From NCBI GenBank assembly GCA_963514005.1, contig OY740790.1, positions 51,832,001 through 51,896,000 of the forward strand: a stretch of DNA of 64,000 bases, in the 5' to 3' direction. The notes below the pieces were generated by a model, which did no database searches, was not told the DNA's origin, and worked only from the letters and a program-made list of their open reading frames with translations. Each line of letters begins with the position of its first letter. Position 1 is the stretch's first letter. This DNA comes from Raja brachyura. Its lineage: Eukaryota. Below are positions 1 through 64,000 of the stretch, piece after piece. Position numbers and translations under genes: made by a program.

Positions 1-329
1 AATATGATTTTGTGCTCTGTGTAACCCCAGGACTGGTTTGAGCAATTTTGTGAATAGTCTGGGAGTCAAAGTTAATCCGTTAGGCAAAGCTTTAAACTGC
101 CAGAACTGACCCATCCAGTTAAACTTAAAAAAAATTCTGTGCTGCTCATGAATGGCCACTGAATAGTAAGCATCTTTGAGATCAATGCATGCCATATAAC
201 ATCCCCTGGAAAGCAGTTGTTTAGCTGTAACAAACGTTTCCATTTTGAAATGTTTACACTGCACAAAAGTGTTAAGATCTGTCAAATCTAAAATAATTCT
301 ACATCCTCAGTCCTTTTATGGCCCCATTT

Positions 330-2021
330 GACACAAATTGATAAGACTCACACCTTGCCCTTTCAATTACACCTTTTTTAAACAAAGACTCTAGCTCTTT
401 TTGTGCACGAACACACTCCTGTTGTGAGAACACAAACTTACGGCCAGGTGTGTACTGAGTATGTGGAGGCCAGTCAGAAATAAACACAATTTGAAAACCT
501 TGAATACTATGCAGTATAAACAGGTTAAATGTTATCCACTGCCATTCATGTAAGAAAAATTGCAATCTCCCCCCAAATTGTAATATATCCATTGCAGTCG
601 CACCTACCTTAGGATTTACTGGCGGTAACGTCGCTGCTTCTGCCCCCGAGGTCTGGGGAGTAGGACTGCTGGAGGTCGCCACATATTGAACATGGCCTGG
701 CTCGCGCCCTGCCCTAAAAAAGGCCTCTGTGTAGTTTGCTCCACACTTCGTCCACCATACCCAGTGAACTGTTTTGCAGGCCCCTGAGGGTAGGGATACA
801 GTCTGCGAAAAGACAACCCCTTTGGAGGCACCTTGATGAGCCCCACAGTCTTAGACTCCTCGTCCAAATCTTTCACCTGTTTCCTCAGGTTTTCTCCAAA
901 TTGGAGGTCTGGGGGTTGAACTGTCCCCGATTTACAAAGTCCAGCAAATTTAGGATTAATGGTAGGACGGATGGCATTTTTATGAATACAATTAATTTCA
1001 AAATGTGCATTGCACATTAATGCGTCCTCCTGAGTCTCTGAGAGAGGCGCCCCCTCCACTGACCTTGCAAAGGCCGTGATGCCCGAGGCGAGTAGCCGGA
1101 GTACCTTCTGTAATTTAAACTCCTGGGCTCTGACGCCCCCTCCAATGTTCCCCCATATAGATTGGTTTATGGGGACACTCAGTGAGGCACAGTTCTGTGG
1201 AATATTGCACCTGGCAGTGGTCTCCTCCATCGTCTGTTCTTGCAGAGGATGGGAAGCCATATAATTAATATTCTCGGCGAGCTCTGTGTCCAATGGCTCG
1301 CCGGTGAGGGCTGGGACCGCAAATCTGGATGCTATGGCCAATCCACCGGATGGTCCCTCTAGCCCAACTGTGCCTCTGTACTCTGGGTCATCATAGCTCT
1401 GACCTCGTACGCTCCCTTCATCAGCAGGGAGATATCACGCAGCCCTGTCACAGGCGCTGCTGCCTAGGGTACAATAAACTCCCCGGGCTCCGATAGCTCC
1501 TTCCTCTGGAGCGTATTGTGCTGGAGTAACCTCTCCACAAGGCTCTCCAGCTGGGCCAGCCTGCCGGTAACCCTGCCCTGAGGAGGGAACTCGCCCACCT
1601 CCTCCTGGCCTGACTCCTCAGAGTCCAGGGCCCTTACAGACTTCCTAGTGGCTTTCTACCCCCGTGGAGTAGCCAAGGTGCCTTCCCGCACAAAGTCTGT
1701 GGCTGCTGGCTGCTCTACCAGCAGCTCTTTAGGTGAAATCGGCGGTCACACGCTGCCCGTAGGCCCGTAGTCTTCCGCAGCCGTTTTGGTTGCGGCTCGC
1801 CTCTTCACCTTCAACATATTTGTAGAAACACGATACAAATGTACTCCAAACCCGGAGCAACGATTCCAGCAAAGCTATTTGAAAAAAACCTTTTAAACTT
1901 ACCTGCTGGAAGGAACGATGTGCCTGCCAGTCGGTCGTTGCGCAATGCGTCAGACGTAATGACGCGCATGCATGGGGACGGCCTTCTTCACGTAGTCACT
2001 CACGTGACTCCGAAGTAAAAT
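330..2021 (-). mobile_element. 3'-truncated DIRS1-like copy (5' terminus, gag and start of RT)
   Basis: Terminus TCTTCACGTAGTCACTCACGTGACTCCGAAGTAAAAT ends at 2021. Gag ORF 616-1341 (ENINYMASHPLQE, NAIRPTINPKFAGLCK). RT start GGRLQFF...YQFVSN, after which homology stops. Confidence 0.93.
616..1341 (-). pseudogene. DIRS gag-like ORF remnant
   Basis: Aligns by eye with the Gag portion of the 1056-aa ORF; the upstream part is disrupted. Confidence 0.85.
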
Positions 2022-3604
2022 GCAATGGATCCCACCATCATATGGAGTGAGGAGAAATAATTTTAAAATGTTAATAAAATAATATGTTGATTGTTCCAAA
2101 GAACAAAATAAAAGGTTGATAGTCCTGAAATTCTTGAGGATCTTTAAATGCATAGCAAATGATGCAATACATATTGGAAGATAGACACAAAATGTTGGAA
2201 TAACTCAGCAAGTCAGGCAGCTTCTCTGGAGAAAAGGAATAGGTGACGTTCTTCAGACAATACATGTTACCTGGGTCAGTTTCATTTGAAGTTACAGGGA
2301 ATGACAGAGAAAGAATTGTGCAAGTAAATGTCACGATTCTCAGGCTTTCTGGATGAATATGGATGGAAACTATGCAGTAGCTTAACATGAAAGCATGATC
2401 CCCCTCTCACATCCAAAACCCTCACCCCGGCACTTCAAGAAAGCTTTAACTAATGACATATGTGAGCATGTCAGGCGGAATCCCTGACTGCAACTCAATT
2501 AGAAATGGGCCCGTCACACTAACGTGAAGCCTGCTCCAGCATTGAAGCTCATAGTGTTTCTGAAATGCATATTCATAGTACAAAATTGCAGCAACACCAT
2601 GAATTCTTCATTCGACATGGTACAAAAAACTGTCATGCACAAAATATGTTATAAGAGGTGTAATCACAAAGAAGTTTAAAAAGGTTTGATATTATTCCGA
2701 ATATTCGAACAAACCTTTGCAAAAGTACTGTTCTTCTTCCCCGTGTCTGGCCATCTTCTATATCACGTCTTTCCGGTCGGTCAGTGACGGTTGACGGTCG
2801 GTGGTTGCAGATTTGGCTACTTCAGTCAGTCACTGTGGTACAGTTTCTGTCGTCAGCATTGCCCGGGATGGGCCACGTGGAGGCTTCTGCTTGCATCCCA
2901 AAGGTACTGTAAAAGTGTACTGACTAGTTGCATCATCGCCTGCAATTCCAATGCACAGGAACACAAGAAGTTTCATAGACTCAGTCTGGTCCATCACTAG
3001 CACAGCTCTCCCCTCCATGGAAAGCATCTAAATAGGGTTTCTTCCCTTCTGTTATCAGACCTCTGAGTGGTCCTTCCATAAGCTTAGAGTACTGTCCAAT
3101 TCACCTGAGGGGCAACTTTTTCACACAGATGGTGGTGGGTATATTGAACGAGCTGCCAAATGAGGTAGTTGAGGCAGGTACTATGACAACATTTAGTGGA
3201 TATGGGGTAAAAAACAAGGGGCTGGTGGACCTAGCATTGATGGTGCATCTTGGCCGGCAGGGGCACGTTGAGCTGAAAAGCCTGTTTCTGTGCTGCATGC
3301 TGCTGACTCTGTTGCTGCAGCTTGGTCTCTCAACAATTTATATTGCAAAGACCTTAATTTGTCTACCTGCGGTCCTTTTAATTCCAAAGTTGCATTGGCA
3401 GTGGATTTAATCCACAAAAGAAATTAGTTAGCTTGATTATCTATTCATTTTGGTGGTTTATGAATAAATAGTTAGCTGGGAGTATTGAACCAGCTTGTGG
3501 CAGTGCTGGTATTTTATCCACTGAAAAGTACATTTGAATTCAGACTAGATTGAGCTTCCTCGTACTGGTGGTCAAAAGGAATTTAAGTACAATGGCTTTA
3601 TCCT

Positions 3605-3690
3605 CTCTGAAGAAGGGTCTCGACCCGAAACATCACCCATTCCTTCTGTCCCACCGAGTTACTCCTGCATTTTGTGTCTGTCTTTGGCTT
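3605..3690 (+). mobile_element. Penelope-like terminal repeat fragment with hammerhead core
   Basis: CTGAAGAAGGGTCTCGACCCGAAACATC at 3607-3634 (ACGT to ACAT, CpG decay). Confidence 0.75.
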
Positions 3691-4728
3691 TATCCTCTTT
3701 CCAGTCTGTTTCTGCTCATTACAAAAGGCAGAATCCACCACTCTGCCTATAGACTTGGTGGAATTTTTGTTTGACCTGGTGCGTTTGTACGAGTCAGTTA
3801 ATGAGAATATTTCGGGAATCCTCCAGGCAAAAGAGAAGTTGGAAACATCAGCCTAAGGCGGAGGAGGGGGAAGGCGGAAGGGAAACGATGTGCAGCGATG
3901 GATTGAAATTTCACCAAAATATGAGGAAGAGAACAGGTTGGTGGTATGAATGCAAAAACACAGGCAGGAAGAGTAGGACGGGGGCGTCATGCTCCCACTT
4001 AACTTGATGCAGTTATGCATTTGTAGCTACAGGATTTTTGAATGAGGCGGTGAACTACTTTGGCATAGGTAGGGAGGGGGATGCTGGCAAGGGAAGGAGC
4101 TCTGGTCCACTGCTGGGAGGCCGTTGCCAATTTCAAATTCCTTTCTTCCTTGGAGATTATGGTTGGCTCTGAAGTAACACTGCACATACTTAACGGATCA
4201 TTCAGTTTCCCTGATAAGTCCCATGATCGTTGGAAAGAAAAGGATTTTAAAGGACTGGAAAAGATAGTTTTATGCTGATGGCCTGTTCCAACGTCTATAC
4301 AGAGCATTCTTAAGCACTGTAGTTCAGCAGCTCTCTTTGCAACAATGTTTCCACCTTTATAGTGATAAAACTAATTAGATGTTAGATAAGCAAAACAACT
4401 CCAAACAATTGTCACTTATGATTTGAGTTATTTCACAGTTCCGAGTGTCCAGTGAAGCTACACTTTAAAGGAAAGTTGGCTTTCAATGGGGTTCAAGGCT
4501 GTTGGGTTGATTCAGTCAACTGTACGCTCTATGAGCAACTCCTTTTTAAGTTGTTTTTATAAATACTTTTCTATTTCTGCAGCATATGCTCAATCCATTC
4601 CATTTAGGGTTAAAATTACTGTACAATATAATCATCCTATGGTATAGTGCCCAGAACAATACACAGCAATGAAAGTAAATGTTCACTAGTATTGTTTTCC
4701 CCACCTGGGACTTGTTCTTCGAGCCCAA

Positions 4729-5119
4729 AGGGCCTGTCCCACAAGGCGATTTTTTAGGTGACTGTCGGCGACTGTCATAGTCGGAGCAGGTCACCGAAAA
4801 GCCGGCGACTGGACTAATAGGCCTGTCCCACTTAGGTGACTTTTTAGGTGGCTGCCAGTGACTACGACAATGGAATTCACCGAAGTCTGCACCGGCGACA
4901 ACCTACGCCATCCTGCCGACAACCTACGACAGCACCTACGTCACGAGAGGACAAGCTACGACAAGCCCACAGTCACCGACTGTCGCTGAAAAGTTTTGAA
5001 CATTTCAAAATCCAGCAGCAACCAGAAAAACGTGGCTGAGGAGACTACTCACGACCATACAGGTGATACCCCTAGACCCCAGCCTAGTCGCCGGCAGTCG
5101 CCTAAGTCAGACAGGCCCT
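4729..5119. mobile_element. PIF/Harbinger-type MITE, family B, with duplicated left end
   Basis: Starts AGGGCCTGTCCCAC and ends ACAGGCCCT; flanks CAA/TAA; second left-end copy at about 4819; internal CGACAACCTACG repeats. Confidence 0.8.
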
Positions 5120-5639
5120 TAAAACTCCACAGCACGTCTTCTGTTTTCCTTTTAAATAGTACATTGTTGGTTTAGGGGATTTTCTGACAAATGCTGAAAT
5201 GCTTGTGTGTTTCACTGCCACTTTGCTGTAGTTTTGTTTGTTCACCACTGTGTCCTTCTGACATTTTGCTCACCATCAACCTCATTCTGTTTGCTCCACC
5301 AGTACTCGAAACTCACCCATTCCTCCTTCCAGAGATGCTGCCTGTCCCGCTGAGTTACTCCAGCTTTTTGTGTCTTTCTTCGGTTTCAACCAGCATCTGC
5401 TGTTCCTTCCTATACACTCATTCACCTGTTTTAGTTTAGTTTAGTTTATTGTCGTCACGTGTACCGAGACACTGTGAAAAGCTTTTCTTTGCATGCTATC
5501 AATCAGGTAAAAGACTAGACATGAATACAGTCAAGCCGTCCATGGTGCAAAGATAAAGGATACAACATGGTGTGAGGACCAGGAAAAAGCATCGTTCCAA
5601 TCCATTGAATTGTTCACACACCTGGATCATCTCGACAAA

Positions 5640-7092
5640 AGAGAACAGTGAATGAGGGATGAAAGATTGCATTTCCTAAAGAAATGTGTGGAGGAGTGCG
5701 TTTCCATGAACACCATCCGTGTGCTCCCCAACAAGAAGCCATGGATGAACCAGGAGTTCCCCATTCTTCTGAGGACCACAACTCGGGCATTCAAGTCTGG
5801 CAATGCAGAGTCATACTAGAAGTCCAGATACAACTTTGATCGGGCCTTCGAAAAGGCAAAAATGGACTTTCATTCTAAACTGGAGGATGAGGCAGGCATT
5901 CGGCAGCGGTGGCAGGGCTTGCACGCCATCACTTCCTGCAAAGCGAAAGCAGGGTCAGCTCAAGCGACAGTGATGCATCATTCCCAGACAAGCATTTGAC
6001 GCATGCTTTAGCAGAGAGAACACTGATGTGCCATCCTGGTGGTATTATAATCTTAGTCACAGAGGCCAACATCAGATGATCCTTCAGGAAGGCGAACCCT
6101 CGGAAAATGTTTGGACCTGATCGTATACCTAGTCACATTCTTGAAACCTGTGCAGAGCAATTGGCTGGAGTTTTTGCGGACATCTTCAACCTCTCATTAT
6201 TGAGGTCCAAGGTTCCCACCTGCTTTATAAGGGCATCAATAATAATCAATAATAATCATCAATAAAAGGGCTCGAGAAGAGCAAGGAGAAATGCCTCAAT
6301 GAATACTGACCTGTGGCACTAACATCCATGGTGATGAAGTGCTTTGAGAGCTTGGATATGGCACATATCAACTCCAACCTCAACAAGAGCCTGGACTCCC
6401 AACAAATACCTACCACCTCAACAGGTCAACAGAGGATGTAATCTCACTAGCTCTCCACACTGCACTGGACCACTTGGAAAATAAAAACACATACGTCAGG
6501 CTGTTGTTCATAAACTACAACACAACACAACACAATCATCCCCTCCTAGCTGGTTAACAACTGGGCCGAGGATGTCCTGGTTGGGTTGCTCCTGGGCCTG
6601 GCCAAGCTGGGTCAAGGCGCCAGGTGGAAGAGGACTCTGCCCGAGCCGGCTGCTTGCCCCTTTTCCAGGGTTACGTTTGTGCCCGGGTGGTGTTAGAGAG
6701 GGACTACGCGCTGTCCATGGGCACCCTGGGGGGTTTCCGGGACCGCTGGGCACCGCGGGGTTTGAATGCATCAAGAAGTGTAAGATAGTTGTATAATAGT
6801 TTGTCCTTTGTTGTGTTTTATGGTGGTGGGTTCTGTTTTGTTTTTACTCTACTGTATATATTATTTTAATATTTGAATAAATATTTTTGTTAAAATAAAA
6901 GCTGGTTAACAACTGTGTCTCTGCACATCCCTCTGCAACTGGATCCTCGACTCCCTCATCAACAGACCACTATCTGTACCAATTGGCAGCAACACTTTCT
7001 TCTGAATCACCATGAATAGAGGAGCACCACAAGGGTGTGTGCTCAGCCCTCTGCTCTACTCACTCTATACCTATGACTGTGTAGCCGGACAG
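5640..7092 (+). mobile_element. Rex1/Babar-type LINE fragment (RT region), degenerate
   Basis: PNKKPWM, CAEQLAGVFADIFNLSL, PVALTSMVMKCFE, YVRLLF, GAPQGCVLSPLLYSLYTYDC. Confidence 0.88.
6564..6899 (+). mobile_element. 5'-truncated L1/Tx1-like LINE 3' end nested in the Rex1 fragment
   Basis: 16-bp TSD AGCTGGTTAACAACTG (6548-6563, 6900-6915), AATAAA plus A-rich tail, and an FRDRW-type ORF end. Clade assignment is tentative. Confidence 0.75.
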
Positions 7093-7999
7093 TTTTGGGA
7101 CATATGCCAGTAAAACGCTCTTGACTCAACTGAGGGAGAACAGCCAAATTTCACATGATTGAAGGACAGCACTGACCACATTTCCCCGGTCACTCTGTGC
7201 AGAATCCTGGTCCCAATGTAATCCAGAGTTCCAAGCATAACATTTTATTTCGTTCAGCTGTACTTCCATATCAAAATCCAGCCACGTATTTCTGCCCGTG
7301 GAGAGATAATCTCACTCAGGGAATGAAAACATTCATCTGATTAATAATACAAATAAAATCTCTGATATCAAGTTTCAAATTAAAAAAATAAAGTTTGATC
7401 AGCCGGACTGCAATTTCTGAGGTATATTTGTTGAACTATGACAACGTCTTTGTCCAAAAAGGCAAAATTTATGTTAAAGGAAATAAGTAGAAAAGTGTTT
7501 TTGTTATTTCAAGTTCAGACTCTATCTACAGTAAACAATATACCTTCACAGAGAACCGTAATCCTTTTTTGGGAATATTTGTGGATTTGAGATCTTTTGA
7601 ATTTCAAGAACACGTTCACATCTCAAATTCAATGGGAACAATGAAAAAAAAAGGTTATGAGAGGGACGATGTCCCAATTTTTTAACTGAACAAATAAAAA
7701 TATATAGTTATACTTTTATCTTGACTTAAATATCTCCACATATTTTGGCTCTGGGATGTTTTTGTTTAGCCCACAATGTGTCCCATTAGTCAAATTATTC
7801 TGAGCTGCATTATTGCCTTCCAAATTGTTAGACAAATGAGCGCAAGGATTAAGGGGTTGAACAGGGATTATGCAGAAAGGCAACAAGTTTTCTGCAAAAT
7901 GTTTTTTTTTAATTATTTATTTTGGAAGACTTTTGTTTCTCTGGCAAGTCCAACATTTATTGCCTATTCCTCAATGCCCTTGAAAGAATGGTTGTGAGC

Positions 8000-8221
8000 C
8001 AAAGATAGGCACAAAAAGCTGGAGTAACTCAGCGGGACAGGCAGCATCGCTGGAGAGAAGGAAAGGGTGACGTTTCGGGTCGAGACCCTTCTTCAGACAC
8101 TCTCTCGACCCAAAATGTCACCCATTCCTTCTCTCCAGAGATGCTATCTGTTCCGCTGATTTACTCCAGATTTTTTTGTCTATCTTCGGTTTGCACCAGC
8201 ATCTGCAGTTCCTTCTTACAC
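8000..8221. mobile_element. Penelope-like terminal repeat, inverted (palindromic) pair
   Basis: 8001-8085 is the reverse complement of about 8104-8186; same repeat as the 3' part of 11205-11625. Confidence 0.85.
8066..8098 (-). ncRNA. Minimal type I hammerhead ribozyme core (PLE-associated)
   Basis: Minus strand reads GU-CUGAAGA-A-GGGUC-UC-GACCC-GAAA-C-GUC-AC: both conserved boxes, stem II, palindromic ACGU stem III and a GUC triplet. Confidence 0.75.
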
Positions 8222-11204
8222 ATGGTTGTGAGCCACATTGTTGAGCCAATAAAATCAACCTGGTGAGGTACTGCCACCACACTGTCTGGTTAGAAATTCC
8301 AGCACTTCAGACCAAGTGACAATGAAGAAAGCAACCAAAAAATCCAGGCCAGAATGATTTCTGATGTGAAAATATCTTGGTTGCTCTATGCTAAGGGAAA
8401 AACCGAACGGGAGAAATTGAATTGCATAGTGCCAAATTTAAGCATTATGCAGCCTACTGCTGCTAGACAAAGGGTGAAAGGTATGTCCTCACAGTTCTGA
8501 ACACTGTGATATATCATAAATTTACATAAATGGAAGTTTAAAGCACCATAATAAGCTTTTGTGACATATCATTAAACACAAGCCTCCAGGCATGCCACAG
8601 CAAACAACCACCACAATCTCCAGTATGGCGTCAGAATAAAGATGTGCGAGCTCTCCAGTTCCTGATGTATCGTACTGCTCCCACTGTACGATAATGGGGA
8701 GTCTATCAGTAGATTTCTTCATGTGTTTGGGTAATGAGCAACAGTCATGGTGACACCCAGTACAGTAACCATACCTCCACAGTATTATAATGAACGGTGT
8801 TGATGAGGGCCAGTTAACGTGAAGATTGGCTTATTGTCTTCCACTGCCTATTTACAACGGTACAGAATTGGAATGTCCCACTGTCACTGTCAACCACTGT
8901 CATTGGTTGTTACAATGTTAAATAGAGTATCACAACACAAGTATCAATAGAAGCAATTACTTGTCAGTTTCCAAAGCAACTCCCTTAAACGTCCTCACGC
9001 AATGCAGCTGGCAAACTGTGTTCTTAAGGGGCAATGGTGCCTGACTATTACATTGAGGTTAAAGGTATATTTCCAAGGCTGGTTCTTGTTTGGATTTAAT
9101 GATATTTCTGTTAGATCGTTTGTATGTACAGTTGTCCATAAGTTGGGCAATTATATCCTAGGGTGGGTCCGTAGCTGGCAGTGTGTGCAAACTCTGAATT
9201 GTGTGGGTAAGGCTTCCAACAATCCTAGGTGTGTAAGGTGAGGCAAACAAATGTGCCGTAGAAATGAGAATGTTGATCGGGTGAAAGTTGGTAAGATACA
9301 CCGCAAAATTATTAATTCACCCTCAATATCGGTTTATTCAAATTCTTTCCCTTCTGTATTTGTCCCGCAGTACAAATACTGCTATTTTGCTGCTACTTGT
9401 TCACGTGCTCTCTTGAACATGTTGGGAGGGTCTCATGCCCCAAAGCAAATTCAGGCATATCCCCTTCAAACCACCTACTCCACCAAGCAATCCAATGCAC
9501 TCTCTGAAACTTTTGCTTACCCATTTACATTTCTCAAGCTATTGCATTACGGACTCATTCGATAACACTTACTCCCAGCAAATGTTGTATCCACAATGCA
9601 ACTTTAAGAGGTGCAGGCAGCCTTTCAATGGCACTAGCAACTTACATTATTGCACTCGCTGCTGTTATGTAAGTGAAGATTGTGGCCGACCTCAACTTCA
9701 CACACAAATCATTAAAAGTAAAAGCAACATGAATTTAGAATGCTGTCTGCAACGTAACGAAAAGACACAGGTTAATTTCATCCATTATCCCCTTGGCTCT
9801 TTTCATTGTCCAGCCAACTTCTCCTTGCGAGATATCTAATGGAAAATACACACACCTGGAGGCTTTCCTACCAATTTCCCAATTTGTTCTGCATGTCTTA
9901 GCATTAGCAATTCTTATTCCATTCTATGAATGCAATGAAGGGAGTACTTGACTCCATGTAAAGTAAACTGTCTCTATAGTCTTATATCAGATTTTAAAAA
10001 GGATAGGTAAATGCTTGCCAATTGTAGTATTTATACTTTTGCAAATTTGGGTTTCAGCAGGGAATAACATGTTCTGATGCTTGGTGATTTACAACACAAA
10101 ATGGGGTTAACGCTGTCTCTTAGTGCATATCTTTCCAGAAATATATCAAACGCAGAGGTAAAATTTAGGTGCACTAATATTGGAAACATGTCCAGAGCCA
10201 CATAGCTTCTGGAGCAATAGAGATGTCCTCAGCAGCCCTATAAAAATTGTTGCAGAGAGTCTTAACGCTTGATTTAGTACTCAAACTGTAGGCATCCAGC
10301 CAACTGTGTTCAGGATTTCCAGGTTTACAAGCAGCCTGACCTATATGCTTAAAAATTAAACCCATTTGCATATTTTTGTGCATAAATTGTGCATTAAAAT
10401 AATTTGTGCTTGTTTTGGATTGTATGTGCTCATTTACACCCAACAGAACATTGGAAAGGGCATATCCTGTCACAATTCGCCCTAATACTGGATTCATTTC
10501 TCATTGCGTGGTTCATTCAGAGTCTACAATTTACTGTTCTTATAAACTATGCACAGTAGGATTATGCTAAAAAATGTGAAATAATGTGAGCGAATTAAAG
10601 TGAACGCCCACTGGAATATTGACTTTATATGCTAAAACAAAGCTCTACTTTTAATGCCAGCAGCTCCCTTAAAAAAAACCCCATGAGATCTGTGAGCTGT
10701 TATGTGTGAAACTTTCCGTGGAGATTTTAAAAATGCTGTCTAATGCATTAGCTTATGAGTGACACAGCAGCTGACTGTTCAGCAAATATTTGCCATCTAT
10801 GAACCTTTCATGGCAAGTTTTATTGCTCTTATAGTGAATCAAAGCACGATAATGATTTCTTAAAGCAAAAATGTCCCAATTTTATTTTTTATTTTTTGTT
10901 AATCTTGAATTTGATGTGAGCACTATACACATCATCCACTGAGCCCCTGGATATTCAAATACGCCTCAAGTCTAGTTTCTAGTCAATGGTCTTAAGAAAG
11001 TGGCATCAAAGAGAAGCTTTGTAAGAAACAAATATCCTGATATTAAGGCAGGGCGAATGAGCCAAACCGTAGATTGTTTCTCACACCAGATTTATTTTTG
11101 ACAATGACTGTCCTTGCTCCCACCTGTGAGTTACAAGTTACCTCTGAATCTACATCTACTATTCACTTTTTGATGAAGCTTTATTTGTAGGACTGGCAGA
11201 ACAA

Positions 11205-11625
11205 TCAGAGTGAGGCCCAGCGCAAGTTGGAGGAACAGCATCTCATATTTTGCTTGGTCATATTTTACACCTCAGCGGTATGAATATTGACTTCTCTAAC
11301 TTCAAGTAACCCTTGCTTTCCCTCTCTTTCCATCTCTTCCCCTTCCCAGTTCTCACACCAGTCTGACCGTCCCTGATTACGTTTTAGCTCTGTTTGCATT
11401 GTTGTCACCTTCTCCTAGCTAACAATAATCTCTTCTACATCTTCCTTCAACTTGAACTCTTTTGATGTCTCGTTTTACGCACGTTACCCTTCCTTATCTC
11501 TGTGTCTCCCTCTCCACCTGTCTCATTCTGAAGAAGAGTCTCGACCTGAAAACTCACCCATTCCTTCTATCCAGAGACGCTGCCAGTCCCACTGGGTTAC
11601 GCCAGCATTTTGTGTCTATCTTCAG
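11205..11625 (+). mobile_element. Penelope-like element 3' end: GIY-YIG endonuclease C-terminus plus terminal repeat with degenerate hammerhead core
   Basis: Translation QSEAQRKLEEQHLIFCL...SGMNIDFSNFK* (one frameshift), followed by CTGAAGAAGAGTCTCGACCTGAAAACTC. Confidence 0.85.
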
Positions 11626-12036
11626 CTGTCATCGTAACAGCAACCTCCTTAACCACAAACAGTACTGGGATTGTAATGTGTGAATAATGTGTTATTAGAA
11701 ACAAATCTGTCTTCCATTCATTTAGCTTAGTTTAGATTAATTTATTGTCATGTGTATCGAGGTCTAGTGAAACGCTTCTGTTGCGTGCTAACCGGACAAT
11801 GGAAAGACAATAGTGAGATTAAACGAGAACTTACCTGTTCGAAGTTTGATCTTTATTTTATGAGGAGTTACGATGAGGGATTACGTGAAGAAGACCCCGC
11901 CTGGCGCTGGAACGGCATACTTCAAAGCAGCGGCATGAAAAACACAGAACCAAATAGCCGGAGTAAAATAGTAAGGCTCAAAATAGACTAGAACTACCAG
12001 ATGATCATTTATATTATGAGGGTTGGGAGTGGAGGG

Positions 12037-12149
12037 CACGTAATCCCTCATCGTAACTCCTCATAAAATAAAGATCAAACTTCGAACAGGTAAGTTCTCG
12101 TTTAATCTCACTATTTTACTTCGGAGTCACGTGAGTGACTACGTGAAGA
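12037..12149 (-). repeat. Internal complementary region (ICR) of the intact DIRS
   Basis: 12037-12115 is the exact reverse complement of 11809-11887, and 12112-12149 is the exact reverse complement of 16690-16727. The two parts overlap at TATT. Confidence 0.95.
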
Positions 12150-12400
12150 TTTTAAAGCCCTGTGTTTTCCATGTCGTAAACTCATTTCATACGACTCTCT
12201 GTTTGGTCAAAACAGTAGTGAGTAAAAATATTTTAACACATTGTTATATTTTATGTAATAAGTCCTTTAATTATAAAAAAGAACAACTTTTTTAAAATAA
12301 GAACCCCTCTATTGCAGGGGAAAATTACAACAATTGATAAATGATGTAAATGGTAACATAAATCGATAATATAAATCGATAATATAAACAAAGCAAGCAT

Positions 12401-13360
12401 TCAAAGGGAACCCAGTACTGCGTGTCCAAATCCTGGCACCGTGACAACGGGTTTATTGTAGAACTTTGAAAAAGTTTCTTCTCTAGACCACCCTGCGGCC
12501 TCTAAAATTTGATCGAGTGGTACGTCCTGTACCTTCGCCGCGGACGTAGCTGCTGCCCTAGTGGAGTGAGATTTAAACACATCAGTGTCTATTCCTGCTA
12601 GACCCAAAACCTGTTTTAACCATCTAGAAATGGTTTGAACTGAAACTTTTGTATGTGGTTTTTTGTGTGTTATTAATAACGCTTTCTCAGAACCTCTGAG
12701 ACTTTTGGTTACCTCCATGTATTGAGTTAAATGCTTAACTACACACAACGTTTCATCAATAGGATATGCTTTAAACATTACCTTCATTCCAGTTTTCCCT
12801 GGTCTGCTTTGTTTGATCAAGTCATAGACATAAAACACAATGTTATCTGAAGTCACATGCATGCAATCCAACCTTAACAATTGCAAAGTCTGTACTCTTT
12901 GAGCTGATACCAATGCCATTAACATAACCACCTTGAATGTTAAGTTCTGTAAAGACATTGAATTAATTGGAGTCCATTGTTTAAGCAAAGTGAGAACAAT
13001 GCTAACATCCCAAATTTCTGTATATCTGGGCTTGGGAGGATTTTTATTAAAAATACCTTTCATGAATCGGGATACTAATGGGTGAGACCCAACTGAATCT
13101 CGATCCGAAATTTGTCCTAAATAGGATGACAATGCACTCCGAGCACAATTAATGGCACTATAACTCAAATGTTCATCAAAGTGCAACCCAGCAAGGAACT
13201 CCAATACATTTGAAATGTTAGCAGAATGATAAGATATCTTTGACTGTGTACAAAAGGCTTCCCATTTTCTTATATATGACATATATTGTTTTTTAGTGCT
13301 AGTCCTCCAAGCTGCATCTATAACATCCATGGTCCTGTCCGACAGTTCAAACTCTTGCAA
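12401..13360 (-). CDS. DIRS tyrosine recombinase (track start is TTG; first ATG is ACCATGG at 13330)
   Basis: Catalytic set R (SAQRVQ), K (LIKQSR), HxxR (HSTR), W (AAGW), Y (FYNK), plus an integrase core-binding-like N-terminal region. Confidence 0.95.
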   Translation of the reverse strand: MQEFELSDRTMDVIDAAWRTSTKKQYMSYIRKWEAFCTQSKISYHSANISNVLEFLAGLHFDEHLSYSAINCARSALSSYLGQISDRDSVGSHPLVSRFMKGIFNKNPPKPRYTEIWDVSIVLTLLKQWTPINSMSLQNLTFKVVMLMALVSAQRVQTLQLLRLDCMHVTSDNIVFYVYDLIKQSRPGKTGMKVMFKAYPIDETLCVVKHLTQYMEVTKSLRGSEKALLITHKKPHTKVSVQTISRWLKQVLGLAGIDTDVFKSHSTRAAATSAAKVQDVPLDQILEAAGWSREETFSKFYNKPVVTVPGFGHAVLGSL

Positions 13361-13368
13361 TGGTCTGG

Positions 13369-16300
13369 TCAGAACCTGCAGATTAACAAATTCATATGAT
13401 CATGCAATGGATGAATTTCTTTTGTTACTGGTTGTGTCAACAGATTGTCGCAACTGGGAATAACCATACATGGTTCGATAATCATTTCTAGCATCAATGG
13501 GAACCATGACTGTGTGGGCCAATTTGGCACCACCAAAATGCCTTTGGCAGCGTCTTGCGCTATTTTCTTGAGACATTGCCCAATGAGACAGAATGGGGGA
13601 AAAGCATAAAAGAACGTATCCCCCCAGTGTAGCGAGAAAGCATCCACCGCTACTGCCCCCGGATCGTGTTCCCAAGACACGTATTTCGGCAATTGGTGAT
13701 TCAATCTAGATGCAAACAGATCAATGTCCGGTACTCCATACCGACTGACAATATTTTTGAAAATTTGTGGATTTAACATCCATTCTGTATTGTCTTTAAA
13801 TATCCGTGATCTTTTGTCTGCCACAACATTGTTTCTTCCTGGGAGATAAATAGCTGAAAGCCAAATATTTTTTGTAATACACCATTGCCATATCTGGTTT
13901 ACCAGATGATCACATGGAATTGATCTGACACCACCCATGTGATTGATATATGCCACAGCTGTGGTATTATCTATTTGTACTTGGACATGTAAATCCTTTA
14001 ATGAAGAGCAATAAGCTTTTAATCCATAGAATGCTCCCAGTAACTCCAAATAATTAATACCATATGTTTGGAGCAATAAATCCTCTTGGACAGCCCATCT
14101 GCCTCCACAGCTGGTCTCATTGTCCGTAGCCCCCCATCCGAGAGAACTTGCGTCAGTTTGTAATACCACGACTGGCTGATGAACTAAAATGTTTTTAGCA
14201 GCTTGTGGAACATTCTCAATCCACCATTGTAATTCCGATAAAGCTTCCTTAGGCAATTGCATTGGCCTATCAAAATGGCCTGCTCGCTGAATTAGTGCTT
14301 TAGTTTTTGCCCTTTGAAGATTCTGGTAATGTAACCGACCAAATTCTACTGCTGGAAATGCTGCTACCAATTTACCAATACCCTTGGCAACCTCTCGGAT
14401 GGAGGGATAAGGTTTGTTAATCAATTTTTGACATACATCTGTCAAATCTAACTCCTTATTCATTGGTAAAGTTACCAACATGGTGACTGAGTTAATCAGA
14501 AACCCCAGATATTCAATGGTTTGGGACGGCTGTAACTTAGACTTTGTTGGATGGATCAGAAACCCCAACTTCTCCAACAAGCTAATAGTTGCTGAGACTG
14601 ATTCCCCAGCTAATTCCTGATTAGCATTGACAATTAGAATGTCATCTAGATAAGCCATAACGATGTGTTTTTGTGCCCTTAACAGTGCAAGTGCTGGTTT
14701 TAACAATTTAGTGAACAATCTAGGTGCTGAACTTAATCCATTTGGCAAAGCTTTGTATTGCCACAGCTGTCCCATCCATTTAAACTTTAAATACCTGCGA
14801 AAATCATGACGAATTGAGACCGAATAATATGCATCCTTCAAGTCTATTGTAGCCATATAACAACCTGTTGATACCAACTGCATTGCAGTGTAGAAAGTGT
14901 CCATTTTAAAATGTTTATACTGGACAAATGTATTCAAAAAAGTGAGATCTAAAATGATCCTACAACCCCCATCTTTCTTCAGTCTGGGGAAAATGTTTGA
15001 TATAATTTGTTGTGGATCCTCTCCTGTTCTCTCGATAACACCTTTTTTACTCAAACTCTTAATCTCTTTGTCCATTTGATTAACCTCAAACTCGGAGAAC
15101 CTTAAAGGATGACTAGGGTCATACTGTCCCAATGGAACCATACCTTCCACAAAATCAATGGTAGATCCTTGTACAGTGTCTAATACCACACGATCAACTG
15201 TAATATTGTCCCATTCCTTATAAAACATTTGGAGTCTACCGCCAATCTGTGGCCCATCCCAGCATTCCTTTTTTATGGGATAATGTTTATGTACCTCTCC
15301 AGCTGGACGAGATGATCTCCTTTTCCCAAGGAATGGGTGTACATTCGGCTGTGTTGGCTGGAAATTCCTCCTTATCATACTCCTGCCTCGGCTTGTACCA
15401 GCTCCAAAATCAAATCTCTTCCTTGAATAGCCAGACCATCTCTGGCCAAAGTTGAAGGGTCTCATACGACTAAAAGTTTTTGCGTCTTCATCCATTTCTT
15501 TAATTTGTTTAGACAAATCCTCTCCGAACAAAAACCCAGGAGTTTGAACATTGCTTGGTTTACACAATCCTGCAAATCTTGGATGTAACAGAGGTCGAAT
15601 GGCAATCTTCCTCATGCAATTAATCTCAAAAAATGAGTTGCAAAATAAGGCCAACATATGTTTCTGCACTTTGGTCATTCCACAACCTTCCACTTGTCTG
15701 CCAAATGCAGTAATGCCAGCTGAAATCAGCTTGAGGACTCTTTGAAATCGAATTTCCTGCGCCCGCATAATTGATGACATAGGCGCCCAAACAACTGAAT
15801 TCACCGTAGGTACCTTCAATGAGGCACAATTGATCGGTGTTTTATATATTTCTGCTGTCTCAACCATAACAGCCTCTTGAAGCGGGTGAGAGACCATATA
15901 ATTAATATTGGCCGCCAGGTTTTCTTCCATGGCCTCACCGCTTCCTCCAGGTATAGCAAAGTCTTGTGCCACATCAGGCACACCTGGATCCATATATTTG
16001 AATTGTGGTGTGTCCTCCGGACCACAAACACCACTTGCAGGGTCTGTCTCATACAGCCCTGGTACTCCTGAAACTTGTTCAAAGGAGACTTCCTCCAGTC
16101 CATACCCAGGCACTGGGGTTTCAAATTCCCAATTCGAATTGGCACCATATTCACGATATGGAACCCCCTCAGGGGCTGCCTGGGAATATTCTGGGTTCGT
16201 AGACCCTTGGTTGATTATAGTCTGGAGCATTTTCTCCATTTGGTCCATCCTAAGCCATAAGGCCTTCTTTTCTGGACCTTCAGAATCAGAGTCCTCTGAA

Positions 16301-16539
16301 AACCCAGGCCCTGCAGCTTTTCTTTTACTTTTTTGAGGCACTGGGATTTCCTCTACAGTTTCCATTTGTGGAGCAACCAAAGCCTCACTAACGGGTGTTT
16401 CAACGGCCGCCGGTATCGGAACCGGCTCCGCACTAAACTGCTGTCCCGACTCTTCTGCACCCCGGGACGCACGTTTTACCCGCTGTTTCTTGGCCTTCTC
16501 CATTTTATTTTTTCCTCTAACTCCTCCTGGTTTACCCAC
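13369..16539 (-). CDS. DIRS Gag-like + reverse transcriptase + RNase H + Dam-like methyltransferase polyprotein (1056 aa from GTG; first ATG at 16503)
   Basis: RT motifs KKDGGCRIILDL, DLKDAYY, LPNGLSSAP, YLDD. RNase H motifs TDAS, INYLEL, IDNTTA, ADKRSR. MT motifs DIDLFAS and YAFPPF. The N-terminal region is homologous to the Gag ORFs of the other two copies. Confidence 0.95.
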   Translation of the reverse strand: MGKPGGVRGKNKMEKAKKQRVKRASRGAEESGQQFSAEPVPIPAAVETPVSEALVAPQMETVEEIPVPQKSKRKAAGPGFSEDSDSEGPEKKALWLRMDQMEKMLQTIINQGSTNPEYSQAAPEGVPYREYGANSNWEFETPVPGYGLEEVSFEQVSGVPGLYETDPASGVCGPEDTPQFKYMDPGVPDVAQDFAIPGGSGEAMEENLAANINYMVSHPLQEAVMVETAEIYKTPINCASLKVPTVNSVVWAPMSSIMRAQEIRFQRVLKLISAGITAFGRQVEGCGMTKVQKHMLALFCNSFFEINCMRKIAIRPLLHPRFAGLCKPSNVQTPGFLFGEDLSKQIKEMDEDAKTFSRMRPFNFGQRWSGYSRKRFDFGAGTSRGRSMIRRNFQPTQPNVHPFLGKRRSSRPAGEVHKHYPIKKECWDGPQIGGRLQMFYKEWDNITVDRVVLDTVQGSTIDFVEGMVPLGQYDPSHPLRFSEFEVNQMDKEIKSLSKKGVIERTGEDPQQIISNIFPRLKKDGGCRIILDLTFLNTFVQYKHFKMDTFYTAMQLVSTGCYMATIDLKDAYYSVSIRHDFRRYLKFKWMGQLWQYKALPNGLSSAPRLFTKLLKPALALLRAQKHIVMAYLDDILIVNANQELAGESVSATISLLEKLGFLIHPTKSKLQPSQTIEYLGFLINSVTMLVTLPMNKELDLTDVCQKLINKPYPSIREVAKGIGKLVAAFPAVEFGRLHYQNLQRAKTKALIQRAGHFDRPMQLPKEALSELQWWIENVPQAAKNILVHQPVVVLQTDASSLGWGATDNETSCGGRWAVQEDLLLQTYGINYLELLGAFYGLKAYCSSLKDLHVQVQIDNTTAVAYINHMGGVRSIPCDHLVNQIWQWCITKNIWLSAIYLPGRNNVVADKRSRIFKDNTEWMLNPQIFKNIVSRYGVPDIDLFASRLNHQLPKYVSWEHDPGAVAVDAFSLHWGDTFFYAFPPFCLIGQCLKKIAQDAAKGILVVPNWPTQSWFPLMLEMIIEPCMVIPSCDNLLTQPVTKEIHPLHDHMNLLICRF

Positions 16540-17147
16540 CAGGCTACGGAGTTCTGAAACCTCGCCCCAAATTTTGTAAAACTTTCTTACCTGCGGGCCG
16601 GTTCCTTACCGCTGTGTGGAGCTGCGCTCTGCAGCTCTTTCGTTGCCGACAGCGACGACGTAATGCCGTTCCAGCGCCAGGCGGGGTCTTCTTCACGTAG
16701 TCACTCACGTGACTCCGAAGTAAAATACATGATTACAGTTGAACCATCCACTGTGTACAGATGCATGATAAAGGGGATAACATGAATTTCAAGATAAAGT
16801 CCAGCATAGTCCTATTAGAGGTAGCCGAGGGTCTCGAATGAGGTAATTAATAGCTCAGGACTTGTTCTCTAATTATTGGTAGGATGATAGCAACTGGGAA
16901 AAAACTGTCCCTGAATCTGGAGGTGTGCATTTTCACACTTCTATACCTCTTGTCTGATGGGAGAGCGGATAAGAGGCAGCATGAGGTGTAAATGGGGTCA
17001 ATGGGCAGGAGGTTAATTTGTGTGATGGTCTGGGCTGCTTCCACAATTCTCTGCAATTTCTTGCAGTCTTGGATGGAGCTGTTCCCAAACTAATCTGTTA
17101 TACATATCGATAAAATGGTTTCTGTAGGTTGTTGAGTTTTGGAGACA

Positions 17148-17315
17148 TGGAGTAACTTGACAGGTCAAGCAGCATCTCTGGAGAATATGAATATGGGGCA
17201 TTTTTGGTTGATCAACTGAAGAAGGGCCCCGACATGAAACATCATCTTTCTCTCTGTTCTCTAGATGTGCTGATTGACCCGTTGAGTTACCCCAGCACTT
17301 TGTGTCATTTCTGTC
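17148..17315. mobile_element. Penelope-like inverted terminal repeat pair (degenerate)
   Basis: GGAGTAACT...GCAGCATCTCTGGAGA followed by CTGAAGAAGGGCCCCGACATGAAACATC...GAGTTACCCCAGC. Confidence 0.7.
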
Positions 17316-19954
17316 TGTGTTTGTTTGCTAATATGGGAACAGGCTGTAATCCCTCCTTTCTGCCTCTGCTAGAACTACAGAAATGTAGCTATAACTTGAT
17401 TTACTACAACCTCAATGGGAATGAAGGGAAAGGATTATAAATTTGGGTCAGATTTTGGATATGTTGAATCCAATTTTTTTATTACAGGTTCTGGAATGCG
17501 TTTTGAGAAGGATAGTCATGAAAACAGGCCCTTTGGCCCAACACGTCCATGCTGACCAAAATATCCCATCTAAGTTAGTCCCATTTGCCTATGTTTGGCT
17601 CATATTCCTCTGAACCTTTCCTATCTGTGTATCTATCCAAATGCCCTTTAAATGCTGTTGTATACCTGCCTCAACTACCTCCTCTGGCTGCTTGTTGCAT
17701 TAACCACCATCCTCTGAGTGAAGGTTGCCATCAATCAAAAACAAGGTTATTGTTGCTTCTTCTACAAAGGGATCTGTTTAAGGGCAAGCAAGGGTGCAAT
17801 TATTAAAAATCTGAGTAGCTATAAACAGTAAAAAAAAAACAGTGGCACTCTCCAGGTCATCGAGACCAGCAAGGCAGCCTGTATTCTCAAAGAAAGGTCA
17901 AATAGTTTAAACAAAGTTGGATATTCTTCTTTCCTACTCTCATACCAGCTCTCTGGGACACTCTGTGAAAGGTTAAGTTGCATGGGGTGCAATCCCATAA
18001 TAAACAACGAGATAATACTCCAATACCAATACAATCCCTGTGCATTGGGTCTGGATTGGACAGGATACCTTTAAAATATGTCATCTTCTTGCTAAAGAGA
18101 TGCTTTATGTTGCAATTTGATTCATGACATTTAAGAACAGATGAATATAAAAGATTCAGTTTCAGTTTTCCCCTATTATTTATTAATTTTTCCAGACCAC
18201 CCTTGAAGACCTATTGCATTGCCTGCTCAGAAATGGATATGACCTTCAATTCACTAGTTTCCATTCTGTTCTATGGCGCCTTCCCAAAATCACAAAAGGT
18301 CACTTTGTTATATAAACTTCCAGGCCTGGTGCCAAAACGGCACAAAATATTTTCCACAATCTGATGTAGGTGTTTGAGCAACAACAAGACCCCTATTGTC
18401 TGATGTACTCTAACATCATTACGTTCCTCTGGCATACTGTCCTAAGGGAACCTGAATCTCATCATCTGTTACTGGTGTTCACATAAGATACTAAAAATAA
18501 AACGTGAAGTTGTTTTGCGTTACTGTAAATTCCATCTGGCGTACACCTCAAGTCCTGCTCAGCGACTCGTATCTGTGCAATGCATTGGGAGAAAAAGTAT
18601 GCACACTGTACTCCAAATGTTTTGTAAAGACTTTTGGCTCAGAGTATCAGGGGATTATGAAGACAAGGTAGACAGATTGAGTTGAGATAGAGATCTGACA
18701 AGATGTAACTGAATGACAGAATGGATTTGAGGGCCAAATAGCCTAGTCCGGCTTCTGTTACGCTATTCTCTGTGTAAAGTACATTGAGGATTTGGGCCAT
18801 GTTGGACCAGAATCAAAATATCTTACCGCCTTCATCTAGCACTGTGTCATCATCGCTGCTCTGAATCATTAATAGTCAAAGTAGCAGTATATGCCCAATT
18901 GGCCTCTGTCACCCAATTATACAGCACCGGGGTGTAAAAAAACCGCCAGACATTAATGTCAATAAGTAAGTCACATTGAAAAATCATTAACTGCATCGAA
19001 TGCCTTGCAGAAATTCCACAGCACTGTTTAATCAAAAGTGGTTTTAAAATAAAGTGTAGAATTACATAAGTTACACTTGATAGTTTTATTTCCTTTGGAA
19101 GAAGACCAGATTTCAATCTTTAAGATGTTAGTGGTGTTTAATTAGTTTGATTGGAGGTTATATATACACCAAAAAGGATTGTGACCTTGAAACTGTGACA
19201 TTTTGTAATGTGCATTAAAATGGCACTGTGCAAGGGAAGGGAACCTGATTAGTTGTATCTAGGGCCATCGGGGACGATGACTGTGCGGTGGGTACAATTG
19301 AAAGTGTCACGTGTGTAAATAATACTATTAGACAGGTACATGGATAGGACAGGTTTGGAGGGATATGGGCCAAACGCAGGCAGGTGGACTAGTGTAGATG
19401 GGACATGTTGGTTGGTATGAGCAAGTTGGGCTGAAGGGCATGTTTTCAAGCTGTATCGCTCTAAGACTATGACTAATTCCCAGACCTTTATGATGATTGT
19501 GCACATTGACATTTGGATTTGCTTACTATTTATATTCCTATCCATACAATGGCAAGACCTCTTAAAGTGGCATAACTGAACTGGGACAACTGCCGGAAAT
19601 TATGGGATGTCTTTAGGTGACCTAATATTGAGTGCATTGCAGTCTTGCAGCACTAACACTCCATTGCAGATGGACACTGGGAGAGAGGATCAGAACTGTT
19701 AGTGAACCTCCTCCGCCCAAAAAAAAACTGAATGTGTAAAATGGTAAATTACAAGCTTGTGTTCTCTGTTGTATTTGCCTGTACGATTGATCTGAAGAAG
19801 TCAGTTGGCCACTGTGTTTGATCAATTTACTGCAAAATAAGAAAGATTACAAAATAAATTGTACCCTTTAGATTGTTAAAATAATGACATTTCTAAAAAG
19901 GTATTAAAATTCCACGTTTGCTGCAAAATGTATTTCTTCAGATCTTCTTACTAA

Positions 19955-20390
19955 AGGGCCTGTCCCACCAGCATGCGACTCCGTGCGGTGAGCGTGACCA
20001 AACCGGCAGCGGGGGCCGCGCGCAGGTCGGGTGAGTGGCACGAAGTGCACGGTAAGTTCGCAAGGACAGAGGGGGATAGAGAGAGAGAGGGAGAGACATG
20101 AAGGCACTTAGAGAGGGGCACGGAGGCACATATAGAAAGGGTCGTGGAGGCACGACGTCGAGGCGGCGCGCAATGCGTCGCGGCGGCAGCGAGCCGACAG
20201 GCCAATGCCGCGCGGAATTTTTGAACACGGTCAGTTTTTCGGAGCCCCGCGCGATGTCGCGACCAGCTCCACACAACTCTATGCGGCTCCGGCGATCGAA
20301 GTGGGACCGGCCCCGCGAGGCCAGACGGCTCAAGCGACCACGTTAGGTCGCGCTCACCGCATGGAGTCGCATGCTGGTGGGACAGGCCCT
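19955..20390. mobile_element. PIF/Harbinger-type MITE, family A
   Basis: TIR of about 45 bp starting AGGGCCTGTCCCACCAGCATGCGACT; TAA TSD on both sides; CpG-rich. Confidence 0.88.
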
Positions 20391-21131
20391 TAACTTGATC
20401 AAGTTTTTTGGGGATGATGAAGGTGATCGATTAAGATAGGGTGGTGAATGTTGATAAGGTGAAATTCTTTGCTTGCATACCCAGGGTGTGCGGTAGTCGG
20501 CACATGAAGGGCGTTGACAAAGTTACAAAGTACCCCGCGCCAGGTCCACCTTTGTTCTCCCCCCACCGCCTCCCTTCTTCCCCTCCCTCATGGCGGTAGT
20601 CCCACGCCAGATCCGCCATTCTTATTCTCCCTCCTTCATAGTATTCTATCCACGCCGGGTCCTCCTTTGTCCCTCTCTATCTGTGACCAGTGGAGTTCCA
20701 CAGGGATCAGTGCTAAGATCTCTGCTGTTTGTGATATATGTAAATGACATGGACATGGACACATTGGTTAGTACATTTGGAGATTACATCAAGATGGCAG
20801 GAGGTTACGTCCATAACCTCCTGAAAGTGGTAACACAAGTGGATAGAATGGTAAAGAAGGCATATAGTATGTTTGTCTTCATTGGTTGGAGCATTGAATA
20901 TAAGAGTCAGGAAGCCATGATGCATCTTTATAAGATATTAATATTGGTGCATTGGGAGTATCGCACACAGTTCTAGTTCCCCTATTAGAGGAAGAAGGTG
21001 GAGCCTTTGTAAAGGGTGCAGAGGAGGGTAATAACTCCGAGGAGAGGTTGAACAGAATTGAATTGTTTTCTCAGGAATGCCAGGGTTTGTGATGGGTCTT
21101 GATAGAAGCAGATAAAATGATGAGAGATATA

Positions 21132-22747
21132 CAGTGGCATGCAAAAGTATTCATACCCCTTGAACTTTTCCACATTTTGTCACGTTACAACCACAAACGT
21201 AAATGTATTTTATTGGGATTTTATGTGATAGACCAACACAAAGTGGCACATAATTGTGAAGTGGAAGGAAAATTAATACATGGTTTTCAATTTTTTTTCC
21301 ATATAAAAAACTGAAAAGTGTCACATACAAAAGTATTCAGCCCCCTTTACTCTGATACCCCTAAATAAAATCCAGTGCAACCAATTGCCTCCAGAAGTCA
21401 CCTAATTAGTAAATAGAGTCCACGTGTGTAATCTAATCTCAGTATAAAAAGAGCTGTTCTGTGAAGGCCTCAGAGGTTTGTTAGAGAACATTAGTGAACA
21501 AACAGCATCATGAAGCCCAAGGAACACACCATTCAGGTCAGGGATAACATTGTGGAGAAGTTTAAAGCAGGGTTAGGCTATAAAAAAATATCCCAAGCTT
21601 TGAACATCTCACGGAGCACTGTTGAATCTATCATCCTAAAATGGAAAGAGTATGGCACAACTGCAAACCCACCAAGACATGGCCGTCCACCTAAACTGAC
21701 AGGCCGGGCAAGGAGAGCATTGATCAGAGAAGCAGCCAAGAGGCCCATGGTTACTCTGGAGGAGCTGCAGAGATTCACAGCTCAGGTGGGAGAATCTGTC
21801 CACAGGACAACTATTAGTCATGCACTCCACAAATTGGGCCTTTATGGAAGAGTGGCAAGAAGAAAGCCATTGTTGAAACAAAGCCATAAGAAGTCCCGTT
21901 TGCAGTTTGCCACAAGCCATATGGGGGACACAGCAAACATGTGGAGGAAGGTGCTCTGGTCTGATGAGACCAAAATTGATGTTTTTGGCCTAAAAGCAAA
22001 ACGCTATGTGTGGCATAAAACTAACACTGCACATCACCCTGAACACACCATCCCCACTGTGAAACATGGTGGTGGCAGCATCATGCTGTGGGGATGCTAT
22101 TCTTCAGCAGGGACAGGGAAGCTGGTCAGAGTTGATGGGAAGATGGATGGAGCCAAATACAGGGCAATCTTGGAAGAAAACCTGTTAGAGTCTGCAAAAG
22201 ACTTGAGACTGGGGCGGAGGTTCACCTTCCAGCAGGACAATGACCCTAAACATACAGCCAGAGCTACAATGGAATGGTTTAGATCAAAGCATATTCACGT
22301 GCAAGAATGGCCCAGTCAAAGTCCAGACCCAAATTCAATTGAGAATCTCTGGCAAGACTTGAAAATTGCTGTTCACAGACGCTCTCCATCCAATTTGACT
22401 GAGCTTGAGCTATTTTTCAAAGAAGAATGGGAAAAATTTTCAGTCTCTAGATGTGCAAAGCTGGTAGAGGCATACACCAAAAGACTTGCAGCTGTAATTG
22501 CAGCAAAAGGTGGTTCTACAAAGTATTGACTCAGGGGGGCTGAATACTTTTGCACGCCACACTTTTCAGTTTTATATTTGTAATAAAATTTGTAAACCAT
22601 GTATAATTTTCCTTCCACTTCACAATTATGCATCACTTTGTGTTGGTCTATCACATAAAATCCCAATAAAATACATTTACGTTTGTGGTTGTAACGTGAC
22701 AAAATGTGGAAAAGTTCAAGGGGTATGAATACTTTTGCAAGCCAGTG
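21132..22747 (+). mobile_element. Full-length Tc1 DNA transposon, IR/DR type
   Basis: TIRs of about 215 bp with outer/inner direct repeats (CAAAAGTATTCATACCCCT / CAAAAGTATTCAGCCCCCT). TA TSD at 21130-21131 and 22748-22749. The flanks rejoin into a CR1 3' end. Confidence 0.97.
21510..22529 (+). CDS. Tc1 transposase, DD34E (339 aa)
   Basis: Paired-like HTH, GRP linker, ARRKPLL, WSDET, QQDND and 34 residues to the catalytic E. SPDLNPIE is altered to SPDPNSIE. Confidence 0.95.
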   Translation: MKPKEHTIQVRDNIVEKFKAGLGYKKISQALNISRSTVESIILKWKEYGTTANPPRHGRPPKLTGRARRALIREAAKRPMVTLEELQRFTAQVGESVHRTTISHALHKLGLYGRVARRKPLLKQSHKKSRLQFATSHMGDTANMWRKVLWSDETKIDVFGLKAKRYVWHKTNTAHHPEHTIPTVKHGGGSIMLWGCYSSAGTGKLVRVDGKMDGAKYRAILEENLLESAKDLRLGRRFTFQQDNDPKHTARATMEWFRSKHIHVQEWPSQSPDPNSIENLWQDLKIAVHRRSPSNLTELELFFKEEWEKFSVSRCAKLVEAYTKRLAAVIAAKGGSTKY

Positions 22748-23594
22748 TAGATAGGAAACAATCAAAACCTCGTGCATAACTTTAAGGTGAGAAAGACAAA
22801 GTTTAAATTGGATATGTGGCACAAGACTTTTTACACAGAGAGTGGCGGGTGCCTAGAAACCACTGACAGTGATGGTTATTGAGGCAGATATGATGGTGGT
22901 ATATAAGACACCTTTGGTTGGCATATGGATAAGCAGGGAATGGAAGGATACAGATCATGTGCAGGCAGGTACAAGTTGGTCTTGACATGTTCGGCACGGA
23001 TATTGTGGGCTAAAGGGCCTGTTCTTGTGCTGTACTGTTCTATATTCTATATTCTTCTGCTTCAGTTGTCTCTTGGGATCAATTATCCACTTTGATTTTC
23101 TTGATACTGAGGTGACTGATGAGGCCATTTCTTTAAGAGACTTGAATCTTGAATCATTTCCTTTGTTTGCCCAGAAATTTCTTGCTGGGAATAGTCTGTC
23201 TGATTTGAGAGTATGATGTGCGGAAAGCAAACAACGTGGCTTGCCCAATGGAGTCAACTGGGTGTAATTGAGACTCAGTGCTGAGGTATTGGCCTGGGAG
23301 AATGAATTTGGAGAATTTTGTGGAAAAGAATTGGTATCATTTTCCCAGAACCTGCAGTAGGCAGCCCAGATCTCAGAAATATAATGGAGAGTAGGGATCA
23401 CTGCTGCTTGGGGGATCAGGAGTCCCCAATGCACAAACAACTGTCGAGTGTTGGCTGTATGTTAGAAGAGTCACAAGGCAGTCTCCTATTCCTCAGGGAT
23501 AGTCTAAATGAATCTTGATAAGAGTCATAGATTCTCCCAGCACTGAAAATCATCCCTTCAGTCACCATCTCTATTTGTATCCACCCAAACTAGT

Positions 23595-24100
23595 CTCATT
23601 TACCTGCCTTTGGACAGTAGCTGCCCAGCTCTTGCAGATGCCCCATGAATGTAGTCATTGTATCTCGTCGCACCAATCTTTGCAGCATGATGCAAATGTC
23701 AACTACTTTCTGCGTGAAAAAATACGTGCTCCTCAGAACCCTTTTAAAACTCATCATTCCCCTCGTCTTGAATCTTTGCCCTCGTGTTTTTGATACCCAC
23801 ATCATAGGAAGAGAACCTTGACTATATTATCGATTTCTGGTATAATCGTATAAACTGCTACAAGGTCTTCACTCAACCTCCTTGGCCCCAGTGAAAACAA
23901 ACCAAGCCTATTCAATCTCCTCCAACAACTAAATGCCTCCATACCAGCAACATTCAGGTGAATCTCCTTTACATTCTCTCCCATCCAAGCCCATCCTCCT
24001 ATAGCATGACAACCAGAACTGCACATGGTAACTTGTGTGGTCCAACTAGTGTTTTGTAAAATTGCAACATAATATCCCAATGTTTATATTCTATGACCTG
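23595..24100 (-). mobile_element. Degenerate CR1 fragment
   Basis: RLNRLGLFSL..RRL.EDL motif. Confidence 0.8.
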
Positions 24101-24284
24101 ACCAATGAAAGCAAGCAAGCCACATGCCACCATCACCACCATGCTTTTAGTGAGCTACAAATTTCGACACCTAGTTCTCATTGTTCATCAACATTCATAA
24201 GCACCCTACTGTGTACTTGTCCTACCTCATTTGAGTTCCCCAAATGTGCCACCTCACATTCGTTGGGATTAAATTCTATCTGAG

Positions 24285-24685
24285 AGGTGGTTTACGGAAA
24301 GTGGACATACGTTTAAGATGAGGCTGAGGGGTCATTTTATACAGGAGTATAAAATCATGAAGGGAATAGATAAGGTGAATGCACAGAGCCTTTTACCCCG
24401 AGTAGGGGAATCAAGAACCAGAGGACATAGGTTTAAGGTGAGAGAAGAAAGATTTAGTAGGAACCTGAGGGGCAGATTTTTCACACAGAGGGTGGTGGGT
24501 ATATAGAGCGAGATAGCAGAGGAGGTAGTTGAGACAGGTACTGTAACAACATGAAAAAAAACCATATAGACAGGTGCATGAATAGGAAAGGTTTAGAAGG
24601 ATATGGGCCAAACATGGGCAGGTGGGACTAACGTAGAGAGGGCATCTTGGTTGGTATGAACAAGTTGGGCTAAGGGGCCTGTTTC
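24285..24685 (+). mobile_element. CR1 3' end
   Basis: RLRG...YKIMKGIDKV...RTRGH..K...FFTQRVV followed by the 3' UTR. Confidence 0.88.
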
Positions 24686-26010
24686 ATAGAAACATAGAAA
24701 TTAGGTGCAAGAGTAGGCCATTTGGCCCTTTGAGCCTGCACCGCCATTCAATATGGTCATGGCTGATCATCCAACTCAGTATCCCGTACCTGCCTTCTCT
24801 CCAGACCCTCTGATCCCCTTAGCCACAAGGGCCACATCTAACTCCCTCTTAAATATAGCCAATGAACTGGCCTCAACTACCCTCTGTGGCAGAGAGTTCC
24901 AGAGACCCACCACTCTGTGTGAAAGAATTCCTTCTCATCTCGGTCCCAAAGGATTTCCCCCTTATCCTTAAGCTGTGACCCCTTGTCCTGGAGCTCCCCA
25001 ACATCGGGAACAATCTTCCTGCATCTAGCCTGTCCAACCCCTAAGAATTTTGTAAGTTTCTATAAGATCCCCTCTCAATCTCCTAAATTCTAGAGAGTAT
25101 AAACCGAGTCTATCCAGTCTTTGTTCATAAGACAGTCCTGACATCCCAGGAATCAGTCTGGTGAACCTTCTCTGCACTCCCTCTATGGCAATGATGTCCT
25201 TCCTCAGATTTGGAGACCAGAACTGTACGCAATACTCCAGGTGTGGCCTCACCAAGACCCTATACAACTGAACTAGAACCTCCCTGCTCCTATACTCAAA
25301 TCCTTTTGCTATGAAAACTAACATACCATTCGCTTTCTTCACTGCCTGCTGTACCTGCATGCCTACTTTCAATGACTGGTGTACCATGACACCCAGGTCG
25401 CGCTGCATCTCCCCTTTTCCTAATCGGCCTCCATTTAGATAATAGTCTGTTTTCCTATTTTTGCCACCAAAGTGGATAACCTCACATTTATCCACATTAT
25501 ACTGCATCTGCCAAACATTTGCCCACTCACCCAGCCCATCCAAGTCACCTTGCAATCTCCTAGCATCCTCCTCACAGCTAACACTGTCCCCCAGCTTAGT
25601 GTCATCCGCAAACTTGGAGATATTGCCTTCAATTCCCTCATCCAGATCATTTATGGATATTGTAAATAGCTGGGGTCCCAGCACTGAGCCTTGCGGTACC
25701 CCACTAGTCACTGCCTGCCATTGTGAAAACGACCCGTTTACTCCTACTCTTTGCTTCCTGTTTGCCAGCCAGTTCTCTATCCACATCAATACTGAACCCC
25801 CAATGCCGTATGCTTATATAAGTTTATATACTAATCTCTTATGTGGGACCTTGTCGAAAGCCTTCTGGAAGTCCAGATACACCACTCCACTGGTTCTCCC
25901 CTATCCACGCTACTAGTTACATCCTCGAAAAATTCCACAAGATTCGTCAGACATGATTTACCTTTCGTAAATCCATGCTGACTTTGTCCAATGATTTCAC
26001 CACTTTCCAA
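24686..26010 (-). mobile_element. CR1 LINE, 5'-truncated, relatively young (RT C-terminal ORF 25025-25789)
   Basis: QHGFTKGKSCLTNL, SGVPQGSVLGP, FADDTKL, RPHLEYCVQFW, RRLRGDLIE; (TTTCTATG)n tail at 24686. Confidence 0.95.
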
Positions 26011-26029
26011 ATGTCCATGTTGTATGACT

Positions 26030-26930
26030 CTCTCCGTCAATGTCTGCCCACGTTTCCAACTGATCTATATCCTAATGTGAGGGCACATTTCATCCAACAG
26101 ACTGACTCTCCTGAAAATGATGAGGGTTTGATAGATCTCTTCCAGCATAGCAATATCAAAGTCAAAGTATTTGAGTTCCTGAACTATGATAGCAGAATGG
26201 TGTTCAGGTCTGCCACTACTGGGCGGCATCCGAGTTCGATCCTGACTATGGGTGCTGTCTGTACAGAGTTTGTAAATTCACCCTGTGACCGCATGGGCTT
26301 TCTCTGGGTGCTTTGGTTTCCTCCCACACTCCAAGAACATACAGGTTAATTAGGTTTGTAATACAAGTTTGTAGGTTAATAGGCTTCAGTTAAAGAATGT
26401 GTGAATTATCCCGAGTGTGTAGGATTGTGTTTGTAAGGTGCAATAATTGGTCGATGCGGACTTAGCGGGCCGAAGGGCCTGTTTCCGCATTGTATGTCCA
26501 ACATCTAAGATCCACTGGGATTGTCCATGAGTATCCTGACATTCAAGATCATATTGTGGAGTTGAAGTTGCCTGTCCAAGGTTTCTTTCAAATTAGGGCA
26601 GTCCTTGCAAACCAGTTGTCACACGGGCTTCACAGAGTCAGGAATGGGAGAGTCATTTAGAGCCAGGATAGCTCATTGTTGATGGAAAAGTTCACTCCGA
26701 AGATGATATTCTTCTTCACACCTGCTCCAACAGAATAGGGCACACCCATCGCCTTGGATTGTGAACTGGCTGCCTCCCAAAAACATGTGGCAAACCCAAT
26801 GTTAAAGCATTTGTGTACTGAGCTATGAAACCAAAATGGCTTTCACATCTGTCACTGTCGGGACTGGTGTCCAAGAGGGTCCTGACATTCCAGATCCTAG
26901 ACTGGATTATGGGGAGAAAGCTGCTTCGAT
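26030..26930 (-). mobile_element. Old RTE-type LINE endonuclease fragments (interrupted by a SINE)
   Basis: WNVRTLLD at about 26890 and PEHHSAIIVQELKYFDFDIAMLEE at about 26200, resembling the RTE motif RRTALVARELxRYxIDIAALSE. Confidence 0.6.
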
Positions 26931-28519
26931 GTTGGTTTCTTTTAATGAGGTGAAACCATTGCACAAACAATTTCCACCTGTCGGTCACACCTGCACAACT
27001 CTGCTGGTGACTGTGTAGCTTTACTTTTGACTATGAAATGCATTGTTGTTTAACTACAATAAGCACATTATATAAATGTAGTTGAAAACAAGGTGCTGGA
27101 ACAACTCAGTCAGTCAGGCAGCATCTGTGGAGGCAAAGGGCCAGTCAACGTTTTGTGTCATGACCCCGCATTAGGGAGATGGCCAGTATAAAGAGGTGAG
27201 GCAGGAACTGGCAAAAGTTAGGAAAGGTTCGAGGACAAACAGACTTACACTTTGCCTTCACAGTTGCTGCCTGACCCACAGAGTTCCTCCAGCACCTTGC
27301 TTTTTTGTTCAAGTTCACAGCATCTACAGTCTCATGTATCTCCAGATACATGCAAGTTTTAACAGTCTCTTACCAAATCATAGCTGGAAGCAGCGGCGTG
27401 TTTCAGAAGACTAGCCACGTTTGTATACAGTCATTTTTGTTCAGTATTTTAGTTATTTTAGATTGAATCGCTGAATGAATGATTCACTGTGTTAAGACCC
27501 TCGGAGGTGCCAATTGGCTCTGCTTATTCCTGTTTTTACAGAAATCTTGATCCAAGAGTAATTCAAATATAACGTGCCTTGACAAACACATTATTCTTCT
27601 TGTAAGATTTTAATGTAACAGGAGTACATGGGAAATTATTTGGCATTTTGAGATTTTATTTCTTCCTTTGATTGTCTATCTGATGTCAGCGGAATAAGAT
27701 CTGCATTGTTATTAATCCTGACTACTGTGGCCAGTACCTGACATGTTGATACATTACTTCCTCTTCCAGTGTATAAACCATACATTCAATGTTTGCTTTC
27801 ACCAGAAAACTCTCAGGAAAGGGGGCTGCATTCAAAGGAAAATTCTAAAATATGTTTTTTTAAACAAAGCCGTGGAATGTGTAAAACTGGCTTCATTTTT
27901 AACCAAGTGAACAATTGTGACTCAAATACCTTTTAATTAGTTGATGCAACATCATTGCACCCCAAGGAAACGTTCCCAGAGTTGCTTCGTCCCTTATGAA
28001 TGTTTAAACTTTGTTATTCTATCCTTTCACCTCTTTCTCTTGCACTTTGTTCAACCTGTTATTTCCATTTGATCCCATGCCATGGAGTTAAGCACATTTG
28101 CATTTAGGTAGGATTTGTTTGGGCTTGAGAGATTGTGCATGGAATTCTGTCTGTTGGGAATAATGCTTCTTTGTCACAGTGATGGTGGAGCATCTTGTGT
28201 TGACATGTTCCTTAAACAAAGATCCAAATGAAATCAGTTGTGTTAGATATAGATTTTTGAAGAGACATTTTGAACCTGCAAGCACGCAAACACTATAATG
28301 AACAGTGATTTGTTGCTCTTGAAAGTCAGAGATCCAAAGTAATGTGTTGGAAAGAACTGCAGATACTGTTTTTTTGTGTCCAGCATCTAAAGTAATATAC
28401 TGTTGTAATCAATGTGGTTATTGTTCTCCCTGGTTCTAGAAATCATTGCACACTTTGCATACTCAACATTAAAGATGTTTAATTTAGCTTTGAAAAGCTT
28501 TTTTTTCCTTGTGTGCAAT

Positions 28520-29045
28520 TCAGTCAATGAAAAGACAGTAAATGATTACAATTGAGCCATCTCCACTATAAAGATTCAGGATAAAGGATATATTACTTAG
28601 TGCAAGATAAAGTCTGAGTAAAGATAGTTCAAGGTCTCCAATGAGGTAGATGGGAGGTCAGGACCACACACTAGCTGGTGAGCAAACGGTTCAGTTGCCT
28701 GATAACAGGAGGGAAGAAACTGTCCCTGAATCTGGAGGTATCTGTTTTCAAACTTCTGTAACTAGTCTGATGGGAGAGGGAGTGAGACTAGTCCTTGATT
28801 AGGCTGGTGGCCTTGCCAAAGCAGCGTGTACTTGGAGTCCATTGAAAGGAGGTTGGTTTGTGTGATGGTCTGGGCTACATCCACAACTATGCTATTTCTT
28901 GCAGTCTTAGATTGAGCTGTTCCCAATCCACATGGATAAAATGCTTTTAATGGTGCTTCTGTAGAAGTTGGTGAGGGTTGTTGGGGACTTGCCAAATTTC
29001 CTAAGCCTTCTAAGGAAGTAGAGGCGTTGGTGTGCTTTCCTGGCC
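28520..29045 (-). mobile_element. Rex1/Babar-type LINE 3' fragment
   Basis: Same family as 16728-17140. Other pieces at about 2780-3100(+), 5428-5570(-), 29335-29612(+) and 63845-64000(-). Confidence 0.8.
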
Positions 29046-30376
29046 GTTTGAATTCTTGGCAATTAAATTGTTTGGGAAAACCATGTGGTAAAATTCATGA
29101 AGAGCACCTCTGCTGTTTGCCATTTTTGAATGTACATCGCTCAATCAAAAATAACTGCAATAATCAAAGTCTAATTTTTATAGAGGAATTTAGCTTCTTT
29201 ACTCATTAAAGGAATGAATTGACATGTTAATAAAAACAGTAGATGAGTGTCCTTCATTGTAAAGGGCAAAATGATCAAGTAAAACTGCAATTTTCAGCTC
29301 AAGCCCAATCTTTCTAAGTGATCAGTCAGAAGGTTTCATCCTTCCCAGCTGTCTGTCATCAGGCAACTGAACGGTCCTCTCATCAGCTAGATTGTGGTCC
29401 TGACTACCCATCTACCTCATTAGAGACCATTGAACTAACTTTAATTGAACTTTATCGTGCACAAATGTTTGTTCACTTTATCCTTCGTGCACTGTGCATG
29501 GATGGCTTGATTGTAATCACAGTCTTTTCTTTGACTGGATAGCACACGAACAAAACCTTTTCACTGTATCTAGGACACGTGACATTAATAAACTCATCTA
29601 AACTAAACTAAAAGAGCAAACTTTGTACCAAGATGACAAGCTTGTCACTTTATCTTTGGGGCTCCACCAGAATCAGCAAAATAATCCACAATGGAAAACT
29701 AATTTAGCCTCCCTTCAGCAGAAAAATAGTACCTTTTCTGGCAAATGGCCACGGGTTGATGAATACAGTAGCCGTTGGCAGAGTGGTGATTAAAATGATG
29801 GAGAGAGAGTTAAAGGTAGATAGGTTTATCATTCAACGACCATCTTTACCTGGTACCCTCTATCATTTTCACATCTGATTAGTCCCAAAGCAACAATGAC
29901 TTCCAATTATTAGAATAATATTATGTGCAAAATACCAGAGAAATATCAAAATATGGCATATAAATTGATATCTTGAAGTGACATGCATTTAATATGTTAT
30001 AATCTCCATGGTTCTTTGGTGGTACACTCCGTTTAGTCTAATGTAGGCAAGAATCTAACTGAATTTGATTGCTGAATGCCTCTTTGAACAGAACAGTGCA
30101 GGTCGTTTGTCCACCATGTCAGCAGTTACCTTGATACTATTCCTCTGTCTGTCTTGTGCCTTGAAGCCTCTTAAACATTTCTACCGTATATCCTTCCACC
30201 ATCTTTCTTGGCAACACGTTCCAGCCACCCACCCCTCTTTGTGCAGGGTAATCAAAAATGCCCCCCTTTTAAACTTTTCTTCCCTCACTGTAAACCAATG
30301 TCCTCAAGTATTAGGCATTTACACCCTGGGAACAAGAATGATGATCTACCTGTCATAATGTTGTAGTATATTTTTT

Positions 30377-30686
30377 GTTTAGTTTAGTTTAGAGATGCAG
30401 CGCAAAAACAGGCCCTTCGGCCCACCAAGTCCACGCCGACTGCCGATCCCCGCACATTAACACAATCCTACACACACTAGGGACAATTTACACATATAAC
30501 ATGCCAATTAACCTACATACCTGTACGTCTTTGGAGTGTGGGAGGAAACCGAAGATCTCGGAGAAAACCCACACGGTAATAGGCAGAAGGTACAAACTCC
30601 GTACAAACAGCACCCGTAGTCGGGATCGAACCTGGGTCTCTGGCGCTGCAAGCGCTGTAAGGCAGCAACTCTACCGCTGCGCCACC
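30377..30686 (-). mobile_element. tRNA-derived V-SINE (HE1-like)
   Basis: Reverse complement of the 43089-43402 family. Other copies at about 26228-26500(+) and, diverged, 32880-33080(-). Confidence 0.88.
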
Positions 30687-33357
30687 AAGCCGATAGTCTT
30701 CTATCAGATCGCCGCAAGGTTTCTGGCATTTAAGATAAAATAATCCAATGATAGAATAAAAGTGCTGGAGTAACTCACTTGTGGAAAAAAACCCTCCAGA
30801 AATGCTGCCTGACTCACTGAGTTACTTCAGCACTATCTTTGGTATAAACCAGCATCTGCAGTTCTTTGTTTCTAAAATAATCCAAGTCTGTTCAGCCTCC
30901 CCTTACAGATGATACAATACAATCCTGGCATCCTGGATAATTTCTTCTATATCTCCTCCATGTTCTTTCTCTAATGTGATGACCAGAACCGCACAAAATA
31001 TTCCAAATGTGGCCTAAATAAAGTTTTATATAACTGCAACACTAACTTCCTAACTTTTACACTGAATGCCCTGACCGATGAGGGCAAATATGTCGCATAT
31101 CTTCCTTGCCACCTAATCTACTTGGCTTGCCACTTTTGGGGGATCTATGGACTTGCACATTAAGGTCCCTCCAAACATCTGTGTTCCTAAAGTTCTGCAC
31201 TTCGCAGTATATCTTCATATTTTACCTCTCAAAATACCTCACCTCACCTCACATTGGTCTGTATTAGACACTGCCCACATTTTCATCCTGGTAGGTTATT
31301 TATCCACATTGCCTTTCCTGGACAAAGGAACAACACTGCCCATTCTTCAGTCTTGTCGGAGCTTGCTTGTGGTTTACCTGTGAACAAAGACCTCTGTCAA
31401 GGCCCCAGCAATTTTCTTCCTTCCCTCCCTTAGTATCCTGGGATGGTCCTAGAATCTTATCCACCTAAATGTTTTTCCAGACACTCAATATCTCTTCTAT
31501 CTTAATACGAACATGCCCAACATATCAATACATCACTCCCTGATCTCACCATCATCTATGTTCTATCCCTCTTGTGCAGTTTCCATTTGCCCTATGAGAG
31601 TGTTAAACAATCCAGGTATCTAAAGACTTCCTCCTGCCTTGCATGCCAAAGTATCTCTTTTTTTTCTCTTGGAATTATTCAAGGTTAATATCAAGTATTA
31701 TGCACTAGATGCTATTTGGATATTTTTTTTTGGTAAGATCTTCATGGAATTATCATCATCAAAGGTGTTCTGTTGTAAATTATCTGACATAACATTAATA
31801 CATACCCAAAATATTCCAACAACCTTTAATTTCAGATGTTACAAAGGCAATTTTGCGATGATATAGGAGTCCTATATGATACTGAATAATACGCATTTGC
31901 TCTGTAAAATCTAGGTTGAATGAAACTGCCTGTCGTTGATATAAATCAGAAAAAATCTGTGCTCTCTCTCATCTCAAATATAAGCAATCTCTTCCATAAA
32001 CTTAGGAAAATAGTGAAGGTTTTCACATAATTGTGGCACACTTTGAATTAGCATAAAGACCATCCATTTTGAATGCAGTTAACTATCTAGCAAATGACCA
32101 AGAAATTTCCTTTTGATTGAGCACAATAATACACCGTACATTACAGAAGTAGTGTCTTTGTCTTCAGGATCCCCACCGCATGGTGCACTGTTCCTCAGCA
32201 AATCAGCAGACAACCCATCTACACCTATGCCTCTGTCAGCACTGATCCGAAACAGATGGCTGGGAAAGTATGTGGCTGATGGAATCCTCAAAAGGGGCTT
32301 GACACACCTTCTCAGTTTTCCCTTCTGAATATGAAGGAGTGTCTGGCTTTTCCTCAGAATATTTCCTTTCCTCTTTCATTCGCTCGGGTTTAAAATTAGA
32401 AAGTCGCTATTTGTTTGTGGGAGAGAAGCCAAGTCCCACCATTGCAGGACTGCCGTTTCTTTGCAATAAATCAGAAACTGGGGGCAGTGGCTTTTTAAAA
32501 CATTTCTGCGTGGAGCAAGCATTCCTTAAGTGAAGCATCGGTCAAGTGCATGGTGATGGATTTAGCTGTTAATGCCACCACCAGCATGCCATGTACTTTA
32601 CTCCCAAGGAGCACAATTATATTATGAGAATGGGAATGATAACTATGCTGATTTGACGTTCTCCAGATGTGTTCATTGACAGAAACTTAGCCCCAAATCT
32701 CCCTCTCCTTCCATGTTTAGCTATATCTCTTATCAAAGTTTGTATTTGAGGCATAGAGCAATACAATACGGAAACTGTTTCCTTTGGGTCAACCGGAACT
32801 CATTTTACGGTTATGGTTGACCCAACCCCCCCCCCCATTCCATCAACTTTCCCCCCAGATTCAACCACTCATCTATACATCGGTGACAATTTAACTAACC
32901 AATTAACCTACCAACTTCCATGCTTCTTGGAGATGTGGGAGGAATCTAAAGTACCCAGAGGAAACCCACATGGTCGCAGTGGAAACATGCAAACTCTACC
33001 TGGACAGCAGCAGAAGCCCGGCTTGAACCTGTGTAACTGGAGTTATGAGATAACAACTTCTCTTGCTGCAGCACTGTGCCCCAAATTCTTTTGTACGTTG
33101 CATTTACAGTCTTAAGCCTTCGTGAGAAAGCTGCATGGAACACAAGGAACAGATAAGAAAAAGCTATGTTAAGGTCAAGGCGGTTCCAGCTTCACAGGTA
33201 AGGGTTATCTCTCTCTCTCTCTCTCTCTTTCCATAGTTGCATGTTGATAATTGCAGATCATCTAAGCATTTAAAGAGTGAAACCCTTTGTGGTAAGTACA
33301 AGGCTGCATGTGAGTGAAGGGGCAGCAGCTGTATGGCCATGCGAATCCAATCAGTTA

Positions 33358-33934
33358 AGGGCCTGTCCTACAAGCATGCAACTCCATGCGATGAGCGCGA
33401 CCTAACGTGGTCGCTTGAGCCGTCCGGCGTCGCGGGGCCGGTCCCACTTCGATCGCCGGAGCCGTGCGGAATTGTGTGGAGTTCGTCCCGACATCGCGCG
33501 GGGCTCCGAAAAACTGACTATGTTCGAAAATTCCGCGCGGCAACGGCTTGTCGGCTCGCAGTCGCCTCGATGCATGACACACCGCCTCGACATCGTGCCT
33601 CCGTGAACCTATCTGTAGGTGCCTCCGTGAACCTCTATGTGTGTGGCTCCGTGGCCCTCTGTGTGTGTCCTCTGTGCACCTCTCTGTGTGCCCCTCTCTG
33701 TCCTGGCGAACTTACCTTAAGACTTTGCTCCAAGTTCGCCTCACTTTACGCGGCGTTGCGCCACTCACCCGACCTCCACGCGGCCCTCGCTGCTGGTTTG
33801 GTCGCGCTTACCGCATGCAGGCGCATGCTGGTGGGAACGGCCCTGTACAGGGGATCACCCGACCTCCGCGTGGCCCCCGCTTGTAGTTTGATCGCGCTCA
33901 TCGCATGGAGTCGGATGCTGGCAGGACAGGCCCT
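33358..33934. mobile_element. PIF/Harbinger-type MITE, family A, with duplicated right end
   Basis: Same TIR, TTA TSD on both sides, and an extra internal right-end copy finishing at about 33844. Confidence 0.88.
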
Positions 33935-36900
33935 TTATACTTTCTCTCATGTAACTTTTGTAGGATTAATTGTTTCTTTTCCTTTTTTCTTAGTTTATAA
34001 TTTGAACCTGCGACTGTATTACTTTCAACTACTGCAGGTATTGTGTATAATTGTAGTAACTGTGTCAGCACTTGCAGACCAGGATAAAATTGGCAGTTAG
34101 TGAGAAGTAGATTTCCTGCTATAAATGACCGAGCCAAATGCAAAATACATTGTTATGACAAGAAACATGAAATGGAGAAAAAGGAAATGGCAAAATGGAA
34201 GTCTGAATAAATAGAAAAATGGACGTCTGTGCGCTTGGTCTCTATAACTAAATTAGAATCAGTTTGGATTCCTCCAAAAATTAGTTACAAATAAATGGAA
34301 ATACGGTTTGTTTACTTTTTCCCAACACTCCAACATTTATTTGTCTATAATACTCCTTGTGTACAAAAGGACACATCACATAAAATTGGAGGCTGAAGTT
34401 GAAGAGATGAGGATACTACATTTTCGGCAACTTTTTAAAAGTTCTTTTTCAGAATCTGGGCAAATACTGGGAAGTCTAGTATTAATTGTTTATTCCCTAC
34501 CTCTATTGAGATGTGGTGGTGATGGTGAGCCACCTTTTTGAACTTCTACACTCCTTTTTGGTGAAGTACTGCCACAAGAATGTTGTGGTAGGGCTTTCCA
34601 GGATTCAGATCTAATGATGGTAAAGGACCATTGAATACATAGTCAGGTCAGGGTGTTGTGCGAGTTGGAAGGGAACTGCCAAGTGGTGAGGTTCCTGTGC
34701 TCCTGCTGCCTAGCTCTCCTTGATAGTAGATGTCATGGGCTTGGAAAGTGCAGTCAAAGAAGACTGGGCCAGTTACATGCATGCCAGCATAAATTTGGAC
34801 TGAGCAATTACAATTAAATCCCATTCCAGCCCAGTTGGCGTTTTGTAACTTGCAATACATTGAACAATGTGGCACAAAATGCAATGTTTCTCCTTATTCT
34901 TGAAGCTTTCATTTTGCTTTGATAACACCTGGAGGATAGCCAGGATGTGTAAATATTCCAAAGCACAAAAATGTTTTGAAGCACTGCCTACTGTGCCCCG
35001 GATTTATCATAAGTCTCAAAATCAGGCGGACTTCAAAAACAATGCTATCTCCAAGGTAAGTTTCTATCTATGTCATTGTGAGTGCTCGTGAGAATGGAAG
35101 AGGATGTAGTGGTAAACACACCATTTGCTGAATAAAAAGCATTAAAAATGTAAACACATGTATTTAATAATGACAGAAAATTATACTGGTACAAAACAAA
35201 TTATTTTGATTGCATCTTATGCACCCAGTGCTCAGAAAAGGCATCAGTTTTCTCACATTTAGCTGGAGTTGTCTGGTGGGAAGTAAATCAGAGTAATTCT
35301 CTGCTGCCCACAATGGTTCTTTTCTTGTCTTCTGAGCACATTCTAGGGGAAGAAATAAAGCATTGGCCAGTTAAAAGAACAAATGTATTGAAATGGAACC
35401 TTGATGATCTTAGGATGTCCCAAAACCTTTTCATAAGATCATAAGATCATGATAGGAGTAGAATTAGGACATTCGGCCAATCATGTCTACGCCCCCCCCC
35501 CCCCCCCCCCCCCCCATTCAATTATGGCTGATCTAGCGCTCCTTCCTAACCACATTCTCCTGCTTTCTCCCCATAATCTCTGACACCCGTGTTAATAAAT
35601 AATCTATTTTTTGCTGTGTTAAATATATTCACTGACTTGGCTTCCACAGCCTTCTGTGGTAAAGAATTCCACAGATTCTCCACCCTCTGACTAAAGAAAA
35701 TTCCTCATCTCCTTCCTGGGCAGGTGGGTGTAGCGTAGGTGGGGCGTGTCGGTCGGAGTGGACAAGCTGGGCCGAAGTGCATGCTTCCATGCTTTATGAC
35801 TCTATAGGTTGCCAAACAAGTGGACTGTCTAGCAGTGGTTAGTGTTGAACATCTTGAGTACATTTGCAGCTGCCCTCATCCAAGTAAGTGGAGAATTGAA
35901 TTACCAATCATGAAAAGAGGCATTAGGACTGCAGAGTTTTGGTGTGACATGTTGATTTGAAATAGCTTCGCTGTTTAGCACACACAATCCAATGTTCCTG
36001 TTTCTTCAAGTTGGCTCTTCATTTGGATATATCTTATGTAATTCCAGGCATGACCTTCTCTGCTCCTCGTGAAACCAGAATTGACCCCCTGGATTGTCAG
36101 TGATGACAGAATGAAGGATATGCTGGTTTCTGAGGTCATGTATTGTGGCAGCTAGCAAAGCTGAGGGTGGTACAATGCCAAATCTCATACATTTTAGGGA
36201 TGGTTTGGGACAAAGCTTCTTCAATGCACTATTGGAAGCCCTGTGCTATTAAACCATGTTGGTGGAGGCTGGAGTACTTCAGACTAGCATGGTAGGCCCA
36301 GTAGCAAAACTACACTGGTAAGAGCTAATATGACATAGCAATAAAGAAGTAGATGAAACTATGTTAGCAACATACCACTACCGTACCACTAAGAGATTTA
36401 AGTTCCCTGCACATGGAGCAGGTGTGGGATGACCCAGTGCATCATTTCCAGGCAGAGGCTCAAGTCTTGGGGATTTGGCACAATACTATCACTTTGTAAT
36501 CTGCCTTAAAAAGATTTCAGTACTTTCTCTGCATTTTTACAGACAAATTCTTCGAAGAATCCATGTGTATGTGTAATAGACTTTCTGTCGAGCACCAATT
36601 TCATTTCAATGATGCAAGTTCAAATCTGTACAGATATTGTCCAGATTTTAGTCTGTTCATCAACTTTGCATTTCCTAATCTCTTGGCATAAGTATTAGAA
36701 TTGAATTAGTTTTTGTTTTAAACATAATTAATACACAGGGGATGTTGTTTAAATTTCTAGCAAACCCATTTCCCTTAAATCCTTCAAGACCTCTACAAAG
36801 CTGAGCCTGCTTACATTCAAAGATACAATAAAAGCTGTTGTTAACTGAAATCAGACAAGCATTAACTTGTTGAATCCCATATGTCACATTCTCCTGTTGT

Positions 36901-37263
36901 TGTATACAACTTTTTTGTAATCTTCTTTGAGAGATCATTGCTGCTTTTGTAAGTATGAATCTAATATTAGTTGTTGATAGTCATAGAATGGTGCAGTGTG
37001 GAAACAGACCCTTCGGCCCAACTTGTCCACACCGGCCAACATGTCCCAGCTACACGGGTCCCACCTGCAATATTATCATTGTGGCAGGGTTAAGTGCCCT
37101 TAAAAGAATTGGCCTATATCCCTCCAAACCTGTCCTATCAGCAATATTATCATTCTTTTAAGGGCACTTAACTACGGGATCATTTGAAACTAATAATTAT
37201 CATGCCCACTAGTATGAAGGCATAAAGCTATTTTAAATCATAAGGGATACGTATAAATCATAC

Positions 37264-37478
37264 CTTGGATTGGGAGCTCTGTGCATTAGAAATCCTTCTG
37301 CTCTTCTTGCGTTCTTGCACATTCGGAGGGACGGGTGTTTGATCGGACCCATGTGGTGAGCACAGTGAATAAACACCACACAATGATTTGGAGCTGTTAT
37401 CGGTTGCTCTGGTGGGGCTTGGTTTACCAGCCGACATCGTGTATGCCTTCGGAGACTTCTTACGGGAGGCGTTAGCGC
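37264..37478 (-). CDS. Putative host exon (phase 1/0): ANASRKKSPKAY...RRISNAQSSQSK
   Basis: Strong acceptor TTCTTTTCATTCTTACCTTCAG, donor AAG|GTATGA, 215 nt open, CpG retained. Confidence 0.65.
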
Positions 37479-38369
37479 CTGAAGGTAAGAATGAAAAGAA
37501 ACAATGCACTGATTTCACCTATTTTCACTTTCATCTGCTTCTCATCACCGTTCCTCATCCACTGTATAAATATGCCTACATTCCGGTATATATCATGGTG
37601 TCATTATTTTGCTTGAGTGCATTTTTCAACATTTAAAATAAACAAATTTTCTTTAAGAAGCACGCGTCTTTAACAAGGAATATTGCCATTCCTGCATTAG
37701 ATTCCTCTTCTCGACTGAAGAATTTGTTTTGAGAGAACGCATTGGAAAAAAGGCCAGGCTGACTTATCCACTTAATTCCTTTCTCCCTCCATCTTGGGGA
37801 GAAACCTCCAGCAGACGTTGCCAGGGTCCTAAATGAGATTTGCTACTTGCTACTTGGAGATTAGGCAGTGATCAGTCCAACTATCACTGGCACCTGTTAA
37901 GACATGGGTGAGGTGGGTATACATGAAGTCTCTCACTTGGAGGTTGATCAAATCTAAAGATGCCAGTGCTTAGATCAATGGAAATATAGTCGAGCTTGTG
38001 TAGAAAGGAGATGAGGAAGAATTTCTTTAGTCAGAGGGTGGTGAATCTGTGGAATTCATAGCCACAGACGTATAGGTATTTGGGTATTTTTAAGGCAGTG
38101 CTTCAGAGATTCTTAATTAATAAAGGTGTCAGGGGTTATGGGGAGACAGCAGGAGAATGGGATTCAGAGGAAAAGATGGATCAGCCATTATTAAATGGCA
38201 GAGTAGACTTGATGGGCTGAATGGCCTAATTCTGCTCCTGTAACTAATGAACTTATGGACTTGACCAGCGTGAAGCTGAGAAGTCCATATGTCATTTGTA
38301 AAAGAGCAGATGGTTTATAAAACATGACAGAGAGGATCCTCAGGCAGAAATTGACAACATTATCTTCTA

Positions 38370-41300
38370 ATTGTACTTCGGAGTCACGTGAGTGATACGT
38401 GAAGAAATCCCGCCAGTCCACATGCGTGTCATTACGTCTGACGGATGGTGCAGCGACCGGCTGGGAGGTGCATCGCTCCTCCAGCAGGTACGTTTTAAAA
38501 CCTCAGGTAAGTGTTAAACTTAGTCAAAGGTCGCTTTCTGTGTTAGAGTAATTCTTGTTTTCAGGATACAAGTTTTCAATGAGGGAAAGCGTTTACAATG
38601 AAGTCTAGGCGAGCCAATGGGAAAGCTGTGGAAGACCGCGGGAGTGAGGAGTGAGGGTAGCGGGCGGCCGCCTAGTTCACCTATTCAGTCGCTAGCGGGT
38701 CGACCAGCGACTGCAGACTTGGTGCCTGAGAGCACCATGGCCACAAGCAAGGTGACTCGAAAGTCTGCACGGCCCACAGACTCAGATGAGTCGGGCCAGG
38801 GGGGTTCCCCTCCAGGAATGGATACCGTTTTTGCACGGATGCTCCATCAAGACACGCTCCGGCAGGAGTGGTGTCTACGCCGACTTACAGGACAGCCCGC
38901 GCCAGCAGCGCCTGAAACAGGACTGCTTAATCGCTCCCTCTTGGAGGAGGTGAGCTTAACGGGTCAGTTTGATTTTTGACGCCGAGTCTATGGGTATAGC
39001 GGTGGAGCATACCCCAAAGGATGAAGGGCACGAGCCAGAAGTACCATTCCTGGAAGCAAGATTTGCCATCCCAAAAGAGTCAGGAGAACCGCTGGGTGAT
39101 GAATTGGCTGCAACCATAAATTATCTGGCTTCACATCAGCTGTCTAATCCATAGTCAGCAAATGCTGACTATGGATGAGACAGCCAAAAAATATGAGACC
39201 CCGGCTAACTGTGTGCTACTTAAAGTACTGATGGTAAATCACGTTATATGGGGCCATATGGGTGTTGGCATCAGGACTCAAGAAATGAAGCTTCAGAGGG
39301 TGCTGAAGTTGCTCGCCTCGGGCATTACTGCATTGATGGACGGGGGGCACCTGTCTGATACACAGCAGGATGCCTTAGCCCTCATGTGCAATGCACACTT
39401 TGAAATTAATTATTTGAGGAAAAGTGCCATTCGCCCTACCATCAACCCAAAATGTGCGGCGCTGTGTAAACCCAGCAACATTCAGCCACCAGATCTGCTG
39501 TTTGGGGAAGACTTCGCAAAAAGAGTTAAAGAGCTCAATGACGAGGCAAGAACGGTGGGACTGATTAAAGCACCGATGGTCAGCAGGATGGTTCGGTGGC
39601 AGTTCCCCTACAGACGAATAGCAGAGACCAGGTCTGGTCAAGGAACAAGCCGGCCATTCGTTAATGTGCACAGCTGGCGCGCTCCAACTGGGGCACGAGC
39701 AAACATGCCTTTTATCCACCAGGAACCGGGGACAGCAAATTCCACCGGTAACCATGGAAGTCTGGTTCTTATAGGAACATATTAAATGAGAAACACCTAC
39801 AAGTTAGGGGGCGATTACACTTGTTTCTAAAGGAATTACATGAGATAACATCAGATCCATTTATATTGTGCAGTGTACAAGGTTTTTGAATTGAATTCCT
39901 TCCCAATTTGTGTCCACCCACTCAGCATGTTCCAAGCCGGACACTTGTTTTCTCACAAAAAGAAAAGATGGAGGTACAGGTAGAACTTGAAAAATTATAC
40001 AAAAAAGGGGTAACTGAGAAGTCGGTTCGCCAACTCCACCAATTTGTGTCTAATATTTTTCCTAGGTCAAAAAAGGATGGGGGATGTAGAATCATCCTCG
40101 ACCTGACGAGCCTTAACCCGTTTGTACAGTATAAACATTTCAAAATGGAAACTTTTGTTACTGCCAAACAATTGGTTTCCAGAAGATGTTATATGGCATG
40201 TATAGACCTTAAAGATGCATATTACTCAGTGCCTGTTCATAGGGAGATAGGAGATATTTGAAATTTAGCTGGAGGAGTCAATTATGGCAATTCAAAGCAC
40301 TGCCTAATGGATTAACCTCAGCCCCTAGATTATTTACGAAACTGTTAAAACCAGTACTGGGGATCTCCGGGCTCAGGGTCATGATGTAATGGCCTATTTG
40401 GATGATATTGTAATCATAGGAAAGACTCGGGAAACGGCTGAATCATCCATTTCATTTGTTAAGCTTAATTTTGAGAGATTGAGGTTTCTCATTCATCCAG
40501 ATAAATCCAAATTAACACCAGTCAGAGTTATTGATTATTTGGGATTCACTATTAACTCAAATCCCATGTCAGTGACTCTGCCCAAGGACAAAAGGCTAGA
40601 GTTATTTGAAGTCTGTATCAAGTTCATAGAGGAGCAACAACCTTCAATTAGACAGGTGTCAAGCTTGATTGGCAAATTAGTGGCTGCTTTTCCAGCAGTG
40701 CAATTTGGACCCCTGCATTACCAAAATTTACAACGTGCAAAGGAACAGGCACTCAGGATACATACAGGTCATTATGACAGGCCCATGCAATTACCAGCTA
40801 AAGCCATTGCTGACGTGCACTGGTGGGTAAAGAATATCTCAAGTTCTTCCAGCAAAATTCTGGTTGACCAACCTTCCATTGTCTTACAGACTGATGTCAG
40901 TGCTCTAGGTTGGGGTGCTACTGGTACAATTTCTAGCTGTAGAGGCAGATGGAATATGCATGAGGCACCTCTTTTGCAATCACATGGGATTAGAAATTTT
41001 GGGAGCTTTAGAGCTTTTAGGAGCAGTGTATGGGCTTAAGGCTAATTGCTCTACTAAGTGTCACTTGCATGTTCAGCTTCAGATGGACTACACTATGGCA
41101 GTGGCATATGTTAATCATATGGGTGGAATCAAGTCGGAATCTTCAAATAGATTGGCTAATCTGATTTGGAACTGGTGTATTACCAGAAACATTTGGATTT
41201 CAGCTATCTACCTACCAAGTAGATTCAACATAGTGGTAGACACCAGGTCACGCAAATTCAATGACAACACAGAATGGATGTTGAATCATGAGGTGTTTAA

Positions 41301-43088
41301 CGACGTTGTTGCTCGGTATGAGATGCCGGATATTGATTTGTTTGCATCCAGACTCAACACCAGTTACCTAAATATGTTTCATGGGAACCAGACCCTGGGG
41401 CAGTAGCGGTTGATGCATTCTCGCCACATTGGGGTTGAATGTTTTTATATGAATTTCCCCCATTTTGCCTCATCAGTCAGTGTCTGCTCAAGATCAAGCA
41501 GGAGTCCGCCTCAGGAGTATTAGTGGTACCCGACTGGCCTACTCAGCCATGGTTTCCTCTCGTTTTGGAAATAATTACACAACCCCTTATGACTGTTCCC
41601 AAACGTAGTGACCTACTGGTGCACCCTGTAACTGGCGATCAACATCCTTTACATGACCGTATTGATCTGTTAATTTGCAGAATTGAGGAGACCATACCTG
41701 GGGCAAGGACTATCCAATCGAACCGTGGATGTGATCATTGCGGCCTGGAGGGATAGTACCCAAAAGCAGCACATCTCTCATGTCAGGAAATGGGAGGTGT
41801 TCTGCTTACGGCAGAATATTACATATCACACGGTATGCATCTCAAATGTGCTAGAATTCCTGTCAACTCTCTATTTTGATGAAGGGTTAAGCTACGGTGC
41901 GTCTGTACAGCCAGGAGTGCCCTGTCCTCATACTTGTGGATGGGATCAGAACAACATTCTATTGGGTCTCACCTCCAATATCTCGATTTATGAAGGGAAT
42001 TTTTAATTCCAATCCCCCCAGGCCCAGGAATTCAGTAATCTGGAGTGTAAGCGTTTTATTCACGCTGCTTCGTCAGTGGACTCCCATCACATCCCTGTCT
42101 TTGGCAAAGTCACCATGAAGGTAGTCATGCTCATGGCACTGGTTTCAGCACAACGGGTGCAGACATTGCAGAAGTTGTGGCTAGACAGGATGGTAGCGTC
42201 TGCAGATATCATTACGTTTTACATTTATGATCTACTCAAGCAGAGCAGACCAGGGGTGACAGGGTGTAAGATCATTTTCTCGGCATACCCCACAGATTCA
42301 CGACTATGTGTTGTGTCACACTTGCTATATTATATCAAGGCCACCAAAAGCCTCAGAGGTGTGGAATCAGCATTATTTATTAGCCACAAAAAAACGCATA
42401 GGAAAGTGTCGGTTCAGACTATTTCAAGGTGGCTGAAGCAGGTTCTGGTTTGTGCAGGTATTGACACTGACAATTTTAAATCTCATTCCACCAGGGTGGC
42501 ATCAACGTCAGCGGCCAGGGCAATGGACGTGCCCCTCGACCATATCCTTGCGGCTGCAGGATGGTCAAGTGAATTAACTTTTCAAAAATTCTATCACAAA
42601 CCGATTGCCGAACCAGGGTTATTTGCCCATTCAGTTTTGAGTTCTGTTTTATAGCTTCCCCCTGGGACAGTGGGGTTGCTATTGTTTTTCTTTATTAAAA
42701 TAAACCATTAATACGTTCAAATCAATGTCATGGTTTAATGAATTGTTGATTATTAACTCATCCTGAGTCAATCGATACAGTGAGACGCCTGGATTTGAAT
42801 CTACGGCAAGAAATCACAGAGCTTTGAAATCTTCACGTAGTCACTCACGTGACTCCGAAGTAAAATAGTAAGATTAAACGAGAACTTACCAGTTTGAAAT
42901 TTGATCTTTATTTTATGAGGAGTTGCGATGAGTGATTACGTGCCCATCACTCCCAACCCTCCGCATGCGCGTCAATCTTCAAAGCAGCGGTGTGAAATCA
43001 CAGATAACCGTAATTGAAGTATCATAGTAAGATTAGAAACATAGAACTACCAGATGAACTTTGTGATATGAGGGTTGGGAGTGATGGG
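38370..43088 (+). mobile_element. Near full-length degenerate DIRS1-like copy with rearranged 3' end
   Basis: 5' terminus ATTGTACTTCGGAGTCACGTGAGTGA. Frameshifted gag (38617-39785), RT/RH/MT (39908-41690, YLDD, FPPF) and YR (41683-42654, HSTR, AAGW, FYHK). ICR at 42830-42942. Confidence 0.95.
39790..42654 (+). pseudogene. Frameshifted DIRS pol and tyrosine recombinase genes
   Basis: At least seven ORF fragments in alternating frames, colinear with the ORFs of the intact copy. Confidence 0.92.
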
Positions 43089-43402
43089 TGGCGTGGTGGC
43101 GCTGCAGTATAGTTGTTGCCTTACAACACTTACAGCGCTGGAGACCCGGGTTCGATCCCGACTACGGGTGCTGTCTGTATGGAGTTTATGTGCTCTCCCC
43201 GTGACCAGGTGGGTTTCTCTGAGATCTTGTGTTTCCTCCCACACTCCAAAGACATACAGGCTTGTTGGTAAATTGGCTTGGTATAAGTGCAAATTGTCCC
43301 TTGTGTGTGTAGGGCAGTGTTAATGTGCGGGGAGCGCTGGTCGGTGCGGACTCGGTGGGCCGAAGGGCCTGTTTCCGCGCTGTATCTCTAAATTAAACTA
43401 AA
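43089..43402 (+). mobile_element. tRNA-derived V-SINE (HE1-like)
   Basis: A/B-box head (GGTTCGATCCC), V-domain GGAGTTT...CTCCCCGTG...GTGGGTTT...TTTCCTCCCAC, CR1-like tail GGGCCGAAGGGCCTGTTTCC, (AAACT)n end. Confidence 0.88.
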
Positions 43403-44235
43403 GATAAGGCTAACTTTCTACCAGGCAGTAGTGTTCACTGCCATTCTGCACGCTTTGTGTTATGGACCAAGTAAAATGACCTATTGCCTTCAACAAGGAA
43501 TGCACAAAATCCTGCAATTGCCTTGGCCAGATAAATGGGGCTTCTCCTTACAGACCATCATCCCATCACAAAGGCCGTAATTACTCTCAGTCATCTCTTG
43601 GTGGACAGGCCACATCACTCACATGCCTGACGGGAGACTCGTAAAACACACTCTAGACCTAGCTCTTCTCATGGTAAAGGTTTACAAGCCAGAGCGTGAA
43701 ATGCCTCTTTGATATAAATGTAACTCTCCCATTGAGACACAAAAGATTGTGGACAGTGGGGTTTTTAGTTAAAAAAACCCACAAATTGCTGGAGGAACCC
43801 AGCAGTCAGTCACCATCTGTCCCTCCACAGATAGAGAGTGTCTGTGAAGAGACAGATGCTGCCCCTTACATTGATCCAGGGAAATATCATTCCCATTGAA
43901 CGGAATCTCTTCTCCATGGCCACACAAAATGGAGAAAGAACATTTGGGGTGGCATTGAGAATCTATTGTTTGGAGCACACAGAAATGTTGTACATGGCAG
44001 AAGGATATTTTATCGAACAACTGATAAAATATCCACATGCTTGCTCCATCAAGCACTTGCTTCCCCATGTGGGAGAATCTGATGACCCAATATGGTCTCA
44101 TTAGCTACCGCAGAGTCTACGAAAATAGAGTGGAAGCCAGTCACCTTCAACTTCAAGGGGCTACTCAAGTGGGAGATAGGGTAAGGTAGGGTACTGTTGT
44201 GAGGGAGGGAGGCAGGGAGGTAGGTAGAAAGGAAG

Positions 44236-45547
44236 CAGGCACGTGCCGTCAGGGTAGGCAAGGTAGGCACTGCCTACCCTGACTAAAATTATAACATAGT
44301 AATAACTAAATATAAATAATAAAGGCATGGGAGATTTATGCCTATGTAAGAGACCGATCTCTTAGGTAGGCATAATTCTCCGTGCCTTTCATCCGCAGCG
44401 CTTGTAACACGGGAAGGTCTGTGCAGCCCACATGCCATCAGCGCTGCCTGAAGCCGTCACTTTCAAGCGGGGCTGAAGGCAGCAGAAATTCTGCCTTTGC
44501 AGCACTGCGCATGCGCATCAGTCTACTGTGCATGCGCAGCGCTAGTTTCTTGGTGGGGTTTTCAAATATGGTTTCTCAATATTTTAAGTGTATCTTAGGT
44601 AACAAAGAGAGAAGAATGGAGTTTGTGTACCAATAATGTGGTAAGTACATTTTGTGTTTATGTTTTTAAATACTGTATTTCCCGGAGTGTGGGGGTGAGG
44701 GGAGAGCTCCTTTCACAGCGTTTGGGGAGTCTGGCCCGGGGTAAAGTTGTGGGAAGGGCACGAATGTTATGAATGAGGGGATTGGGATAATGCCACTTGT
44801 GACGCTCCTTGCACGGAGGCGTGCAATGACACCGCATTGAGGCCGGGGGAGGGGGGAGAGAGAGAAGTAGCTCGGGTGGCTGAGCGGCCGCCGGGCTGGA
44901 CAGCGGAACCAGCCGCCACCTTCGCTCCTTCTGCCGGTCCCCGCTCACCTCTGGCAGCTCTCCCTCTAAAAACCTCTCTCCTGCCGCTCGCTGGCCTCAC
45001 TCATGTCCTCAAATTCCGACAGCGCAATTGAGGTTACTCGGCTGTGGGAATTTAAGGATTTGCAGGAAGCTGCTGACATGAGCGAAGTCAGCGAACGGCA
45101 GGTGACAGGTGTTCCGACGGAGAGCACTGCCAAAGGTGAGCGGGCCAGCAGAAGGCGCTGAAATGGCGGCCAGTTCTGCTGTCGGGTTCCGGTGGTCGCT
45201 CGCAGCTCCCCGAGCTGCTTCTATTCCCAGCTACAATGCGTGGCTTCGCGCCCAGAGAGCTGCGGCACCGGTGAGTGAGTGAGTTACTGGCAGTATCCCC
45301 AACACCCTCCTTCTCAACACTCGTGCCCTCCCCACAACTTTACCCCTGGCACAGACTCTCCACACGCTGTGAAAGGAACTGTTCCCCCAATTGGTCTAGG
45401 ACTAGGAAGCCTTGGGCAAATTGAAATGTCACTGTTTTTATTTATTTATTTATTTAACGGAGAGAACAATCTGTGCATGCGTGGTTTACATTTTTTTTAA
45501 AGCGGACTGAGTGCCTACCCTGAGTAATTACTCACGGCACGTGCCTG
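44236..45547. mobile_element. Non-autonomous hAT-type element
   Basis: Perfect 14-bp TIR CAGGCACGTGCCGT. Perfect 8-bp TSD AAAGGAAG at 44228-44235 and 45548-45555. No transposase ORF. It splits a (GGTA)n-like simple repeat. Confidence 0.9.
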
Positions 45548-45979
45548 AAAGGAAGGTAGGTTGGTAGGTAGGTGGGTTTGGGTTGGTTGGTGTGCGGGTT
45601 GTTAGGTAGGTAGGTAGATAGGTAGGTTCTGTACAATTTCAAATTGTATTGCATAAATTTCATGCTCAAAACAACTTTCCCTCTTTGCCAATGTGATATG
45701 TGCAAGACAAGATTAAATCCAGTTGTATGTTGGGTGTGAGCCTAAATGGAATGGGGTTGGAAATGCCTAAGCTCTTTGTAGTTGGAATTTGTATGGCTGA
45801 GTATCCCTTTGGTTGAAAATATTTGTTGGGGCAAGAATATTTAATCCTTTCATTAGATGTCAACATTTCCATTTCACAACTATAAAACAGAATCTAGAAC
45901 CCAGACTGAGTATGTGCTGAGCAAGATAAGACCGAACTGCCTTCTGAACCTAATGGGTATAGCGAGAGGAACCTGGTAT

Positions 45980-46300
45980 TTAAAAGTGCTGGAGTATCTC
46001 AGTGGGAACAGGCAGCATCTCTTGAGAGAAAGAATGGGTGACATTTCGGGTCGAGATCCTTCTTCAGGCTGGTTAGGTGATAAGGGAAACTACAAATATA
46101 GACGATGATGTTGAGAGATAAATGAATGAAATACATGCAAAAAAGTAACAATGATAAAGGATGTTTGTTGGGCGAATACGAGAAGCTAGTGCGACTTTGG
46201 TGGGGGAGGGATAGAGAGATGGAATGCAGGGGTTACTTGAAGTTAGAGAAATCAATAGTCATACCACTGCCCAAGCGAAATACGAGATGCTGTTCCTCCA
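45980..46300 (-). mobile_element. Penelope-like element 3' end
   Basis: Reverse complement of EEQHLVFRLG...IDFSNFK* and of the hammerhead-type repeat at 46038-46068. Confidence 0.8.
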
Positions 46301-46774
46301 TATTGAGCGTGTCTGTATTTGAGTTCCAAGTTCAGTGTACGAGGAATAAATGCTGAGAATGGTGGGTGCCTGGAACACACTGCAAGGGGTGATAGTGGAG
46401 GCAGATATAATAGGTACATTGAGGAAACTTTTAGATGAGCACATGAATAGGCAGAGTAATAAGGACTACTTATTGGCAGAGGAGATGAACTTGGCATCAT
46501 GGCTAGCACAGACATGGGTTGAAGGGCCTGTTCCTCTGCTGTACTGTCCCATTCACTTCCAATGTGAGTAAATTATATTCTTCAGAATCCTCTTCATTAG
46601 CTTTTCCAATACTGATGTGAGGCTCACTGTCCTATAATTTCCTGGATTATCCCCATTTCTCTTCTTAAACAGCAAAACAACATTGGCTACTCTCCAGGCC
46701 TCTGAGGCTTTACTTGGAGCGAGAGAGGATTCAAAGATCTTTGCGAAGACCTAAGCACAATCTTCAGCAATCTA

Positions 46775-47213
46775 CAGTGACTAGTGGGGTGCCGCAAGGC
46801 TCGGTGCAGGGACCCCAGTTATTTACACGAGGGAATTAATCTCCATGTTTGCGGATGACACAAAGCTGGGTGGCAGTGTGAGCTGTGAGGAGGATGCTAT
46901 GAGGCTGCAGGGTGACTTGGATAGGTTAGGTGAGTGGGCAGATGTAGTATAATGTGGATAAGTGTGAGGTTTTCCACTTTGGTTGCAAGACAGGGAGGCA
47001 GATTATTATCTGAATGGTGTCAGATTATGAAAAGAGGAGGTGCAACGAAACCTGGGTGTGCTTGTACATCAGTCACTGAAAGTAGGCATGCAGGTGTAGC
47101 AGGCAGTGGAGAAAGCTAATAGCATGTTGGCCTTCATTGCGAGAGGATTTGAGTTTAGAAATGGCGGTGCTGGCTCGAAGGCCTTCTCCTGCACCTATTT
47201 TTCTATGTTTCTA
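46775..47213 (+). mobile_element. Internally deleted CR1 fragment
   Basis: GVPQGSV, FADDTKLGG and a TTTCTATGTTTCT tail. Confidence 0.85.
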
Positions 47214-47369
47214 GAATCAAACTCATAAGATCAAGAACATGCATTTTCATGTTCAGCCTAAAGAATTTACCAGGAATTATGGGAAAAAATGAAGGCAATG
47301 GTGCAGGGCTTTCAGTGGAAATATATATATAAATACAATGAACAAAATAACTCTCTTTGTACTTTTTAC

Positions 47370-47532
47370 CACAGATCCTCTATACCCAAACGTTTCTCGG
47401 GAGAAACATTTCCAAGCTTCCATGCACTTCTCTTGATAGGACGTTGCACTGTCTGGCCGCTTGCATTTATCCTGAGGGGGTGAAGCACTGTGTTCATTGT
47501 ACCAATTTTCTACGGTATCTTTTTTAATGTAT
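47370..47532 (-). CDS. Putative host exon (phase 2/0): (E)YIKKDTVENWYNEHSASPPQDKCKRPDSATSYQEKCMEAWKCFSRETFGYRGSV
   Basis: TTTCTCTTCTGAACAG acceptor, GTG|GTAAAA donor; 163 nt open in the required phase. Confidence 0.55.
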
Positions 47533-47644
47533 CTGTTCAGAGAAGAGAAATATCAACTTATTTTTATTGTACCAACATTGACATGGAATTTAAAATATTT
47601 TTATTTTCCATCATATTTTCATACTAGATACTAGATGGGTATTA

Positions 47645-48115
47645 GAGTTGTAGTCATACAGCCTGGAAACAGGTCCTGCAGCTCAACTTGCCCACGCTGA
47701 CCAAGATGCCCCATCTACACTAGTTCAACCTGCCTGCATTTGGCCCGTATGTCTTTAAACGTGTCATATCTATGAACCTGTCAAATGTCTTTTAAATGTT
47801 GATATAGTACCTACCTCAACTATCTTCTCTGTCAACTCATTCCATATACCCACCTGAGGGGCAACTGTTTTAAAAAGTTGCCCCTCAGGCTCCAATGAAA
47901 TTTTTCCCCCATCACATTAAACTTAATGTCCGCTGGTTCTTGATTCCCCGACCCTGGGTAAGGGACTGTGTGCATTTACCCCATCTATTCCCCTCATGAA
48001 CTTACATACCTCCATAACATCACCCCTCGTCATCCTGCTCTCCAAGGAATAAAGTCCTAGCCTGCCCAACACTCTCCCTATAGCTCAGGCCTTCAAGTCC
48101 TGGCAACATCCTCAT
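47645..48115 (-). mobile_element. CR1 3' end
   Basis: Reverse complement of the family at 24285-24685. Confidence 0.85.
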
Positions 48116-48949
48116 ATTCCCGTATTCTGGGCATAGTAATCATTGTAAACTTATGACATTTCTTGGGCTTTTATGATTTGATTTACATTATTAAGGCTGA
48201 AATCATTCTATGTTGCAAATAAACTTTCTCAAAACCATAAGATATGGGGACCGTAAAAACATCAAACTGATGAGCAGGAGTGAATTATGCACCTCGCCAG
48301 AAACATGTCACTTCCCTTATTCAAGTAAATGCCAAACAAGAACTCATGGTTATTCATTAAGGCCCTAAAATCAGCTTCAGATCTCCCCTCCAATATTGGT
48401 TTGTCCATGCACGGTTTCCGTCATCCCTAGTTACTGTATACTTTGTAAAAGATGCAGCAAGGATCACCTGCAGTAAAGATTTCATATCCCTCCATTCTCT
48501 GCACTCTTTCCATTCCTTTGCGTATACAAAGATCTCTAAAATGCCACAATCGTATCTGCCTCAACTACCATCACCGTGTTCCAGGCACTCACCACCCCTT
48601 TTTGGGAAAAAACCTGCCTTGCACATCTCCTTTAAACTTTGCCCCTTCCCATCACCTCCTCTAGTATTTGATTTTTCCATCCTGAGAAAGAGGTTCTAAC
48701 TGTCTCCCCAGTCATAAGTTCGTTAGAAGCAGAAGTAGGCCACTCGGTCCAACGAGTCTACTCCACCATTCAATTATGGTTGATCTATCTTTCCCTCTTA
48801 ACCCCTTTCTCCTGCATTCTCCCTGTAAGCCTTGACACCCTTACCAATCAAGTATTTGTCAATCTCCACCTTAAAAGATACCCAATGTCTTGGCCTCCAT
48901 AGCCATCTGAGGCAATGAATTCCACAGATTGTCCACAGTTGTCCAGTCG

Positions 48950-49204
48950 GACGGTACATGTGCAATTCGAATGTCCCCTTCTTTATAAACCATTTCAAAA
49001 GTAGTCGCCAGGTTAACGTAGGTTGTCGCCAGGTAACGTAGGTTGTCACCGGTGCTGACGTCATTTTTTTTTTGTTGTTAAAGCAATGATCCTATTTCAA
49101 ATTTGATGTTGAAGGGGGGTCCAGTTGCCGGTTTTTCGGCGTCCAGCTACGACTATGACAGTCGCCGGCAGTCACCTAAAAATAGCTTAAGTGGGACAGG
49201 CGCA
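48950..49204. mobile_element. Partial family B MITE (one end only)
   Basis: CGTAGGTTGTCG repeats and terminal TAAGTGGGACAGGC match 4729-5119. Confidence 0.7.
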
Positions 49205-49382
49205 TAACTCAGCAAATCAGGCAGCATCTCTGGAGAAAAAGGATATGTGACATTTCGGGTCGGGATCCTTCTTCCGTCTTTTATCCTTTTCCTTCAGAGA
49301 TGCTGCCTGACCCATTGAGTTAATCCAGCACTTTGTGTCTATCTTTGGTATAAAGCACCATCTGCAGTTATTTGTTTCTACA
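49205..49382. mobile_element. Penelope-like inverted terminal repeat pair
   Basis: Same layout as 8000-8221. Further fragments at about 2178-2258, 5306-5415, 27090-27345, 30760-30873 and 59250-59330. Confidence 0.72.
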
Positions 49383-49467
49383 ATCTGAGAAAAAAGTTAC
49401 ATGTTTTTAGATAAATGTCTTTAGATTTTATCTTTTAAACAACCAGCAAGTAGTAAGGTTAGCTTAC

Positions 49468-49509
49468 TCCTTTGCACGGTGATACTGCATAGTTTCATAT
49501 TTTCTGCTC
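49468..49509 (-). CDS. Putative host exon (phase 2/2): (R)SRKYETMQYHRAK
   Basis: TTGTCATAG acceptor, GGA|GTAAGC donor; open in the required phase. Confidence 0.45.
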
Positions 49510-49873
49510 CTATGACAATGAAGTTGAGTGGCAAGAACGTGTCATTAAAAAGCTTTTTTACTTTGATAAATACTGTCCCTAATATTGGGCACCACATCTG
49601 TTTCTCACAGTGCAAATTAAACCCACGGTGAGACTAACAGTAAAGCAAGAGTATAGTTGTAGAGATTATCCAACAATTTATAATTCACGATTAATGCCCT
49701 CTGCAAAATAAGCTGCTTGCTCCTTTACATGCAAATAATCATACAAATAATGACTTGCTATACATTTCCAGAAGATTTTCCACCAATATTTTAACTGTCA
49801 ATGCATGGAACTTGATGGCTATTAATGTTCAAGCATGTAAATCAACAATAAGAATACACGTTCAAGTTAATAC

Positions 49874-49938
49874 CTTTCTTGACATTTTTCCAGCTTTCCC
49901 GAAATTTCCACAGAGTCAGCAATTGTAGAGGACACAAC
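49874..49938 (-). CDS. Putative host exon (phase 0/2): VVSSTIADSVEISGKLEKCQE
   Basis: CTTTCTTGTTCAG acceptor, AAG|GTATTA donor; phase matches both neighbours. Confidence 0.5.
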
Positions 49939-50384
49939 CTGAACAAGAAAGTTTTTAAGCTGATTAAATGTGTTCGCCCTCTCACTTGTAAATCTTGTCT
50001 TTTGTCTCTCAGTCGCAAATTGCACCCTTCAGACTTGGTGCAATTGTTATATCATGTCACGGCAATCAAAGGAACATTAATAACATTTCAGAAATGCAAG
50101 TAGAATCTGTTATCATTTATCGAGTGTCAATAGGAAATGCAAAAGTGTTCAAATGGTTTCAATTTTGGCAACGTGTACCATTTCAATAAAAATAGCACCT
50201 TTCTGCATAAGTTACTTTTATATGGCATTGTCAGCAAAAAAAAACAAGTAATAAAATCATATCACCAGAACTAGCTTTCTGCAAACCACATGCTATTAAC
50301 AATTTTATTCAACCTCCTGAAGAAGATGGAAGGGGGCAGAGCATGTTAGTGAAGCATTGCTTTTCTGACAAAGTCTGTAACTGC

Positions 50385-52068
50385 AGAGGTCAGTGCTGGG
50401 ACTCATAAAAATAAATTACTTGGATGAGAATGTAGGTGGTGTGATCAGAAGGTTTGCTGATGACACAAAAATTGGCAGCCTACGGACAGTGAAGGTTGTT
50501 TTCCAAGGATACAGAGGGAGGTAGATCAGCTGGAAAGTTGGACACATTGGTGGCAGATGGAGTTTAATCCAGACAAGTGGGAGATAATATATTTTGGAAT
50601 GTCAAATATTGGCAGGACATATGCAGTAAATAGCAGGAACCTCAAGCGTGCTGATATACAGGGAGGTGGAAACTGGAAAGGATGCAGAGAAGATTTACAA
50701 GGATGTTGCCAGGACTCAAAGGCCTGAGCTATAGGCAGAGGTTAAGCAGACTAGGAACGCTGGAGGATGACGGGTGATCTTATAAAGGTGTACAAAATCA
50801 TGAGAGGAATGGATCGGGTAGACGCAGAGTCGCATGCCCGGAGTAGGGGAATCTAGAACCAGAAGGCATAAGTTTACAGAGAAGAGGGGAAAGATTTAAT
50901 AGGAACCTGAGGGGTAACCTTTTGAAAAGATTTGATAGGCACCTGAAGGGTAACCGTATGAAACGAGCTGCCAGAGGAGGTAGTTGATGCAGATAGTATC
51001 TCAATGTTTAAGAAACATTTGGACAGGTACATGAATTAGACAGAGGAATATGAGCCAATATTAGAGGAATATGGGCCAAACACAAGCAGGTGGGACATGA
51101 TGGGACATGTTGGTCAGTGTGGGTGTTGCGCCGACGGACCCGTTTCCACATTGTTTGACTCTATGAGATCTTGGGGTGCAAACTCATATTTGCCAGAAAA
51201 TAGTGACACAGGTGGATGGGGTTCATGAAGAAGGCATTTGGCATGCTTGCTTTTATAGGCCGAGGCATTGAGGATAACAATCATAATTACATTTTTGCAG
51301 CTATACAAAATATTGATTACATAACACTTGCAATGTTATGTACAGTTCTGGTCACCACTCGACAGGAAGGATGTGGTAGCATTAGAGAGAGCATAGAAGA
51401 CATTCACCAAGCTGTTGCATGGAATGGAGGGCTTTAGATACAAAGAGAGATCGAATAGGCTATTTGCTCTTGCTGGAGTGTAGATGGTTGAGAGATGACC
51501 TAATAAAGTTGTTTTGTTTTGAGATTATGAGGGGCATAGATCGGATATATGGTCCGTATTTTTCTTGGGATAAGGAAACTACAGGGCATATGTTAAAGGT
51601 GAAAGGAAATAAATTTACAGGAGATCTGAGGGGCAACTTTTTTTGCAGAGAGTGCTGGTTTTATGGAACAAGGCGCCAGAGGAGAATGAAGACAGAAACA
51701 ATTACAATGTTTGAAAGGGTATTTGAATAGGGTAGGAGTAGAGGGGGGGTTACACAAAAAGCTGGAGAAACTCAGCGGGTGCAGCAGCATCTAAGGAGCG
51801 AAGGAGATAGGGGTTACACAAAAAGCTGGAGAAACTCAGCGGGTGCAGCAGCATCTAAGGAGTGAAGGAGATAGGCCGTTACACAAAAAGCTGGCGAAAC
51901 TCAGCAGGTGCAGCAGCATCTAAGGAGCGAAGGAGATACAACACTAGGAGTAGAGGGGTACAGGCCTGATGCAGGCAAATGGAATTAGCTTAGAAAGAGA
52001 CATTACGGTCGGCATGGGCGAGTTGGGTCAAAGGGCAAATTTCTCTGCTGGACACTCTATTTCTATGA
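50385..52068 (+). mobile_element. Cluster of CR1 fragments
   Basis: FADDTKIG at about 50453 and two successive CR1 ORF2 ends with 3' UTRs (ending about 51165 and 52068). Confidence 0.82.
51746..51938 (-). repeat. Three tandem ~63-bp copies of a Penelope-like terminal-repeat segment, inside a CR1 tail
   Basis: GTTACACAAAAAGCTGGAGAAACTCAGCGGGTGCAGCAGCATCTAAGGAGCGAAGGAGATA x3; TAGGAGTAGAGGGG occurs on both sides. Confidence 0.85.
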
Positions 52069-52309
52069 CCAAGTAAAATTCTGCGTCAATATTTCCTGAA
52101 CATTTTTTTTTTTTTTTTCCTTTCCAGATTGCAGGGACCATTAGTTATTGTCTGCTGCTGGCAACTCCAGAGTAGCAGTGAGGTGGTGTGTAATTACTAG
52201 GGAGCGAAAATGGAGTAGAGTAGCTGCAAATTATTTACAACAAAATATAAGGGGAATTTAATATACGTTTAAATAGAAATCTAACAAGCAAATAACCTTC
52301 AATGCAGAG

Positions 52310-52545
52310 AAGTAGGAATAGGAATACTTTATTGTCTTGCATACACAATGTAAACAGATAGCAGCCACCTACGGCGCTGGCAAAGTTACAAAGCACGCCG
52401 GCTCCCCCTTTTGCCAACCCCCCCATTCCATTGCAGTTCCCCACATGCCAGGTTCCCATTGTTCTCCCCCCTCCCTATTGTCCATTGTTCTCGCCCCCCC
52501 CCCCTACATCCCTCACGGCGATCCCCCCACGTCGGGTCCTCCATT
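52310..52545 (-). repeat. Unclassified interspersed repeat (second copy at about 20460-20670)
   Basis: Shared GCATAC...GGCG.TG.CAAAGTTACAAAG..C.CCG...GGGTCCTCC; AATAAA plus (ATTCCT)n on the minus strand suggests a retroposon 3' end. Confidence 0.6.
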
Positions 52546-53403
52546 GGTCTTAGTACAGTCTAAGTATAAGGATGCCGTACTGTTTGGAAGATGAATCTTA
52601 CTGGAGTGTAGGAAACCTAGGTTTTCTGGGTATCACATACACAAAGTATTACAGTGACAAAACAAATTAATAAAGCCATGGAAAAGCAAACAAGCAATGT
52701 GGTTAGTTTCTGGAAGAGTGAAACAGAAAAGCAGGGAAGTTGTTAAAATGTGCACGAGTCTCGCTTTTTAGCCACATTTAGAATATTGGGGACATTTCAG
52801 TATCCACACGATAAAAAGGTAAATGAGGTATTGAAGAAAATCCAAACATGCATTCAGTTTAAAGCGATGAAATACAATGCAAAATTAGATCATACATTTA
52901 AACAAAGGAAACTATGATGTTAGGAGAGAAGGCTGTGGTTAATTGGGAGAAAACAATGAAAAACGTGAAAGTGGACAGGCGCTGGTTAGCATTTAACAAA
53001 GTATTGCAAATATTTTCATATATACAGGCATATGTGTGTGTAATCACACATACTGTACATATACACACACATACGTACACATGTTGATCTCTCTGATTGC
53101 CCTTGTGCTGAACCTCCACTACAAACCAGGCTGTTGGCAGAGGCCAACAAAAGATGTAATCTGCTTGTTGACTTAGTCAAAAAATTGGAACAGTGATGTG
53201 GGGGATTATAAACTGGGAGAAGCTAATAAAAGTACATGGAAATAAGTAAGAAGCATAATTCTAATCCACAAATTCCTCTCTACTGAAAATGGACGATGTA
53301 ATCCTCTATAAAAGTTAAAGAATTGTTAAGGTTAAAGTTAAAATATCTTGCAGATTTGTTTTGGAGGCAAAAGATGGCATCAAAGCTTGTTATTATTCCC
53401 TAC

Positions 53404-53502
53404 CTCAAGCTTACAATCACTAAGCCTTGCTGAGGAAGGTCTGTGATTCTTGATCTTTAGCAGTGATTCAGCATCAAACAGGAACTTCTCTTTCTCTTCA
53501 CC
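53404..53502 (-). CDS. Putative host exon (phase 0/0): GEEKEKFLFDAESLLKIKNHRPSSARLSDCKLE
   Basis: Pyrimidine tract plus CTACAG acceptor, GAG|GTAGGG donor, 99 nt open. Confidence 0.6.
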
Positions 53503-53924
53503 CTGTAGCTGAAAGGGACTGAATACAGAAAGAGAGAATGTATACATTCAGCTTCAGAGAACCAACTACATTTCACTATTCCCATTTCTACATGATGTAT
53601 TGACAGTAGCTTTGAACATTTAATTTCCACCTCTTTGATTGTAATTTCCTTGGAAAAATCCTTGCCTGCCCTTTCTCCAACAATATTTCCAAATGGGAAA
53701 TTCACCATTTCAAACAGTTTTGGGGAATATTCATGCTATTTTATATTGTGAAGTTTCCATTTGATTACCTTGATTTCTTAAACCCAATGGCATCCAGGCC
53801 AGGGGATGTTGACATTAGGCCTTTTCCATGAATGCGGATTGGCTTCCTGAAAAACACACACTGGAAGTGAGACCAGGGAGATGCTACGCTGCAGGTCAAA
53901 AATATTGTGAATAACGGTTGCTGA

Positions 53925-54360
53925 TCATAAGGTCATAAGGAACAGGAGTAAAATTAGGCATTTTGGCCCATCAAGTCTACTCCACCATTCAATCATGGCT
54001 GATCTATCTTTCCCTCCTAACTCCATTCTCCTGCCTTCTCCCCACAACCTCTGACACTTGTATTAAACAAGAATCTATCTATCCTGCCTTAGAAATATCC
54101 ATTGACTTGGCCTCCACAGCGTTCTGTAGCAAAGAATTCCACAGATTCACCACCCTCTGACTGAAGACATTTCTACTCATCTCCTTCCTAAAAGAATGTC
54201 CTTTAATTCTGAGGCTATGACCTCTAGTCCTAGACTCTCCTACATATCACACACAACCACTTTATCCAAGCCTTTCACTATTCTGCATGTTTCAATGAGG
54301 TCCCCCCTTCATTCTTCTAAACTCCAGCGAGTACAGGCCCAGTGCCGACAAACGCTCATC
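53925..54360 (-). mobile_element. CR1 3' end
   Basis: Same 3' UTR type as about 35440-35715, 37995-38245, 48710-48935 and 55185-55300. Confidence 0.8.
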
Positions 54361-54608
54361 ATAGCTGCAGGAATGCAAGGGGTTGGCAAAGGAAAAATGT
54401 GACTTGTTACATGTTATTGGCTGCTGTTCCATTAAAGTGAAGGTCCAGAATGCCTGGGAGCAGCTTTTCGGGACACTGAATGCAAGGATGAAGAGATTCA
54501 GGCTCTATCAAAAAGTGGCATCCTATCTTTGTAATTGAATGGAACCAGCCTTTATGAATTGTATTTCAGTGTAAGAATCAATATGGAATAGCGATTAACA
54601 ACCGACAA

Positions 54609-54768
54609 TTGACGAAGGGTCTCCACCCGAAACGTAGTCTGAAGAGAGGTCACGACCCGAAATGTCACCCATTCCTTCTCTCCATAGATGCTGCCTGGCC
54701 CGCTGAGTTACTCCAGCATTTTGTGCCTATCTTTGATTTAAACCAACATCTGCAGTTCCTTCCTACAT
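54609..54768 (+). mobile_element. Penelope-like terminal repeat with tandem-duplicated hammerhead core
   Basis: TTGACGAAGGGTCTCCACCCGAAACGTA followed 2 bp later by CTGAAGAGAGGTCACGACCCGAAATGTC. Confidence 0.75.
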
Positions 54769-55348
54769 GCATGAGGGGAAGGTTGCTTTTGCAATACTGC
54801 AGCTGGAGGTTTCAGAGGTGGCCTTTAATCTATGGCTGGAGTCAAGGACAATAATCAGACTGTAGACAAATTAAATCTGGCACATCCATCATTTCTCATA
54901 TTTCACTGTGTATAAATAAATCACAGAAAAAATACAATTTTATTGCTTTAATATCCATTATTGTGATTATTTATATTATGCAATGACAGCATTGATTACT
55001 CTTCATTTGTTTCCATTAAATGAATTCCCTTGGCACGTTGACCAATATTTCTGTTGTTAAAGCATATATTTGCCTGCCTCTGCAAGTGAAAGGGAATCAT
55101 CTGGTGATGATGTGACTTGTTACTAATCCATTATAAAGCACCATTTATAGAGGTAGGGATACAGAGTGCTGAAATCTAACACGTAATAAGTTCATAAGTC
55201 ACATGAGCAGAATTAGGCCATTCGGCTCATCGAGTCTGCTGCACCATTCAATCATGGCTGATCTATCTCTCCCTCTCAACCCCATTCTCCTGCCTTCTCC
55301 CTCTCCTGCCTACTCTAGGAAAGAGTAACAAGAGAAAGAGCATTTTAC

Positions 55349-55425
55349 CATGTTGTTGCCTTAGTTAGTTTATCAGTTTGTTCAGCAATGCAATTTGTAA
55401 GCTGGGCTTCCAACTCTTTTTGTCC
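55349..55425 (-). CDS. Putative host exon (phase 0/2): GQKELEAQLTNCIAEQTDKLTKATT
   Basis: TTTTCTATTTGTTCTCAACAG acceptor, ATG|GTAAAA donor. Confidence 0.45.
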
Positions 55426-55729
55426 CTGTTGAGAACAAATAGAAAACATATCACACAAAATGAAACACGGGAGAACACCGGCCATTTGGAAAATCTTGCA
55501 GTTGTTAGTGAGTTCAAATATTACGTAGAAAACCGGGATGATTCGGTTCTGTTCCATGTTCCAAATAAACTTAGAAAACTTGGATGATCATTTGACAATT
55601 CAGCCAAAGAATAAACTATTAAAATGTAAGAATGTTGGAGACTTGATCTGAAATGCTATGTTATGATCACAATGACATTGACATTGTGTAATTTAATGTG
55701 GATTTCAGCAATAAACTATTAAAATGCTG

Positions 55730-56530
55730 AGTTGGTAAATTGATTAAGAAATTGGCTTGGTTAAAGATAGTGGTAGAAAAACGTTTCTTCTGACAGGAGG
55801 TCTGAGCAGTGGTGTTCTGCAAAGATTGTTGCTGGGACTGCTGTTATTTGCAATATATGTTTATGAATTAGGTGAAAGTGTAAATAGTCTGATTAGAAAG
55901 TTTGCAGAGGATGTAAAATTTGGTGATGTTATGGAGGGATCTTGGTGTGAAAGTCCATAGTTACCGGAAAGTGGCAACACAGTGAAAGTGTATGGTGTAC
56001 TTGTCTTCATTGGTCAGGGCATTGACTACAAATGTTGGAAGTTCACTTTGCAGCTTTATAAACTTTAGTTAGGCCTTTTGGAGTATTATGTGCAGTTCTG
56101 GTCACCACACTACAAGAAAGGCTTGTGGAGGCTTTATAGTGGATGCAGAAGAAGTTGTCCGAGAAGTTGCCTGGATTGGAACGCACTTACAATAAGGAAA
56201 GGTTGCAGAAACTTGTATTGTTTCCCTGGAGCATTGGAGGCTGGGAGGGGCAATCTGATATGAAAAGTATAGATTAGGGTAGACACAGCCAGTTTTTTTC
56301 CCCAGGGTGAAAATGCCAAATACCAGAGACCATCATTTCAAGGTGAGAAGGGAACGTTGAAAAGATATGTTGTTTTTGTTTGCACAGAGATATCTGAAAT
56401 GCACTATCAGAGGAGGCCATAGAAGCAGATACAATAGTATCATAGAAGCATATGAATGGAGAGATATAAACCATGTGCAAGCAGATCAGATTGGTGAATT
56501 TGACATCATGGTCAGCACAAACATGTAAGC
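55730..56530 (+). mobile_element. Old CR1 fragment
   Basis: SGVLQ..LLG.LLF.IY, KFAED, LEYYVQFWSP. Confidence 0.8.
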
Positions 56531-56941
56531 TATAGAATATGGAAGAGTGCATCACAGGAACAGTACCCTTTGGCCAACAATGTCTGTGCCAAACATGACA
56601 TCAAATTACACTAATCTCCTCTGCCTGCATGTAATCCTGTCCCTCCATTTTCATGTGCTTATCTAAATGACTTTTAAACGCCAGTGTTGAATCTTCTTCC
56701 ACCACCATACCAGACAGTGGATTTCCTAACAATCTCATTCTCTTTCAAATGTGAGTAAATCCTATTGCAAAGAACCTTCTCCCATAGCATCCCACTACTG
56801 TTGTGAGGCTCAAATGCCAACATGTTTCAGAAAACCATTTTATTTCACTTTAACAAAAAAATAATATTTTTGATGTCCCGTAACTTACTGATAATTCAAG
56901 GAGGCTGACGAAGTGAGCAGTCTCCGGTATATGAACAGTTA

Positions 56942-57392
56942 AGGGCCTGTCCCACCAGCATGCGACTGCATGCGGCGAGCGCGACCTAACGTGGTCGCTT
57001 GAGCCCTATGGCCTCACGGGGCCGGTCCCACTTCGATTGCCGGAGCCGTATGGAGTTGTGCGGGGCTGGACCCGACATCGCGCGGGGCTCTGAAAAACTG
57101 ACACTGTTCAAAAATCCCGCGCGGCAACAGCCTGTCGGCCCGCAGCCGCATTGAGGCCGTACACAGCGTCTCGACGGGTGTACACAGCGTCTGGTCGCTG
57201 TACGCAGCGTCTTGACGTTGCGCGATGACATCACCGTCCGACGCCGTGTGACGTCGGCCCGCCTCCTGCCCAGCTGATTGGTGAGTATGATGTCGGGACC
57301 AGCTCCATACGGCTCCGCGAGGCCGTACGGCTCAAGCCGCCACGTTTGGTCACGCTCGCCGCATGCAGTCGCATGCTGGTGGGACAGGCCCT
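56942..57392. mobile_element. PIF/Harbinger-type MITE, family A variant
   Basis: Same TIR with extended subterminal inverted similarity; flanks TTA/TGA; different internal segment with short CAGCGTCT repeats. Confidence 0.88.
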
Positions 57393-58049
57393 TGAAGTCC
57401 CACTGTGGGGTTCTGCCACATGCTGTACCACCCTTTACCATATGGGGCAGTATAGAGCTTGAAAGGAAAACCACCCAGAATGCATGTTGCTGGATTCCTA
57501 CTGAAAGGATAATTTGTGGGCAAATCACCATATGACCTTAGTATCTTGGCCACTGCAAAATAGGTCAATGTTAAAAATCAGCCCTGAACTGAACACCAGA
57601 TGCCACCTGCCATTTTACAGGCTCCAATTTTAAATTGCTCTTTTGGACAGGAGAACATAGGAATGGGTCCTTCAGCCCACAATGTTTGTGCCGAACATGA
57701 TGCCAACTTAAACTGATCTCATCCTCCTATACATGATCCATATGCGTCTATTCCTTGCATTCCCATGAGCCTATCGCAAAGCTTAAATGCCACTATCCTA
57801 CCTGCCTCCACCACCACCACCCCTGGCAAGGTGTTCCACGCCCCCATCACTCTCCCTGTTTAAACATCTCCATTAAACTTTCCCTTTCTCCCCTTATACC
57901 TATTCCGTCAAACATTGAATGTTTCCATCCTGGGAAAAAAAAGGCTCATAATTGTATACACATCCATCAAGTCTCCCCCTCAACCACTGAGAACTGGACA
58001 CTTGGTTGTAATTTATGAAACCACGGGTCGGTCATTCAATTCATCTCAC

Positions 58050-58220
58050 CGTTCCAGATTCTGCAGCAGACGTGATTCTTCTAATGATCTGCGGTTTCTT
58101 TTTCATTTTTCTCTCCGTTTTCGCTTTACTTTCATGTTTGCCTTGTTGAGTCCGCTTACATGATGTTGACCTGGACTGCACGGATGACCGAGAAGACTGT
58201 TGAAATCAAAAGATGCAGTG
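58050..58220 (-). pseudogene. Exon-like segment with one in-frame TGA (58103-58105)
   Basis: TTACTTTAG acceptor, TASFDF...MKVKRKRREK*KRNRRSLEESRLLQNLE, ACG|GTGAGA donor. Confidence 0.5.
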
Positions 58221-58424
58221 CTAAAGTAATGCATTCATATAAAGAATGCAACACATCTCTATATACTCCCAGATGGTAGAACAATGATTGCCTGCTGTCC
58301 ACAAATAGAAAATAAACACAGTCCTTGTATATATCAATGATACATTGGGCATGGAATGTGCATTTTGGAGAACAATGGAACTAAAATGTTGTTATCTCAC
58401 TGAAAATCTGTGGTCATTTAAATT

Positions 58425-59085
58425 CCATGGAACCATCATCAGGGACCTTAAATGGGAGGCCAACATCGACTCCACAGTCAAAAAGACCCAACAGAGGATG
58501 TACTTCCTGCGGCAGCTGAGAAAACATAATCTGTCACAGGCAACGAATGTCCAGTTTTATACGGCCATCCTAGAGTCTGTCCTCACCTTCTCCATCATGG
58601 TCTGGTTTGGCTCAGCCACCAAGCATTACATCCGGAGGCTGCTGTGTATCGTTCGATCAGTCGAGAAGGTTGTTGGCTGCAACCTTCACCCCCCCCCCCC
58701 CCCCCCCCCCCCGCCCCCACACATCGACGAACTGTGCACTGCAAGGGCCAGGAAGAGAGCAGGTATGATCATTTCTGACCCCTCTCACCCTGGCCACAAA
58801 CTCTTTGAAACACTTCCCTCTGTAAGGCGACTCCGGACTGTCAAAGCCGCCACAGCCAGACATAAAAACAGCTCTTTCCACTAACAGCACTAGCACTAAA
58901 CAGCCAAAAGTCTGTAGCTTCCTTTTTCTCTGGTATTTTATTGCATTCTTCACATGTTTAAATTACAGTGTTTAATTTTTAATTGTCTACTGTATATCGT
59001 GTTGTTACTTGCGACCAAAGCACCAAGGCAAATTCCTTGTATGTATACATATTTGGCTAATAAAATGTATTCAATTCAATTCAAA
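58425..59085 (+). mobile_element. Rex1/Babar-type LINE 3' end
   Basis: DLKWEAN...KKTQQRMYFLRQLRK...FYTAILESVLTFSIMVWFG...DPSHPGH; (ATTCA)n tail. Confidence 0.9.
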
Positions 59086-59580
59086 ATAGATTATTCACAA
59101 CACTAAAAATAATGCTACATAAAATTTGGAATTCTGTCATTGTGAGTCTCGAATCTTCAAAAATGGTGAGCAGGTAAACAGCAGAAATAATTAATGTTAT
59201 ATAGCAATTAGCACTTGATGATCAATAAATAATTATCAATAGTTTTAAATAGAGACAAAAAGCCAGAGTCAGGCAGCATCTCTGGAGAAAAGGAATAGAT
59301 GACATATCAGGTCAAGACCCTTCTTCTTCAATAGTCTTAAATCATTACTCAAGGAAACTTAATTACAGGTAGCGAGATTGAACTAATGTTAAATCACCTT
59401 ATATGCCATGAGAAACAATGAGTGTGACTGTGCCACCACAGTCTGCTAAAATGAAAACGGCTGCATTGGTAAATCTTCAAAGTAATCAACATTACAATAA
59501 TTATTAATGAATTCATGGAGGTCCGGTTAAATTGCCAGGAACTATCTTACCACCTGTAAGGAGTATAGCCAAAAAATCAC

Positions 59581-59931
59581 CTGGTTTTCGTTGCTTTGTG
59601 ATTGTACTGTAGAAAATCTCTTTTTGCCTTTTCTGTGCTGTGGGTGTTTGCGAGAAGCACAGATGGGATCTGACTTGCTGGACAGAGAGCACTTTGAATC
59701 AGTATGGTCCAATTCTGAGAGGCAATGATCAAGTGATATGATGGGAATAGTTACTTCAATCACCCTCCTTGATTTGTCTGGCTGTGGAAGCTTCTGACTG
59801 GATCTATTGGCATCTGAAAGCAACAATATTGCATTAGCTTGCTCCATTTCATTCTTCCTTCAACTGCATTTTCTCAGCTGCAGCTCAAACATAGAAGCGT
59901 CTCCAGCATTTATTAAATAATCCATAATATC
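59581..59931 (-). pseudogene. Exon-like segment with one in-frame TGA (59860-59862)
   Basis: CTCACAG acceptor, 117 codons DIMDYLINAGDASMFELQLRKCS*RKNEMEQ...SNENQ, CAG|GTGATT donor. Confidence 0.5.
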
Positions 59932-62900
59932 CTGTGAGTTCTGTATTCAAGATTTGCATTTCTTTTAAAACAGGCACATTTTAATTTCAGTTCAATCCTG
60001 GGCATATTGAGATTTTAAAATGAAAACAGAAAATGCTGGAAAAAAACCATGGGACCAACCTTTGGTAACATTTCAAATCGATGATCTTCGTAGAGTGAAA
60101 TACTCAATTTTTGTCTTCCCAAATGCTGTTTTATCTTTCTTCTCCCTTTGCACTTCCCTGTATCCATTTATCACTTGCCTGGACAAAGCTATGCAAGTGA
60201 TAAGTGTATACAGGTGGGGTTGGAGTGGGGTGTGGGCAGGGGGGGGGGGGGGGGGGGGGGGGTGGAGTGGAGGATGGAGATTGACAGATAGGCAAGTAAA
60301 GGCCAGAGATGAAAAGGAGACAAAATGTTGCTAGATATGGAGAGATAAGATGTGAATTGTGAGACCAGGGGAAGGTACATTGGTGGAAGGGAATGGGGAA
60401 AAGAGAGAAGGGATAGTGGGAGAAATTAGTGCGCATCCAAATGGGACGCAGGGAAGAGCGGTGGGATAGAAAAAAAACTGGGAGGGGGCAGGTTAGGTTT
60501 GGGAACATATGTTGTGGGCAACAAAGTTCTACCAAGGTTGCGTTCAAGCATGGTGCATTTTTTACAACAATCTGCAGCCTCGTGGTCACCATTAATGATT
60601 CCAGTTATTTATACCAGATTTTCTATTCCAGTTACAGTTGAGATTAAGATTAAAGTGCAAATATGCAGTTTTAACATTGGACCAGATAATCGAGGTTGAA
60701 TTTATTTTTAGATGAAGAACATATCTTGCAAAGTTCACTCCAAACATGGATTTGGGAAGGGGGCTAGGGTTCAAGTGGAGGGCACAGAGATTATTTTGCA
60801 AGGAATTATTTTTCAAACTTCGCTGTACATTTTAACACCGCTCTTGTCTCTCCTGATATCTCCGGGATTTCACTTTCCAAAGGTTCAAAACAACATGTCT
60901 GGCTAGGTGGTGAATTTTCTGGCTGCCTGTAGGTGCACAAATAATAGCAATAAATGCATCAGTTCCCCATAGAAGCCATTTTATACCTATTCACAAAATA
61001 GTACCACAAAAGAAAATGCTGGCATCCTTGGACTAATTGTAGCCATTTTCTTTCTATCACACCTTTCCTCATAAGTTATAGATGCATAGAAACATTCCCT
61101 TTGGTCCAACTCGCCCATGCCACCAAGATGCCTCCCTGAATCATGTAAGCTTTATACCACATACAAAGAAATGTTGTAGCTCCAATTCACAAGTTATTTA
61201 GGAATTGCGACAAAAGTTATTGTTTACAATTCTTGTGATGTTCAGGTATTCATCTTATGTAGTATTGCTGGAGTTGCCATCCATGCCATCTAGCACATCA
61301 GCCCTTGCTGAATGATTACTGATAGGCACCTGGTAAAGTGGTTTGCTCTCTGTGCTTCTTCATGGAACCATTGCCAAATATCAAGTTAGGGAGATCATCA
61401 CTTTCACTGATTTATCAGATTTGTGGGTGCTTTATGGTAGCAGGCACCATAAAACAATTTAATAGGAACCGGAGTGGCAACGTTTGCTTTACGGAGGGTG
61501 TTGGGTATATGGAAAGAGCTGTCGGAGCAAGTAGTTAAAAAGGTAAATAATAAAATTTAAAAAACATTTGGACAGGTACGCGGATATGAAAGGTTTGGAG
61601 GGTTATGATCCAACCACAGGTAAATGAGGCATCTTAGTCAGCATGGACAAGTTGGGCCGAAGGGCCAGTTGTATCTTCTGAAGTCACATCTTCAGAAGAT
61701 AGTACTCTGCTATATATAACTATTGTTTGCTCAGCTTGATGGGCCTTTCCAACACCACAGATTCCCACGGAGTAAATGTCCAGGTAGAGTAAAAACAAAC
61801 AACAAAAAATAATAAAGATGAAACACTGATCATTTAAATTAATTCTTTGAAATGATCAACCAACACAGGGCAGGGGATCATTTAGATTTGAAGATGCTTT
61901 AGAAGAAGAAATATAAGAACACATTATAGTGATGCCTATGTGTTAGGTAAACCCCAACCTGTCTAAAGCCCATTAACAGAAGCATGGCCATGAGATAAAA
62001 TAAGCCACGTTGCGACAGGATGGGATTAAACCCTATTCTGCACTGCAAGCCACCTTGGTTTGATTCTCCAGTAAGTAGCTGGTTGAACCAATCCAGGATT
62101 TGCCACTCACATGTGAATCATTGCCAGTTTGGTGAAATACTGATTGCTGAAACCGTTCAAGAGCGTTTTGGAGATGGTCGAAAGGGAAGCAGAGGGAATT
62201 TTTTTTGACACACAGAATTAAGGAATATATTTAATTAGTGATACAATGTGCAGTATTCAAGATTTAATATCTTCATTCTCAATTTTGGTTGATTCTGAGC
62301 TCAGAATTGAGTTTAATGGGGTTTTGTGCTGAGGACATTTTGTTTATTCAGTCTAAGTTTACCATAAAAATACAAGTTGCGTTACTTTTCTTCACTTATC
62401 TGTTCATCCTGCTTTTGAGATAATATAGCATTTTCCATTGAGACAGCAGTTTCAGAAGGGATAACCTAAATGGAAATGTAAAACGTTTAAACTCTTCCAG
62501 TGACAGAAATCCCCATATATATATATATATATCCTTGCTTCCAGAATGCATTCAACATGCTTTGCTCAATAGCTATGCCAATATCAATAGATGGTAAATG
62601 TATACCTTAAATACTCTTTATTATAAGTAGATGTGGTTTTACTTAGCCCGTCTGTTGATGACAAGATTCTCTTTAAACGTTTCCACTTATTTTAAGACAT
62701 CAATATAAATCTTTACAAAATAAGTTAACTTTTATTACATTGACAGAGGAACAATGAGATCACCATATGTTCCTAACTACAAATTATCGCTCTGGTCTAC
62801 GTGATGAATAATTTGAAGGAAAGTTAATTATCATTATTCCCCTGAACACATCAGTGGGGGCAAAGCCATTTGATTTAATTACCCTGTTTTTTGCTTATGC

Positions 62901-63027
62901 AACAAACCAAACAGGAAGGATGGTGGGCATTTGACATCATCCAAATTAAAATGAGGAACCAGTGTAATCACAACTAAACCAGTAACTAGTCCACACAAAT
63001 TTAGAGCAAGAGAATGGTGAATAAACT

Positions 63028-63650
63028 GTGTAGGAAGGAACTGCAGATGTTGGTTTACACCGAAGATAGGCACAAAATGCTGGAGTAACTCAGCGGATCA
63101 GGCAGCATCTCTGGAGAAAAGGAATAGGTGATGTTTCGGGTCAGGACCATTCTTCAGACAGAGAGTCAGGGTACAGAACAATTCAGAGCTGGCGCTCGTG
63201 GCCAAGGAGCTCAGAATGGCCCATTGTCACAGTTCCTTCCAACACATTTTGACTGCTCAACTGCAAAATCTCCTCAAGGTATCCCTACTTTGAAGAAGTT
63301 CTCCTCCTCTTTCTGACAAGCGTTCTGCAACACCCTCTCTCGCTGCTCCCCATCCGTGATTCCTCACTGCTCTCCATCTCTGTGACCACATTTTAACCCG
63401 GTCTCACTACCATAGCCACATGCGCACTGTTCGGGATCCCTTCTTTTTCACCTCCTCCACAGCCAACAATAGACCGTTGTGGGCTCCTTGGCCATCAGTG
63501 CTGGCTCTGATTTGCAGTGTATCATTTCATACCTCTAGTTTCCCTCTCCCTTGACTAGTCTCGACCCGATAATCAATCACCTATTGCTTTTATCCAGAGA
63601 TGCTCCCTGACCTGCTGAGTTGATCCATTATTTTAGGTCTATCTAAGGTT
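63028..63650. mobile_element. Penelope-like fragment with inverted terminal repeats
   Basis: Minus-strand repeat at 63028-63170 and plus-strand repeat at about 63450-63650. Confidence 0.75.
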
Positions 63651-64000
63651 AATAAACTATGCAAGGTAAAAGGAGCCAGCTACACCTTGCATTAATGCAC
63701 TATACAACGCATGGCTGCCAGTTAGATTATTAAAATGTTGAATTAAGTTCAGAAACCATTGCTCTTCACTTGACACCACCAGCTACATCTGAAATAGACT
63801 TGCAGCTTTAGTGTTCTCCTTGTGAGGTCAAGAGTCAAGAGTGTTTTGTTCAGTTCAGTTTAGTTCATTGTCACGTGTACTGAGGTACAGTGAAAACCTT
63901 TTGTTAGATGCTATCCAGTCAGCGGAAAGACAATACATGATTACAATTGAGCCCTTTACAGTATATAGATACATGATAAGGGAATAACGTTTAGTGCAAG

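Follow-up and report, generated by a model that had tools for sequence, protein, structure and literature searches.

A Fold-Back Around the ICR of DIRS1-Like Retrotransposons, With an Outer Helix Conserved by Base Pairing

The 3' region of E1, a DIRS1-like retrotransposon in the window (the whole stretch of 64,000 nt that was analysed; coordinates are window positions unless a locus is named), contains a fold-back that is a real, selected structure with two parts of different history. The outer part, P1, is a 10–19 bp helix that brackets the ICR and is conserved by base pairing, not by sequence, from the lineages of this genome to distant DIRS elements. The inner part, the anti-ICR, pairs imperfectly with the ICR and occurs in a single clade, to which every lineage examined from this genome belongs. 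The mismatches that interrupt P1 are of the kind tolerated on the minus strand of the element, and we propose, at about an even level of confidence, that the fold-back is conserved because it acts in cis on the single-stranded first-strand cDNA, where it would aid the transfer of the cDNA 3' end onto the ICR. An earlier note on the sequence of this window had found the structure, but it likely assigned it to the wrong molecule and stressed the less conserved half.

The model of how DIRS1 elements rebuild their ends was reportedly proposed by Cappello. The DIRS1-like model for the termini and the ICR was later refined (PMC3266345) and experimentally tested in DIRS-1 of Dictyostelium (PMC7192593). 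According to the portions of the latter paper available, most of the right repeat and the ends are missing from the DIRS-1 transcript and its cDNA is a single strand, mostly in linear form; the ICR is dispensable for first-strand synthesis but required thereafter (PMC7192593).

Results

Element E1 and the Elements Compared

E1 is an ordinary DIRS1-like retrotransposon (Table 1). As far as the available descriptions of DIRS1-like termini go, it shares with them the non-identical inverted repeats, the right extension, the two-ended ICR whose left and right parts overlap by 3 nt (the AAT/ATT junction, 12113-12115), the NTT ends (ATT in E1) and the presence of both a reverse transcriptase and a tyrosine recombinase, which are co-oriented in E1. 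The single 1078-aa frame matches RVT_1 above the cut-off (E 5e-19), while Dam (E 0.025) and PCIF1_WW (E 0.004) both fall below it; its RNase H-like and methyltransferase-like regions gave no RNase H family match and no solved-structure match and are assigned from motifs by eye only. The gag-like and pol regions form one uninterrupted frame, and the recombinase frame overlaps it by just 31 nt. Skate proteins are the nearest named relatives of the E1 recombinase. The E1 family is very young: all 40 scored matches in the 2.7-Gb genome are 100% identical over 392-396 nt, and in 30 of 30 young copies the ATT end is followed by unrelated flanks.

Table 1. Positions of E1, its parts and other features (window coordinates, or locus coordinates where a locus is named).
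Feature	Position	Strand	Remarks
E1, intact DIRS1-like element	11809..16726	-	4918 nt; ATT at both start and end
5' inverted terminal repeat	16663..16726	-	aligned with 11854-11918: outer part divergent, inner part identical
3' inverted terminal repeat, inner identical part	11888..11918	-	from the alignment to the 5' repeat
3' terminus (divergent repeat and right extension)	11809..11887	-	copied from the right ICR according to the standard model
Left ICR	12113..12149	-	exact complement of the 5' end: 38/38 against 16727-16690
Right ICR	12037..12115	-	exact 79-nt complement of the 3' terminus, 79/79
P1 clamp, upstream arm	12160..12177	-	
P1 clamp, downstream arm	11930..11947	-	
Motif M1, GCTTTAAAA, CTTTRAA type	12150..12158	-	between the upstream P1 arm and the ICR
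Motif M2, GCTTTGAAG, second CTTTRAA copy	11920..11928	-	between the downstream P1 arm and the 3' repeat
Inner anti-ICR	11958..12036	-	pairs imperfectly with the right ICR, with the junction and with 12 nt of the left ICR
Single 1078-aa frame	13369..16605	-	gag-like, reverse transcriptase, RNase H-like and methyltransferase-like regions
Tyrosine recombinase frame, 332 aa	12401..13399	-	PF00589 (Phage_integrase), E 8e-10, above cut-off
E2, older DIRS copy, 3' region	42800..43088	+	42962-43088 inverted, 19-bp duplication, terminus lost
Tc1/mariner-type transposase frame	21498..22529	+	343 aa
L140, atypically long spacer	L140:4606-5362		610 nt
L165, atypically long spacer	L165:1310-2002		556 nt

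Two sets of elements were compared with E1. The set from the same genome comprises 14 lineages hand-picked among the recombinase clusters listed; L087, which lacks the M1 region, was excluded, and L230 was kept out of the tree for its short protein match. The metagenomic set began with 80 loci, of which 26 have a near-perfect inverted repeat; with L105, L119 and L122 (duplicates of kept families) and L151 (whose repeat is not the ICR) dropped, it holds 22 distinct elements with complete 3' ends and with recombinases about 40-52% identical to that of E1. Viral contigs contained no DIRS relative by protein search and their 17 pattern matches gave no usable element; two loci in prokaryote genome contigs, neither with an ICR core, were both dropped. 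The DIRS-like recombinases L188 and L189 sit in two bacterial metagenome-assembled genomes and probably represent eukaryotic contamination. The genome of E1 harbours at least five families whose recombinase frames are open (L001, L191, L234, L242 and L231 types), and besides E1 the 64 kb contains two DIRS copies from other families, both decayed, at 1-2021 (-) and 38370-43088 (+). A search of this genome for LAP2alpha-type DIRS gave no match, but its control was unmatched too.

Some sequence motifs recur at the termini. The sense 3' terminus of E1 contains CAGGTAAGT at 11822-11830, which we take to fit the splice-donor consensus, where the anti-ICR copy reads CTGGTAGTT instead; GGTAAG is found within the terminus of 28 of the 36 elements. 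A GCGCATGCGC-like palindrome and CACGTG, which presumably resemble NRF1 and E-box promoter motifs, recur in the inner terminal repeats of many elements. AATAAA is present in the terminus of 11 of the 14 own-genome lineages and of 0 of the 22 metagenomic elements, so a poly(A) signal was rejected as a general feature there.

The Fold-Back as a Whole

The 261-nt stretch folds with a z-score of -7.22 as sense RNA and of -6.33 as DNA of the opposite strand, and in each case none of 200 shuffles folded equally well. The GAGGG/CCCTC apex and the AGTCAC/GTGACT side hairpin that had been described for it are both present in the predicted fold, and the complementarity of 11931-11947 to 12160-12176 was confirmed, with 15 of 17 positions in Watson-Crick pairs plus one A.C and one G.T. 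The segment 11958-12036, which the earlier note read as a diverged copy of the junction, does pair imperfectly with the ICR (60 Watson-Crick pairs in 89 columns with 19 gaps; z 11.7 against 500 dinucleotide shuffles), but the feature is not merely a second junction copy, because the outer pairing falls outside the ICR. G-U pairs give the sense strand no advantage, since the same RNA parameters yield -92.6 kcal/mol for sense and -93.1 kcal/mol for antisense. No Rfam 15 covariance model gave a family match to the feature; one chance-level match (E 0.51) lies outside it.

The second copy in the window, E2, had been thought to keep the same pairings with a compensatory change. E2 itself cannot form the rod: since 42962-43088 is inverted, GAAATCACAG stands in both "arms" on one and the same strand, P1 and the anti-ICR cannot pair, and the predicted fold is an ICR self-hairpin. 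Relatives of E2 without the rearrangement do bear out the compensatory change: of 29, 17 have exact matches to AAATCACAG and CTGTGATTT, oriented so that they can pair (4 others have the 5' arm alone exact, and in 8 the pattern is unmatched), and a third family carries AAACCACAG/CTGTGGTTT as its arm pair. The perfect 19-bp duplication in E2 (within 42943-43088) is of a C-rich tract; inversion and duplication together may have been left by a template switch within a fold-back intermediate.

The Outer Helix P1

P1 occurs at the same place in 14/14 own-genome lineages and in 18/22 distant metagenomic elements. When the 45 nt upstream of the ICR were paired with the spacer, the real spacer beat shuffled spacers in 14/14 and 17/22 elements of the two sets, respectively, and in fixed windows a score of at least 9 was reached in 19 of 23 self-pairings versus 10 of 506 cross-pairings. 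The arms are 29% identical between elements, and all four Watson-Crick pair types are found at 16 of the 17 helix positions. As had been suspected, the spacer is not random, and what maintains it across lineages is pairing. P1 ends 0-4 nt ahead of the CTTTRAA motif that opens the ICR. It scored below threshold in 4 of the 22 metagenomic elements (L112, L141, L146, L167), and a positioned P1 was not seen in three more loci without a matched terminus (L108, L128, L168).

L141 has an atypical 3' end (L141:2064-2306), in which a 131-nt inverted repeat spans the whole ICR; no P1 was seen there. L165 and L140, which are related, have spacers of 556 and 610 nt from ICR to terminus, yet P1 closes in both. 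On the sense strand, each arm of P1 is followed by a motif of CTTTRAA type (M1 and M2 in E1), which gives the folded helix a two-fold arrangement, and the motifs are a possible protein-binding signal. M1 has this position in the elements tabulated. A pseudoknot between M1 and M2 was also considered; the linker of 2-5 nt seems too short to span P1.

The Inner Anti-ICR

The anti-ICR is significant in 14/14 own-genome lineages (one of them at p 0.012), whereas among the 22 metagenomic elements it is significant in 5, borderline in 1 and absent from 16. In a recombinase tree of 35 rows, which has no outgroup root, a branch with support of 100/99 splits the carriers and the borderline case from the 16 others. 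The earlier note had proposed that 3' regions of many DIRS subfamilies be aligned; across the elements compared here it is P1 that is kept by pairing, while the inner part is kept in this one clade only. Within the clade the anti-ICR persists across recombinase lineages merely 46-60% identical to E1 and tracks changes in the ICR (GAAATGA/TCATTTC in L234 and L239 versus GAAGTA/TACTTC). In 19 of 20 elements its pairing with its own ICR exceeds the mean over the other ICRs, but its own ICR is the best partner in only 4 of 20. The bulge in the anti-ICR helix is not conserved beyond this genome.

Mismatch Bias and the Favoured Strand

Sense A.C, C.T and C.C mismatches correspond to G.T, G.A and G.G on the minus strand, and G-containing mismatches are the better tolerated ones in DNA. 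P1 mismatches were counted with a strand-neutral aligner, with the null taken from shuffled arms (52%). In the 18 distant elements the sense strand of P1 has 22 C-containing and 2 G-containing mismatches (p 4e-5), and by element the bias is 10 to 1 with 7 ties; a hold-out family adds one G.G, making the count 22 to 3. These counts overstate independence because some mismatches are shared by descent; tested per element, the bias has p 0.012, or 0.039 with the hold-out family. A mutational or compositional cause was ruled out by controls that lack such a skew: post-insertion decay in the ICR:terminus pairs of 149 copies gave 111 to 103 (Fisher p 5e-4 versus P1), four-fold sites have C 466 and G 385, and the 3' UTR has C 598 and G 774. 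The ICR self-hairpin is skewed in the opposite direction, with 6 C-containing to 99 G-containing sense mismatches (composition null 35%), so this hairpin is weak on the cDNA and a single mutational bias cannot explain both skews. The anti-ICR shows no strand bias (38 to 41 and 15 to 20).

Duplex energies weigh against a strong strand preference. In the metagenomic set they favour the minus strand only weakly and without significance (11 to 5, p 0.06 with DNA parameters; 10 to 8, p 0.13 with RNA parameters), and the lead of the minus strand by 12 to 2 in the own genome is among related lineages. Tandem TC/TC sense mismatches, equivalent to tandem 5'-GA/5'-GA on the minus strand, recur in P1 of L130, L148, L152, L169 and L234. 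Since the sense strand of P1 carries C-containing mismatches whose minus-strand counterparts are tolerated, selection likely acts on the single-stranded first-strand cDNA, and we infer that the favoured strand is the cDNA and not an antisense RNA.

The Joined Ends

When the ends of the minus strand are joined, their sequence equals that of the sense ICR (12037-12149). By eye, this sequence forms one long hairpin in 35 of 36 elements, with AAT near the top of the helix below a small purine-rich loop and with an inner AGATTAAAC/GTTTGATCT stem. With DNA parameters it is more stable than its complement in 36/36 elements, and its mismatches are G-containing by 99 to 6, a skew that identifies no strand because the same hairpin is that of the ICR in sense RNA.

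Discussion

A Proposed Clamp for the Transfer of the cDNA 3' End

On the minus-strand cDNA, P1 would enclose the ICR in a domain adjacent to the duplex of the terminal repeats, and this closed geometry would assist the growing cDNA 3' end in passing from the repeat onto the ICR, so that the element ends are rebuilt. The landing site of the cDNA 3' end is predicted to be the ITR-proximal part of the left ICR. In the predicted co-fold the 31-bp repeat duplex lies 11 nt from the outer end of P1, and the landing site is about 10 nt from its inner end; this modeled geometry suggests a P1 role in strand transfer.

In the anti-ICR clade, the anti-ICR would be copied just before the ICR. It is then predicted to capture the right ICR and the junction in a weak, bubble-rich duplex that replaces the ICR self-hairpin and frees the landing site. 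Its later displacement by the perfect new strand would be irreversible. In cDNA folds of 20/20 elements of this clade, pairing between the landing site and the right ICR is at most 0.04, versus 0.07-0.79 for the ICR alone. In 14/14 folded elements without an anti-ICR the landing site is still paired (0.36-0.90), so freeing it is no general need. The DNA energies are -95.4 kcal/mol for the 79-bp terminus duplex, -31.0 for ICR:anti-ICR and -15.5 for the ICR self-hairpin; because the anti-ICR duplex beats the self-hairpin and loses to the true terminus, it is a possible placeholder that is displaced once. The anti-ICR and the true terminus are indeed mutually exclusive partners of the ICR, as had been suggested. 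The conformational switch derived from this is unlikely as a reversible RNA switch, since the perfect terminus duplex wins by a wide margin both as DNA and as RNA (-181.5 with the terminus present versus -103.1 kcal/mol for ICR:anti-ICR).

The same note had also offered a priming signal for the reverse transcriptase. The finding that the DIRS-1 ICR is dispensable for first-strand synthesis, as given in the text available, argues against an ICR fold as a first-strand priming signal (PMC7192593). DIRS-1 also transposes despite a marker cassette between the ICR and the right repeat (PMC7192593, supplement, available in part). This tolerance fits either a long-range clamp or no clamp in DIRS-1, and it speaks against a universal anti-ICR.

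A Possible Later Step on the Minus Strand

The minus-strand structure could instead serve a later step, as a single-strand origin for priming the second strand or as an aid to loading and folding for a recombinase that works on folded single-stranded DNA, like the integron integrase at attC sites. We think this unlikely, though the P1 strand bias fits it equally, the joined ends form the conserved hairpin described above, and the two-fold arrangement of the CTTTRAA motifs could suit a dimeric protein. The predominance of G-containing mismatches in the junction hairpin is like that of attC bottom strands in the available part of PMC5027507, and a circle-junction PCR on DIRS-1 gave no product, according to the text available (PMC7192593). 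A difficulty for a later step is that the regenerated joined ends lie in a perfect duplex with the ICR (-141.8 versus -24.7 kcal/mol for the hairpin), so release of the hairpin would need active unwinding. In addition, the hairpin skew does not tell cDNA from the ICR of sense RNA, and no literature linking DIRS with attC was found.

In the available parts of the two sources, attC sites keep structure over sequence, favour one strand by G:T pairs and purine skew and are acted on by a tyrosine recombinase (PMC5027507, PMC5371416), and imperfect hairpins with one strand favoured are what we see in the junction sequence (99 to 6; 36/36) and in P1 (22 to 3). However, an attC is the recombination site itself, whereas P1 flanks a template, without a crossover, and recombination of folded single-stranded DNA would extend to DIRS by analogy only. 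A more speculative scheme, to which we give a rather low probability, is that DIRS elements replicate and integrate by way of successive programmed folds of the single-stranded minus DNA: P1 clamps the ICR for end regeneration, a displaceable placeholder is provided by the anti-ICR, and from the joined ends an attC-like hairpin forms that the recombinase uses with no double-stranded circle. If true, this would be an integron-like route of single-strand recombination in animal retrotransposons.

RNA Structures and Neutral Relics as Alternatives

The fold-back could also act in sense RNA, where the earlier note placed it, by masking the ICR, avoiding long perfect dsRNA or serving as an RT-binding signal; it might also be a packaging signal, with weak mismatches kept to let the enzyme read through. 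The rod is the predicted sense-RNA fold when the terminus is absent, P1 is predicted in the sense RNA of most elements too, and the anti-ICR is without strand bias. In RNA helices G.U is the usual tolerated change, but it accounts for just 1 of the 25 P1 mismatches, and the mismatches present fit poorly in a sense-strand helix, whereas their minus-strand forms are tolerated. Moreover, L091, L099, L139 and L160 have a fully paired P1, so weakness of the helix is not required, and the consensus sense fold of the 14 own-genome lineages is P1 plus the ICR self-hairpin, not the rod. The anti-ICR is clade-specific. The survival of DIRS-1 first-strand synthesis after ICR deletion, as described in the text available, also weighs against such a role (PMC7192593), and altogether we regard it as improbable.

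A fold of antisense RNA driven from the right terminal repeat, rather than of cDNA, would place selection on the same strand and is more improbable still. G.U pairs and tandem 5'-GA/5'-GA pairs are stable in RNA too, and the tandem mismatches that recur in P1 of five elements would suit it. The DIRS-1 repeats drive both sense and antisense transcripts, in the part of PMC5633606 available. However, antisense RNA is not a known replication intermediate, which makes selection on its fold over such distances harder to explain, and in the distant set a change from DNA to RNA parameters does not strengthen the strand effect.

Least probable, and disfavoured for P1, is the view that an old inverted duplication left the fold-back behind as a neutral relic, or that occasional template switching copied one arm onto the other: templated copying does keep ICR and terminus identical in these elements, E2 shows that local inversion with duplication occurs, and the anti-ICR is gappy and about two-thirds paired, but P1 arms as divergent as these are still paired at a fixed position, their mismatch bias is far from neutral decay, and the anti-ICR has followed ICR changes across distant recombinases.

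Relation to Known Systems and Meaning

In LTR retroelements, strand-transfer structures use long-range pairing, mainly in RNA, to bring the nascent DNA end to the next template, and single-strand origins of rolling-circle plasmids are long imperfect hairpins on single-stranded DNA that are used in replication. By analogy, P1 is like the former in its long-range pairing and unlike them in its proposed action on cDNA, and the fold-back resembles the latter as a long imperfect hairpin that would act on single-stranded DNA.

No description of P1 or the anti-ICR was found in the literature, where key older DIRS papers could mention the pairing. A term search for P1 or the anti-ICR gave none in the available text of PMC3266345, PMC9210276, PMC3783388, PMC5633606, PMC13465315 and PMC7192593, and the words "hairpin", "stem" and "secondary structure" are absent from the text of PMC3266345 and PMC9210276. 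The sole hairpin cited in the available part of PMC7192593 is one of 14 nt at the RNA 3' end (DIRS-1 positions 4792-4805). The published DIRS1-like ICR is described there only as the partner of the termini (PMC3266345, PMC7192593, both as available), to which E1 adds P1 and the anti-ICR.

The rebuilding of DIRS ends, the second strand and integration are largely a 1985 model, of which only the requirement for the ICR has been shown so far. P1 names specific bases to mutate and predicts the cDNA as the molecule of action. DIRS 3' ends can also be annotated by P1 irrespective of their sequence, and the anti-ICR marks one clade. Together, P1 and the anti-ICR make the old question of how DIRS elements finish copying themselves directly testable.
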